A stretch of 64,000 bases of DNA, taken from the NCBI GenBank assembly GCA_965644295.1, contig CBFFRP010000019.1:186001-250000 (forward strand), written 5' to 3'. A model generated the notes under the pieces. The model was not told where the DNA came from. It searched no databases and saw only the letters and a list, made by a program, of their open reading frames with translations. Origin of the DNA: Paraphysomonas bandaiensis. Lineage: Eukaryota; Protista; Chrysophyceae. Below are positions 1 to 64,000 of this stretch, one piece after another; within the stretch, counting starts at the first letter, position 1, and every line of letters starts with the position of its first letter. Position numbers and translations under genes: made by a program.

Positions 1-458
1 ACGACACATATCGAATTGATTCATTGTCTTTCCCCTGTTCCACCTTCTTTACCATGCGCGCGAAACACATGTCCCATGTGTGACCCACAATTGTTGCAGC
101 ATACTTCGTGACCAGATCTCACTCCAATATGGGGTTGGTCACCAGAATAATAACATTTGGAGTAAGCGTCCCAACCGTCGTCACGGAATTTGGAGGCAGC
201 AGAGTACAACGGATACTTACATGCACGACATGCAAAGTATCCAGTTTTAGGGAAGAAGCGGCAAAATGCGCCAGTACCATAACTCTCTGTCCCCCCTTGA
301 CGGAGCACACGATATTCCGCAGGTGTTAATTCGGCACGCCATTCCTCTTCAGTCTTCTGGTAAGGATAGTCAGATGTTCCTTTTTTTGACGTTTTACCAG
401 TTGATTGATTCGAACGCATTCTGTTCTTCACTGTTGAACCTGTCTGGCTATTTCCCAT
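1..458 (-). CDS. msrB: Methionine-R-sulfoxide reductase (MsrB/SelR), selenoprotein; 3' end runs off the window
   Basis: [24 protein letters not shown], two Zn CxxC motifs (CRAC, CNNC) and HMGHVF. The TGA at 21-23 reads through as GERQ-U-INSICV, matching the catalytic RxCxNS motif. Likely ATG at 458 (MGNSQT). Confidence 0.92.
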
Positions 459-803
459 GCAAGATCTTATTAGTTTGGGAAACGGAATTGTGACGCGACT
501 CAGTGTTACATTCAACTCAGCATGATATGAAATGTGAAATTTTTTGACTGAAATTTTGTGATGAGAATTTTTCTCCAGAAAAACTGAATATTAGTAAAAA
601 AATGGAGAAAAAACCGACTTATTGACGGCAACTGGATAGGGCAGCTGTAGTTCCTCTGTATGAGTGTATTTTGAGGATGCAGAGAAACGTGTGGAATGAA
701 GAGAAAATGCTGCTAAAATTCCTGCCTGTTGCCTGCCCTGCTCTTCGCACATCAGTTCATTTCTTCAACAACTTCACACTGCAAATTTTATCATACCAAC
801 ACT

Positions 804-1040
804 ATGGGCGCAAGTGACTCTAGCTTCGACCGGGCAGCCTGGCATGAAGAGAGAAGCAACGAGAAGTGGTCTGAAGTGCGAGAGAACATCATTGATATGA
901 ATCCTGGGCGAGCAGTGGTCAATGCTGCAGGAGCAGTCGGACATGGTGTCAACTGCACGAAGCATGAAGTCAAAGCATTGGGATCAGAAAAATCGCAAGA
1001 AAGAGCCCGAGAGAACGCCGATCGCATTCTCAAAAGATAA
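804..1040 (+). CDS. Small hypothetical protein (78 aa), possible N-myristoylation (MGASDS)
   Basis: Open frame from ATG 804 with protein-like charged/helical composition; divergent from msrB; no family recognised. Confidence 0.5.
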   Translation: MGASDSSFDRAAWHEERSNEKWSEVRENIIDMNPGRAVVNAAGAVGHGVNCTKHEVKALGSEKSQERARENADRILKR

Positions 1041-4000
1041 ATATTTTCTCTCGCATCTTCTCACCGCTGGCGACAGGAGCATTAGGATCTGTGTCTCTGG
1101 TGCTGTTACGATCAAGATTAACATATTGACGATTATAATGTCATTTTTCGACCATGTTGATGGTTATTAATATCACATATCACTACACCACACAACTCAA
1201 ATCATACAGTTGAATTATCAAAAACTTGTAAAAATCTCACTGCATTGCTTCTCACTGAATCGCGGCATCTGCACTCTGAACCTCTATCTGTATTTATTTA
1301 TGTGGTGGTATACCGGCTTAAATAGAGAGCTATTACTATTCCAATCTAGCTACTTAGTATGTTTTTGCTATGTAGAAAATATAAAATGATGAAATGATTA
1401 AATAGTAGTAAGCAGAGTAACACATAGCCAACTTAACTTTAATGCAAACTTAACTTACATTTTAAGTGCGTGTAATAGTGATTAGAGTGTTAACTGTTCT
1501 TGTTAGTGGACAAGGAACATTAGATCATCAGGAGTAGTGTCCACTAGTAGTTTCGACACGTTAATCATAGACTACAAGTTACTCTATACATGTGTCCATA
1601 CCAACTAAATACAGAAGGTATATCCAATGTTCTTTCTAATAACTCAGTAATGCATACATTATTTTAAGTTTTCTATGAAATTTCCTTCTTGTAGATAGTT
1701 TCAAATTAGAAATCACAGTCAGTAGGACTAGTGAACACTATTCATCAGTATGATTGTATATTGACTTGTCCTAACTACTAGGTTTCGACATTGATCATAG
1801 ACTCGAGCAGTCATCTACATACATAATATGTATGTCCAGATATATCTCATAATATTCACTCTGACTAAAATTTCTAAAATAATGACTAGCTACTTGAAAT
1901 GAATTTAGATGAATAGCAAACTAGCTACTTAACGGCTAACTAAAACCAACGGCTACTTGTATAACCTAACGGTTACATTTTGAAATTAGCTAGACTAAAT
2001 TACTGCAGTATATTACTGAATAGTCTATGCTGCCCCAATAAATATTACTGGATAGACTATATAGTCTATGTCGCCTGAAGAACACTCAACGACTATTGTC
2101 GTAATTGCGACAAAACTCACTAACATTACTCGGTTTATCCTTTTCATATTCATCGAGAATAGCATTGAGGTCAACATCAGATTCATAACTGTCTTTCGAC
2201 TGTGCTTTTGCAAATTTAGCTGCCTGAAGCTTGTGTATGGTGTCTTGTCGGTTCTTTTTGCGAAGATTCTTGTAGTCGCATAGACGAGTCAATGAAGGAA
2301 CACATATCAGACATTATTCAAAAACAAGTCGAAGGAATTGCACAGTACTCATATATGTGAGAGCCCGTCAGTATACAATGTAGGGATTTTGAGAAATGGG
2401 GCCGGATGTGAGGGGTACTCGATGAATTGGAACGATATAAGAAACCTTGTGGTATTGAGAGAAGCAGTGCATGAAATGAAAACCTGGTTGCATATTCGTG
2501 TCCAGTGGTCCATGATTGCCATAGAATGATAAGTCTCCAGTGTAAGGTCAATTCAAGTGTTGTGTTAATTGTAATGTCACTCAAATGAGATAAATATGAG
2601 AGTTTAGAACAACATTTTTGGACTTTTTATCAAGCGACAGATTTTCAGTCAGGAGAAAGCAAAGTGGTCAAAAGAGGGAAGTTCGAAGTGTGTGTGTATA
2701 TTATCGTGAGTGTCCTGTGAGTGAGAGCATCCCATCCATCGTATAGTATCGTACTGCAGTGTATCTGATGGTCGTCTTATACACAGTGATGAGGTGATGT
2801 TACTTGCTCACTTATACAGTACTTATCACTCACTTCACGGTCCCTTGCCGTTCTATATGATGAATTGTATGTTTGAGGATCTACAATGTACCTAGTTAGC
2901 TAAGGCATAACTGTGTATTAGAGTGTCTCTAGAGGTGTCCTCATGAGCAGTCTGTGTGTGTGGTGTGATTCACATCTTATTCATATAGACTCAGGTGTGA
3001 CATTGTGTTGGTGGCTTCTACCAACGTCTATGATTGTGGGGAACATCAACTTGCTGAGGATGTACATGTGTACCGTCTTAATGATACGCTGATACTTATA
3101 TCACACGCTGAAGTTGTGTTGTACTGCATATGGCGCATTGCTATGGATTCATGAGTGGAATTCGACATATTTCATTAACCTGTCAGATATATGTACCAAA
3201 GCTCACTACCGGGTCTAGACAGGGTACTCATGGGGTCTACCATTTCACACCTTACTCTACCTTGCATTTACATTCAAGAGTTTTACGGAAATACGTAAAA
3301 CGTAGAAATATATCTCGAGTTCTGATAGTACGACGAGTTACTAAAAAGATACTATAATATAGTCAACTAGAGCTAGTACCCCATCCGCCTAATACTGGCT
3401 TGCTCAATGCGCAAGGAATGCAAGATAAATTCTAATCTTATCCCCATTTTGTCACAAAAATTTGTTTTTTCAAATGGGTTCAACAGAACGCTCATGTTAG
3501 CACCCGGCAAATAGAGGTATTCAACTTCACTATTCGGTTCGAACAGAGACAACGCCTATTTTAACTATGATATTTACAGTCTTATGTATGATATTCCATT
3601 ATATTGCACAATTTTTAGTGAAGCACAAGGATAATTTAACTTTCAAAACCTAATCACCAAACACTCCGCGCCTGCTTCCATCCTTCGTCTGATTTAGATG
3701 ATCATAATGATGTCAGTGCAAGTGACCTATATCTTCATATCCAGGACTTCGAAACAATACTTCAAGAAAATTACTAGACACTTCATCTGCTGAAGGTGAC
3801 TTGGTGTAGTGGCACCCAGTCTTTTAAGGGTTTGGGTCATGTCGTGCTTATCAGGATTGTGTGCGTCGTATCAGACACAGTTGTGATTGCAGGGGTTAAG
3901 CGTGATGTACATAAATGTAATGATCATACCAACTTCAATAATAAGCCTCGTGCGACTGCAATTTTTTATACTCAACACATTTTTGTACGAATTGCAATAC

Positions 4001-4738
4001 CTCGCAGTTGTTAGATTCTAGATTCCCCCAGCATCCTTCTGTGGTACTGATACATTTATTGTAGCTATTATTGAATATCGGGGCTTTATTGAATTGAGAA
4101 AATCTTGTAAAATCGCCATTCCCTTATGTCGATACCAAAACTGTACTTTTATTAGATTTATTAACGTCAATCAGGGAACACCTATTTCCTCTTACAGCAA
4201 ACTACAACTAGCTATACATTCTAGATGTATTAGGTTTTCAACATCATGAGGGTAAGCTGCAGTTCAACCTAGAGATAACAAGTATAGAGTATAGTCCAAA
4301 TTTTAAAACTCGGGCATTTCGCCGTCGTTTCAGTATCATTTTGAACGCGGGACGATATAGCCTCCGTTTAACCCGTAGTTAAGTAAAAACTATAGGTTTC
4401 ATCATCACAGAAATATACGATATACGGTGAAGTAGATAAATAGTAACGTAATGCAACACTGTAATGACGCAGTTGCCAACTTAGTAGCGACACGCTACAC
4501 ACAGCTACTTTTAGACTCCACATCCTACACATTCCTCCTCAGAACTTCCATCATGACTATAGTAAAATACAAGCTGAATAGTCGAAAATATTACTTAATT
4601 TTGAACTCGCCACCAGGAATCAATTCGTGTAATTACACAATACAACTATGTCTACGTGCAATTCATATCGCTATAGTTATTCAATGCACAGTTTGTAATA
4701 CCCTTTGACTCAAGGTCATACTCGTGGGTACAACAAAC

Positions 4739-7526
4739 TTATTCCAAGCTGTGTGTCTCAATGCTTTGTAGTTCAGCTTGTAGAGTTTCTTGGCGATACC
4801 TACAAGCGATAAAAGACGTAAAATAAGTATTGACTCGTAGCGATGATATATTTTAAGACACCAATATATACTACAATGTACAATGCCAATTCGATGCTCA
4901 CCGCAGGCGAATCATTGGCACATTGGTCTCGCAAATATCCGAATAGTCCATCCCAAGAAAGTGCTGCTTGTATTCATTCTCCCACCCTGATTGCAGTACA
5001 CTGTTGCGAGCGATCTCACACTGATCAGTCGATGTTAACTTCCACACCTACACAATCAACAATGAAACACAACACAGCACATATAACTGCAATACACGAT
5101 ACAACATGAATCAGTGCCCAATGGCGATAGAACACATCGTACATATGCGAAATCAACATCAAGACAAACCTGGGTGGCAACAGAATACTCCTCAACCAGA
5201 GCATCCTTAGTGTAGTGTAGCATAAGAGGATCATCAGTACTTAATGAAACATTCATTCCCTGTCGGAAGTACTTGGGAAATGGATTTTTATTGTAGTCCA
5301 GAAAAAGCTTATTGTTTGAAAGAGGCGACATGGCGACACCTATCTGAGATAGGTAGTAAAGAAAGTGTAGCCCAGGTGCCTTTCGCAAGAGAATTCCGTG
5401 GTTTACCTATTTAACACTTATTAACTGCCGACACATAATAATATAAGCTATAGGAGGTATGCTATTTACATGTTGGTATCAACATGTACACTGTAATCAG
5501 CTTATACCTGTTGCGCCAACAGGTAAGCCGACAGAAGGTGGTCTACGTCTCCGGCCTCCCCGCAGTGAGGACGGAACTCAAACGTTGTCATTCCACGAGC
5601 TACTCGTAGCTGGTTGAGAGTGCACATATTGGCATACATGTAGTAGAGCCAATATCCGTACGGGGGGTTCTCAGCGAGGGTCCACTCGTGTGGCTTCTGA
5701 AGATTATCAGGGCTACCTGTAAACGTAAGGAGTGTGAGTTGCATACGTATACAAATGACATCAAAGTAAATCCGAGTCTCTTTAACATAGAATCAAAAAG
5801 AGATAGATTAGATATTGGACAATTTAAAGTATATAGATTCTCGTGAGTTACCCGACCTGTCATGTGTCCGTATTCTGGTCTGCTTTCGTCGTCAACGCTG
5901 TCGAAGCCTACGACAGTCTCAAGAAAATAGTGCAGTGGAACATTAGACTCTGGGTTAAGTGTGACTTCAAACAGTGGGGCGAAGATATTATGAATCATCT
6001 CCGAAAACGATTTCATTTCACCCCCTTTGCGGTATATGTGGAAGAGACGTGGCACCTGAATGAGCCAGCGGACGTTTTGATGTGCCAAGCGGTTCACATA
6101 GAACCACTGAGCCAGGTTAGACCATTCCGACGGCTTTCGCCCATAAATGGATATGCGCCACTCCACTAACTGATATTTACTGGCTTCTAGGTCAGCCATT
6201 ACTTCCTGGGTAATCTCCGCCAAGTAGCGCCCCCCGATTACGTTTTCCGTCTTTAGAAATATTTCCCTCAGGCGAGACTGCCCAGCAGGATTGTATTTTA
6301 AATTGAAGCGATCAAATCGGTGAAAAGTGTTGTTGGCATGCATATCGAGAGTATCAATAGACAAGTCATAAGCCGTCAACTGTAGCGATTTGAATACTTC
6401 ACCCAAGGTTAAAAATTTCCCATCACGAAACACAACAACCTCATCAGGATTGTTGCGAAGCTTCTTCTTAATAAAACGTAAAAGATGCTTCTGATTCATA
6501 CACGCGCTGTGGTGAACGTGGGTGTCCACTTTGCGTACATTATAAAAGTCTCTGTGTGGGACGGATTTAGTTGCCTCCAATTCCCTGGTATCATTGAGAA
6601 GCATGTGCATATTAAACTTCGCTGATAGGAGTTCCAGTCGCTTGAAAGCATACGATTTAACAGGGCCCGAATACACCGCCTGACGCACCTGCATATAAAG
6701 TGTATAAGTAATCATATTACAAATAAACAAGTATATAAGCGCCAGCGAAGGTAAAACACCATACCAAGATCAGAATAAAAACGTTGTCTAAACTACAAAT
6801 ACTGTATGACGATGTGCACCACAAATACTGAATTTGAATCATATACTAAATACTTACAAAGTTGTAATCAGTAAAGAACTCTTCGAACGATATTGCAGTG
6901 AACGCAGGTTCATCGGTTTCTTTATAGTTAACAGAAAATACGCCATTCTGGTATGTATGAGTGTATTCTTCTGTGGAAGGAGGAAGAGGTCGACTAAAGA
7001 CATCATATTCAGGCTCCGCGCGGCGCCGATAATGTCCCGAATTTGAACTTAATCTAGGTTCCCTTTTCTTCTTGGCATGGATATTATGCGCAGACATATA
7101 CTTCTCCCTCAATTGCATACACTTCTTGAGAGTTTTACATGCTGTTATCGTGTCACGGTCAGTATCTTCTCCACTCTCAGTAATAATAACGCGTTGGTAA
7201 TTAGTGGGATGTGGGTAAGGCTCAGGAATTGCTTCAAAAAGATGCTTGCGAACATCCTCCACTTCCTCAGATTTTTCTTCTCTACATGCTTCAATACGTG
7301 CTAATTCACTATCACTAAGAGAAAGTAAACTTGCATGACTATCTGTACGTTCTCTTGCTGCAGTTTTTATTGTTGATAACATTTTAGCCTTTCCTCTTGC
7401 TTCAGCTAAAACACTCGCCTCAAATTGATCTCTTTCAGGACTTGCTGGTGCCCCAACAATCCTTCCTTCATCCTCATATTCATCAGGATCTTCCAATGGT
7501 ACAAGCTTATCATCATATGATTCCAT
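4739..7526 (-). CDS. AMPD: AMP deaminase (6 exons)
   Basis: [44 protein letters not shown]. Exons about 7526-6858, 6688-5857, 5716-5508, 5406-5170, 5047-4902, 4799-4739, joined by GT-AG introns in phase. Confidence 0.96.
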
Positions 7527-8599
7527 TATTAATAATATATTCTTAATATAATATGAAAGTAATAAGAAGAATATGAAAGCAAGCTGTTCTTCTTCTTATA
7601 TAATCATCTTATCTATGCATCTTCTCGGCACTCCTGTGGCTCACACACGGGCTCATCTGGTTAGCGAAAGACAGAATATCATCCAACTCCACGTATGTAC
7701 GTATGTACGGGAGTAAATGTATGTATTCTTGGATACCATACTGTGTATATGTGCCAATGGTGTGGAGTTATGAAGTGTAGTCAACATAATACAGCTGTAT
7801 ATGAACCCTCCATTGTACCCCGTACACCTCCAAAGATCATAGTATGAATACCGTGGAATACCGAAGTATACTGGCCCATATATAGCTAGGCGGTGTGTGA
7901 CTGATGTGTTCAGCTCATGCATATGTATGTATGCGTATCGGCATCCTTCGTATATTTTTGTTCAAAGATGCCTCTAATATTGAGACAACAATTATGTGTA
8001 TTCTAGCCATAGTTATACTGCAGTTATATAGAATTTTTTTGCAGTTATTTTTGCTTCATTTTATTCCCGAAAAATAAGATGCTGACTGCCGATACGTGTG
8101 TATATATCGTCCATGGATACTATCTATGCAACCAGTGCATTGGATCCTCTATTGTATGGGAAGGCTCACAGATTATACACAGAGACTTAAAGTACATTTC
8201 AAGCTCACATGTCCACTAACCTTTATTAAACTCAATCAGAAAGATGAGTTCATGGTATATAAGAGTCTATAGCTGGTAAACAGTCTAGTTAAGGATACTA
8301 TCGCCAAGCTACACATGAGGACTAGCCTGTGAAGGCTAATGAGGCAAATGGTAGATACAACAAACGAAACAAGAAATCCTTAAGAGGTTAATATGACTTA
8401 AGCAGACGTTCTCAATCTCGTCAGTACTAAAGAGGCATGTTGAGTAGGTGTCCAGAGTGCTGGCTGACAATACTGGACTAGAAGTGCTGTCTTTATGCGA
8501 ATAACTCTGATGGTTGTCTTTGTATCCTGATAATCATGTCGATTTATAGATAGAGAAAAGCTTAATTTTCTTGCATTGCGTATATTTTAGTAGATAGAT

Positions 8600-9280
8600 G
8601 TGTCATGGAGTTTACATGGATATCACCGAGTTTACGGTTCAAACCAAACAATAAGTAACAATTCTGTGTAGTCTATTGAAATCTGATGCCAAACACACCC
8701 AAAGGAAGAGGATGCTGCAACGAATAAGGTCTGGAGAACTTTCAGCAGCAGATATCCAAACACTCCAAGAAATACATATGAAAACACCACGATGATGTCA
8801 ATAAAAGTGATATCATTTTTAACCCAGGAGTTCACAATAATACGTCCGATGCTTAAGGCGATTTGAATAAGTGGTCACAGTCATTCCGTCATTCCCTTCA
8901 GGGTTTGGGTGAGAGTATTGGTGAATTATGTCGTTTTCTAACTCACTTGCACGAGTTGCCATATTCCCTCATAGGGATACAGTTGTTGTAGCAATTGTTT
9001 AAATTTAGAATTTAGCACAGTTGGCAGGTGACACTCCCTTGTCATATAGATCCACTTCACTTGAAACAGTACTTGATTTATTCATTTCAGAGAATAGCAA
9101 TTTCATCTACCAGCAAGCAACAAAAGTGTTCTATGAACCAATTTTACTGACTCTTACACACCTATTGCTAATAGTAAGACATTCACTACTAGATATTCAA
9201 AATCATGAGGATAAGCTACGATTTAAAGTGCTAGCTAGTTCGTTATGGTACATTAGTTCTGACTCTCACACGCATATTAT
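8600..9280 (+). mobile_element. Heavily decayed relic, probably a tyrosine-recombinase retroelement 3' end
   Basis: Ends in two copies of the terminal motif ctgac..cacacRcctattgctaa seen at 27.0, 29.3 and 51-52 kb. Weak GHS.. and GR*HS (GRWxS-like) peptide traces near 8875 and 9024. Left boundary is uncertain. Confidence 0.35.
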
Positions 9281-10250
9281 CAGGCTTGCGTAACAATTAA
9301 TTGGTGACAGGTGTCCAACAATAATAATTGCAATTATAAATCAAGCATTCAATTATTAACAATGCAATTAATTGGCAGTAATTGCCAATTAATTGCCTTT
9401 AATTCTATTGATAGATTTTAGAATAACTTTCACATTTCAAGGTGTCTATAGGCTATATTCTCTTGCAAAAATCTAGTCATAACTATCTTAGCTCTGGTAA
9501 ACAACCTCTCATAAACATTGGTAGTGCTATACAAATACTTCATGCAACGATATCGTGTTGGAAGTTTGATGCGTGCTTTTTGGTCCTCTCGGTTGTCTAT
9601 AAGTAAACGAATGGCGTCGTCTTCCTCCTCCTCATCTTTTTCTTCAAGTTCACCTTCGTGTGCAGGTACATCATTTATCAAAAAGCATCGCACCTGTGCT
9701 TTTTCAGCGCGCTGAATTTTGACTACTGCTCTCTCAAGATCTGCATTTTAAACAATTTCCGCGTCAGCACCCAGGTGAAATTTCATCCCAGGGTACTGAC
9801 GAATGAAATCATCAAATTTGTTCATTCGATGCCATCTTGTTGAATGATAAGTATGGCTACCCAATGCTTCTAGTTTATTGTTGTTGTACACACACACTAC
9901 GGATCCTCTGTATTAAGGTATTCTTGCACACACATACTTCTCTTCTCTGATAGTGGTACCTATCGGATACACTTATAACGTCATTTACACTACTATAATT
10001 GAATATTTCGAAGTAGTTGAATATGCTGTCACATACATTATATGCTATGTATGTAGACGATAGTTATGGAAGTGCTCAGTTTGTCCTTTCCCAATGATCT
10101 TTGACATGATCTCTTGTATACTAACCCTAATTACGATTAATAAAATGATAACGTAACTGTGCACATGCATCCATACATCCATACTACTATGCTAACTTGT
10201 ATTGGGTGCGTACCTAAGATCAGTAGCTAGATATCGTAAGATGCTATATA

Positions 10251-10569
10251 TGTCAAGGTTTGACATTATATGAGAAGTATTAACTTAACAACAGAAGGTA
10301 ACTTATACTCAAAGCTGAGAATTATAAATTATAATCAATGTCTCTTATCATTCATCAATATCATGTTGTCTCCACTACCACTCATTTCTCGTACGACGAT
10401 CTTACATCGTCACTACAACTTGCATCGTCACAATATTCCGTTTTACCGCTATGTGCTTATCGTCATTCATTCTCACAATACGATTAACAAGACTACAACT
10501 GTATAATACAGTAATTTAAATACCTTATAACTACAGCTTTCAATTGCTCTCATATAGCAGAACTCAACA
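10251..10569 (-). repeat. 3' LTR of the Copia element
   Basis: Direct repeat of 15464-15782; on the minus strand it is preceded by the PPT TTGAGAGGGAG (10570-10580). Confidence 0.97.
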
Positions 10570-10712
10570 CTCCCTCTCAATTCAAAGCTGTAGATAGACT
10601 CTTCACATCACAAGACATAACTGACGGATACGCAACCACCGAAACCAAACAGGACAAACAGGTGGACGTATGACTCCGACATTTCAGCTAGTCTCACAGC
10701 ACAGTCAACTGA

Positions 10713-13700
10713 TCACTTACGTCGTTTGAACGTCTTTTCTCTAATAACCTCAACAGATGATTTTCGATCCTCTCCTAGGCATCTCTTCCTGTGTTTCTCG
10801 AAAGTTACACCACACAACGATTTCGTGAATATGTCTGCTGTCTGATCATCTGTTCCAACGTGGTACAATATGGCAGTGTTAAAGAGGCCATCTGGATCTA
10901 CGTGTTCCCTAACCCAATGGTATTTGATCTCGATGTGTTTTGAACGCTTATGGAACACCGGATTCAATGCTAAGTCACGAGCACTCTGGCTATCCAAGAA
11001 AAATGGTGTGGGTTCGCGTAGACGGAGTCCTAATTCGTCCAACACCCCCCGAAGCCATACCAGTTCTTGCATGCCAGCATACATAGCCTGATACTCACTT
11101 TGCATTGATGACGTTGAAACGGTAGCCTGTAAAATGGACTGCCAGATAAGTGGTCCACCGGCGGCAAATACTATGTATCCAGTCGTAGATCGGCGTGACA
11201 CCACATCGCCAGCCCAGTCTGCATCAGTAAAGATGTGCATGTCGAAGTGCTTACTACTGAACCGAATACCCTTTCGAACTGTACCCCTAACGTACTGCAA
11301 TAGGTACGTCATTAAATAACATGTAGCCCGGGTAGGCTTAGATGCATATCTAGATAACAAACCAACTGCATATGCAATATCAGGGCGAGTATTCATAGAT
11401 AGATATAACATGGCACCCAGTAGGCTGCGATAAGGATAATTATCTACTCCCTCTTTCTCCTCAGGTGTGAGATCGCTGTCTGCTTGATTAATTCTGTCCA
11501 TTGCATCGAGGGGTAGCGGCGACTTTCGGATTTTTGATGAGGGACCGAGGAAATCAGCGAATTTGAGAAGAATTTTCTCCGCATATGTCTGCTGATCCAG
11601 CTGAATGAAATCCTGTCCTCGCGTGACACGAACATTCAGGAAATGTTCAACGGCTCCCATATCCGTCATGTCGAATCGTTCGCAGAATCTAGCTTTTATT
11701 TCTGTAATAATATTAAGGTCAGCACATGCGATGACGATGTCATCCACATATATGGTGAGATACACTTTATGACCTTTATATACAGCATGATACAAGCAAG
11801 GTTCTAACACACACGGTCGAAATCCCAAGGATTTGATGAACTTGTTTATGGTTTTCCACCATGATCGTGGTGAACTACGGAGTCCATATAGAGATTTCTT
11901 CAATTTAAAACAATGTCCAGGTGGAAGTTGAAAATCTGGAGTAGGATTCATGTAAACGTCGCCTTCAATATCGGCATAACAGAACGCACTGGAGACATCG
12001 AGTTGATGCACAAACATACTGAACACAAGAGCCAACGCCAGAATCAACCGAACAGATATACTCTTGACTACAGGGGCAAATGTGTTGTCCACATCGACGC
12101 CAGATTGTTGACCGTACCCAAGTGCTACAAGTCGTGCTTTATGCTTCTTGATGGAGCCATCCTTATTGTACTTTCGCTTATATACGTAACGAGATTTAAG
12201 AGGTCGTGCATCAGGCGGAGTTTCTACTACTTCAAACACTTCACGCTGAAAAAGTGCATTCCGTTCTAATCTGCGCGCCTCCTTCCATTTGTCTGCATCA
12301 CTACACTGAAGAGACTCTTCGTATGACTCAGGCTCCCTATAATCAGACGGGTCAGTAATCAATGAGTCATCACTTGCCTTACACATATTAACGGCATCTT
12401 CCCCACACAGGAAGTTGATTTCACCCAGAGTAGACACGTTGGTCATCACTCTTTGGGTTCGTACCCTCTTGCTTATAGCAGCTGGCGGGTTAGCAGTTTG
12501 ACTACTAGGGACACACACACTTGTCTCTCTAGACGAAGTGCTCACGCTTCTCTCGGGTAAGGCACATGGAGTCTGCTCACTCCCTGATGAGTCATCTGCC
12601 GTAGACTGTTTGGGTGTCCCACCCCCAGCCGGCATCGATCGCTCCTCACCACCTGCCCCATCGTCACGGGTCGCAGGATTTTCGTGCCACCTGCGCAAAT
12701 TATACGACTGAGTTAGTTTCACTACATCAGCTATATGTATCGGAGTCTTCTCCTCCAACTGCTCTCTACCAGCAGTTACTAAGGCTCTATAAGCCACGAT
12801 CAAACCTTTCCGAACCACGACTCTCGTAGTCCTAAACAGGAAACCCTCATCGGTATGGTAAGATCCAATCAAATGGTTGAACTCTTCAACCTGTCGAGCC
12901 TGGGGATCATGTTTAACTAACGCAGCCTCCAGCTCCTCGAAATACTCCTTCTCTCTGGGGGGAATGCTTTCGTCGAATAACACATGTATTGACACAACTT
13001 CGGACTCTCCTAGCCATATTCTGTATCCCCTCTTCTTTTTGGAGAGACCTAAAAAATATCCAATCTGCGATTTGCCTTGCCAATTTTTTCGACGATCACC
13101 CCTGGGAGTCTTCACATAAGCTTTACACCCCCATCGACGTAAACTGGATAAATCCGGAACAGAACCTCCAGGTACACACTCCATGGGAGACATCCATCCG
13201 CGGTAGGTCCGAGTGGGCATCATGCGAATAATTTCAGATGCATATACGTAGGCATCCCACCAGAATGGAACTGGGAATCCAGCATCTGACAGCATTGCAA
13301 GAGTCATCTCTCCCGCGGTTCGAAAACGTCTCTCAGACACGCCATTCATCTCAGGTGAGTCCGTAGAGCTCCACGTAATTGAGGTGCCAAACTTGCTGTG
13401 AAGATACTCCTGAATAGACTTATCAATGAGTTCGGCTCCCCCATCGGCATGATACACAGATAGTCGATGAACTCCTGGATACTTGGGAAGAAGAACCTCG
13501 ACCCAATTCCTAATGTGCTCCAACACCTCACTTGCGGTCCGAGTTTTCAACGGAAACTCCCAGCATTCCTTGGTGGCCACATCTGTCAACGCTAATACAT
13601 ACCGGTATCCCTGTCGAGATGGACAATTGAAATATACTCCTATATCGACAGTTACTTTTTCCAGAAACCTTGTCGCCTGTAGCTCTTCATCACTCTTCCC

Positions 13701-15479
13701 AGGAAACGAGATTCTGGTAATCTTCGACTTTGCACAGGCTTTGCAGATACCCTTGGTTTTCTGAAGACTCTTCTTACTCAGATGAGATCTGTTAAGGCCA
13801 CTCCCTGTGAACAACCGATGTTTGAAAGCTTCTAATAGCTTGCGCTTGCTGACATGCCCGCATCGTTTGTGAAGCAATTCCAGAGGGTCTTCATTTGTTT
13901 TATCCGATAGATGTACTTCTGCAGCTAAACTCGTCAAGTCAGGTAACTCCAACAAGTCCTTTAGATCAACGAAGGGCATTCCATTATCTGAATACCTAGC
14001 TTCAAGAACAACTTCTGCATTATCCAATCGCACTATTTTTGGGGTCTCTAGCAGCTGAAGTCCATATCCAAGCGTACGAAGCATCCCTCCCGAACAAATA
14101 TTCTTGACTGAGTCGGGGCATACCTTTAATTTTGTCCAGTCACCATAGTTGCCTGAGCCAGTATATCGTAAGCTGGATCCCGCTTTGGTTGTCTGAATGG
14201 CTCCTTCGTCTGCAACAAATGTCTGTAGAATATCACTGTTCTTGATGATGAAGAGTTGTTTCGACGCGCAGCTGTCTAGAAATACAATGTCTTCAGAAGT
14301 ATGCAGCACCTCATCTGCAACATTCACTTCTAAGTTACTCGATTCATCATATAACAACATGTGCACAGAATCATCCTCTTGCTCGTCTCTTTGAAGATAA
14401 CGATTCCAGTCCGAGCTCTTTTTGATGGGCCTTTCCATCGTACCGTTTTTTTCGGAAAAATGTCGTTTTTTGTTAACAGAATCCTCCGCTTTCCTTGTTT
14501 TTCGAACTTGAGCTCGATGTCTGCATTCATGAGCTCGATGTCCAGATACGCCACACACAAAGCATCCATCATCATCAGCGCCATTTTTTGACTTACTTCT
14601 TTTGGATTCTGATTGCTCTCTTCGATGCTTGTTTTTACCATTGCGCTTCATTTGGGAGATCTTCAGATCTTTCTTCTTCATCCAGCAGTTCTTCTGCGTG
14701 TGACCTCGTTTTCCACATTTAGAGTATGAGCATGTTACCTCTTGATCAGAAGAATTCCAATGTACTTCCGGTGCAGAAGACTCCTGTGGTAGACCCTTTG
14801 CCTGGTCGAAGCGCCTACAAATGGTGATCATCTCATTAAATGAAATATCACCTTTCAGGTAGATGTTTGTGTACAGCTGCTCCAGATCCTTCCTCGTTTC
14901 CAGCGCAGTCTGCAGCTTCGTTTTTTTGGATACGTCAGTTGGCGGCTCACCAAGTTCCGTCATTTTTTGGACAATTCCGTTCAGTCGATCAATGGCTGTA
15001 CACACCAGCTCCCCCTGTAGAATTCTAAATGACGCAAACTGTTTATTCAGTTCCACCAATTCGTACTGGGTTTCCCCACGAAATCTAATAACCAATTTAT
15101 TTACCAATTCACTTGCTAACATCTCCTTATCGGGATCATCAGGTGGAAGCATGTCCTTCTCTCGGAAGTATTGATCAACAATCTCAAGCGCCTCCGCCAC
15201 AGGTTGAACAGCTTCGAAGATGGAACTGATGCAGGTGTCTTTCCTCTCCAACCACTTGTCGAGGTCTTCCTTATACTTGTTTTTCACAGCTGTGGACGCA
15301 TTGTCAGCAGGTCGATGCGGTCGCTCTTCCAACCCAAGATGGTTCCGATTCTTTCTCATAAGCCAAACTCTCAATCGCTTCGTCCAGTTCACAACACCGA
15401 ACTGATCGAACTTCGGAAGGTGTTTCCATTCCGAACTACTTGCGGAACTACCGTCTGCTACCATGTCAAGGTTTGACAT
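10713..15479 (-). CDS. Copia gag-pol polyprotein (1588 aa)
   Basis: Two CCHC knuckles, protease FLDSCAS, HHCC (LHKRCGH..CKAC), integrase DDE core, RT (KARLVALG, YGLRSS, YVDD) and RNase H (DADW), in Copia order PR-IN-RT-RH. Confidence 0.97.
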   Translation of the reverse strand: MSNLDMVADGSSASSSEWKHLPKFDQFGVVNWTKRLRVWLMRKNRNHLGLEERPHRPADNASTAVKNKYKEDLDKWLERKDTCISSIFEAVQPVAEALEIVDQYFREKDMLPPDDPDKEMLASELVNKLVIRFRGETQYELVELNKQFASFRILQGELVCTAIDRLNGIVQKMTELGEPPTDVSKKTKLQTALETRKDLEQLYTNIYLKGDISFNEMITICRRFDQAKGLPQESSAPEVHWNSSDQEVTCSYSKCGKRGHTQKNCWMKKKDLKISQMKRNGKNKHRREQSESKRSKSKNGADDDGCFVCGVSGHRAHECRHRAQVRKTRKAEDSVNKKRHFSEKNGTMERPIKKSSDWNRYLQRDEQEDDSVHMLLYDESSNLEVNVADEVLHTSEDIVFLDSCASKQLFIIKNSDILQTFVADEGAIQTTKAGSSLRYTGSGNYGDWTKLKVCPDSVKNICSGGMLRTLGYGLQLLETPKIVRLDNAEVVLEARYSDNGMPFVDLKDLLELPDLTSLAAEVHLSDKTNEDPLELLHKRCGHVSKRKLLEAFKHRLFTGSGLNRSHLSKKSLQKTKGICKACAKSKITRISFPGKSDEELQATRFLEKVTVDIGVYFNCPSRQGYRYVLALTDVATKECWEFPLKTRTASEVLEHIRNWVEVLLPKYPGVHRLSVYHADGGAELIDKSIQEYLHSKFGTSITWSSTDSPEMNGVSERRFRTAGEMTLAMLSDAGFPVPFWWDAYVYASEIIRMMPTRTYRGWMSPMECVPGGSVPDLSSLRRWGCKAYVKTPRGDRRKNWQGKSQIGYFLGLSKKKRGYRIWLGESEVVSIHVLFDESIPPREKEYFEELEAALVKHDPQARQVEEFNHLIGSYHTDEGFLFRTTRVVVRKGLIVAYRALVTAGREQLEEKTPIHIADVVKLTQSYNLRRWHENPATRDDGAGGEERSMPAGGGTPKQSTADDSSGSEQTPCALPERSVSTSSRETSVCVPSSQTANPPAAISKRVRTQRVMTNVSTLGEINFLCGEDAVNMCKASDDSLITDPSDYREPESYEESLQCSDADKWKEARRLERNALFQREVFEVVETPPDARPLKSRYVYKRKYNKDGSIKKHKARLVALGYGQQSGVDVDNTFAPVVKSISVRLILALALVFSMFVHQLDVSSAFCYADIEGDVYMNPTPDFQLPPGHCFKLKKSLYGLRSSPRSWWKTINKFIKSLGFRPCVLEPCLYHAVYKGHKVYLTIYVDDIVIACADLNIITEIKARFCERFDMTDMGAVEHFLNVRVTRGQDFIQLDQQTYAEKILLKFADFLGPSSKIRKSPLPLDAMDRINQADSDLTPEEKEGVDNYPYRSLLGAMLYLSMNTRPDIAYAVGLLSRYASKPTRATCYLMTYLLQYVRGTVRKGIRFSSKHFDMHIFTDADWAGDVVSRRSTTGYIVFAAGGPLIWQSILQATVSTSSMQSEYQAMYAGMQELVWLRGVLDELGLRLREPTPFFLDSQSARDLALNPVFHKRSKHIEIKYHWVREHVDPDGLFNTAILYHVGTDDQTADIFTKSLCGVTFEKHRKRCLGEDRKSSVEVIREKTFKRRK
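15446..15463 (-). other. Primer-binding site, initiator tRNA-Met type
   Basis: TGGTAGCAGACGGTAGTT directly follows the 5' LTR; TGGTAGCAGA is complementary to the 3' end of AGCAGA-type tRNAi-Met. Confidence 0.8.
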
Positions 15480-15782
15480 TATATGAGAAGTATTAACTTA
15501 ACAACAGAAGGTAACTTATACTCAAAGCTGAGAATTATAAATTATAATCAATGTCTCTTATCATTCATCAATATCATGTTGTCTCCACTACCACTCATTT
15601 CTCGTACGACGATCTTACATCGTCACTACAACTTGCATCGTCACAATATTCCGTTTTACCGCTATGTGCTTATCGTCATTCATTCTCACAATACGATTAA
15701 CAAGACTACAACTGTATAATACAGTAATTTAAATACCTTATAACTACAGCTTTCAATTGCTCTCATATAGCAGAACTCAACA
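15464..15782 (-). repeat. 5' LTR of the Copia element
   Basis: Direct repeat of 10251-10569. Confidence 0.97.
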
Positions 15783-16256
15783 ATATATACTTTAGCCTTT
15801 AGCCAGCCAATAAATTGCAATTAATTGGCAACAATTACCAATAATAATAATTGAAATTATCACTATTAAAGCCAATTAATTTAATTGGCAATTATTGCCA
15901 ATAAATTGCTAACCAATTTATTGTTACGAAAGCCTGCCTATTGTTGCTAATTCTAGTATGACGTTTACTACTAATCTATAATTTACCTTGGGGATAGGGA
16001 GTATCGTCCCTTGTCTAAACTTGAAAACACGGACTTTTTGTCCTCGTTTCAAAATTTTGAGCGCGGAACGATGTAGCTCCTCGTTACGTATTTGTGTCAA
16101 TCTATTACTTTTATCCGTTTTCAACAGAAATCAGCCAGAAAGTAGCAACACATTATATATTAGAGGCTGTATATCGGATTTCACATGCTCATTACATAGA
16201 CAATATGTAGTACGGTGGCAGTGATACACAACAAAACAAACCACTTACTATCTATC

Positions 16257-18863
16257 TTACAGTAAATTTGCCGTAACCACCTCAGGTGATCGTGGAGCAA
16301 TGTTTTCAGTATCATGTTTGGCGATTCGCCTTTCCAGTCTCTCTTTTTCAAGTGTAATTTTGGTTAGCTTCGACTTCAGTATTGAGTACTCTCTTTCGCT
16401 TTGAAGAAGCTTTTGTGATATTTCCATACGTTCCTTGTTTTCTTCCAAATTCTTGGCTATCATCTCCCTTCGCTCACGAGTCATTTGTTGAATTCTTCGC
16501 TCCAAGAGTTCTGTTTGTTCAATGTACGCAGTTAGTCCACTAGATTTTGGAGCAGTCGTAGAGCTTTGAACTTCTCGTGAAGCTGCTGGGAGCCTCATCG
16601 CGCGCTTGGGATGACCAGCCATTCCATGGCCCTCGAGACTATCATTTATTGAAGTCGAAGAGGCAGTTTTCATATCAGCATCAGATTGCTGAGATGGAAG
16701 AGGCAATATATCTTCACCATCACGAAGAGCAAGCTGCTCTTGAAGGCGCTTCACATCCGCTCTTGAAGAATCAAGTTGTTCCTGCATCAGTTTCAGCTCT
16801 TTGATGGCACTCTCAACTTCAATATTATTTCCGGTTGTACTGGCAGCAACTTGCATCTGCGACTTATATTTCTGCGCCTCGCTTTCGTGAAATCTCTTTT
16901 CCCTCTCTACTCGCCTTCGTTTCACTCTTTCATCCTCAATATCAGCTTCAAGAGCACTTGACTTACTTCTTTCGATATCTATTTCTTGGGAGTGTTGGGC
17001 TTTTATCTCTGCTATCATCCTTTTTCCACTGTCGATACAAGAAGAGAGCTCTTGTTTGTGAGCTTCCTCCATATCGCAAAGTTTTCTCTTCAAACTCTCA
17101 GTGGTTTTTTGTGCTGTCTCACTAACCTCTTTCAAATTGTTCTCCGTTTTACTGAGAGTCACTTCCAATTGCTCTTTCGTTTCGGTCATTGCTTCAAGTG
17201 ATAACTTTGAAGCGCTTAGGTTGCTCTCTGTGCTCTCCAAATCATTTGATACTTCCTGAATAATGCTACTTTTCCCAATACATGTGAGCTGTATGGCACA
17301 GCAGTTGAGCTGTTGAAGGTGCTTAATTCGAGATTTGTATGACAACATCATTGCTGCGCGGTCCTGCTCTGCCATTATGCTAGTCTCTGCGCGTTCCTGC
17401 CGGAGCTGTGCACATGCCTGCCTCACTTCACACAGCGATGCCTTTAGAGAAGCAATCTCGTCGGTCTTTTCCTGTATTACATCTTTAGCCTCCGCCCACT
17501 TCATCTGAAGTGATGCATTAACACATTGCTGATCAGAAATGTCCTGCTGTAATTTATCAAGATGGTCCAGTGATGTGTAATTCAGTTTTTGCTTTAAGTC
17601 CGCGTTTTCATTACGCAAAAAGAGCAATTCTTTCTTTACCTCTGGATTAAACTCACTGATTCCCGCACCTGCCAATTATAGATACAGTGAGGAACACACA
17701 CAATACTGGGTTTCATATGACGTACCTACACCAACACCACGCTCAACATTCTTCAGCTGTTCAGAGGCAGACATCAACTCTTCTGTGAGTAGCTTAGCCC
17801 TCTGCTCACTACTGTGACTTCCCTCTGTAAGCTCTGCCAATCTTTGTGTGAGTGAGGTTACCATTTCCTGTCCTCGCTCTAACTGCGCAGTTAGGTCCGC
17901 GATAGTGATTACATTTTCCGCATTCTTTGTCCTATATTCCTCCAGATTACTCTTCACTTTCCGAAGGGAATCAAGCTCCTTCTCCAGTAAAACGAGCTTT
18001 GAATGTGTCTCACTATGCGCAGCTGATTCAGCTTTCAACTGGTCATTCACACCATCTAATCGGTCCATTCTCTCCCGAAGGCGATCTAACTGTTTTTCAG
18101 CTACTTCCGTTCGTTTCGCTAAAGGAGTCAATACATCGATCTCATCCTGAAGCCCTGATACCTTGTTCTCTAATGCCGATTTTTCCTTGAGTTCGCAAAG
18201 GTATTCCGTTTCCTTCTTTTTCAGCAGGGAAATCTCTCCATTCAGATGTTTTATCTCGGCTATTTTTTCATTCACAATGGCTTCTACATCCATCAATTTT
18301 CCTAGGTGGGACGTACTCTCCGTTTTTATCTGCTCCTCCAGTTTCTTCTCTCGCTCAACAAAATAAGAAATTTCATGTCTATAATTTTCGAGTGCAATAT
18401 CTTTTTTAACGCACATGTCACAAACACCAACATCCGAATCACCCGGTAGGTCTGCTCCCCTTTTCGCATGCTCAATGTTAGGCTCATCCTCTTCCATCAT
18501 ATTCCTGGGCTCAGGGTCAATCTCTTCAGTATGAACCTCTTGAATAGCCTGCATAAGGTGCTCTTGTACACTAGGACTCATCGAGATAATATGAGAGACG
18601 AATGAATCCCTGTCAACAGAGCCTCCTGACACTGCGTATTTTAGGACTAACTTCGCAGTATACATAAGATCATACTCCGTATCACATACTCCGAGTGCCT
18701 TCGACACTGCTACTTGAATTTCATTGATACTATCAAGTGTATCTTCCATAACATGATTAGCAACAAGTTTTACTTTACTTTCAAGTGAATATGTAGAAGA
18801 TTCTTGTATTTGAAGCACCTCACTACAAGCCTGATCAATCCACTCCTTTAGACTTTGATCCAT
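16257..18863 (-). CDS. HOOK/HkRP-like long coiled-coil protein (2 exons)
   Basis: The N-terminal LVLKYAVSGG..FVSHIISMSPSVQEHLMQAIQEV resembles the HOOK domain, followed by extended coiled coil. The two ORFs join through a GT-AG intron near 17670-17724. Confidence 0.75.
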
Positions 18864-20028
18864 GAGTCAGATTATATTAATTCAATTGGATTATACCTCT
18901 ATATGAGGTTGTTTATTAATAGATCTGATATTCTGGAAGTTAAGTGTGACACAATGCTGATATATATACTCATATGTTGTATATATATATATATATATGC
19001 ACAAGATGTCGAGTGTGTTGATTGGACTGCTGCACTATCATACATAAACTTCACTTCACAACGGTCACTTTAGGTGTTATCCAATGATATTAATGTATAT
19101 CATATGAACACGATCCTATAGGTATATAGTAAAGGACATTACGTATTTGCCGTATACACGGTATATATATATCGGGCTACATATGTCCGGGTGTGCATAG
19201 ATAGGTACACGAAGTATCCATATGCATATATCCATATGGCCATATAGCAACTAGACATTCAGGTTTTAATAGCAAAGAATTATCGACATGTTGATTGGTT
19301 GGGTTCCTTCTGATATGCACACATTTGAAGGACAAAATTGACCTCTGCTATAAACAATGGTTTAGTTAAACCCAACGCTTGGTAGCTGAATATCGAATAC
19401 TTTTATCTTTCGTTGCATGTTTCATGTAAGTATAATCTATATAGTTTAACCGGTCGTAAGTGTGATGGAAGTGTACGCATCCGCCTCGTCTGTTTGATTG
19501 AAAGAAAGAAATTGATGGAAAGATAAATAGTAACAAGTATACAACCAACACCTTGAAGATGTGGCCCAACGTTTTTTTAGATACTATTATTTCCACAATT
19601 TCTTCTGTTAGAAATGACCATACTTTGCTAACCACCCTCAGCAATTTTATTCTATGCTGACATGCGCTATTCATGCTTTCTCATTGTACATGGAATATAT
19701 GTGTGAGTTATTAATAGTGTTTCTTTTACTCCGCACTCTTATATTGTGTAAAAAATACGTGCATACAAGTATATTCCGGTGGGTAAATATACCACTGTTA
19801 CTGGAGAAGTTAGAAGCTTACGTCCGTAGAAGCCGTGTATTGGGTATTACCTGTTATAAAAGTAGCACTATGGGTGACAGAAGGAACAATATTATATCAA
19901 AGGTGCATAACATATATGCTACAAACACACTAAAGGCTAATATAATTTAACCAAAGGTAATTGAAATTAATGATTTATAAGCTACAAGGTAGCTCCAGAG
20001 TATTCTAAACCAATCGTTCTAAATTACG

Positions 20029-21343
20029 CTATAGTTCGGGCACTGTCAAAACTTCCGCACCATGTTCAGTAATAAGCACCTCATGTTCAAACTGGGACGC
20101 TCTAAAAATCATATTCAAGTCAATGACGAAATAGTAACAATATGTTTCAACTCACATGCTGCCATCCTGAGTGAATACACTCCAATTGTCTGCCGGCGAG
20201 ACGCCTATTTCTTTTCGCCCCTGTGACAACACAACACGTCATACATTCGAAAATTATTATTAGTTCTGCAGGACACTCACAACTGTGAATATCGGTTCGA
20301 TCGTAAATATCATATTGGGTACCATCTCCTGTCTGTTATTGTTCTTGTAATGCAGGATCTATTCACAAGAAAATCAGAAAAAGAATAGGAATAGCATGGG
20401 CAGTGTCCTTACCAGTGGCGGCATGTGTAGCGTCTTACCAAGTCCGTGACCACAAAAATCTTCGACAGAACTGTATCCATTACTATCCGCCACTTTCTGT
20501 GGAGCCAGCGCATCATACAAATAAATTTTAAAAGCCGTACTCCTACCTGAATAGTGGATCCTATTTCCGTTATACATCTGATATGCACGTGTCAGTACCA
20601 CAAAGTCATTTCATTTGAGATTATCTTACTTTCCTGGACCACAAATGCTTATTGCATCTTCTAATGCCTTAAGGTTAATATCCAACAGCTGCCGTTTCCA
20701 CTCCCGGTCAGACTTTTGGATTTTGTCTTCACCAATGATGACAGTCTTACAGTTGTCTCCGTGATACCCCCTATAAAACACTGACACGTCGATGGACAGC
20801 ACATCTCCATCGGCCAAAACGTCATCAGTATTCGGTATACCGTGACATGCGATATTATTGACGGACGTGCAAATAGACTTTGGGAAACCATAATAGTTAA
20901 GAGGAGAAGGAAATGCACCTTTTCGGATGATTTCTTCGTGTGCAAGTCGATCTACATCGTCAGTTGTCATGCCTGCCTCTGCTACGGAGCATGCATAGTC
21001 TAGAATGTATCTGGCAATGAGAGCTTCGCAGCGTTCAAGATAATATCAGATATACTGGGTGACAGATGAAAGCATATATATACCTGACTCCCGCATATAC
21101 TGGATCTCGTCATTCTTAAATATATAAGTATATCTACAGACTCAAGTCAGGAAGAGTAACAGATAATAATACATATGCATACGGTGGCGCTTGTTGTGGG
21201 CTGCCAGTGTCAGCATACTCTGTTCTGGTAATATGCTGAGGGACATATCGAAAACTTGCCCGAGATAGCTGTCTCGACTGGAATTTCAAACTAGCAGTTC
21301 GTGTTCCATATTTCTGCCCGCAACATTTCATTATAGATTGCAT
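20029..21343 (-). CDS. Methionine aminopeptidase type 1, probably organellar (MAP1D-like), multi-exon
   Basis: PSPLNYYGFPKSICTSVN..CHGIP, IDVSVF..GYHGD, FCGHGLG, FTIEPI, SQFEHEVLIT; N-terminal transit-like extension. Confidence 0.93.
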
Positions 21344-21713
21344 CTTGAAACAGCTATATAATTAAAAGATAATTCTAAGGTCTGAATAGTGCAGAACAGG
21401 TCTGAATAAAGTGAGAATACTATTACAGAGTTTGAGATGAAGGGACTGAGAGCTTTATGTTGTACTTGTTATTACATACTGCTGTATACATGATTATACA
21501 GAGTGTTGTTGGACCTGTATTGGCCTGAAGGGATGTGCTGTATGGTTTGGCATACTCTGTTATGAGGTATGAAAATCCTATAGATTGACTCTTAATAATA
21601 TATAAAATCATATATTTTATACGAAAATCTTATATTTTATATGAAAATCCTCGAATTGATCATACACTGCCACCACTGCGCGCTGCAGTAGTACGTACAG
21701 CAGGCAGCAGAAC

Positions 21714-22824
21714 ATGAATGTCTCTACGCAAGACAATAAAGATAAGTCGCCCATAGATACTGATTGTAGCATCATGGGCAGAGAAGAAAAGATGAGTTCC
21801 ACTGGAACAATTCCAGCAGTGAGCTGCTGGGTATGTTATGCGATTTGTATCGCTGTTGTGGCTTGTGTCTTTGCTGGATGGGGTTATTCGAAAACGCCTT
21901 GGAGAATGGTGATCATCTCATGTAAACGCCGTTATTGCTTTAATTTGGATTATCAGGGTTTGGAGGCCATTATAGAGACTACACTGGTCATATATGCGTT
22001 CTCCCTTTACTACAGGTTGTACTGTACTTCTCAATGCATCTATCGTTAATTTGAAATATAGCAATACCTCAATGTACGATCCTGCATGGACATTTCTTCC
22101 ACTTTTTATTGCAGTTGGATGGATTGTAACATCCGATACTCCTCTGACACTGTCTCCACGTGGCTTATATACGTTCGTGCTTCTTTTCTTATGGTGCGTG
22201 CGTTACGTAGTCATGCACCCATGGGATGGATGGACGAAAGGGGTACATGCGGAAGACTGGAGGTACATTGAATATTATAAGGCGGTTGGTGGAGGTATCG
22301 TCTATTGGATTGGTAGTTTGGTTTCACTGCACCTGACACCTTCTCTACTGGTGTTTTTTGGTCTTGGGCCAGTGCAGAAAGTATGGAGCGCGGGTAAAGG
22401 TGGTACTCCGTTGTCTTACCTAGACTTGGTTGCCATCGTAGTGACAGTATCTGCTCTCTGTATCCAGACTATGGCTGATTACCAACTCACTACGTTTAGA
22501 GGTGTATATAGCTCGCAAACAGCATCAGATCCGACGAAATGCTGTCGCTCAGGTCTGTGGAGTTGGAGTCGCCATCCTAATTACTTCGGCGAGGCACTGT
22601 TTTGGCTTGGAATAGCCCTAATAGGATTCGCCGAAAATCAGCAGGAGGGTTTTGGATGGTCTTGGGGGGGTTCTATTGCCATGTTTCTCTTTTTTCGCTT
22701 GTCATGTCATCTCACTGACCAGAGGAATCTTAAACGAAAACCTGGGTACAGTACTGTGATGAATGAAGTCAGTGCCTTTGTTTTATGCCCACCTAAATCT
22801 ACAGTTTCTCAAAAACTTGACTAG
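21714..22824 (+). CDS. DUF1295 / steroid 5-alpha-reductase-like membrane protein (3 exons)
   Basis: EDWRY and GLWSWSRHPNYFGE motifs, multiple TM segments, two short GT-AG introns near 21910-22015. Confidence 0.88.
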
Positions 22825-23457
22825 CAGTTATCTTTTGAAAGTGGTGAGCACTATTAAACAACGACATTTACCGCGAAAAAGTGCATATTGCTTTTCGAGT
22901 GCGGTATATGTACCATTACCTATTTGTTTAGATTTAGAGTAGTTGTTTAATCTATTGAAATTTATCTGTTTAATAAAGAATTCCTTTATTCAGGAATTAG
23001 CAGTATTTTTGTGAGTCTGTACTTAATTACTTTTATCGCAACTTTACGGTTACGACATACACGTAAAGTAGAAAACATAAAACATTAGCAGGTGATTTAA
23101 GTTAGGCATTGGAAGACACTGTAAATCGCTGAATTACGTATACAGTTGTGTTGGTTTGTTGCTGTAGTGTGATTTGTAGAGCACATCAATCACCAACAAT
23201 AATATAACAAATACTTTTAACAGAAGCAATATGACGTCTAACAAGCTTGGCACAGAGAGTTTACAAATATTAATGCAGTGATTTTCATCCTATATTATTA
23301 AGGGCACACGTTAACGATTCCATTATATTACTTCGATAGCACTTTTGTTAACAACAAGCCAGAGGCAATGCATATCGGTACATCATGCTGTTCTAATATA
23401 ATATAATTTCTTGCATACCACAAAAACCACTATCGCATCAAACATCTGGGCATGCGA

Positions 23458-24153
23458 CTATTTCGACAACCAGAAAACGAAGACAAGGAACAATCCGTTT
23501 CCAACAAAGGCAATAATTGATAGTACAACAAGAACAGCATGCGTAACAATTCCGATGTCAAATTTTTGTGACCCAGATTCACCAGCATCTCCTTGCTGAG
23601 CATTCTGGGAAGTGTCAACAGAGATCATACTTCCAGCATCTCCCCCCACTGGAATTGTATCACCCGCATCCTGTAACCGTCTAACCACAGGAGTGTCACA
23701 AGCATCTCTTTTTATGGCTGCCGCTAATGTAAATTTATTTGAAGAGGTTGAGGTGAGTTGAAAACGACAAGAACATCCCGCGGACGAGTCATCACAACCA
23801 TTTAATGACGACGTCATCCCTCTCGCATCACCTTCGACAACAGAAATGAAGGGATCCACACCATCGCACTGCAGCAATGGTATACTGACTACCATGTCTA
23901 TTTTTCCGTCAGGTATAATCGTAAACGGGGCACTAACGAGCATGTCAGGTAATCTGATATCTTCAATATTACTGAGTGTTTCTACATTCACTCTAGCAAG
24001 TGAAGATAAAATTGAAGGTGGGCTTAAGTGAAGGACATAATCTTTTATACAGTCTAAACTCTTTGCTGGCTGCTGATAGCAGAGACAAATGCTGTGTAAT
24101 GGTTGCGAGGAGACAATTCCGACTACAAAGAATAAAAACAGTACCGGCAGCAT
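23458..24153 (-). CDS. Hypothetical type I membrane protein (signal peptide, Cys-containing ectodomain, C-terminal TM)
   Basis: 231-aa ORF with a hydrophobic N-terminus, RRLQ processing-like site and C-terminal hydrophobic helix. Confidence 0.7.
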   Translation of the reverse strand: MLPVLFLFFVVGIVSSQPLHSICLCYQQPAKSLDCIKDYVLHLSPPSILSSLARVNVETLSNIEDIRLPDMLVSAPFTIIPDGKIDMVVSIPLLQCDGVDPFISVVEGDARGMTSSLNGCDDSSAGCSCRFQLTSTSSNKFTLAAAIKRDACDTPVVRRLQDAGDTIPVGGDAGSMISVDTSQNAQQGDAGESGSQKFDIGIVTHAVLVVLSIIAFVGNGLFLVFVFWLSK

Positions 24154-24678
24154 CGCAGATATGCGTTCAACTATTAGTAATTACATAAACAATTCTTTGT
24201 TGCTTTGATGTTTAACACACCTCTTCATTCCAATATGATATACACGCACACAAGTGACGATAATGTACACGTATACATGCCTACAGTACATGCATACACA
24301 GATTCCTATACTACTGTACCTACACACATGTACTTCCATACATACACCACTTCCTACTGTACACACTACGAACACTCCAGTACATATTGTGTATATAGGA
24401 ATATACGTAGATTTCCTTTTACATATAGAATTCACACGGTAGTTACAGCAGTATTCTAAAAAATTGAGTCCAGTAGAGGTGTGTTGGATACATAGTCTCG
24501 CTCTGTATATTCTCGAAGTGATGATATTACCGAACTTGTGTTCTATATAGTGTATATATAAGGTGACCTTCCCTTGTAAACAACCCTTCACATCCTACAG
24601 TCTATGATTAAAGTATTTAATAGAGTGTGAAGTGATTTGTATCATAGAAAGTGATTATTCAATCAATATATATAGAAG

Positions 24679-25732
24679 ATGTTACGTATATCTCGATTCT
24701 GTGGATCACACTATCGCAAAGCATTTAAGTCCTCTAGCACACCTGTCCGGAAGTGCTTTATTCGTCCATGCTCATCACAAGTATCTGAAAGTAGTGCTCC
24801 AAGCAATCAACAGCTTCTACGCCTGTTCGTTCATGCGGCTGTACCTATGATAGGATTTGGTATGTATAGTATCCAGTTATAATAACCTTATACTGACGGC
24901 TTAGGGGACAGGTTTCATGGATAATATGGTCATGATACAAGCCGGGGACTTAATTGATAACACTATCGGTGTACACTTTGGATTTGCGACCTTAACAGCT
25001 GCAGCATTTGGTCAAGTTTTCAGTGATGTTAGTGGGGTTGCTTTTGGTGGTACTGTGGAGGCTGCGGCAACGAGGCTAGGCCTTCCTATTCCGGACCTCA
25101 CACAATCTCAACGTAGTATGCGAATTACAAAACTTGTTGGTACAACTGGCGCTATGGTTGGAGTAATAATCGGCTGTTTATTGGGCATGACAAGTCTGCT
25201 GTTTATGGACCTCGATGCTGCTGACAGGGCAAAACGACAGGCAGAACTGGACACTATATTTAACACTGTGATTGAACACGGCCATTGGGTAGTTCAAGCG
25301 GAGCGAGGTACCCTCTTTATGGTTGACGAAGAGAAAGGGGAGCTATGGAGTAAGGTCGCACTTGGCACACATCTGACCTATACCATGCCGATTGATAACA
25401 AGAGTATAGCTGGGACTTGTGTTAAACTTAAAGACACAGTGAATGTTACTGATGCATATAATGATCCTCGTTTTGATTCCTCTTTTGATAAAATGTCTAA
25501 CTTCAAAACTCGTGATCTTCTCTGCGTTCCGGTATTCGAGCATGATATTGATGAACATGATCTAGTAGACACCGAGAGCATCCGCTCTCGAAAAGTGATT
25601 GCTGTGGTCCAGATGATTAATAAGATGGATTCTGATAAGGGATTTACTGAGGGAGATGTGGACCTTGTGGAAATGCTGGCGAAACATGTTTCTATTTTTA
25701 TTGGACAGGTTAATAAGAAAAGCAGTTCGTGA
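24679..25732 (+). CDS. TMEM65-family membrane protein fused to a C-terminal GAF domain, with a mitochondrial presequence-like N-terminus
   Basis: VPMIGFG|FMDNMVMIQAGDLIDNTIG..AAAFGQVFSDVSG (TMEM65); intron 24860-24911; GAF motifs AERGTLFMVD, VNVTDAYNDPRFD, LLCVP, QMINK..FTEGD. Confidence 0.88.
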
Positions 25733-26416
25733 GATATTCACCTATGGTAGGATTACAACGGGTAAGAAGTGCGACAATTGAATGATGAAGCTAGTGTTCT
25801 GTAAAGTTACTTGTTCGAAGGAGTATTATGATATGGATAATAACATGTTTGTGACTTATTGCATATTGCACTATTCAGGAGTAGCTGTTAATGCAAACGT
25901 CAACGTTTTTACAAGTAAGGCATGATACAGCGTAACGTGTATGATGTTTTTTATTTGACTGGGGATAGTAGTCCTCATCCCTTGTTTCTGTAAACTTAAC
26001 CATAGTACTGAGATAATACCATTCTAATGTAGTCACGGGGTACGAGGTACAGTATTTTCTGCATTAGATAGAGTATACACAGTATTCAATAAATTAAAGT
26101 CTTTTGTGTCAGGACAATACAATATACACAAGCAAACTCAGTACGAAACACGTACCTAGAACATCTATGTATGACTGAATTCCTTTATTCCTTTTGTTTA
26201 AATCATTATTTCCATTCCACTTTGCACTTCATATGTTGCCCTATTTGCAAATAACACTATAAATAAAATCTGGGCTAGAGATGCTCCGGGCTAAATGCTC
26301 TGGTATGAATGGTCTTAGATCTTAGATGATGTAGCTCTGTAAATATCGTGTGGTAATAATAATGTGATGTAGTAATTGTACAAGCAAATATTGGATGTTG
26401 TAGTTTTAATGTAGTT

Positions 26417-27086
26417 TTATTGGATGTTGATCCAGGATCGAAGTCGACGATACATTACCTCACACAAAGGACCCCCTAGGCTACTCCCGCGACAGCGTCC
26501 AAAATATACACAGAAATGGAAACGCCCAAGGGTACTACGATTACTAGGAGTCCAAAGACGACCAGAGACTGGAATACCATCCACCGCTAACACGACCCAC
26601 ACCTCTCATACACGCAGGAATAAAGCATTGGACCGCATGAAACCATCAGGTCCTAGACAAAGACGCCGTTTCCGGCAACTCCACCTAGGCCTGACGCCCA
26701 TACGACGCACGGAGACAACGACACCTTCCACCACACCACTCCCCTCTCAGCACGGTACACTTCGGACCTTATTAATGCAGAACCCTGTACCACAGAGCCT
26801 GGTGGAACCGTATCCCAAGGGGAGACCCCCAGACAACTCGCGCCAGTGTCCAAAGACACACGAGCAGGGCGAAACTCACAAACAACAACATTACGAACGG
26901 AAGTGGTTGCACCTTGGTGCTTGCGGCGACGCACAAGCAGCTTCTGTAGCGTTAAAGAGTAGGATAATGGAATTTGTACGGATTAGTTATGGGTAGAGGT
27001 CTAACTAGTATGTATGTCTAGCATTCAACTAGCCACTATATTGGTACAGGTTTCTAACGCCTATATTGCTAAATAAAAAGACTTTC
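26417..27086 (+). mobile_element. Retroelement 3' relic (YR/DIRS-like) ending in the structured terminal module
   Basis: About 450 bp closely matches the reverse complement of 51340-51800; GC-richer than its flanks; shared module at 26895-27086. Confidence 0.55.
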
Positions 27087-27869
27087 AATAGTAATGGTGA
27101 TAATGATATAGCGTTATGACGGGTGGGTGAGAAAGAGTATTTTACTCTGGTATTGAATTAATATATACTACCTTTTTAATAAAAGTAATTATCTAATGAT
27201 TACATCGTCATAATGATTACTAGAGTACAACTGGGAGGTTATCATCTTTCTTTTTCTTTTCTTGAGAGAGTAAATACCAGGAAATACTCTAACTGTGGTT
27301 GGAAATTATCCAGAACAACTTTAATGAAGTTTTAGAAGGAGATTGATGAAGTAGTCGCTAATATGCTACTCCATGCTAAACTAACGACATGGTGTTCACT
27401 GCATGATAATATATATATACATTATCTATATATTTGGTCAAGAGTATATATAATGGTCCACACATCTGCGTGGGTATGATTTTGATGCTAATGTCTAATA
27501 ATTAATTCCAACCGAAGTTGAAAATGCCACCATCACGATGTGAATGCTATTTTGTCTCATTTAGAAAGATTAAACTTATGCAATCAGGCGGAGAAGAACA
27601 GCGTGATCTAGAAAACAACACGTCAACAGGCTATTATTGTTATTGGATATCTCACACCAATTACTTGCCGAAAAATTGTTACACAAGTCTGGTAGTCAAG
27701 ATTCAGTATAGTTTTAGGAAGAAAAACACCGAACCGCCATGAAAACCACAGGTTCAAGTACCTACAGGCAAAAATAAGAGAAAGAGGATGACGAGGAAGA
27801 TAAATCCATTTGTTTTTAAAAGAAACGACAGCACTTATACCAAACTTCTCACTGCGTTTGAGTGATAAT

Positions 27870-29390
27870 GCGAAACTTGGGGCTTGCGGTGACACACAAG
27901 CAGCTTCGTAGCGCTAAATAGTAGGATATATCAGAGTTGAGCATTAGTTAGTCTAAAATTGATTACTGAATTGCACCCACCAACAAATGATCACTGATTT
28001 CCAATATCTCTTCACGATCAATGGACTCTAGAGAATAATACTGTGCTCCGTGACCAACGCTACACGGTAATAACCTGGATCGTGCACCTGGATACTGGAA
28101 GGATAGTGGTGCCTTACTTCCGCACAAACTGGCCCTCGCTGGTGAGGCAGATACAAGATCAAGGACAGTTCACAACTCAATACAGCCCTGCCATGGGACA
28201 ACTCCTACAGCAATGGTAGGAATAGGTCCAAAGCAAAGCTTAGACTTGACCTAAAGTAAGCCAGTGCGCTGATTGTGCTTTCGGCTTGACTCTCTCCAAA
28301 AAACATATAACACGCCTCCATCTCTCAGATACGAGAATCCGCCTTTCAGAGACACAAGGAGTGTCTGCGGAGATTCCTAATTGATCCAACTCTCCCACCT
28401 CTTGGAGTCCTCCCATTCTCAAGAAACTCTCTCGCAGAGCCTGGAGAGCCTCCCTTCCGCAGGTGAACGATTCTGGACAGAAACTATTACTGAAGCTCAA
28501 ATGGAACGCATTTCGGTGCCATTGCTCCCTCAATGCGCGTGGACTACGCATCATTGAAACAGCAGCTGTTATCCTCTATCTCGACCGCTCTTTACTGCAG
28601 CCAAACAAATGCTCCAAGATTGTAGTGGGCGTTAATATCTGCTATCAACGGGTCACGAAGGCTCTCCCCTAGACGGCGTCAGCGATGTGGACACATACAA
28701 AGTTCCCATATCGCGCTCAAAATGCAGTAATACGCGATATAAATCGAGCAATACCCAACGAAAGCCACGGGTTCTACGCTTTCTACGCGTAAAGCGGAGA
28801 CCTAACGCGCCCCCGAATTCTTCTTCTGCCACCTCCGTCTCAGCAGAGACACTACGACGCTAACTTTGTCAGCTACTCTTCTCTGCCCAAGGCCCAAGGC
28901 CCAACTCGCAGAAAAGTCATTCCAAGACACGCAGGAGCCCCAACATACCCCCTCGTCCATGTATCTCAGCAGGTTAAGAACACTTAACTCACAGATACAG
29001 AATCTTTCTTCACAAAGCCCCGAGGACGATTCTTCTGATATAAGGGGCGTTCTTCAGACCGATTCTTTTGTACTTCAAGGACTGACGTCCGCAGAGAGCT
29101 TCTCCCTCACACACAAGAACGGAAGTGGTTGCACCTTAGTGCTTGCGGCCTTGCGGCGACGCACAAGTAGCTTCTGTAGCATTAAATAGTAGGATATGAG
29201 AATTTTCACTAGTTAGTTACTGGTAGAAGTCTACTCTTAATCTAACTACTTATCTGGTGTCGATTCTTGACGCCTACTGCTAATTGCTAATAATAAGACT
29301 TTCACACAGAGTTGAGCACTAGCTTGTTAAATATTTTTGCTACATTAGTTCTGACACTTACACGCCTATTGCTAATAATAAGACATTCAC
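27870..29390 (+). mobile_element. Decayed tyrosine-recombinase (DIRS/PAT-like) retroelement with split direct repeats
   Basis: Module variant at the left end (27881-27945) and tandem module copies at the right end (29117-29303, 29307-29388). Frameshifted KWNAFRCHC..VILYL..LISAI resembles the YR core-binding domain; TF..FY-like trace near 28770. Confidence 0.5.
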
Positions 29391-29707
29391 GACCAAACTG
29401 CAAATACGATATAGCTTCATGCAGAATTAGTATAGCACTTCCGATATCTGTGAAAGGTCGTTTAGCTAGCGGAGCTACGATTGTTGAATGACACCTGTAT
29501 ATCGGAATCTGGGGTGAGATTGTAGTTCAGAAATCTATTCTAACATAAGTTGACCTCAAAACACTTAGTTCTCGGATAAACACTCAGCTTATTAGTGTAT
29601 ATTGTGGTTATCACTGCGTAGAACGCATAAACCAGTTGAGTATGCCTGCTATAATAGCTACGATAGCAGCATGTAAAAAATTAATAACGCTTCCAGAAAA
29701 TCTAGAA

Positions 29708-30775
29708 CTATTTCTCTACACATGCATATACCACACTACCACTGCTCCAGAACAGATTTTGGTCATAGAATTCGTACGTAGTAGAGGACGCTTCAAATTC
29801 ATAGAAGAAAGAGTATTTGGAGTCACCATACGAAATATTTACGTCGGTGGGAAAGTCTTGATATGACTCCCATCGATAAATGACATAGTGATTAGTTGGT
29901 GTCAGGTCACTAACAATCACTTGTGCCTGAAGGAGAACAGCATCTTCTCCATTTCGTATGTTCGGTTCATTCGTGTTATTGACAAACATTTTTAGTGGGA
30001 GAGCACCATGAGCACCAGACCCTTCGAGACCAGTCATAGAGTAACCATACACACGGTCTTGGTACAAGCATGGATACATTTCATTATATCCCCAACCAGG
30101 CTGAGCGTAACGACAATTTCCATCCATGTCTAAATCGTCCAATAAAGACGAGAAATTACGAAAATAACCGTAATTATTATCTCCATCAGGTGAATAGTCA
30201 GAGCCATGGTTGACGATGTCATCATCATACACAGTTAAGTCATCCATTGGGTGGTTTGAATACAATTTAAAGAATGGCTCGATATGATCGTACAAATTGG
30301 GATTGTCGTCGGTGCCATACGCATTGTGGCCATCCCCTTTGCATAATACAAACTGAACAACACCAAAACCTGAAGCCAGTTGTTTCTTCAGCCATGCTAA
30401 ATAATTATTACCCTGAGGCTGAGGCTCTCCCTCCCAATCCCAGCTAACATAAGACAAATGTAGATTTTTTAAAGCCGGTTCTATATTGCTATGGAGGATC
30501 TCATATCCCTCAATAGGATTACCATGCCCCTCAGCTGCAGGGGCTGCCTTACGTACAAGATCCTGTGATACCCACATTCCATAGGAGAGAGCTATTGACT
30601 GTATCGATACAGATCCACAGAATCCACCAGATATAGTCCATTGATAACGCGGAATTACATCCCTACCTGATATATATTTATAGTTTGGTGGTATACATAT
30701 TCCAGGATCAACACAGCTCTCATCACTTCGCACTATTGCAATAAAACATAATACAAGTATGAAATATTTGAACAT
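29708..30775 (-). CDS. Secreted hypothetical protein, possible papain-like (C39-type) Cys peptidase; intronless
   Basis: Signal peptide; QWTISGGFCGSVSIQSIALSYG (Q..CG..S helix) and YDHIEP as a candidate Cys/His dyad. Confidence 0.7.
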   Translation of the reverse strand: MFKYFILVLCFIAIVRSDESCVDPGICIPPNYKYISGRDVIPRYQWTISGGFCGSVSIQSIALSYGMWVSQDLVRKAAPAAEGHGNPIEGYEILHSNIEPALKNLHLSYVSWDWEGEPQPQGNNYLAWLKKQLASGFGVVQFVLCKGDGHNAYGTDDNPNLYDHIEPFFKLYSNHPMDDLTVYDDDIVNHGSDYSPDGDNNYGYFRNFSSLLDDLDMDGNCRYAQPGWGYNEMYPCLYQDRVYGYSMTGLEGSGAHGALPLKMFVNNTNEPNIRNGEDAVLLQAQVIVSDLTPTNHYVIYRWESYQDFPTDVNISYGDSKYSFFYEFEASSTTYEFYDQNLFWSSGSVVYACVEK

Positions 30776-31446
30776 TGTAACTACAGTGAACTCTGTTTAT
30801 AAGTTATGATCACTGGAATTCTCCTGTAAGGAGTAAACTACTACAAGCAGATGTTAATACTCTCCTCTATATAGTCATAAACTCACTCTGCGTGTGTATC
30901 ACTCTAGGCAGGAATTTCCTTCGTGCTGTGTGTAGTATGTACAGTATCTGCATAGAAAATAGGGATATTTTACACGGTGGGTCGAAAAACAGGTACTTTA
31001 GCCACCTTGGGTATGTACAGTATGTACTGTATATTATGTACAGTATATGCGGGACATCCCAATCGTGGGTAAAAAAACACAAGCGTCACAAAGTTTACTT
31101 GATCGTACGTTAGTCACACTGTGGTATGCGTATCTTGGAATTCTATTTTTTTGGTATATAAAAATACAAACCAGAGGGAAATACACTAGTGTATACCACG
31201 TATATCGTGTATACAATGTAATTTCAGACTCAAAACTGGTGATGTTGAGGGTACATATTCACTTTTTCGTCCAGATTCCTCCCACTTCATCCCCTCTCAG
31301 GTGTTTGATTGGCTAATACACGAAGATTCAGATTCCTTTTGAAACAACGGTTCACATGCAGATGTATCATAGTGCTGTGTATCAGCATCAGTCATTACTT
31401 AATAACTGCAGTGATTGAACACACTCAACGTGTTCAGTGACTTCAA

Positions 31447-32687
31447 ATGGTTTTCATCTACCCCTTCAGAAAAGTTGTTGATTGTGATCAAGAGGAAAAC
31501 TTTCCAGTCAATGTTAAAATCAATCCTCCAGTGGACAATGCCTCTACCCAGTCAGTCCCTGGTAACAGGCCTCGACCCTGTGTAGTTGAAAGGGACATCG
31601 CTCCTAATGACTCATCATTATACATCTACTCAATATCTGGCCCTGATCATGTCCAAGTGGGAATATGTGGTGCCATATGTGCCTCGGACTACAAGCGTGG
31701 CATCATTAAGAGACATGAGGGTACCATTTCGGGAAAATGCCACCAGAGTGCTAAGTTGGAAACCACGGAAAATACATACGCATCTATTTGCCCAGTAATG
31801 CTCATGTATCGTGAGAGCTCGGAGTTAACAGCTGTGGTAGAGCATCTGACATCATTTCCTCCAGATCGAAGCACAGACTTCGACGGATACACACACTGCG
31901 TTTGGGCTGTTGAGGATCCTCACAGCATTATTTCCATCCGCAAGGCCTTTCTCCGTGTGGACTTTCTTTATATAGCTGACGGACATCACCGCATGGAGGC
32001 AGCCGCGGAAGCACAGGGTGATGGGGTTCGTGTGATGGCTGCGATATTTCCACATACGCATATGAGGACCCACTCGTTCCATCGTTGTATTGATGGTATA
32101 CAAGAGGTTATTGACCCAGAAGACTTTATGCACAAGGTAAGTTTTTTTTCATAGTTTTTTTTTATTCTTATAGTTTGCAGCTCGGAGAACACTTCATGAT
32201 ATCCGACGTACCTGCGGACTGTTCAGACCCTTCCCCACAAGATCCCCAAAGTATGACAATGTTGTACAACAAGCGTTGGTTTCACCTTCGACCTATTATT
32301 CGAGAAGACAGAGTTGTAGCGACTCAGGAGGATCCCGTTCTAGCTCTTGATGCACAGATTATTTTCGACCTCGTTATGAGACCACTGCTAGGCATCGATG
32401 ATCTGCATGTTGCAGAAAATGTCACATACTGTAAGTTTTACGCGTCTACACTATGTTAGTCTTTTATCTTATTTTTCTATGTAGTAAGTAGCGTGGAAGT
32501 ACACGCCAAGGATCTCAAGGATATGCACAGCGAGTGCTCCCCCTCTGATCGATTGATATTTTGTACCAATCATGTGTCTGTGGAATCGATCATGGAAATA
32601 TCTGCAGGAGGATTTGTAATGCCCCCTAAAGTTACTTGTTTTGAACCTAAGGTTCCACCGGGGATATTTTGCCGCCTCTACAACTAA
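31447..32687 (+). CDS. DUF1015 family protein (ParB/Srx-like fold), 3 exons
   Basis: IKRHE.T, LYIADGHHR, C-terminal MPPKVTCFEPK; introns about 32137-32180 and 32431-32484. Confidence 0.85.
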
Positions 32688-34496
32688 ACCTCTGAGAGAA
32701 GTTGTAGAAAGTACTAGCACGTGTCGTTGTGAGGATGTGGGATTAAGACGTTTATTTTCTTGTATATATCGTATGGCGACTGGATTACATTGCAATGTGT
32801 TTTGTATATACAAGAGCTATATATCGCTGAGAAGTGTAGTGTGTATGTGACAAGGATCAATTTTATATTTGTTGTTTGTATATTATTTATCCTTGCACTA
32901 AACATCACTGTTGTTGGTTAATCATAATACTATAACAATATAAATGTTGTTGCATCATACTGTGGTGTGCTTGGATTATTCCTAATTTTGACCCACAGTG
33001 TGCCGGTTGGAGTACTTAGCGCAGTACGTATCTACTAATGGTTTCGTAGTAGTCATAGTGGTGTAATGTATGAACACTAATTGTTTTCAATATACTTCTA
33101 CACACTCTCACTGGTTTTCTTAACGCCACCCTCGATATGGGGCGATAATAGCACTACTAGCTACTTGCATTCCTTTAAACCACATATATATATATGCAGT
33201 AACAGGAGTGTACAAGTGAAATGCTGTATCTTGATATTGAAAAATAGATTAATTAATTCTACAGAGCAGTTTACTTCTTTCTTTTGTGCAGTCAGCGATA
33301 CAGTACTCTCACTTAAATTCAGTTCAAGTTTATCTTAAAATTTATGAGAAACAGTACTTGATACAAGAAAAATGCATCCACAGTTTGAGTCTAACGCTCA
33401 ATAAAGAACACTCTGTTCTTGGATTGCTCCTTGAATTCTTAGAAATCCGGAACCGAAAGGTACACATTGAAGAACCACCTCAACTTTTGAGCCCAGGGGC
33501 AACTACAGGGCAGAAGTCAGAAAAGAAAAATAGACAGACGCTATAAATTCGGTGTATGTTATGTGCCTCATATAAATCCCTTAAACGATCGTCACGAATC
33601 AGACATATATATTTACTTAATCATTGGCACAATAATTCAATACAATCCATACATAGTAACTTACCATTTTCGAGTAATCAGTGCGGCGGTCAGTACGGTC
33701 TCTCTGTTGTGTCAGCTATGCTCTCAGATGGATAAGTGACACAGCACCAGGAAGTACAGAAAAGCGGTTAGTGTCTTGAAATATTTCAATCCTCATAGTT
33801 TCCTGAACTACATCAAATTAGATTTCTTTTATTACCAGTATTTCATGGCATATGAGTGTCGTGATGTCTCAAAATAAGTGTATCATCTTTAATCAGTGGT
33901 AGTGACAAAAATGGTAATAATATCATTGACATTCATTCACGTATAAGCACACCATGGTATGGACTTACATGTAGACATTAGCGGGTAGATTAACGAGAGG
34001 GATACAAGTAGTAGGAAAAGTGTATCTCTTCATCACTTTCCTTACTATTCATACAAGTTCATGTGCTCTCCAATGATACACTCCAATTCCTTATCGAGTG
34101 GTATATTTATTCCCCATCTCATGAGGTGTTAATTATGACTATGTAGTACATATGAATTCATATACACACTCCATCATCCTATAGACATTCTGTGGCTCTC
34201 ATAACTACCAAAAAAATTTGGTGGTCGGGAAGTGTGCCTTTCAAAAATCCATTCAAATATTTGAAGTATATTTTTTTGTACATGTTCTTTTTTCTTACTG
34301 AATGACGGTGAGAAGAAAATCGACTGGAATGAGTGAAGTGTGACTACGAAGTGACTAGATAATAATGTATAGATGTATATGGTGAGGATAATACAGACGA
34401 CTATACCAAGTGGTTTGTTATCTATAGCGAGATGAATAGAAGTTAAGAGTATATTAAATATAGTCATACTGATTGTTTGAATATAATAATTTCATA

Positions 34497-36893
34497 ATGA
34501 GTGACTCAGAAGATACAACATGTCCTCTCTGTATGGAAGAGATGGATCTTATCGACAAGAATTTTGTTCCTTGTCCATGCGGCTATAGGGTACATTCTTA
34601 CGGCTTTATATATATATTTAATTCATTATATATTTATATAGGTCTGTATGTGGTGTTGGCATCACATTAAAGAGAATTTAAATGGTCTATGTCCTGCCTG
34701 TCGGGTACCATACAAAGAAGACCCCCATGTATTTGCTGCTGTGGAGACAACTGAGTGAGTGTTGCTGTAGTATAAGTCGTACTATGTTATAATGATTGAT
34801 TGTAGGGTGGTTAAAAAAAATAAAGAAAGGAGACAAAAAGAAAGACAAGAAAGAAAGGTATCAGACCGCCCAGCATCTTCCAAGAGCCAAACAATTGATC
34901 GGAAGCATTTACATAATTACCGTGTGGTACAGCGCAACCTCGTATATATAATTGGTGTACCGGGATCCATAGCATCTGAAGAGATTCTCCGGAAACCAGA
35001 GTATTTTGGTCAATATGGAAAGATAAACAAAGTAGTGGTACATCGGAATCACGCATCATCACATGCTACGGTGAGCGCTTATATAACTTTCACATATAAA
35101 GACGACGCCAGGGCGGCTATCCAGGCTTTAGAAGGTTTTTGGCTAGATGGTCACCAAATGCGTGCCTCTTTTGGTACTACCAAATACTGTAATAATTTTA
35201 TTCGGGGAGTGCCGTGCAACAACCCGGAGTGTGTTTATTTGCACGAGCTTGGGGAAGATGAAGACAGGTTTACAAAGGAAGAAATTCAGGTAGTTTTGGT
35301 GTTTGCTCAGAGTCTTACATCGCACTTGATCATGTTCAGTTTATAGATATATGAATTGCTGAACACGTCATTTGTTGTAACTTTATTTCTTTCTTGCAGC
35401 AAGCAGGATATAGCAAGCTCGTGCCACAGGCTGGGCGAGACCAGACTATCGTCACAGGGGGCGGTGGACCATCTGGGACTGGCAAACGACCCCAGGGAGA
35501 AGGGATTTTGCCTGCCCCTGTATTTGTACAGGACGTACCTGCTGCGGACCGAAGCCGTGGTCGCCACATGACCGCTGCCTCTGTACCCCCCGCAATGACT
35601 AGCAGTGACTCCATTGAGGATCCATCATCAGCAAGTACCGCCCCTGGGAATATGAAAATGAATGGGCATGTTATGAATAGCGTTAGTAACACAAGTGGTA
35701 AAGGAATAAAAAAGCAAGCTGACTTAGGCGATCGGAAGATTTCAGCTGATAGCGTTAGTGCACCTGTCTCAGTGGAACGGAACTCGTCTGATGCATCAGT
35801 GTCTTCAACAACCTCTGGCACACCAGCTAAACAGACAAAAGCACAACAAAAGGCTGCTCTACGGGAGCAGCGAGAGCGCGAGGCGAGAGAAGCGAAGGAA
35901 CTCAAAGAAAGAGAACTGAAAGAAAGGGAACGGCAGCAAAAGGAAAAAGAAACTAAGAAGGATGGTACCAGTAGCAAAAGTAGCGTTGACAAGACAGTCT
36001 CAAAAGAGCAACAGAAGCAACAGTCGTCTCAAAGCAAATCGGGTGGGAGTAGCAAGTCTTCTGCGCAGACAATCACCTCTGTCGCCCCAAGTCGGAGTGA
36101 TGGCAATTTATCTGATGATATATCTGATGAGAGTGACTTGCCTCCACTTTCCGAAGATAAGACTCTTGATAACCCTACCTCCAATCTGGAGGACGATTGT
36201 AAACTTCAATCCAAAGCCTCAGACCCGTCAGTCGGATCGGCAGGACACAGTAAGGGTAGCACCAGTGGAACGGAACAAGTGTCCCCTACACAACAGACTT
36301 CCTCTTTTACTTATTCCAATCTTGTCTCACCGGCCTCTTTCAATGGACTCGGTAACTGCGCTGTGTTTCCAGTGCCCGTCAGCTCGTTATCTATTAGCAT
36401 ATGGAGTAATCTCCTCAAGTCCTCTTCCAATGACCTTCAAACCAACCCTTATGCTTTAATTGCACTTCCTTTAACAGAATTGTTTGAGTTGACTATCCCA
36501 CCAGTTGATGCATCGTGTATGACAGCCTGGCCAAAGCCCATGTCCCACTATTATCAGGGAGTGGGGACGGGTGGAGTGACCCATGCACCGGTGGGTCAAC
36601 ATGTGTACTACCGCTCCACTGGGTCACAGGAGACACCACCGCCATCCCACCCTCAGCAGCAACAACAACAACAAGGTTCTTCACCGTCACCATATGGACC
36701 ACATGAGGGAAAGCAGTCTACCTCTAGTGGCTACCCATATGGTCAACATATGAGCTCCACTGGGATGCACCAGAGTCAATCGCACGCACAGTCACAACCC
36801 CCTATGGCAGCTCTTCAACAAATGCTTCCCTCGGTGAATATGAGATATGCACAACAGCAGCAGACATATACAGGAGTTCCCGCGAAGAGGTAA
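34497..36893 (+). CDS. CNOT4: CCR4-NOT E3 ubiquitin ligase NOT4/CNOT4 (C4C4 RING, RRM, C3H1, disordered tail)
   Basis: CPLCMEEMD..DKNFVPCPCGYR|VCMWCWHHI..CPACR; RVVQRNLVYIIG; RASFGTTKYC; CNNPECVYLHE. Confidence 0.95.
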
Positions 36894-37350
36894 AGTTTTC
36901 CTTTTCCAGCCCTACTGAGAGAGATATTACGCTTTTGACAGGCAGTTGATGCCGTTATATAGCCACTGTTTCTCCGATGTTAGTTATTAATGCGTACGTG
37001 TCTCATTACATGCATCTCGAAAATAGTTAGTTACCCTCATGGTTATGATGCAAAAGGTCCTAGCTGCCTGAAGTGTCAGTCCATGTGTAGCTAAAACGAT
37101 GTGTTATGTGCGATAAAACACAGTTTTGAGCTGCATACTTAACTGTGATATTAAGTAATAATATGAAAAACATATCATATAGTTTGCCATGATGTTGAGC
37201 TGATTTTTTAGTTATTTTCATATTTTTTAGTCGCGCAAATTCAAAATAATATGGCACATCCGATATTTTCTATATGGACTGCGTATACATTTACGCTCTT
37301 AATTAGCACGTCAATAGAGCTATCTTTGTCAAGAATGGGGCATATTCTTT

Positions 37351-39097
37351 GGGATCTATTATTGAACCTAGTCAAATTGGTGTAATTTCCTAGTCACACC
37401 AAAATTGGTGTAAAAACCTAGTCAAGCGGTTGAAAAACCTAGTCATTTAATAATTCATATTTTCAGTTTACAATGACTAGGTTTTATGGTATTCACCTAG
37501 TCAAAAATAAAAATTTTCATTCAAACATGGGAGCATACTCTATCCATCAATTGATAAATGTAGATATTGTATACATGCAATACATAACATTATAACGTTG
37601 CATTCCAATGAGAAATTGGTGACCATGTCCGGTGCAATTCCATAGCTTCCCAAGGGCCATGACATCGGTGGGTTCACCGTTGATGAGGGACCTCGCTGCA
37701 TTGTGAGTCTTGATGGAGATCAACATGTGCTTCACATCAATGTTCCCTGAGCACATAATTAAGATATGTAGAGAGTTATAAATGTATTTTACATACCTCA
37801 CAAGCGATATTGGGTTTGCACTTGATTATTAAGGGATCTCCCGTACAACATACATAATATTATACTGTGATGTCTGTCATACAATGATTAGCACTCACAA
37901 GATTGTAAAAAGTATTGTGTCATACAATGATTAACAGTCACAAGAACGCAAAATATATTGTAATATATAAATGCAGAGTACATATCTATTGCACATACCT
38001 CACTAGAGGTAGGATCAATAGCTGCTAGTACCCACAGCGCGGGCAGTTGTAGACAAGAACGATAATAATATAGGTTTCGCTCTTGATTTTGTAAGCTTCC
38101 TCCCTTACAGCATATATATGCTGTGGTACCTATAATACAGTGATCCGTACTCTACTAAAACGCATCAGTACAATATAAAACCTAGTCATATACTTACAGT
38201 TCAGAGGACCTGAATCCAAAATACGACATACCCATAAGCCACACTCATGATACTGTAAGACTGATGACACACTCATGATACTGTAAGACTGATGACACAC
38301 TCATGATACTGTAAGACTGATGACACACTCATGATGCTGTAAGACTGATGACACACTCATGATACTGTAAGACTGATGACACACTCATGATACTGTAAGA
38401 CTGATGACACACTCATGATGCTGTAAGACTGATGACACACTCATGATACTGTAAGACTGATGACACACTCATGATGCTGTAAGACTGATGACACACTCAT
38501 GATGCTGATGTTCTGATGCTGCTCTACAGTCCACTTCAATGATACTGCTTTTAGAAGTTTGTTCCCTGAAAACCTCCTTTTTTTTCCGTTGGACTAAAAA
38601 TAGGGAGATTTATGCACCCCTGAAAGCCAATGCAGCAATCGAAGTCATTCATTCAGTTCTGAAGTGAAGGAAGATGAGCGCCATCACTCACAGCATATGA
38701 AGATCTCAAGATGTCCTGCGGATCATAGAGTGAGTTATACCCACAGCTTCATGGACCCTCCTCCCCATAACACTCACAGGGACCATCGCTATATGCATAC
38801 ATGCTACAGATAGGCTAGATAGACATACACGTACATCTGTGTTATGTAGATATGTATATATGAGCTTATTGTTATGTTTGAGTGTTTGTTTTGATGCTCT
38901 GTAAGCCACTAATATATTGTGTGGTGCGAGATGGTATCTTAGACAGTCACAGTGTGTAATCAATGGATATAAGAACGACTAGGTTGAATACCAAAGTTGA
39001 CTAGGTTGAGTCATTTATTACTTGGACTAGGTTATTTCACCAAAAATAGCGTGACTAGGTAATTCAACCAATTTGACTAGGTTGAATAATATTTCCC
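37351..39097. mobile_element. Non-autonomous Mutator-like element (MULE)
   Basis: TIRs GGGATCTATTATTGAACCTAGTCAAATTGG and rc GGGAAATATTATTCAACCTAGTCAAATTGG; exact 9-bp TSD ATATTCTTT (37342-37350, 39098-39106); arrays of CCTAGTCA/TGACTAGG. Confidence 0.9.
38241..38507. repeat. 28-bp minisatellite (9 full copies plus 1 partial) inside the MULE
   Basis: Unit ACACTCATGATRCTGTAAGACTGATGAC, head-to-tail, no spacers. Confidence 0.97.
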
Positions 39098-39202
39098 ATA
39101 TTCTTTAACCTAGTAACAATATTTGAGTTATTTCGTCTAGCTACTTCAGCATGTAGGTATTTTCATAAATTAATTAGAAGTGAAGTTCTAGTAGCTGCAT
39201 AT

Positions 39203-39300
39203 CAGGGCTAAAAAACAATATATATTGCAATACTTTTGTTAGATAGCGTCTAACCAACAATTTTAAGCAGGCCCAACAATACTATTGCAATACATTAGTA
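39203..39300. mobile_element. Isolated hAT terminal fragment related to the 60.4-62.0 kb family
   Basis: CAGGG..AACAATATATATTGCAATAC..TGTTAGATAGC matches the end at 60424. Confidence 0.6.
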
Positions 39301-40348
39301 CCATTATTCAGGACACCAACAGTTTGCCTGATTTAGTCAAAATTTCTTATAGCTATGATACGTAGTTAACAGTGGCATAATTTTGGTTTAAACAAAGCTG
39401 CAACTATAACTTATATCACGAACAAGAGCAGACGTAGTCTGCCCTTACGAGAGGGTATGCATTTACATTACCGCTATACATGAAAGTGTATTGTGTTAAT
39501 TTGATATACTGCTTGATACTGAAACAATCTGATACGCTATGGACTTACTATTACTAATACTGTACTGTGGGCATGTGACGGGGTGTGATTGCAACAGGTA
39601 ATGCAATGTATGGATTTTCACGTTAATAGGAACTTAAGTGATAGTAAAGAGTTTATATTGTGAATCAACTGGCCTCTATGAAGAGGTGATAGTCTTACAA
39701 TGCATAAAGATGACAATAGAGAATGATTCCACTTAACACTGTCGTATTATGGAATATCTTTACAGTAACCGTGACATTCATGATATGGCTGCTGCTACTC
39801 TGCACCTGTTTCTGCAGCTACTTTATAATCTATATATATTCCATGGGTTTTTAGAGTCTGGTTTATAATTATCCTGATATTTAGGTATCGAAATTGCGGT
39901 ATATACAGTATGATATTCCTGTATATGGGAATACATCATAATACAAGAGAATACATCAGAATAATTTCATAAAAAATTCCAACGTCTTTTGAGCAGTTAT
40001 GCAGATGTACTCTACATATACATACATACATACATACACCATCTACACACATATACATGCATAGATGGATGTACATATATATATATATGTAGACAGTCAT
40101 GTCTCTGCTTGAATGTTACAATATTGTTGCATACATCTGAGTAATCTATTCAGGCAATTGATAAGTTGAGTGCGGAGTATACTGCATTCTCTACCACTTC
40201 ACTGTGGTATAGCATCTAAGGAGATTGATATGCATATGTGTTTGTATTCTTATTATTGCCGTATTGTATTCAACCCAATTTGTATATTCACTTAACTCTA
40301 CTTATCCGACTCTGTAATCATTGATCTTTTTGTTATCCATTGTTTATA

Positions 40349-42912
40349 ATGAATCGTAAGAATCAGAGCTCAGAGGCCATTAATAGTAAAAGAGAAGCTG
40401 CACTTGTGAGACTAGCAGAGAAGAAGAAGCTTCTGGAAGAGAGGAAAAAGCGTTACAGCGAGTTAACAGATGCAGTTTACAACTCCAATCAAAGCTATGT
40501 TAGAATGTCTAATGCACTAAAACGACAAGGTAGAGATATCCAGGGCGACTTAAAAACCTATGTCGACAACAATGTAAACTTGGCTCTTGCAATGGCGGAA
40601 AATGAGCTCTGTGCAGAATTAAATGAGGAAGCTGTTGATAAAACAACTTATGTATGTATCATTATATATGGGTTGATAATGTTAAGTTATTATTACATTT
40701 GTATAGAACTATGAGCTCGAAAACGTATCCAATGCTCGACGTCAACTAGTCGATAAGCTCGACGAATATCGCACATCAAGAGCAAAGTTTGTATCTGCCC
40801 GTCAAGAGATTACTGGTGAAAGCAATAGGTACACTATGACAATGTGCTTTGATATATCTTTGATATATATGTGCTCTGTAGAGCCCGCCAGGAATGCCTG
40901 GATGCTTCTTTCTATTGTGTTGACTTGAAGAGCCGTCTATCTATGGACCTCAAGCGGGCTCTCATGTCGAAATCCAATCTAACCGAACACACGTCATCAA
41001 GAGAACACTTGAGAAATCTCAATGAGGCAATCTCTGTTGTCGCAGATAGGGTTCTGGATAGTCGGAAAGAGCTTAAGGGATATTTTAAGAATCAGCTCCT
41101 CAAACTCCAGAGAGAACAGCGACTTATGGAAGAAGCAGAGGAGTTACATAAACAGAGAGAGAGAGCAATGGAAGATGCAAATGGTGGGAAATATGTAATG
41201 TCATGTGCATGACAACATATATATTTATATCTACCTATTAATTATTAGGTGTGTCCACTGCAAATGAAATTGATCATTTTCTCAAGTCCCAGCATCTATT
41301 TGGTGCGGACATTGAAGTCAGTGATGGTGAGTCTTCTCCCACTAGCCCACATGGTAAAAAGGTTCGTTCATTGACCAGTCTAGAAAGATCGTCCTCTGTC
41401 CGTTACGATTCATCACCAACACGCGCACGCGTTCCACGTCCTCCAGCGAGTGGAAGTTTTAACCCTAATATATCACCTCGTGCTGGTAGCATGATTACTA
41501 CCTCTGCAAGGGCATCAAGACATACACGTGCTACTCAATGGGCCACTGTAAATCTGGACACCCTTGGAGATGAATTGGTTTCTGCGTGTCGCGCTGATGG
41601 ACAAAAAAGCAGGTTGACAGCTTTGAAACGCTTCCTTCAAACACAAGTGATGCACCAAATGGCTCTCCTAATGCTCATTCATAAAGACCTACAGAGTTTG
41701 GATGCGCCTGCGAAGAGTACTAACCAAGAAGAAAAAGAAGAGGAGTGCATTCCACCCCGTGTTAATTCAACCCAGCATATCGTAGACGATGGGGTAACCT
41801 GCACTCGCACAATGGGGAAGAAGAAGAGAGTAGTTGTCAAGCTTGGACCGCACTTAGCTGGTGAAACACTAGATGACCCAGCTGCTGCTCTATATGTTTC
41901 ATCAGGATTAAACTACGCACAATCGGTTCGTACTTCGCTTATAATACTATATTTACTATAGTTACTTTTACGCTCTTCAAAACTTAAAATGTTTCAGATA
42001 TGTAGGGAGGTTGGGAGTTATGAACAACAGCTCCGTGATGTGATTAGGCGCAACACAGCTACGCTTCTGCGCCACTGTGGCAATAAGAAATCCTCGAGTG
42101 ACGCTGGTTCTGAAGATGATAAGCCGAATAGAGAGTCGAATACTCTAAGTAATGAAGAAATTGTAGTCTCTCGTGTAGAAACAAGCAAATCCGAAGGCTA
42201 TGAGGAAGGTAGTGAAGCGGAAGATGAAATCGTTCCACTTCCGCCACAACCCCAAAGTCATCAACACACTCCACCCGGCGAGTTGCGAAAGACTACGGTT
42301 GCGCCGGCAGACAAAGGAAGAAAAAAGAAGAGTAAAAAAAACAACCTGGGACAGGGAATGCAGTCAGGCCGTGTGTTAGAGATCCAAAAAAAGAAGATCA
42401 GGTGAAAATGCTGATTCGATGTTTCAGAATGCGAAGTACACTTCGTACACGAAAAGCTTAAGCACACACATTAATATTCAGCGAATAATATTTATTTTAA
42501 TTGCTTCTTGTGTGGACAGGGATATGGAGTATGTTAAGAGGCTGAACCAACCTCAACAAGATAGTGCCAACAACGAGTGTTCTGGTGTTGCGGAATGGTC
42601 AAATGAAAACAAATTTAGAAATGTTTGTGTCGATGTAAGCTTCGTACTATGCTGTATGTGACTCGTGAGGTGGAATGCTCATATTTTTTGCTCTAGATTC
42701 TTGTGTCTGAACTAAATTCTTCTGCTGATATTCCCATTGAGTTGGGCATGGCGAAGCTCTCAAGTATGAACTTAATTCACGCCAGCGAAAAAAATTCGAA
42801 GAAAAAGTCTCTTGAGGAGCAGACTTCTCGACGCAGTATCCCTGTCGGCGGGAGACCTTCGTATGCTTCACAGCATAAAAATCTGCTCATACAGGGGATG
42901 GGGGCGCTGTAG
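40349..42912 (+). CDS. Hypothetical multi-exon coiled-coil/low-complexity protein
   Basis: Successive ORFs joined by short GT-AG introns (phase checked only for the first ones); no family recognised. Confidence 0.7.
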
Positions 42913-43050
42913 ATTTTTACATACATGTTCATACTATTAGCTTGTGGTAGTGTTGCTTAGCAGTGATTATATTCTTGGTTCAATAGTTCTATTTACGCCT
43001 TCGTGATTTTTAATGCAATGTACTTGAATTTCAAGAATTCTAGTCTATTG

Positions 43051-43318
43051 TATCAAAGTTTGACATTATATGAGATGTATTAACTTTACAACTGAAGGTG
43101 AACTTATACTCAATGCTGAGAATTATACAATTATAATATCTCTTATCATTCACCAAATTCATGTTGTCTCTACTACCACTCTATATTCCGTTTCACTACT
43201 ATATACTTATCAAAATTCATTAATAAGTACGATTAATAAGAGCACAACTCTATACTACTGTAATTTAAAAATCTTATAAATATAGCTTTCAATTGATCTC
43301 ATATAGCAGAATTCAACG
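43051..43318 (-). mobile_element. Solo LTR, diverged relative of the Copia LTR
   Basis: Collinear similarity to 10251-10569, decayed termini (TA..CG), 5-bp TSD TATTG on both sides. Confidence 0.92.
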
Positions 43319-43611
43319 TATTGTTGTCCACTGTATCGTACGATATATATTGTGCAATTAGTAGAGTGCAGTAGGTGGTATGTGATACTAAATAAATAAA
43401 GAACTAGATACTGCACGATTCAATTAAGCTGGCTTTTATGTATACTCAATGCTCAAGTAATTTTATGGCATGTGAATTTTCCAGCCACAGTGTTTCTTTG
43501 CGCAACCCAAGCATCAATAGATCTGTAGACAACCTATTAAATACAATTTTAACAAATTATCTATGTTATTATTTTCTAGCACGAAAACACACGTTTCTAT
43601 GATAATTAACG

Positions 43612-46600
43612 TCACCAAAAGTCATATAACTTTAAAAGTTTTCCGAGTAGAGCCTCAGGTTGTTGAAGAAGTGAAGATACACGAGAAAACTTTTGTCCTG
43701 CCGAGGTGTCCCTTGTCAGAGATCGCGTGCTTCGCCGCAGCAAAAAGTTCCCACATTCGGCGGTTGTCGCACGACATTTATCTCCAGACTGTGCACGCAG
43801 CATGCACAGCAATTCAGGTAAGACATCTAATAAAAATGACCTTTTGAGAGTGGTCGCGTTCGGGAAGTTACTAGCCGATTTATTAGGAGGCACATTCTTG
43901 ACACACTCTAGCACAACCTGCATCTTTTCATTAAAAAGACGGGGCCGAAGAAGACACTTCGCAGTAAAATTGGTAGGTGCTAAGTTATTCGACAATGAGT
44001 GCCGGTTGTCAACCAGGCTCAGAGCGATACCGGTAATAGTAGAGGCAATCATTTGAAAGCTGTCAACCTCACAGTCACTCAATGAGTCAACTTCAAAAGT
44101 ATCAGCACACTCCCCGTCTTCTGCAGAACTTCCACAAGTGGATAGCACAGTGGATTCATCCACTAAAGGCAGCGAACGGTAATCGTCACAGTCATCCCAC
44201 CCGGCAGTCTGACGTTTCACGAAACCTTCCAACAAGTCAGCATCAGACCCAGATTGCAAGTACTGTACGAGACTATTGATTTCCCCCAAATCAGAGTCCG
44301 TATCTAGGCTTTGATTAGGAAGAGGGAGCTGAAAGCAGTCACTTAGCCGAAACTTCATCTCAGTTTCTTTTTTCTCACTTTCATCATCACATTCTACAAA
44401 ACGGTTAACGATATTACCACCGCTAACTAATCGGTCGGATTCCGCCTGGATGAGAAAGTGAGCAAGGTCGCCATGAGAAGGGGGAGGGCGCAAGGGGCGG
44501 GTATCTTCACAATGAAGTGTGGCAGCACCCGATTCATCTGTACAATACATTGTTAATGAAGCAATGCATATCACACAAGGCCACACAAAATACCCATTTA
44601 TCGACCATGTCAATAGACGACATAAAAATATTTTCTGTATCTTAACTGCCTGAACATGACTTACCAACAACATCTTGTAGAATAGGGGGTGCGGTTAATA
44701 TTTCACCTAGCTTGTCATGAAAAACTTTCTTCAGTGTTCGAGCCTTTTGTGAGTTCTGAGACTGATCCCCTTCCCATAACTCACAATTCATCCAAATGCG
44801 ATCTATATCAGCGACAAATTCATCCAGAGAGGCATACAAAGCTTCTTCAACAGATGATACAACGGTGCTAAGATCCATCGGATCGTTAACAACTTGCATG
44901 TATGTGGGGTGTTCGATTGGGTCAAGGGGATACATGAATGACTCGGAGAGAGGGTGGTCCACTAACGTGGCAAGTACACTCTTCATCACTGAAACTATGT
45001 CTATATTCTCATGAATGGGGGTGAGAGCAACTTGCTCATCAGCACAATCAGCAGACACATCTACCACACTCACACTTCTATTATTTTCAACTGACGCTGC
45101 CCCATCTACAGCAGCCACATGTGCACATGGAGGCGGTACTACGGTTGTAACTTCATCCTCCTCATCATCGGTAATAATATTCCGAGACCTGCGCCTATGT
45201 TCCCCACCACTGGTCGGTTTATACATTCCATCCTCGTCTCTTTTACGACGCTTCAACTTAACCTGGCGCTCATACATTTCGTCATCTTCAAAATCATCGT
45301 CTGAATCGGCCGGACATGCACTGGATAAAGTAGACTCGTTTGTAACTGTGACTTTGGGAGTACAATCAGTGCTACTTTTATTCAAAGTAGAGACTCTGGA
45401 ACGTCGCTTTAACCGCCCCCCTCTTCCTTTCTTTGTTGTATTTAGGACAGCTGGCTTGTGGGCGATCGACGCAATTTCACTTGGAAGGCGGCTATCAGCG
45501 TAGGAGACCCATGCCCGACCGGCTCCACACACATCACTTGATAGCACTACCCCTCCAGTAGAAATTATCACCGACACAGTGTGCACGCGTGTTGGTACAC
45601 GGCATGTACTGTACAACCCCTCAGCTGGCTTGGTGAGTAATGGTGGAATAGCGAGACCCAACACTGAGTCTGAGTATACCACGGGTGTGAATGGTTTCCC
45701 CCCTATCCGTACAACTACAACAGCGAGATCCACTGATCCTGAGCGATCTACATCGTATACAGCCCGCTGAAGAAAATTCTTACCGTGCACATATATCGTG
45801 CCTCCTTTCCATACATCCAGTCGACGAGGCTCAATCGCCGTTACCAGGGGAGTCAACAATGAGCGCCTCGTATGACATTCAGAAGACTCTCCATTTACTG
45901 TTTCTTTTGGTTTATGAGTTGATAAACAAGTGAGTGAAGTTGGATAATCTTTGAGCGAGAATTTCAGTGTTGATTGTGATAAAGCAGTCACACTAGAAGA
46001 TATATTTGTCTCTTCTAATTGTCTACCGATGTTATCTACGCTGGAGTCTTGATGACAGAGACGATCTAATGCACTTCCAACGACCCCTCGTTCAACTAAC
46101 CATTCGCTAAAGCTACCACTATAGGGCAATCGGTTCGATGAGCCTCCGCGAAAAGGAGACATGGAACCAACCAATAATAATGCATTCACACATCCCCTAA
46201 CATCACATCCGCATACAGTAGCCAAATCCACCGCATCCTGCATACTCACCCATCCTGTGAACTCACTCCGATGCCCCATTGTCCACAATAAACGACCAAG
46301 CTCGACTGCTCCAGGTGGATGGACATGGATGTGAATAGGCTCAATGTGAAATCCTGATAAGAACTTAGGGTCAATAGACTCCCCTGTCATGACAATCGGG
46401 CACTTGGAAGTACGTGACAATTGGTGAATTGTGTTCAAAAAAGCAGTATCCTCTTTTAGTACGATGTCCACCTATGCAAAATATGGAAATATACAAGGTT
46501 GAAACCACACATAAACGAGAAATATGAGCAAAATGATCACCTCGTCGAATAAAATGAGATTCATCGCCGGTGAGTCTGAATTTACACACGATTCTGTCGA

Positions 46601-49119
46601 CATACTCTTCAGGCGCTGAGACTGTGATGCCTCTGACACTAGCTTCTTTATGCTGGCTCCCGTACGATCTTGAGCAACACTAACTTCTATCACAGTAAAT
46701 CCACATAGCACTGCACAAGCGTGCACCATGCTGGTCTTCAGGCAGCCAGTTCGACCTGTCAAGCTCATATTAACAAATGAAAATACTGCAGTCATTGCTG
46801 GATTGAACAACACATGAAACAATTGTTACCTTCTATGATGACTACATTCGGTCCTTTAGCATTATCTGTTGCACGGCTAGAAGGGCAGAAGTCATCATCA
46901 CTCATTTCCGCCTCACTTTCGTCCCCCATATACCGCTTATTATTCCGACCTTTATCTTTCTTTTCGTTCCTGCCTTTATCCACAGCCTGCTGCTCCAGCT
47001 GCTCCGACTGGACCACTGCATGTTGAAGCCAGTTGCGCAGCTGAACCTGAGCGGCGAGGAGACTCCCGTGTTTAGGCTTGGCGCAGTCACCACGATCGGA
47101 TAGAGTGTGCATGAGAGATATTTTATGTAGTTCCACAAGACAAGTATTGACAGATACATGCAATGCTGAAAGGCTCATCGGTTGTTGTATCACTCCTTGA
47201 CCAGTGCATGAAGCTTGGATGGCGTCGAGATCCACGATCTCAGGTTCACATCCTGCAGAGACGACTGGAGAATCTGTCTTACTAAGGTACAGTGAGTTCT
47301 TAGCGAGCACGTATTGTGTCCATAGCCCTCTCAAGTTTACAGAGTTAAGGCGCTCACGATGAAAAGAACGAGTCCAATCAAAAGAACTATTACAAGAGGT
47401 CACGCAACTACAGTCATCGTATAGAATAGGCTCAGCTATTTCTCTAGCGCATGGTACCGGGCGACTAGGTCCCATTGAAGGCGGGGAATTGATATGCTGC
47501 CAGAGAGGAAAAAATGGAGCTCCCTATTCATAGTCCAAACAATGTAATCATAGAACGTTTTTTGAAAAGGTAAAACATACCGTATACATCTCCTTAACTT
47601 GTCCTGCGGATTCCTCTCGGGTAGATGTTATTGTCTGGCAAGTCCCCGTAGATGTACCTCCGACTGACTGTCCCGCTGCCCGTAACGAGGTGGTCACATT
47701 TTCAAAGAAAGGATTCACAGCTGGAGCCTTGCCATCTTTAGTGCGAAAGAATTCAGCGCTCGCTTTACGGGACTCGGACTTTTGTTTATGGAATCGTTCA
47801 ACACGTTCCTGGGCCACCAGTTCCATTTTTTGCTTCTACTCATTACCTTCAGAATCAGCTACACAGACATATAACCAACGCACCTTACTCAAAAAGAACA
47901 CTTGTGCCTTCTTGTCACCATCATTCGGTTTCTTCTCATGTGTTAATTTGGACCTACTATCAGAGTCTTCAACTTGAGAGGTTTTACTACTGTTAGGAGG
48001 ACGGACTCGTGGTCTTCTGTTCTGTTTTTCTGATTGTCGGCTGCACGCAACACCACTATCTAGATCAGATTCTGACCCACTCGAGGCAGCTTCTCCTAAG
48101 ACCTTCTTACCCTGAGCTTTGTGCGGTTTACTAATGATTGAATCCTCTTGAAAGTCATTCTCATCTCCTGGGTCACTATAAGTCACACCGGACACAATAG
48201 TACGCAATCGTATTCGTTTCACACATGTATCACCCATCGTAACACCTTGTATTGACGCAGTACATGCTGTTTCATCTTTAGCTTTTCGTCCACGTTTATC
48301 TTTAGGTATACTGTTCACAACATTTGTTGTGATAGTTTCAGTGCTGTCCTGCTTTTGCGAATTCGGTTTCTGTGGCCTCAAGAATATCGAACACACAGGT
48401 TTGTCTCTTTTTTCGTCGAGGCCGATGACCTCTGCTACAGGGAGATCTGAAATTGGTGGTATATCGACCTTTTCCGGGGGGAACTTTATCTCCTCCATAC
48501 TGGAATAAGTCACTCCGCATACAACTGTTTTTAACTTTATACATTTCGATTCACCCCCCTCACCATCACATAATGTCTCTGTAGGTACTTCTTTAGACCT
48601 TTTTTTGAAGTTTTTCATAAAAATGGAGCAGATAGGCTTCGTGGACGTCTCCGATAAATCGGGTTCTAAGCCCTGGTCGCTACCTGTCACTCGGCGGTTA
48701 ATCGATTCAGCTGAACAAGTGCTTCCCTCGTTTTTAACAGTACTGTTCAAATATGTGTCTGTTTGCTGTTCTGACTTCTGAATAACAGTACATAAAGACT
48801 CTGTAGAAATGTTCAATGTTTTGGATATACTAACACCGTCGCCTATACTGATATTCTCCACACGAGCATCAGACTGGACGAAATTGGAAGCATCAGAACC
48901 ATCAGTAATTCGCTGTTCATCCACAGAAAGCTCTGTACCATCACTGCTACTATCATTCTTAGTACGAAAATAACGAAATATTGTTGAATTTGATTTCATA
49001 TCAGACGAAATCTTTCGCTGTGAGTTAATTCTTTTAATTAAATCCCTTTCAGATTTATTTCTGATTGTATTTGATACATTTGACAGTGTTAATATAGATG
49101 AAGTATCAAACAGAGACAT
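43612..49119 (-). CDS. ATAD5/ELG1-like RFC1-family AAA+ protein with IPT/TIG-like segment and bromodomain
   Basis: Long disordered N-terminus; spliced IIEGRTGCLKTSMVHACA..GFTVIEVS..DRTG; LILFDE|VDIV; SKCPIVMT; CDVRGCVNAL; bromodomain HPLSESFMYPLD..YMQVVNDPMDLST..FVADIDRIWMNC. Confidence 0.8.
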
Positions 49120-49672
49120 TCAAAAACAGTTTAATTGGAGAAATACATTTGCACAAGGCAATGGCTTTAACCCTTCCAGGGTATACCAATATATTCATTA
49201 AACTAGCACCCCATATAGAGTGTATAGAGAGTATCATACATACAACTCTCATAATATTTTTTTTTTATATTTGAATTTTGTATCTCTTGATTAGCTGCTG
49301 CTCCTGATGTTATGAGTAGTGACTTGAATACTGTGATAATACCGCTGTAGTTCAGTGGTTTACAGAATCCAAAAGCGCATTGAAAATGGGTTTATTTTTT
49401 GTAAAAGTATTGATTTTTATGTCAACAAGTTTAGTTGTGAACCGAAAATCAGCATTAAAGTCAGTCATATCTACAGAGTAGGTATGATATGCAGCGAATA
49501 TTCCACACATATGCAGAGTATGTTACAGTAATATTAACACTGCTGTCCTGTTGTTGAGTGATCTTTGCATTACTTCTATACTCTCTTACTAATCATCCAC
49601 TATACTACTAGTGGATATCTATACAATTACTATATACAGTATCCACTGATACTTCACTATCATTTCTATAAC

Positions 49673-50995
49673 ATGGAAGCCACTACAGGACAGCCGGTAT
49701 CTTCATTAACACGAGCAGGTTTTGATCCTTTCTGTGGATCGAATCAAGACGGAGAATTCGAGTCAATAGAGGAGTTTGAAAAATACATCAGTGACAAATA
49801 CGGAAGCGCATCAGAGATCCCCAATATGAATGGATGGATATTTCAAGAAGTTGATTTTACCAATGCTAAGGATTATTTTCTGGACTTGCCGTTTGACGGG
49901 GCTAGTTTCTGGGGGTGTGTGTTTCCCCCAGGAGTCACAGATAATGACATAAGATCTCGGGGCGCTAAACTTGTAACTTCGAATCCGGCCAAGCTTCCAT
50001 TCAAACCGATGCGCGCATTTCTATATTCCCAGGAAGAATTAGCTGCAAGTGACTCAGACATATATAAATACTGGCTTGAGAATTCGAATTCATTTGAGTC
50101 ACAGCTTTTTTATTCTATCCATGATTTTTCCATTATGGATGCATTGATGGATTATGCGGAGGGTAAGTCATTTGTCGCAATTTGTGGAGGACATGCCATG
50201 CGCCGATCCGATGTCATGTATGGTCAACTGATGGAACTCGGAAACAAGATTGCCCATGCAGGCTTTATTTGCTGTACGGGTGGTGGACCGGGAGCAATGG
50301 AGGCTAGTAATTTGGGCTCATATTTGGCAGGCATTCAGCACGCGAAGCGGATGAAAACACGATCTGAACAAGACGTCAGTTCAGAGCAGGATGATGATCA
50401 CAGCAGTGAATCTATCCTCTCACGGGCGAGAGAGCTTATCCAGACCCACCCTAGCCCACCAGATGAACCAGAATATAAGAACCCTAAACCGGCGCAGGCT
50501 GTACTTGATGCCTTAGGTCCTTCTACTTGCTACTCGCCGTCTCTTGGTATACCGACATGGCGATATGGTCATGAGCCTCCAAACCTCTTCACAGCCTATC
50601 ATGCGAAATTTTTCCAAAATTCACTTCGAGAAGCTGTTCTCTTAGAGTTGTGCTATGGTGGACTCATCATCACTCCTGGAGGGCCTGGGACGATGCAAGA
50701 GATCTTCCAAGCTGCTTGTTGAAATGCTTACTCCAAGGAAGGACATGACTATCCAATGGTGTTCTTTGGAGTGGAATTCTGGAGAGAAAACGGGGTTTGG
50801 GATTTAGTACAGAAACAAGCTCGGAAATACTCATATACACGAATGTTGTTGTTGTCAGATAGTGTTGACGAGATCATGGACCACCTTGTGCGATGTGCTG
50901 ATGAAAAGGGACTTTCCCGGATCAGTGATTTTTCTGAGCTTTGTAATCCCTATTGGTTTTCAAAGTCATCAACGTGCTCATCCTGTAGAGGATGA
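49673..50995 (+). CDS. LOG-family (Rossmann-fold nucleotide phosphoribohydrolase-like) protein with one in-frame TGA at 50720-50722
   Basis: GGHAMRR, TGGGPGAMEASNLG, SLGIPTWRYGHEPPN, KFFQNSLRE, PGGPGTMQEIFQ. The frame continues past the TGA as NAY..PMVFFGVEFW. Intronless. Confidence 0.82.
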
Positions 50996-51339
50996 ATACT
51001 ATTTGTGTTCTAAATACTAAATACTAATTTATGAGTTCGTAGTATGCATAAAATTTGTTATTACTGCTGTGATAGTTAGATATCGATAGAATTGTAAATC
51101 GTTTTTATGTAATATATGTTGAAGCCATAGATTATTAGCTACGTTGTGTATTGCAGAAATCAGTATGCATTCTTACCGCACAGTTTCAACATAGTTTCAC
51201 TCTTTAACCGAAACTCTACTACTAAAATTGCACTTAGAATGCTTTAGAAAAATGATATCTCACACAAGTTAAGATAGTGCACATGTGAACAAACACGTTT
51301 TTCAATTATTGTAAGTTTGGCACTCAATACATATATTAA

Positions 51340-51830
51340 ACGTGTTTTTATTTAGCAATAGGCGTTAGAAACGTGTACCAATATAGTGGTTAGTGGAATG
51401 CTAGTCATGCTAGTTAGACCTCTACCCATAACTAATCCGTACAAATTCCGTTATCCTACTATTTAACGCTACAGAAGCTGCTTGTGCGTCGCCGCAAGCA
51501 CCAAGGTGCAACCACTTCCGTTCTAAATTTTGTTTGTGAGTTTCGCCCTGCTCGTGCTTCTTGACTCACTGGCGCGTGTTGTCTGGGGGTCTTCCCTTAG
51601 GATACGGCTCCACCAGGCTCTGTGGGACAGGGTTTTGCATTAAGGTCCGAAGTGTACCGAGTACTAGATGTGTGTTCTGTGAGGAGAGTGGAGTGGTGGA
51701 AGGTGTCGGTATTTCCTTGCATCGCTTGGGTATCAGGCATAGGTGTAGTTGCCGGAGACGGCGTCTTTGTCGAGGACCAGATGTTTTCATGCAGTCCGGT
51801 GGGCACTCAATACATTCTCGTACGTTTTCG
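51340..51830 (-). mobile_element. Second copy of the 26.4-27.1 kb retroelement relic
   Basis: Reverse-complement similarity to 26630-27080, including the terminal module (51340-51523). Confidence 0.7.
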
Positions 51831-51867
51831 TGATGTTTTAGGGAAGAGTACCGTAACACAAACAGTT

Positions 51868-52360
51868 TCGTAGCTTCGAATAGTAGGATATCAGAGTTAA
51901 GCTCTTCACAGCACACCACTTCAACAGTAACGCAGTAACTATAGACTTCTATTCGATCAAACTGGTCGACTGACTCACACTTTCTTCCTCAACAAAGTCG
52001 GACTCGCACCTTTTCGTGGTGTTCTGGGGAATATGTACTGGATATATTTCTCCGGGAATCTAACGTGAGCCGCATACAAAATCAGCAGATATGCAGATAT
52101 TGTTCTTCCCACTCATAGCCGAATGCTTGTGTGGCACGTGGTGCAAAGGACAATATAAGTGTCACTTCTTGTGTAGGTGTCTTTGGACCTTGACAAACCA
52201 ATAGGCATCCGGGATGTTCACGTTAAGGACAGTGGTTGTTCCTTGGTTTTTGCGGTCACGCACGCTCAAATAGTAGGATACCAGAGTTAAGCACTAGTTT
52301 GTTAAATTGTTTGCTACATTAGTTCTGACTGTCACACACCTATTGATACTAATACTTTCT
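51868..52360 (+). mobile_element. YR/DIRS-like relic bracketed by module copies
   Basis: aatagtaggataYcagagttaagc at about 51879 and 52269. Peptide trace VTID..RSNWSTDS resembles the DIRS YR C-terminus. Confidence 0.45.
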
Positions 52361-52602
52361 GCTTTCTGAAATTATTAATACGGAACTCAATATACTCTTA
52401 CTACAGCATTTTAAAGCTTGGATGATTATTTATTCTCTTGACTACCAAGCATGACATATTTACACTATCCTTGTTCCAACAGCAACAAATTCTATACAAT
52501 CCACATGTGGTAAGGATTCAGAATCCTGGTAATAGTTGCACCACTAAAGTAGAACACTATAAAGGTAACCACTCTCCTACATACTACACACACAATGATG
52601 TA

Positions 52603-53745
52603 TTATACAGGGACAGACTCCGCCCCTAACAGTTCCCTCCACATTAATTTTTGTACATCTATTGGTGTTTTGCTACCCTCCTTGGCACCCCCGTGTACTT
52701 TCATTATGTGTCGGTCTAGGGACGTTTTAAATCCAAACTGTCGCTTGCAATAAGGGATAGGGCATTCGAAACGTTTTACATCAGAATGCACTGCAGACAT
52801 GTGGGCCAGCAGATTATGGCGCTACAGAACAGTATCAGAGTTAGACACAAAAATACTACTGCATATGCATGTACCTGAGCAAACGACCGACCACAACCGT
52901 CTACAATACAGAAGAACTTCTCACCAGACGAAGAAGGTTTGTCGGAGGATATATTTGATTCCTCTTTATCCGCCGTGTCTTCACCGTCGCCATCTTTATC
53001 AATAGACCGGCGTCTCTTACGTGATATATGGCTATCAATGACATCCGCATGGGAAAGGCTGTGTCGTCTTAAAGCCTCTAGGTTGGGAAACACTAGCGAG
53101 CAGTGTGGGATATCGCAAACGTAGTGGCGTCTACTCCGTGAGGCTGCGTAGATAAATATAAGAAAAAAGTATATACGGGGCCGTACGTACCATGTGCAAG
53201 CATATGACGGTCGAGCTTCGATTGTGATGGAAAACACTTGCCACAGTCCGCTACATACAAACTTTTAGCGGCAATGTCGCTTAACTTTCATAAAGCTGCT
53301 ACCTATATCACACTTGAAGGCAACAATACCGTGTGCCTCCAATCGATGACTCCTTAACTGTGTTTTTTTGTGAAACCCCTCGCCACATACATCACACGTG
53401 CATACATATGGACGATTTTCATGTGTGGCCTTATGGCGATGAAGATGGGCGGCTGTTATAAAAGCCTGATTACAATTCTCAAAGTCACACTTATGTTTCC
53501 GCACTCCATTATGAGAACACATATGACGCTGAAGATGATCCTTTCGCCTAAATGTTTTATCACATCCCTCAAAATCACATTGAAATGGTCGCTAGAATAA
53601 TAACATTAACTAGTGATATTATTCTATCAATGTTTACCTCTCCACTGTGTATTCTCATATGTGCCTCATAATGAGATTGACGGGTGAAATGTTTACTGCA
53701 AATATCACACTCATATTGCTTAGATGTGGGGGTGGGATTCGACAT
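52603..53745 (-). CDS. Multi-C2H2 zinc-finger protein (about 8 fingers), TFIIIA-like
   Basis: CDIC..H..HSGE|RPFQCDFEGC.. and further fingers across short introns, with a spacer before the last two. Confidence 0.85.
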
Positions 53746-54220
53746 CACACCACCAGTTGAAACAACAAATATATAAAGATTACTGGTTATTGAATGATGC
53801 TGGTGTGCTGCAGTGCTGTACACTTATAGCTAATTTCTTAGAGCGATATCTATACATACATTTGTATGTACAGCAGAAGTATATGCACTGCCCTTCCACC
53901 AGTGGACATATTTCATTGGATGGTATCGCCTATCACTCGCGATATATCGCGATAAGACCCTCTCTAAACCGCGATATGGTGGGAGTGACATGACCAGCAG
54001 CAAGTATACGGTATACAAGAATGTATATGTGAATAATTCGATGACGATATAGCGATGAATTGAGTGCATCATCATTATATACACTGTAATTGTATATATC
54101 TTCCAGATCAACGGTGATTGATTGAATGTGTGGACGGAGCTGGATTGCACCATCATATCTCTTCCAATTGCGTTATAATTGCTTCACAAGTGCATACTTA
54201 AGCACCTTATATCAAGTACC

Positions 54221-55137
54221 ATGGAACAGCACTTGCAGCAGTTTCACGAGATCACTCACACGGTTGAGAAAGCTCTCATTACATGGGCTCGTCCAGAGGG
54301 ATGGGGCGAGTCTCCTCTAGCGAGCTGGCCTCTGACCAGCTTCGATACCGCCATTACTATTGCTCTAGGGTACTTGGCATTCGTGCTCTTCGGAAGTGTA
54401 TGTATTTATGAAACATTTTTTTCTATTTAACATAACATGCAGCTCATTATGCAAGCTCTTCCCAGTGTCCCTGGACTTTATCCTCTTAAATTCATTTACA
54501 ACATTGCTCAGGTCATGTTGTGTTCATACATGTGTATCGAGGCTGTAATCAGAGCTTATAGTGCCAACTACCCGATAATTCCGGGATGCCCCTTTAACCA
54601 GACAGATCCTCCGATGGGATTCGTGCTTTACATCTTTTATCTCTCAAAAATATTAGATTTTGCCGATACTGTTTTCATCATTCTTGAGAAGCGTTGGAAA
54701 CAGCTTAGCTTTCTCCATATCTACCACCACACCAGTATCTTCCTGGTGAGTGCCGTATGCTCTTGAGTTCCTCATTTAATTTTTGTGTTTAGTTTTACTG
54801 GCTGAATGTCAATGTGGGGTATGATGGCGATGTCTATCTCACAGTTGTGTTGAACGGCCTTATTCACACCATTATGTACACATACTACTTTGTTTCTATG
54901 CATACCAAGGATATTTGGTGGAAAGAAGCTCTCACTATGAGTCAGATGATTCAGTTCGTTCTCATGAATTTACAAGCCGCCTACCTCCTTTATCTGCCCC
55001 AGTCACCCTTTCCTCGCAATATTATCGTGGCGTACCTCATCTACATTTTGTCTCTTTTAGTTCTCTTTGCCAACTTCTATGTCGTGTCCTACATGACCAA
55101 GGGTAAGAAGAAGAAGACAGACAAGAAGAACAAATAG
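54221..55137 (+). CDS. ELO-family fatty-acid elongase (PUFA elongase-like), 3 exons
   Basis: KILDFADT, QLSFLHIYHH, NGLIHTIMYTYY, QMIQF, C-terminal di-lysine KKNK. Confidence 0.95.
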
Positions 55138-55349
55138 AAGTTAGCATGGTCTTTACCGTATCTATTGGACGCGTGCTTTGACCTTGACGAAGCTATTTAT
55201 TAGTTTAGTTGTGTAATCTGTCATATATTTGCGGAGTGGTTAACTTGTTGTTGCGATATGTTGATGGTGTTTGAGTAACCTGATTGCGTTTACATATTCG
55301 CTGCGGCAAATTTTCTAACTAAGTGGATATATGCAGTACTTATATTACA

Positions 55350-55602
55350 GGGATGTATTTTTCGACCTAGTCAATTTGGGGGAATTTCCTAGTCACACCA
55401 AAATTGGTGTAAAAACCTAGTCAAAAGGTTCGAAAACCTAGTCATTAAATAATTAGGGATGTATATGCGAGTACAATTCATGACTAGGTTTAATACTATA
55501 ATTGGCTAGGTTGAGTCATTTATTGCTTTGACTAGGTTTTTACACCAATTTTGGAGTGACTAGGAAAGTCCACCAAATTGACTAGGTTGAATAATATATC
55601 CC
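55350..55602. mobile_element. MITE (253 bp) of the same MULE family as 37351-39097
   Basis: GGG..CCC termini, long inverted arms of CCTAGTCA repeats, flanks TATATTACA / TATATTATA(TTACA). Confidence 0.9.
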
Positions 55603-55873
55603 TATATTATATTACATTTTCTATGAACACTTTAGATATACGTTGCCAAAGTGGCAGATTGGATTTCATCTGGTATTATGATGTATTTTCATTTAGATAT
55701 ATGCAGTTCGTTGTTGTATTACTTCGTACTATACTTCGTGTGGTATGTGGTAGTAGTAAACATAGCATATCTCAACCGAAATACAAACATTTTGTGTATA
55801 ATCAAGAAGACCGCGATTAATATTATTATAAGTATAATGTTCAATTAATATTTGCATAATGAATAAATAACTT

Positions 55874-55940
55874 TTGAAAATCAAAGGATGTCAGAAATAC
55901 CATGGGTAGTTTAGCATGGTTTCGTCATTCTCCTTTTCAA
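55874..55940 (-). promoter_or_regulatory. SECIS element (canonical, type I-like)
   Basis: aaagga-ga-AUGAC-GAAACCAUG-cu-AAA-cuacc-CAUGGUAUUUC-UGAC-a-uccuuu: helix I, UGAN/NGAN quartet, helix II, and AAA 11 nt above the core. Confidence 0.88.
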
Positions 55941-55966
55941 CTATAAAGTAATTGAGTCCGCGAGAG

Positions 55967-56020
55967 AAAATTTTCAGACAACGCAATCACAACGATATTC
56001 GCGAAGTCATCATTCATTTT
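55967..56020 (-). promoter_or_regulatory. Second SECIS-like hairpin (non-canonical apex)
   Basis: aaaau-ga-AUGAU-GACUUCGCG-AA-uaucguuguga-UUGCGUUGUC-UGAA-a-auuuu; the AA is only 9 nt above the core. Confidence 0.5.
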
Positions 56021-56047
56021 ACAAGTGCGACATTAATACTACTGAGT

Positions 56048-56077
56048 GGAGGGTGTGGTACAGAGTCTACACCCTCC
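56048..56077 (-). promoter_or_regulatory. Stem-loop 7 nt downstream of the UGA (Sec redefinition element-like)
   Basis: GGAGGGUGU-12 nt-ACACCCUCC, a perfect 9-bp stem. Confidence 0.6.
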
Positions 56078-56464
56078 GCGGGCCTCAGGACTTTGGTGCC
56101 GGTTTAGGGTAGTCCGACAGACTCTTTATGTTTTTCCTCGGACGTCAGGAACCCTGGGACGCACCCGAGGATGGCTACAGACGTACGACTTATATCAACA
56201 CAGCGAAAATTCAAATCATACCTGGGATGAAGCAGTAGAGTTTGGCTGACTACGATAGTACCCCACTCCTAATATAATTCCCGCCATTGCCGCAGCAGGA
56301 AATCCTCCTAAAAAGTACGCAACAGCTATAACAACAAGGATACTCCACTGCGGAACAACTTGTCCAAATATAACTACATCAGATGAGCTGGGTGTAGTAG
56401 AATTGGATTCATTATTCGTTGGCGCATTATCTGGAACTATGGCGCCATTAACAATCTTTACCAT
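56067..56464 (-). CDS. Small membrane selenoprotein (about 116 aa, two in-frame UGA), FAM241/DUF4605-like with a SelK/SelS-like tail
   Basis: Exon 1 56464-56222, 47-nt GT-AG intron, exon 2 56174-56067 = PSSGASQGS-U-RPRKNIKSLSDYPKPAPKS-U-GPRRV-TAG; SECIS downstream. Confidence 0.82.
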
Positions 56465-57128
56465 ACTTGGCTCTAACGGTATTCGTTAAATATATATGGA
56501 GACAAAGTGGAATTGATTAGCTGACCTAAGTATCCTCTTAAAGCAACTAGAAAGAATAGTTTGTGTTCTTTACGTAGTCGTCTCTTTAAGTGATACTTTA
56601 ATATAAGTGACTATTATACATGAATATGTCCACATGTGAGTGTGCGTGTTATGATACTCTGTATACCGTTAGAGTACATTACAACACTAACACAGTATTA
56701 GGGGAGTCTAGAAACCAGACATTTTTCACTCAAATTCGAAATTATAGTGTAGAATATTCATAAAAATATATCTTTTTGTATGACGTTACAGTTTTAACAT
56801 ACGGGGTATGTAGTGTACATACAGTGCGGTGTAGATATGTACGTATGATATACTACATACCTGGCAGTACTGGAGTGGGATGGGCGTATGTGAGTAGCCG
56901 TGTGGTGCATCTGTTCAACCTCCACATGATCGAATTGAATCCAACAAGTACTTCGACTTTGCCCATCCCTAGCGTCAGTGAAATCACTATCATATCAACA
57001 TAATACACTATACATATAGCATACCTTAATAGATACCAACAATACACATCACGATATTGCAACTACATTCTATTAAACTTAATGTGGGCATAAATTAATT
57101 TAGTATTATTAAAATACTACACCATATA

Positions 57129-59976
57129 ATGGATCCGGAAATAGCATCAGGCATATCTGCCGATATCCCAGCATCATTACGACCAATATCTATGTTTCTT
57201 GGGGAGTCTCAGAGGGCCCTCCGGTACATATAATATATATATATATAACGTATTAATCATATGAAATATTATATACAGTGGCTGTATAAAGTCCCCAAAT
57301 ATTATGACTCTTCATAGTTATAAGCGTATAGCTATCTGTGCGATTAATCATGCCTTTAAGGTATCGTTCATAGCATTATACTGTATATGTATTAATATTT
57401 TTTAGCTCTTGGGTTTTGTTGAAACGCATATAGATGAGAGTTCCCAGGCGTGTCTGGTGCTATTCCAGACCATACGTGACAAGTTATCATCTCAGCTCGC
57501 AGTGGAAAATGCTCGAGCTGCAAATATTCAGACTTCCAGTAAAAGAGAATTGGTTATTACGCATGCTGAAGACATTCTAATCGTAGAGGTACTGTGCATC
57601 TGCATGTGGTCTCTATTTTTATGAGTTCCTTAGGCGGACGAGATTATGGAGTTTGCAGACGAGCAGTTGCGGGAGGGGATGCGGGTGGATGCTAGTAGAA
57701 ACTATCACGCAGCAAGCGTTTACTATCGTGTGCTTGAGTCTATCCTGCCTCACAGAAGTACAGAAATCAGAGATAGACTGCGGATATCAGGTGTGTCTCA
57801 TGTTTTGAGTATTCGTCTCAACTAATGACTCCGGTGTTCGATAAATAGCTGCAAGAGTTCGAGAGACGAGTACGCTAGCACAGAACTTCGTTCGGGAGCA
57901 CTTCTCAGGGTCATCCTGCGCCGAATACTACAATGTGCATGGGCGGAACAAACTGGGAAAGGGAAGCTATGGGTCTGTCTACCTTGCCACACACAGGTAT
58001 GTAACGGCTTTATGGATGCATTTTGTTTTACGTATGTCCCCGTAGAGTAACTGGCGATGAGAGGGCGGTGAAGGTGATGAACGTCGACCGTGTTACCTCA
58101 TACTACCTCAAGTATGTTCGATTTGAAGTGTAACCATGTTCTGATGATGAGTTCAGGAAATTACATACCGAAATCGCCATTTTGCGGGAAGTTGATCATC
58201 CAAACATCATAAAGCTGCAAGATGTGTTTTTCGGTAGACGTTCAGTGTATCTTGTTACCAACCTATGCCGGTGCGCAATGTTGTCGGCATGTGCTTGATG
58301 ATTTATTTACTTGTGGAATGGTATATTGCAGAGGAGGGGAACTGTATGAGATGTTGACGTCAGGAAAAAGTCAGGGCTTCGTTTTCCGTGAGGACCGCGC
58401 AGCCCGGCTGATGAAAGATATGTTGAGCAGCATCAAATATCTACACTCTATGGGTATCGTGCACAGGTATACGAACACCTTATTTACCAGTATGTATTTC
58501 TGAACATATTTTACCTTCTCATCAGAGACCTGAAGCTGGAGAACTTCCTATTCGAAGGAGAATCCTCGACTTCCCCATTAATATTAATTGACTTTGGACT
58601 TAGCAAACATTTTGACCAAACTGAGCGCATGCGACAGCGTGTAGGGTCATGCTACTATACAGCTCCTGAGGTGCTTAGTGGGGACTATGACCATCGCTGT
58701 GACCTCTGGTCTCTCGGGGTCATATGCTATATGTTGCTTTCAGGGTCACCCCCATTTTTTGGTATGCACTAGGAGAGTGTGATTTAAAACTAATAAAATG
58801 TAGGAAAAACTCCTGATGACATCCATAACAGTACGCTCACAAAGGATGCTGAGTATCCGGAGCGGCGTTTCAAGTAGTACTTATACTGTCACCTGTAGTT
58901 GTGATTTGTAACCCATTGACAGACATGTATCACCTGTCGGGCTGGATTTCATGCGGCGTCTTCTAGTTAAGAACCCGGACTTTCGGTTCGTAGCCATGCG
59001 CAGCGAAGTGATTTTGTTTTGATGTGTGTGCAGTATGACAGTGGATGATGCACTGCAACATCCTTTCATCCTAGGACAGATACCCAATATGACCCTTAAC
59101 CAGACCGTAGTTACTCTTCCGTCATCAGAAAACAAGCGCATTACACTTCCTGATAACTTTCCTGTCCGTGATATCATTATGAGGTGGGTTATAGCTGATC
59201 TGAAGGCTTCCTTTCAATGTAATTTATGATTGTAGTTTGAAAACCTTTGCATCACTGCCGATGCTGACGAAACTGGTGCTGGAGTTAATCGCTTACACTT
59301 TTACATCGCATCAGGTATGATACTTCAATTGCTGACACTTGTCGTAAAGGCTTGATAGGTACAAAGCTTTCGTTCGGAATTTATTGAAATCGACCAAGAT
59401 CACAGTGGTACCATTTCTCTCGATGAGCTCCTAGTGCTCGCAGAACCTTATGAGGTAGTTTGATTCACAAATACTCGGTATAGTTTGATATGTTGTTCAG
59501 TTTGCGGAACTGGAGAGTGTTTTCTATGCAATAACATCACCTCGTCGCCGCGATGGTTCTGCTACTACCGCGAGTCTTCCGCCGCCCCCCTCGCACCAGT
59601 TGACCAAGGCAACGTCTCTTGATATAACTTATAACGAATATATTGCTGCTGCAGTTTGTCAGAGGTAGCATTAACATGATTTTGATGTGTCAAGTATAAT
59701 TTCAATATCCCAGGATGTCTGTAGTACAGGACAGGGCTATTCTTGCATTTGAGCAATTAGATGTTGGTTGGTAGTTGCGATCTGGAATTCAAACTTTTCA
59801 GTCTCTATATATTCGTAGGTCGCGCTGGTATCATCACGCCAGATACTATTATGAAAGCGCTGGGTGTCGACATTGATCGGTCTGCCTTGCTCAAGGATGT
59901 GTTATCAATTAAAGCTAATTTCCTTGACGGCACTTATCAGCACTACTGTCCTGAGGACGGCATTAACAAAGCGTAA
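57129..59976 (+). CDS. CDPK/CAMK-type Ser/Thr kinase with EF-hand and N-terminal Vta1-like MIT region, many exons
   Basis: LGKGSYGSVY, AVK, HPNII, HRDLKLEN, IDFGL, YTAPE, DLWSLG; EF hand DQDHSGTISLDE; N-terminal IPASLRPISMFL..FADEQLREG..YHAASVYYRVL. Confidence 0.9.
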
Positions 59977-60423
59977 GACCTTACCTAATATGTCCCTCTG
60001 TTTGACAGCTGTGTAGAATTTTCATGAAGGCTTGGGAAAGTGCTGAACTCAGCCAGGTAATCTGAGACTTTTTACAAAATGAAGTTGGTATAATATATTA
60101 CGAACTGCAGACTTCTTCCGACAGCAATTTGAGTCGTGAAAATAGCTCGTGCTCTGGTGTTATGGATGACAGCATTTAAGTGCGGGGCGACGGGGTGTCT
60201 ACAGTATTTATAGTTCGACTGGAGGGCTGTTCGTATTCCGCAGCGGAGGTATATATGTAGGGGCGTTATGGTGTACGTTGCGTTTTGCAAACATTTTAGT
60301 ATTTCTAAGTACCTTATATTATTAACTATACAGTAAGTTAGTAGTAGAAGGTAGGTATGTTTGTCATCTTTATGGAATACAAGGTTGTTGTAATAATATT
60401 GTCGTTAGAACTACAGTTACAAG

Positions 60424-60608
60424 CAGGGAAAGGGAAAAATATATTGCAATGCTATTGTTAGATAGCATTCCATGGATTTTTTAAACCAGCCCAACAAACT
60501 ATTGCAATATTTTAGTAACTTTAATCAGTAAGTAAACACATCTGTAAATTCAATTATTAGTACTTGTCATTATAAGGTCACTTGATAATCAAACCCACTA
60601 CTTCTTAA
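60424..60608 (-). mobile_element. Diverged orphan right end of the hAT family, inverted relative to the neighbouring element
   Basis: Reverse-complement similarity to about 61775-62014; starts CAGGGAAAGGGAAAAATATATTG. Confidence 0.8.
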
Positions 60609-60725
60609 TAATTGAGCCAATATCCGTGACGTCAACATCACCATATTCAGATGTCTCTTAATATCACTATGATATATATAATATATTAAGAGAATTGCTA
60701 TAAATATATGTGTAGAGGTGTAGAG

Positions 60726-62014
60726 CAGGGATAGGGAACAATATATTGTATTGCAATATATTGTACAATATATTGCAATATATTGTAAAATATATTGATT
60801 GGTGGACTGGTCAAATATTCCATCAATAGTGTTTCTGTTAATAGAGCTCACAATACTATTGCAATATATTGCAATCAATATTATGATAGTCATATAAGAG
60901 AAGATCCTCAACTGTATGGTGCAAAATATACGCCTCTGTATACAAATATCCGGAAAATAAGAAAAAAAGCCTATTTTTGATGTTATTTTCTATTTTTTAT
61001 GTATCGCCAGCTCAAACAGCACTCTACACCTCTCCACATGTATGTACAGTACTTCTCTTAATATAGTATATATATCCTATAGTGACAAGAAGAGACAACT
61101 GAATGATGAGTGCATACAAGAGTAGGGACATTTACCGCTGTTTTTGGAGTCCGGTCGAAGGTGTCCCGAACAAACACGAGTGTAAAATCTGCGGACGTAA
61201 ACGACAACAGAATATTCGGAATGGATACAACAATCTAAAGGATCACACTTTCTCTCATGATGTGTGGGAGGAGACATTGAAGAGGTATTTACGGGCTGTC
61301 TGCACCAATGGTCCCATGGATGCTTTTGTTCTGCAGCCTTCAGACAAGGCGAAAACAATTTATGAGTGGGTGGAGTGGATTGTCGAGGAAAATCTTCCAT
61401 TAAATTTCTGTGAGAAGAAATTAACTAGAAATAAGACTTCTTTGGGTAAGATAACTACAAAAACACTGAAAAAATTCTTCAATCAGCTCAAAAACTTAAG
61501 AAGCAAAAAGTTGAAATATCTAAGTACAGGTGCACGAGTCATGTAGTATGTACTTCCAATACGTGTGAACGCCTGTTCAGCGCAGCAAAACTGATTATAT
61601 CAGTGTTGCGCAAACGTATGCATCCTACTACACTTAATATGCTGTTGTTTCTGAAAGCTAACCGACAGTTGTGGCCGGATGCAAGCATATTTCAATCAAT
61701 ATTGAATGAATATGGTGATGATGATGTCACCGATGATGGCTCAGAGGATGAGTATGAGGAAACTTTTAATTAGTTAAGAGTAGTGGGTTTGATTATCAAG
61801 TGACCTTAGACCTTATAAAATATGGCAAGTACTAAAAATGAAAACTACGGATGTGTTTACTTACTGATTAGTCATACTAATATATTGCAATATATTGTAC
61901 AATATATTGCAATATATTGCAATAGTATTGTAGGGCCGGTTTAAAAAATCCATCAATACTATTGATGGAACGCTACCTAACAATAGTATTGCAATATATT
62001 GTTCCCTATCCCTG
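60726..62014 (+). mobile_element. Internally deleted hAT transposon (BED finger and dimerisation remnants)
   Basis: Perfect TIR CAGGGATAGGGAACAATATATTG; exact 8-bp TSD GTGTAGAG; ORF 61103-61546 (CKICG..GYNNLKDH..H, WVEWIVEENLPLNFCE); TSNTCERLFSAAK..LLFLKAN near 61550-61680. Confidence 0.95.
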
Positions 62015-62111
62015 GTGTAGAGTACTGTTTGAGCTAGTACACAAATCCGGGCTATGGAAATAAATATCTGTTTGACTTCAGCAGGCTCTGTTTTTGCGAT
62101 TAGTCAACATA

Positions 62112-62618
62112 CTAGTTACAACAAGGACAATATCCATTCCAACGATGTCTATTAGGTTTGGAGAAAATTTCATCATCTGTTAATTGTCTTTTTTTGGTCG
62201 AAGTCGAAACGGGCAGACAATACATTACTTTTGGTGTCTTAACCTTAAGAGCAATAGCATCCTTTGATGATTCGGTGCTGCTATCTAACTCACTATGTGA
62301 TTCTTTGTTGCTTTCATTTGAAGAGTTTTCAACACTCTGAGTCTGATTCGTTTGTATCGCTTGATTTGTAATCACATCTATCGATTTCTTTTCATCCTCA
62401 GAGTGTTTGGTATTACTATCTGCTTCACTATGCAACTCATTGTCATTGTTTTCTTCTTTATTCGGTAATGTTTCTTCTTTAACAGACTGTAACTCACTGG
62501 TTTGTGTTTTATATGGAGATGTACCTGTTGCCGTGTTGTTATCTACCGCACTATTGATATCAACGTTAGAGTTGTTAGCTGATAGCTTTCGTCTCTTGCT
62601 ACTATTATCATCACTCAT
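62112..62618 (-). CDS. Hypothetical low-complexity protein with NLS-like KRRK and C-terminal HRWNGYCPCCN
   Basis: Intronless 168-aa frame with S/N/E-rich composition. Confidence 0.55.
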   Translation of the reverse strand: MSDDNSSKRRKLSANNSNVDINSAVDNNTATGTSPYKTQTSELQSVKEETLPNKEENNDNELHSEADSNTKHSEDEKKSIDVITNQAIQTNQTQSVENSSNESNKESHSELDSSTESSKDAIALKVKTPKVMYCLPVSTSTKKRQLTDDEIFSKPNRHRWNGYCPCCN

Positions 62619-63079
62619 ATTGGAATCTAGAATATAGATGGAAGAGATAAACTGTGCTGCATTGAGTCTATTATGGTAATAACACACCTCTCATATAATC
62701 ATCCATACTCGTCCATACAGACTATAAGTACTTACATATGTAGGGTGTATCCGCTGTATACTGTGTATACCTCAATATAAATTAATGAATCATGTCCAAT
62801 GAATCTATAAAGCAGCTCCAATCATTGGCTACAAATACAACACATCTCATCATATATACAGCAGTACACATACAGTATACAGTGTACATGTATATAAACA
62901 TGGTTCATATTTCGTATTTTCAATTTGAAATTATGGAAATAGAAAGACACAATAACGAGGAAAGAATAAGGATATATTTAAGTTAATTGCCTCAAGGATA
63001 TATATGGTGGTGTTTATCGTGTAGAATGAGACTTGATTTATTACTTCATATTGATTCTTCATAAGTTAATTATCGAAAT

Positions 63080-64000
63080 ATGTCACCTACGAACAACATT
63101 AAATATTCCCTAATTGGACACCGTGGTCGCTGCTTTGACGTGAGATTCTCCGATAATTATAAGTACATTTTATCAGGTAGAATATACTCTTCTTATCAAC
63201 TCATGGCTTAATGACTTTACAGCCTCGGAGGATGGTACGGCTCGTCTGTGGAATGTGTCGTCGAGGAAAGCTATTGCAACATTAACTCACGGAGCAGAAA
63301 CTGAAGTTCTGCGGAGTATGTTTGTTTCAAATACAGGTGGTACTCCAGACCCACTTAATAATGTATAACACGATTTCAGGCAGTAGTGTTATTTGCACAT
63401 GCGGGTCCGATGGCAGTGCATCACTATGGAGATCGCCACAAGAACTTGGTGGTAGCAGTGACACACCGCTGTCATATTCCAAGACACATTCTTTGTCACA
63501 TGAGGATCAGATATACGCATGCGAGTCTTTATCATGTGTACCCTCTGCAAACGTGTTGACTGCCTCCAGTGACCGTATTTACCTCTGGGACATTGGGGAG
63601 GCAGGTCGGGATGAGCCTCAATCAATTCAGTTTGTATCTGCGCATCAAGGTGGAACGGAAGATGGCTTTGGAGGCCCAAGGAACCCTGATAATAAAGCAT
63701 TCGTCTTTGACGCCAAGCCAGCAATGCCTTCCGGAACTGAATCAGCTGCACCGGATATAATGGGCGCTGCGGTTGCTGTTGCCTTGAGTGATGGTAAGGA
63801 GTACAATTAACTTGTAGATTTAAAGTCTTGAATGCAACAGGTACTGTTCGAGTAGTTGATCTACGGACACCGGACTCTGCACTTAATTTTTTAATTAGAA
63901 GTGATAGCGGTAGGGTTTATGCGTAACATGTATTCAATAGTTAATAGTTTTTCTGTCATACTCAGAAAGCTCTGGATCATATGCTACTGCGGTAGGTATA
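63080..64000 (+). CDS. WD40-repeat protein, 5' part (runs off the window)
   Basis: LIGHRGRCFDVRFS..ILS|ASEDGTARLWN; TCGSDGSASLW; LTASSDRIYLWD; short GT-AG introns. Confidence 0.85.

Follow-up and report, generated by a model that had tools for sequence, protein, structure and literature searches.

The region 55809..56607 (-) of the window, which is the whole 64,000-nucleotide stretch of DNA that was analysed, very probably contains a genuine, expressed two-exon selenoprotein gene in which both in-frame UGA codons are recoded. The predicted product comprises 116 residues with selenocysteine (Sec) at positions 91 and 111. It belongs to a widespread and apparently undescribed family of protist selenoproteins, in which the second of these positions is occupied by either Sec or Cys. 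Our confidence in the redox chemistry proposed below and in a link to the animal FAM241 proteins is lower than that in the gene and its recoding.

Gene structure and transcripts

The ATG at 56464 (-) opens the ORF 56464..56216(-), which appears in the ORF list with 82 codons (82 aa). After Gln81, the sequence GTATGA…CTGTAG constitutes an intron of 47 nt (56221-56175, -), beyond which exon 2 continues in phase as PSSGASQGS, TGA (56147-56145), RPRKNIKSLSDYPKPAPKS, TGA (56087-56085), GPRRV, and TAG (56069-56067). The 143-nt 5'UTR was searched for an upstream ATG, and none was present. The features of the gene are as follows.

55809..56607 (-): mRNA, minimum extent, from the RNA contigs of runs X1/X2/X9
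56222..56464 (-): coding part of exon 1, Met1-Gln81, with the N-terminal motif MVKIVNGAIV, a Ser-rich spacer and a hydrophobic helical hairpin
56175..56221 (-): phase-0 intron of 47 nt, GT..AG, joint 56174/56222 in three RNA runs
56067..56174 (-): coding part of exon 2, residues 82-116 and the TAG stop, from codon comparison with L025, L026 and L023
56145..56147 (-): first in-frame TGA, Sec91; TGA also in L025 and L026, TCA in L023
56085..56087 (-): second in-frame TGA, Sec111; the aligned position is TGA in nine other genes and the terminal Cys of ten members
56048..56077 (-): GC-rich 9-bp hairpin, possible Sec-redefinition-like element, 7 nt past the second UGA
55967..56020 (-): weak proximal SECIS-like element, uncertain (R1 10 bits, E 8.9; SECIS-like fold)
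55877..55942 (-): SECIS element, type I, from reading of the sequence, its fold, and covariance models R1 and R2

Read contigs from three RNA runs, each of a different study, and from the DNA run X16 were aligned to positions 55300-57000. The 752-nt contig of X1 spanned 55809-56174 and 56222-56607, the 651-nt contig of X2 spanned 55893-56590, and the 691-nt contig of X9, a polyA metatranscriptome of a slightly diverged strain, spanned 55854-56590. Exactly the segment 56175-56221 was absent from all three RNA contigs, and the X16 DNA was colinear with the genome and did not contain the splice joint 56174/56222. Among the contigs at 55300-57000, no other splice joint touching the gene was detected. 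Since the RNA contigs skip only 56175-56221, the mature mRNA holds both TGAs, the TAG, and the downstream stem-loop, as far as contigs, which show neither true RNA ends nor rare isoforms, can represent it. The first TGA was identical in all four runs aligned (X1, X2, X9, and X16). The X9 strain showed zero differences from the window in 56067-56174, and five substitutions and one insertion in the 3'UTR (55854-56066). By inspection, its variants at 56009 and 56000 preserve or improve the fold of the proximal SECIS-like element, and the sole variant within the stem-loop 55877-55942 was located at 55905, in the apical loop.

The first-pass annotation, which was made from the letters of the sequence, had proposed the 82-aa ORF, the 47-nt intron, the frame of exon 2, both TGAs, and a SECIS about 140 nt past the TAG, and every one of these coordinates proved to be right. 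The intron at 56175-56221 was spliced exactly in three RNA runs. The transcripts reach at least 55809 and the 3'UTR thus covers the SECIS, as had been expected, and neither polyadenylation before 55940 nor skipping of the UGAs was seen in the RNA contigs. The gene had also been described as invisible to standard gene callers. Consistent with this, the MMETSP transcript product P0001 (90 aa, 99% identical, C-terminus ...SSQPSSGASQGS) represents the spliced frame, which the gene call terminates at the first TGA, and nearly all members of the family are either truncated or read into the intron.

Directly downstream of the selenoprotein gene, positions 55350-55640 of the window hold a high-copy dispersed repeat. 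Its summed contig depth in X16 was ~45,000, compared with ~83 in the flanking single-copy DNA, and many X16 contigs continue from it into unrelated sequence. An ORF at window 54814-55137(+), convergent with the selenoprotein gene, encodes a K-rich C-terminus and the sequence LIHTIMYTYYF, which resembles the motif HxxMYxYY; the ORF looks like the terminal exon of an ELO (fatty-acid elongase) gene.

Protein family and conservation across the UGA codons

An exhaustive phmmer search with P0001 yielded 20 proteins and two profile searches added more, so that ~40 small family proteins were found in total, none of which carries a Pfam domain. Their common features are the start MV[KR]IVNGxIV, a Ser-rich spacer, the motif [IL]FGxxxPxW, a hydrophobic stretch with an invariant central Gly, GxGY, and a Ser/Gly linker. 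The spliced members end in the tail motif NI[KR]G[IVM][SG]D[LY]PKP, and no other part of the family is as well conserved between distant eukaryotes. In the AF2 model of the relative P0004, predicted from the family alignment, helices 45-59 and 61-82 form a hairpin (pLDDT 85-92) and the tail is disordered. A fold search of the ESM atlas with this model returned TM scores that were all <0.4.

About ten public predictions run '…QV…' into the intron at the same phase-0 position. Predicted proteins of this kind are P0002, P0005, P0006, P0008, P0012-P0015, P0017, P0018, and P0020. The spliced public entries are cut at the TGA, and nearly every database entry is wrong at its C-terminus. Because gene callers either stop at the TGA or read into the intron, the family is invisible in protein databases.

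Ten members terminate in Cys at the Sec111 column (…PKPPAKC, ...PKPxxKC), and the others stop one residue before it. When the stop-ending genes were read as DNA, nine of nine stopped at TGA, which was followed by 4-6 in-frame codons, as listed below.

L023: call ends …PKAAPKS; after TGA, GPRSQV
L024: call ends …PKGG; after TGA, CPPPV
L025: call ends …PKPKRS; after TGA, GPSRV
L026: call ends …PPPKRS; after TGA, GSKV
L027: call ends …PVKRG; after TGA, GPASNC
L028/L029: call ends …PVNR; after TGA, GGGKC
L030 (Palpitomonas bilix): call ends …PPKS; after TGA, GSRAC
L031: call ends …PPKG; after TGA, GANMC
L032: call ends …PVRSG; after TGA, GSRPC

Across the family, the TGA111 column therefore alternates between TGA and Cys, the classical signature of a selenoprotein. 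An upstream in-frame TGA at the position of Sec91 was found in L025 and L026, both of them unannotated genomic contigs in which the intron is present. Exon 2 reads GGGS-U-GRPRANIKGISDYPKPKRS-U-GPSRV in L025 and MGGG-U-GRPRPNVRSISDYPPPKRS-U-GSKV in L026. L023 has TCA (Ser) at the same position and is open into the same tail. The first Sec is confined to the near relatives of the window gene, and no Cys counterpart occurs at Sec91 (Ser in L023, absent elsewhere). A metagenome search with four close members produced 70 pattern matches, none of which was confirmed by tblastn.

The tail codons of the window gene differed from those of L023 by 15 synonymous and 8 nonsynonymous changes and from those of L025 by 11 and 6, respectively, and L025 and L026 differed by 11 and 7. 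In the comparison of the four tails, synonymous changes equalled or exceeded nonsynonymous ones in every pair, the codons past the second TGA included. This synonymous-rich drift between and after the TGAs indicates that the tail is under protein-coding constraint. Among the four near relatives, the window protein stands furthest apart (46-52% identity, versus 60-66% among the other three). UGA91 was therefore probably present in their common ancestor and changed to TCA in L023, which argues for its retention by selection, though not for an essential role.

These results agree with the expectation of the first-pass annotation that homologues would be conserved past the first TGA and carry TGA or Cys at residue 111. 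Its proposal of both Sec91 and Sec111 in a hairpin membrane protein is supported; Sec111 lies in the Cys/TGA column, and Sec91 is limited to near relatives and replaced by Ser in one of them.

SECIS element and other RNA structures

The stem-loop in the 3'UTR has its AUGA at 55928-55925, 139 nt beyond the TAG. Helix I is formed by pairing of 55936-55931 with 55888-83 (AAAGGA/UCCUUU), helix II contains 9-10 bp, and the apical loop is CUAAACUACC, with the apical AAA at 55912-10. The 3' side of the core is the UGA at 55893-91, which supplies the GA at 55892-91. All of the features of a SECIS, namely the AUGA/GA quartet, helices I and II, the apical AA, and a location inside the 3'UTR, were present.

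The Rfam SECIS models gave no match to the window element at E<=10. The models of Rfam release 15 likewise failed on all of the bona fide SECIS tested from this genome and from the relatives, and their silence on the window element is thus uninformative. A custom pattern scanner located the SECIS elements of SelK (two copies), two GPx genes, and one Rdx-family gene, and these elements and the window element have the common core AUGACG…(U/C)GA. In an RNAalifold consensus of ten elements, helices I and II were recovered, and 11 of the 16 pairs showed compensatory changes.

Two covariance models were then used. R1 was built from ten elements, from which the window element was excluded and in which the two elements of L025 were included. 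On both strands of the 64 kb, R1 placed 55877-55942(-) at the top with 20.6 bits (E 0.02), the runner-up scoring 16.3 bits, and it gave 24.8 and 21.6 bits to the held-out real SECIS of two further Sec-GPx genes. R2 was built from seven elements taken only from unrelated genes of this genome. Its best match in the window was again 55877-55942(-), with 18.0 bits (E 0.056 over 142 kb), and 3'UTR elements of the relatives scored 28.4, 25.7, and 21.3 bits; neither of the two elements of L025 was found by R2. By arithmetic, the R2 E-value scaled to the 258-nt 3'UTR on one strand is ~1e-4. In the whole-genome search, R1 listed only the five training elements of this genome and two new matches of >25 bits, and the score of the window element would not stand out (E>10 over 125 Mb). 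The window SECIS is convincing by its placement in the right 3'UTR and not by its score alone.

The two new R1 matches lie outside the training genes at G000:C152:190440-190504(-) (26.4 bits) and G000:C323:87205-87272(-) (25.5 bits), and may mark further selenoprotein genes. Within the window, a SECIS-like match of 16.3 bits occurs in two identical copies, 10295-10365(-) and 15508-15578(-), evidently a repeated element, and an AUGACGG-containing match of 15.7-17 bits occurs at 34288-34369(+) with no obvious ORF upstream.

The proximal segment 55967-56020 has a SECIS-like fold, yet R1 gave it only 10 bits (E 8.9). L025 and L026 contain two AUGACG elements each, and L023, with one Sec, contains one; the second AUGACG element of L026 was not recognised by R1 or R2. 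A second SECIS may or may not serve the two-Sec genes, with one element per Sec.

A hairpin formed by 56077-69 and 56056-48 starts 7 nt after UGA111 (-17.1 kcal/mol, z -0.05), and in the window it is no more stable than shuffled sequences. At the equivalent place, the z values were -2.8 in L026, -2.3 in L023, -4.9 in L027, and -7.9 in SelK of this genome. No hairpin follows the first UGA of the window gene (z 0.33). It is possible that the hairpin after UGA111 has a role similar to that of a Sec-redefinition element.

Selenocysteine use in this genome

The genome (G000, 62.6 Mb) contains one tRNA-Sec above the Rfam cut-off (69.6 bits), which ARAGORN called as SeC/tca. SelK is encoded in three exons on contig C373 and ends in …HCAAGG-TGA-G-TAG, and an in-frame TGA is present in five GPx loci. 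UGA is also an ordinary stop here, according to public gene calls.

The SelK gene occupies L009 1431-1780, corresponding to G000:C373 ~141964-142313. A perfect 20-bp hairpin lies ~10 nt past its UGA (z -7.9), and a ~165-nt piece of its 3'UTR is duplicated, which gives the two SECIS copies at L009 1852-1917 and 2017-2081. AUGACG follows the internal loop in every SECIS found (L009, L011, L013, L015, L016, and L020), and some of the SECIS elements of this genome are very short (~50 nt in L016). Upstream of the Sec-GPx gene of L016, positions 370-1334 form a tandem array with a period of ~76 nt, which draws false mir-297 matches from Rfam.

Alternative explanations for the UGA codons

The gene might encode an ordinary protein of 90 residues that ends at the first UGA, in which case the similarity downstream and the stem-loop would be features of the 3'UTR or chance. 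Public gene callers predict exactly this product (P0001), UGA91 is situated in a non-conserved linker, and the first UGA lacks a following hairpin. Such a protein is nevertheless very improbable, given that the 25 downstream codons are conserved as protein with synonymous drift, that L023 has a sense codon at the place of UGA91 and reads into the same tail, and that this tail is what distant eukaryotes conserve best. Decoding of the UGAs by a near-cognate tRNA for Trp, Cys, or Arg, or a reassignment of UGA, is just as improbable. Stop-codon read-through does exist in eukaryotes, and Sec insertion is itself a prediction. Against this, Cys alternates with TGA at one column, the SECIS in the 3'UTR has the core common to this genome, the genome encodes a tRNA-Sec and other selenoproteins, and the use of TGA as an ordinary stop speaks against reassignment. 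Accordingly, insertion of Sec at both UGAs is the preferred reading. Partial termination at UGA91 could still yield some 90-residue product beside the full-length protein.

Relationship to known families

The selenoprotein family MSP was rejected on comparison of its published alignment with the family alignment (Lobanov et al. 2007, PMC2375036 supplement 2). SelK/SelG (PF10961) was likewise rejected as a family assignment, as the model did not match the window gene and the best relative reached 18.4 bits against the cut-off of 23.3 bits. A diverged paralogue of SelK, as opposed to a separate family, would fit several observations. With the Pfam SelK_SelG model, the tails of four relatives fall into a common register (18.4, 15.5, 11.4, and 10.4 bits), hhalign and hmmsearch both matched a short 'G.NI[KR]..' segment to SelK of this genome, and the overall architecture is similar, as is, by eye, the N-terminal pattern M-x-x-I-x-N-G-x-V. 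However, all PF10961 scores are under the cut-off, and the model misses the window gene at E<=10 and matches, in this genome, only the true SelK at C373. The family HMM scored the genome's SelK at -0.7 bits, with 163 of 2000 shuffles as good, the hhalign probability was 2.8%, and the two-helix hairpin differs from the one helix of SelK. A SelK paralogue is thus considered improbable, and the sub-cut-off alignments of the tails are explained equally well by a very distant SelK link and by convergence in composition.

The protein had been annotated at first pass as FAM241-like, and the family may be the unicellular-eukaryote orthologue of animal FAM241 (DUF4605), whose Sec/Cys tail would have been lost in animals. 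For three members, one chordate DUF4605 cluster was the best Pfam-bearing language-model neighbour (0.81-0.84; 172-175 of 256 features), and DUF4605 matches the hairpin of P0014 with 10.4 bits. FAM241B begins MVRI..NG.IV, which corresponds to the shared pattern MV[KR]I..NG.IV. The architecture is also comparable, since FAM241 proteins are described as having a conserved 20-residue N-terminus and a C-terminal membrane domain, with ER partners and an unknown function (PMC11880036). On the other side, all scores are sub-threshold; PF15378, with a cut-off of 27 bits, had no match in the genome at E<=10, and P0014 reached only 10.4 bits. The fold search returned no useful match, and FAM241 is stated to be absent from single-celled eukaryotes (PMC11880036). 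The resemblance noted at first pass is suggested by the language-model neighbours and not by the DUF4605 profile. The link to FAM241 is a consistent, sub-threshold lead, and orthology is possible, though on balance unlikely. We prefer to treat the window gene as a member of a family of its own.

Proposed mechanism

We infer Sec insertion, topology, membrane identity, and redox chemistry from the features of the sequence and its relatives. The single-intron mRNA would be translated through both UGAs as selenocysteine, directed by the SECIS in the 3'UTR, with SBP2 and eEFSec carrying out the insertion at both codons. The product would consist of the conserved MVKIVNG N-terminus, a Gly-hinged helical hairpin that serves as membrane anchor and leaves both ends on the same side, and a flexible Ser/Gly-rich tail ending in RPRxNI[KR]xxSD[YL]PKPxxx-U-Gxxx. 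Sec111 would be the conserved reactive residue of the family, replaced by Cys in other lineages.

A Cys lies 1-6 residues after Sec111 in six of the nine other TGA genes, and in five of these six it is the last residue (U-G-x3-4-C). This arrangement suggests that the downstream Cys and Sec111 may form a selenenylsulfide redox pair, an idea that is purely conjectural. The window gene and its near relatives end in Val, and Sec91 lies 20 residues upstream of Sec111. In this lineage, Sec91 might be the partner of Sec111 and form a diselenide with it. Sec91 may also not be catalytic, judging from its low-complexity linker and the Ser in one relative.

An extended scenario, which we regard as rather doubtful, would have the protist family represent the ancestral form of FAM241, an animal 'unknome' family, and perhaps a distant relative of SelK. 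FAM241 would then have begun as a hairpin protein of the ER whose Sec/Cys redox tail disappeared in animals, and in one protist lineage the C-terminal resolving Cys would have been exchanged for a second Sec, giving a diselenide tail and perhaps two SECIS elements.

Significance

New eukaryotic selenoprotein families are rare, and the largest algal survey found counts 42 (PMC7539508). Neither this survey of 42 families nor the study of Lobanov et al. (2007; PMC2375036) names such a family. A search of the literature, whose coverage is incomplete, found no paper for the motif strings. Members come from distant groups of eukaryotes, including Palpitomonas, Ancoracysta, and the relatives of this genome. 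The alternation of Sec and Cys at one column offers a clean system for the role of a tail-borne Sec in a membrane protein, which is also a live question for SelK and SelS, and the two-Sec lineage represents a natural experiment, with loss of the terminal Cys and gain of an upstream Sec. A literature search found no paper that links FAM241 with selenocysteine. Mice with a FAM241 double knockout show no visible phenotype (PMC11880036); should the FAM241 link be true, the family would provide a first clue to the function of this conserved animal protein.

Comparison with known selenoproteins and FAM241

Like MSP, for which two Sec have been reported (PMC2375036), the protein encoded in the window is a predicted protist membrane selenoprotein that carries two Sec. 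MSP crosses the membrane several times in ~170-230 residues and has its GSUCWP motif within a membrane segment, whereas the window family has an MVKIVNG start and a DLPKP tail and shows no sequence resemblance to it. With SelP, SelL (UxxU), and PDI_e (GUGUU), the gene shares the presence of several UGAs in one mRNA and possibly, as in SelP, of two SECIS elements. It differs from these multi-Sec proteins in that its Secs are 20 residues apart in a disordered tail, and in that the first Sec is confined to one lineage and gives way to Ser, rather than Cys, in one relative.

FAM241A/B resemble the window family in their length of ~120 residues and in the order of a conserved extreme N-terminus, a low-complexity spacer, and a C-terminal hydrophobic domain. 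In contrast, FAM241 ends right after the membrane domain, is without a Sec/Cys tail, and is not known to be a selenoprotein.

In design, the window protein resembles SelK and SelS, which are also small, membrane-anchored, and SECIS-dependent, with a disordered Gly/Pro/basic tail and a Sec a few residues from the C-terminus. In addition, a hairpin closely follows the penultimate UGA in SelK of this genome, and one also follows UGA111 in the window gene. The window protein differs from SelK and SelS in its helical hairpin in place of a single helix, in the family-specific tail motif NIKGxxDLPKP, and in its two Secs. Cys forms are frequent in the window family, unlike in SelK, which has been reported in algae almost only as Sec forms (PMC7539508). 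In summary, the window family works like SelK and SelS in principle and is separate from them in sequence.

Follow-up and report, generated by a model that had tools for sequence, protein, structure and literature searches.

A two-exon gene with two in-frame UGA codons

The window, by which we mean the whole 64-kb stretch of DNA that was analysed, carries on its minus strand a two-exon gene that runs from an ATG at 56464-56462 to a TAG at 56069-56067 and is interrupted by a 47-nt intron. Translation gives a product of 116 residues with one predicted membrane span and two in-frame UGAs, here called UGA1 and UGA2. Exon 1 (56222-56464, minus strand, 81 codons) encodes the conserved N-terminus MVKIVNG, a Ser-rich spacer and one long hydrophobic span. 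The phase 0 intron (56175-56221, minus strand, GT..AG) follows a conserved Gln codon, and the coding part of exon 2 (56067-56174, minus strand) reads PSSGASQGS-U-RPRKNIKSLSDYPKPAPKS-U-GPRRV-stop, in which the motif 3' of UGA1 is conserved in the family.

A 90-aa protein from the MMETSP transcriptome, P0001, corresponds to exon 1 plus exon 2 as far as UGA1 with 99% identity; the translation of exon 1 is likewise 99% identical to it and aligns with the family. P0001 spans the exon junction, passing from ...SSQ directly into PSSGASQGS, and because it matches exon 1 joined to exon 2, both the splice and the expression of the gene are real. The intron was found at the same place in L006, L012, L013, L014 and L015. 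The gene is present in one copy in the 62.5-Mb assembly, and the adjoining next gene is convergent. The assembly encodes SepSecS (426 bits) and tRNA-Sec (69.6 bits, anticodon TCA); UGA is therefore readable as selenocysteine (Sec) in this genome. On comparative evidence, the stretch is probably the 3' end of the mRNA for a small membrane selenoprotein with two SECIS-like elements and a stem-loop.

Downstream of the gene, the intergenic interval 55401-55632 contains repeated words of the AAAUUGGUGUA type on both strands, apparently a short repeat of dispersed or tandem kind. The matches of these repeats to ToxI and a Caenorhabditis snoRNA model were weak and at chance level.

Conservation around the two UGA codons

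Orthologue DNA came from nine loci (L005, L006, L007, L008, L011, L012, L013, L014 and L015), making ten genes with that of the window. UGA2 (56085-56087, minus strand), six codons before the stop, is predicted to be the family-wide Sec codon: TGA stood at this position in 9/9 orthologue loci and so in all ten genes, followed by about five codons, G-P-x-x-V (C-P-P-P-V in L011), and then by TAG or TAA.

UGA1 (56145-56147, minus strand), the codon at which P0001 ends, is a candidate Sec codon specific to one clade. In L006 and L012 a TGA likewise lay exactly 60 nt before UGA2; L005 had TCA (Ser) in its place. The peptide between the two UGAs was conserved, L005 with its Ser at the UGA1 site included, and RPR.N[IV][KR] stood right after UGA1. 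Since this motif is conserved, translation must pass UGA1. It seems very improbable that UGA1 is mainly a real stop, with a main product of 90 residues and a downstream frame that is occasionally read, or reached when an alternative acceptor (AAG/AGT) 51 nt on bypasses the codon. The transcript-derived open reading frame of P0001 does end at UGA1, and both the window gene and L006 have an in-phase AG past their NIK codons; L012, however, has no in-phase alternative acceptor. The same codon was also kept in three species whose proteins are 46-52% identical, the residues that follow it are conserved as protein, and the frame leads on into the family-wide Sec motif, all of which argues for passage through UGA1. 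A conserved stem after UGA1 was considered and rejected: hairpins were present there, but their offsets differed.

A vicinal Cys-Sec pair was seen in most family members. Cys adjoined Sec in six loci (L007, L008, L011 and L013-L015), preceding it as C-U-G except in L011, which has U-C instead. The window gene and the three relatives closest to it had Ser before Sec. In place of the Cys, three of the four members of this Ser-Sec clade have another Sec 20 codons upstream, and L005 has neither the Cys nor the second Sec.

Protein family and candidate identities

Family searches used exon 1 or the database protein P0001 as query. An exhaustive HMMER search returned 20 matches at E≤0.001, comprising the query, two long repetitive proteins and 17 further small proteins; a profile search added six members, bringing the family to about 24 small proteins. 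Members share the start MV[KR]IVNG, a single hydrophobic span that contains GG...G.GY, a linker rich in Ser and a Ser/Gly-rich tail. The C-terminal motif, [NR][IV][KRM]x[IVM][SG]D[YL]PKP, leads into the predicted Sec site (...SD[YL]PKP..[CS]-U-G-P-x-x-V). All members that reach this motif end 1-5 residues past it, at the position of UGA2, the column at which fourteen database proteins stop. The remaining members continue as "QV...", a read-through of the unspliced intron at the same Gln, and every entry of the family in these databases is either truncated at the Sec codon or runs into the unspliced intron.

The members scanned had no Pfam domain, and several known families were considered and set aside. 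A SELENOP homologue was ruled out, the exhaustive HMMER search having returned only small membrane proteins and the two repetitive proteins. Selenoprotein K/G (PF10961, SelK_SelG) was ruled out as well: its HMM matched no family member scanned, and hhalign of the family profile against the tail of the genome's own SelK gave a probability of 2.4%. SelK of Dictyostelium discoideum was also considered and rejected. For FAM241/DUF4605 (PF15378), the HMM reached E 0.57 in one of 18 members and E 0.32 in one of ten, and the profile search contained no DUF4605 protein; the ESM Atlas gave a FAM241/DUF4605 lead at 0.81 and nothing more. The two-Sec membrane selenoprotein MSP (Lobanov et al. 2007) is a multi-span protein with a VGSUCWP motif (PMC2375036), and its published alignment (PMC2375036, supplement 2) shared neither motif nor architecture with this family.

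The genome has a SelK-like gene of its own (L003 1613-1774, plus strand, which is G000:C373, near 142034-142120). Its N-terminal exon scored 22 bits against PF10961, and its second exon ends ...GPNIRSMKPKGDMHCAAGG (...AAGG) before the stop. Its N-I-R-S-M stretch resembles N-I-K-S-L in the gene under study.

This appears to be a widespread protist membrane selenoprotein family that occurs only in the Sec form, with a C-U-G or S-U-G tail. A literature search found no description of the family as a selenoprotein, which is not proof of novelty, and a metagenome search for related loci gave no confirmed locus.

Two SECIS-like hairpins downstream of the stop codon

Two hairpins lie 3' of the TAG on the strand of the UGA-containing gene, in a genome with Sec machinery, and would be placed in the 3' UTR. 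The distal hairpin (55879-55940, minus strand) has the form-1 SECIS pattern, with AUGA at 55928-55925, a further 12 nt, AAA at 55912-55910 in a 10-nt loop, and UGA at 55893-55891. The proximal hairpin (55962-56025, minus strand) has AUGA at 56013-56010, AA at 55999-55998 and UGA at 55976-55974. Both contain a kink-turn core ([A/G]UGA opposite GA) and a helix I below the internal loop, of about 10 pairs in the distal hairpin and of five A-U pairs (AAAAU/AUUUU) in the proximal one.

The path from helix II to an unpaired A is as expected in the distal hairpin. The proximal hairpin has its AA 10 nt after the AUGA, a tandem U.U mismatch in helix II (GAC-UU-CG over CG-UU-GUC), and a first A that can pair in the minimum-energy fold, in which there was no clearly unpaired AA; with the core held unpaired, no SECIS fold formed. 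Consecutive helix-II mismatches are penalised in the grading of SECISearch3 (PMC3753652).

The Rfam SECIS models (SECIS_1) gave no match at E≤10 to either hairpin and none in the genome. They also missed all eleven orthologous SECIS, so their blank on the window is uninformative, and family models were built instead. Eleven hairpins with [AG]UGA...GA cores were taken from the nine orthologue loci and aligned on their cores; the second elements of L006 and L012 among them were chosen by eye prior to modelling. The alignment supported helices I and II, with 71.6% of cells paired vs 48.7% in shuffles. Double changes were seen in 15 of 15 pairs, and a slide control peaked at 0, slid registers reaching 32-51%. 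Covariation among the orthologous UTRs, a check that the first-pass annotation had proposed, thus supported the SECIS fold.

Two covariance models were made. R1 was built from the eleven orthologue hairpins with the window left out, and R2 solely from the seven one-UGA orthologues by a model-guided alignment (MAFFT misaligned the 3' halves). R1 was run on 128 kb, that is, on both strands of the 64-kb window: the distal hairpin ranked first (22.1 bits) and the proximal one third (18.2 bits), with another match at 19.8 bits and the next at 13.2 bits. Under R2 both hairpins scored 23.1 bits and were the joint top matches on both strands of the window, so that the proximal hairpin was not clearly weaker than the distal one. 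Among the orthologues, R2 gave 30.3 bits for L012a, 22.8 for L006a, 12.7 for L012b and 9.3 for L006b. Both window hairpins therefore scored as SECIS (18.2-23.1 bits) under models derived from orthologues only. A genome-wide R1 scan returned nothing at E≤10; 150 of 13877 candidates were scored in it, and hence it gave no calibration.

These results bear on three statements of the first-pass annotation. The distal hairpin that it called a canonical SECIS is present, with a form-1 core, and is among the top matches of the family models. The proximal SECIS-like hairpin that it described, with an AUGA/UGA core and an AAAAU/AUUUU helix I, is present, both models using the same AUGA. It had placed the proximal AA at 9 nt; the recount gave the 10 nt reported above.

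The one further match above 17 bits in the window, at 21034-21125 (minus strand, AUGACGAG core; 19.8 bits under R1, 19.2 under R2), lies inside an apparent methionine aminopeptidase (MetAP) intron on the same strand and is probably a false positive. A gene of the LOG family at about 49565-50995 (plus strand) has an in-frame TGA (50720-50722) right after a Cys codon, ...EIFQAAC-TGA-NAYSKEGHDYPMVFFGVEFW.... No intron signal was found at this TGA, and the sequence downstream had no match to either family SECIS model.

In other two-Sec proteins, one SECIS serves both UGAs. The same could hold here, with only one element at work for both codons and the proximal hairpin either a degenerate copy or similar to a SECIS by chance; we regard this as rather unlikely. 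The tandem U.U mismatch, the weak all-A-U helix I and the failure to form a SECIS fold under core constraints speak for it, as does an R1 score below that of the probable false positive in the MetAP intron (18.2 vs 19.8 bits), and in human Sep15 the upstream SECIS has been reported as non-functional (PMC2874816). The proximal hairpin nevertheless ties with the distal one as the best R2 match in 128 kb, and L006 and L012 likewise have two elements. The probability of a chance match in the proximal position is about 0.001, an estimate that takes about one chance match of at least 18 bits per 128 kb, the right strand, and the interval of roughly 130 nt that separates the distal SECIS from the stop. 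We infer that the proximal hairpin works as a SECIS.

SECIS number and UGA number

Two UGAs were accompanied by two SECIS-like elements in all three two-UGA genes (the window gene, L006 and L012), and one UGA by exactly one SECIS match in 7/7 of the others (L005, L007, L008, L011, L013, L014 and L015). The second elements of L006 and L012 scored just 9.3 and 12.7 bits under R2, which is unbiased with respect to them. In L005, the 326 nt downstream of its SECIS scored at most 5.1 bits, and a relic of a second SECIS around GUGACGAA was rejected at 2.3 bits.

The best tree nested L005 within the two-UGA group, as (L006,(L005,L012)), with supports of 92/85 and 96/83. Such nesting would mean joint loss of UGA1 and the second SECIS. 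A single two-UGA clade remained acceptable under the AU test (p 0.114), and the independent contrasts number only two or three; the correlated-loss reading is unproven because a single origin of the two-UGA state is not rejected. The correlation between SECIS number and UGA number is no more than suggestive, for under the phylogeny a single event would suffice. We therefore put forward only tentatively, and with some doubt, that SECIS number tracks Sec-codon number, a second UGA and a second SECIS having arisen jointly and then disappeared jointly from the L005 lineage (TGA to TCA). Each UGA would then need, or benefit from, its own SECIS and, if this is true, even two UGAs 60 nt apart would be decoded better with one SECIS each.

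A stem-loop after the C-terminal UGA

UGA2 is followed by a stem-loop at 56048-56077 (minus strand), whose arms GGAGGGUGU (56077-56069) and ACACCCUCC (56056-56048) form 9 perfect bp around a 12-nt loop. The 5' arm begins 7 nt past UGA2 (56087-56085) and overlaps the TAG stop (56069-56067). An earlier description of this stem as perfect, 9 bp long, 7 nt past the second UGA and containing the TAG was right about the stem and its spacing, but only the U of the TAG is paired: its A and G open the loop. Among the window's 28 perfect hairpins with 9 bp or more, this stem alone has at least 5 G/C per arm. Taken by itself, its energy was unexceptional (z -0.46 to -1.07).

Counterparts were found in five orthologues: L008 (12 pairs, spacer 7 nt, loop 10 nt), L007 (14 pairs, spacer 5 nt, loop 6 nt), L005 (9 pairs plus an inner helix, spacer 9 nt, loop 28 nt), L006 (9 pairs, spacer 10 nt, loop 44 nt) and L012 (11 pairs, spacer 8 nt, loop 42 nt). 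The stem was absent from L011, L013, L014 and L015 (4/10 genes). In the six genes that have it, its register is fixed relative to the stop codon, positions -4 to 0 being paired in five or six of them. Compensatory exchanges (GC/CG/AU/UA) occurred at seven stem positions (-8, -7, -6, -5, -1, +2 and +3), among them the third positions of the Val and stop codons. Against dinucleotide shuffles, the window stem had a minimum-energy z of -0.46, and the five orthologues had values of -2.1, -1.8, -3.6, -3.2 and -5.4; the Stouffer z over all ten genes was -3.9. A cruder positional test on stem length gave a modest result (Fisher p 0.015).

This conservation and covariation in 6/10 genes argues that the stem-loop is a selected structure in part of the family, one-UGA members included. 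Because one-UGA relatives have it too, the stem belongs to the C-terminal UGA and is no multi-Sec adaptation. The first-pass annotation had proposed a miniature, independently evolved multi-Sec architecture of which the stem was one part. The pairing of two SECIS with two UGAs recurs in L006 and L012, in a protein unrelated to SELENOP, and to that extent the proposal stands; the stem, however, is not specific to multi-Sec genes.

Where present, the stem-loop begins 5-10 nt 3' of the C-terminal UGA, and the true stop is buried in it. Most probably it would act locally while UGA2 is in the ribosomal A site, in the manner of SRE-type stems, or it may set the spacing to the SECIS. We infer a role for the stem-loop in Sec decoding, and its spacing of 5-10 nt from the UGA is that of known recoding stimulators such as the SELENON SRE (PMC6844570). 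The register of the stem is moreover tied to the codons directly after the UGA. It is possible, although we lean against it, that the stem-loop is conserved without stimulating Sec insertion, serving as a SECIS-positioning spacer, in tuning termination at the buried stop or in mRNA stability, as the stem-loops of SelS, SelK and SelO might. Four orthologues manage without the stem, and loop length ranges from 6 to 44 nt. In cells, the proximal stem-loop of mammalian SelS was found to give no active stimulus to Sec insertion; its deletion raised recoding, and an unstructured spacer could substitute for it (PMC6844570).

Comparison with known selenoprotein systems

At the level of the protein, selenoprotein K offers a partial likeness. 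It shares with this family an N-terminus of the MV.I.NG.V type, one membrane span, a short motif like N-I-[KR] and U-G near the C-terminus. Unlike selenoprotein K, the family has no match to PF10961, and a separate SelK-like gene exists in the same genome.

Among known elements, the stem comes closest to the SELENON SRE and to the SelS, SelK and SelO proximal stem-loops. As in SELENON, where the distance is about 6 nt, a stem-loop with compensatory changes lies a few nt 3' of a Sec UGA, at 7 nt in the window gene. In contrast to SELENON, the UGA here is six codons from the end, so that the stem takes in the final sense codons and the stop itself and reaches into the 3' UTR. With the mRNAs of SelS, SelK and SelO (PMC6844570, PMC3628699) the gene has in common a Sec near the C-terminus and a conserved hairpin that lies directly 3' of the UGA, ahead of the SECIS. 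SelS and SelK, too, are small membrane proteins that have a single span and a disordered Gly/Ser/Pro/Arg tail, but SelS, SelK and SelO have no detectable sequence homology to this family.

The two-SECIS arrangement has been called unique to SELENOP (PMC5133445, PMC8266573). Beyond SELENOP, paired SECIS have been reported from human Sep15 and predicted in Ciona SelW1, each with a single Sec (PMC2874816). Like SELENOP, the gene described here has more than one in-frame Sec codon and two tandem 3' SECIS-like hairpins, of which one is form 1 and the other has an additional upper helix. Unlike SELENOP, it encodes an unrelated 116-residue membrane protein without a thioredoxin-like or His-rich domain, and it has only two UGAs, 60 nt apart, in a protist family that otherwise has a single UGA and a single SECIS per gene.

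To our knowledge, the relation between SECIS number and UGA number has been studied almost only in SELENOP, a long mRNA with 10 or more UGAs. The present family would provide a minimal natural contrast, in which orthologous mRNAs of about 0.6 kb have either a single UGA with a single SECIS or two of each. Because these mRNAs are short and differ in their UGA and SECIS counts, two questions are open to testing in short reporters: whether each UGA needs its own SECIS, and what role post-UGA stems play at C-terminal Sec codons.
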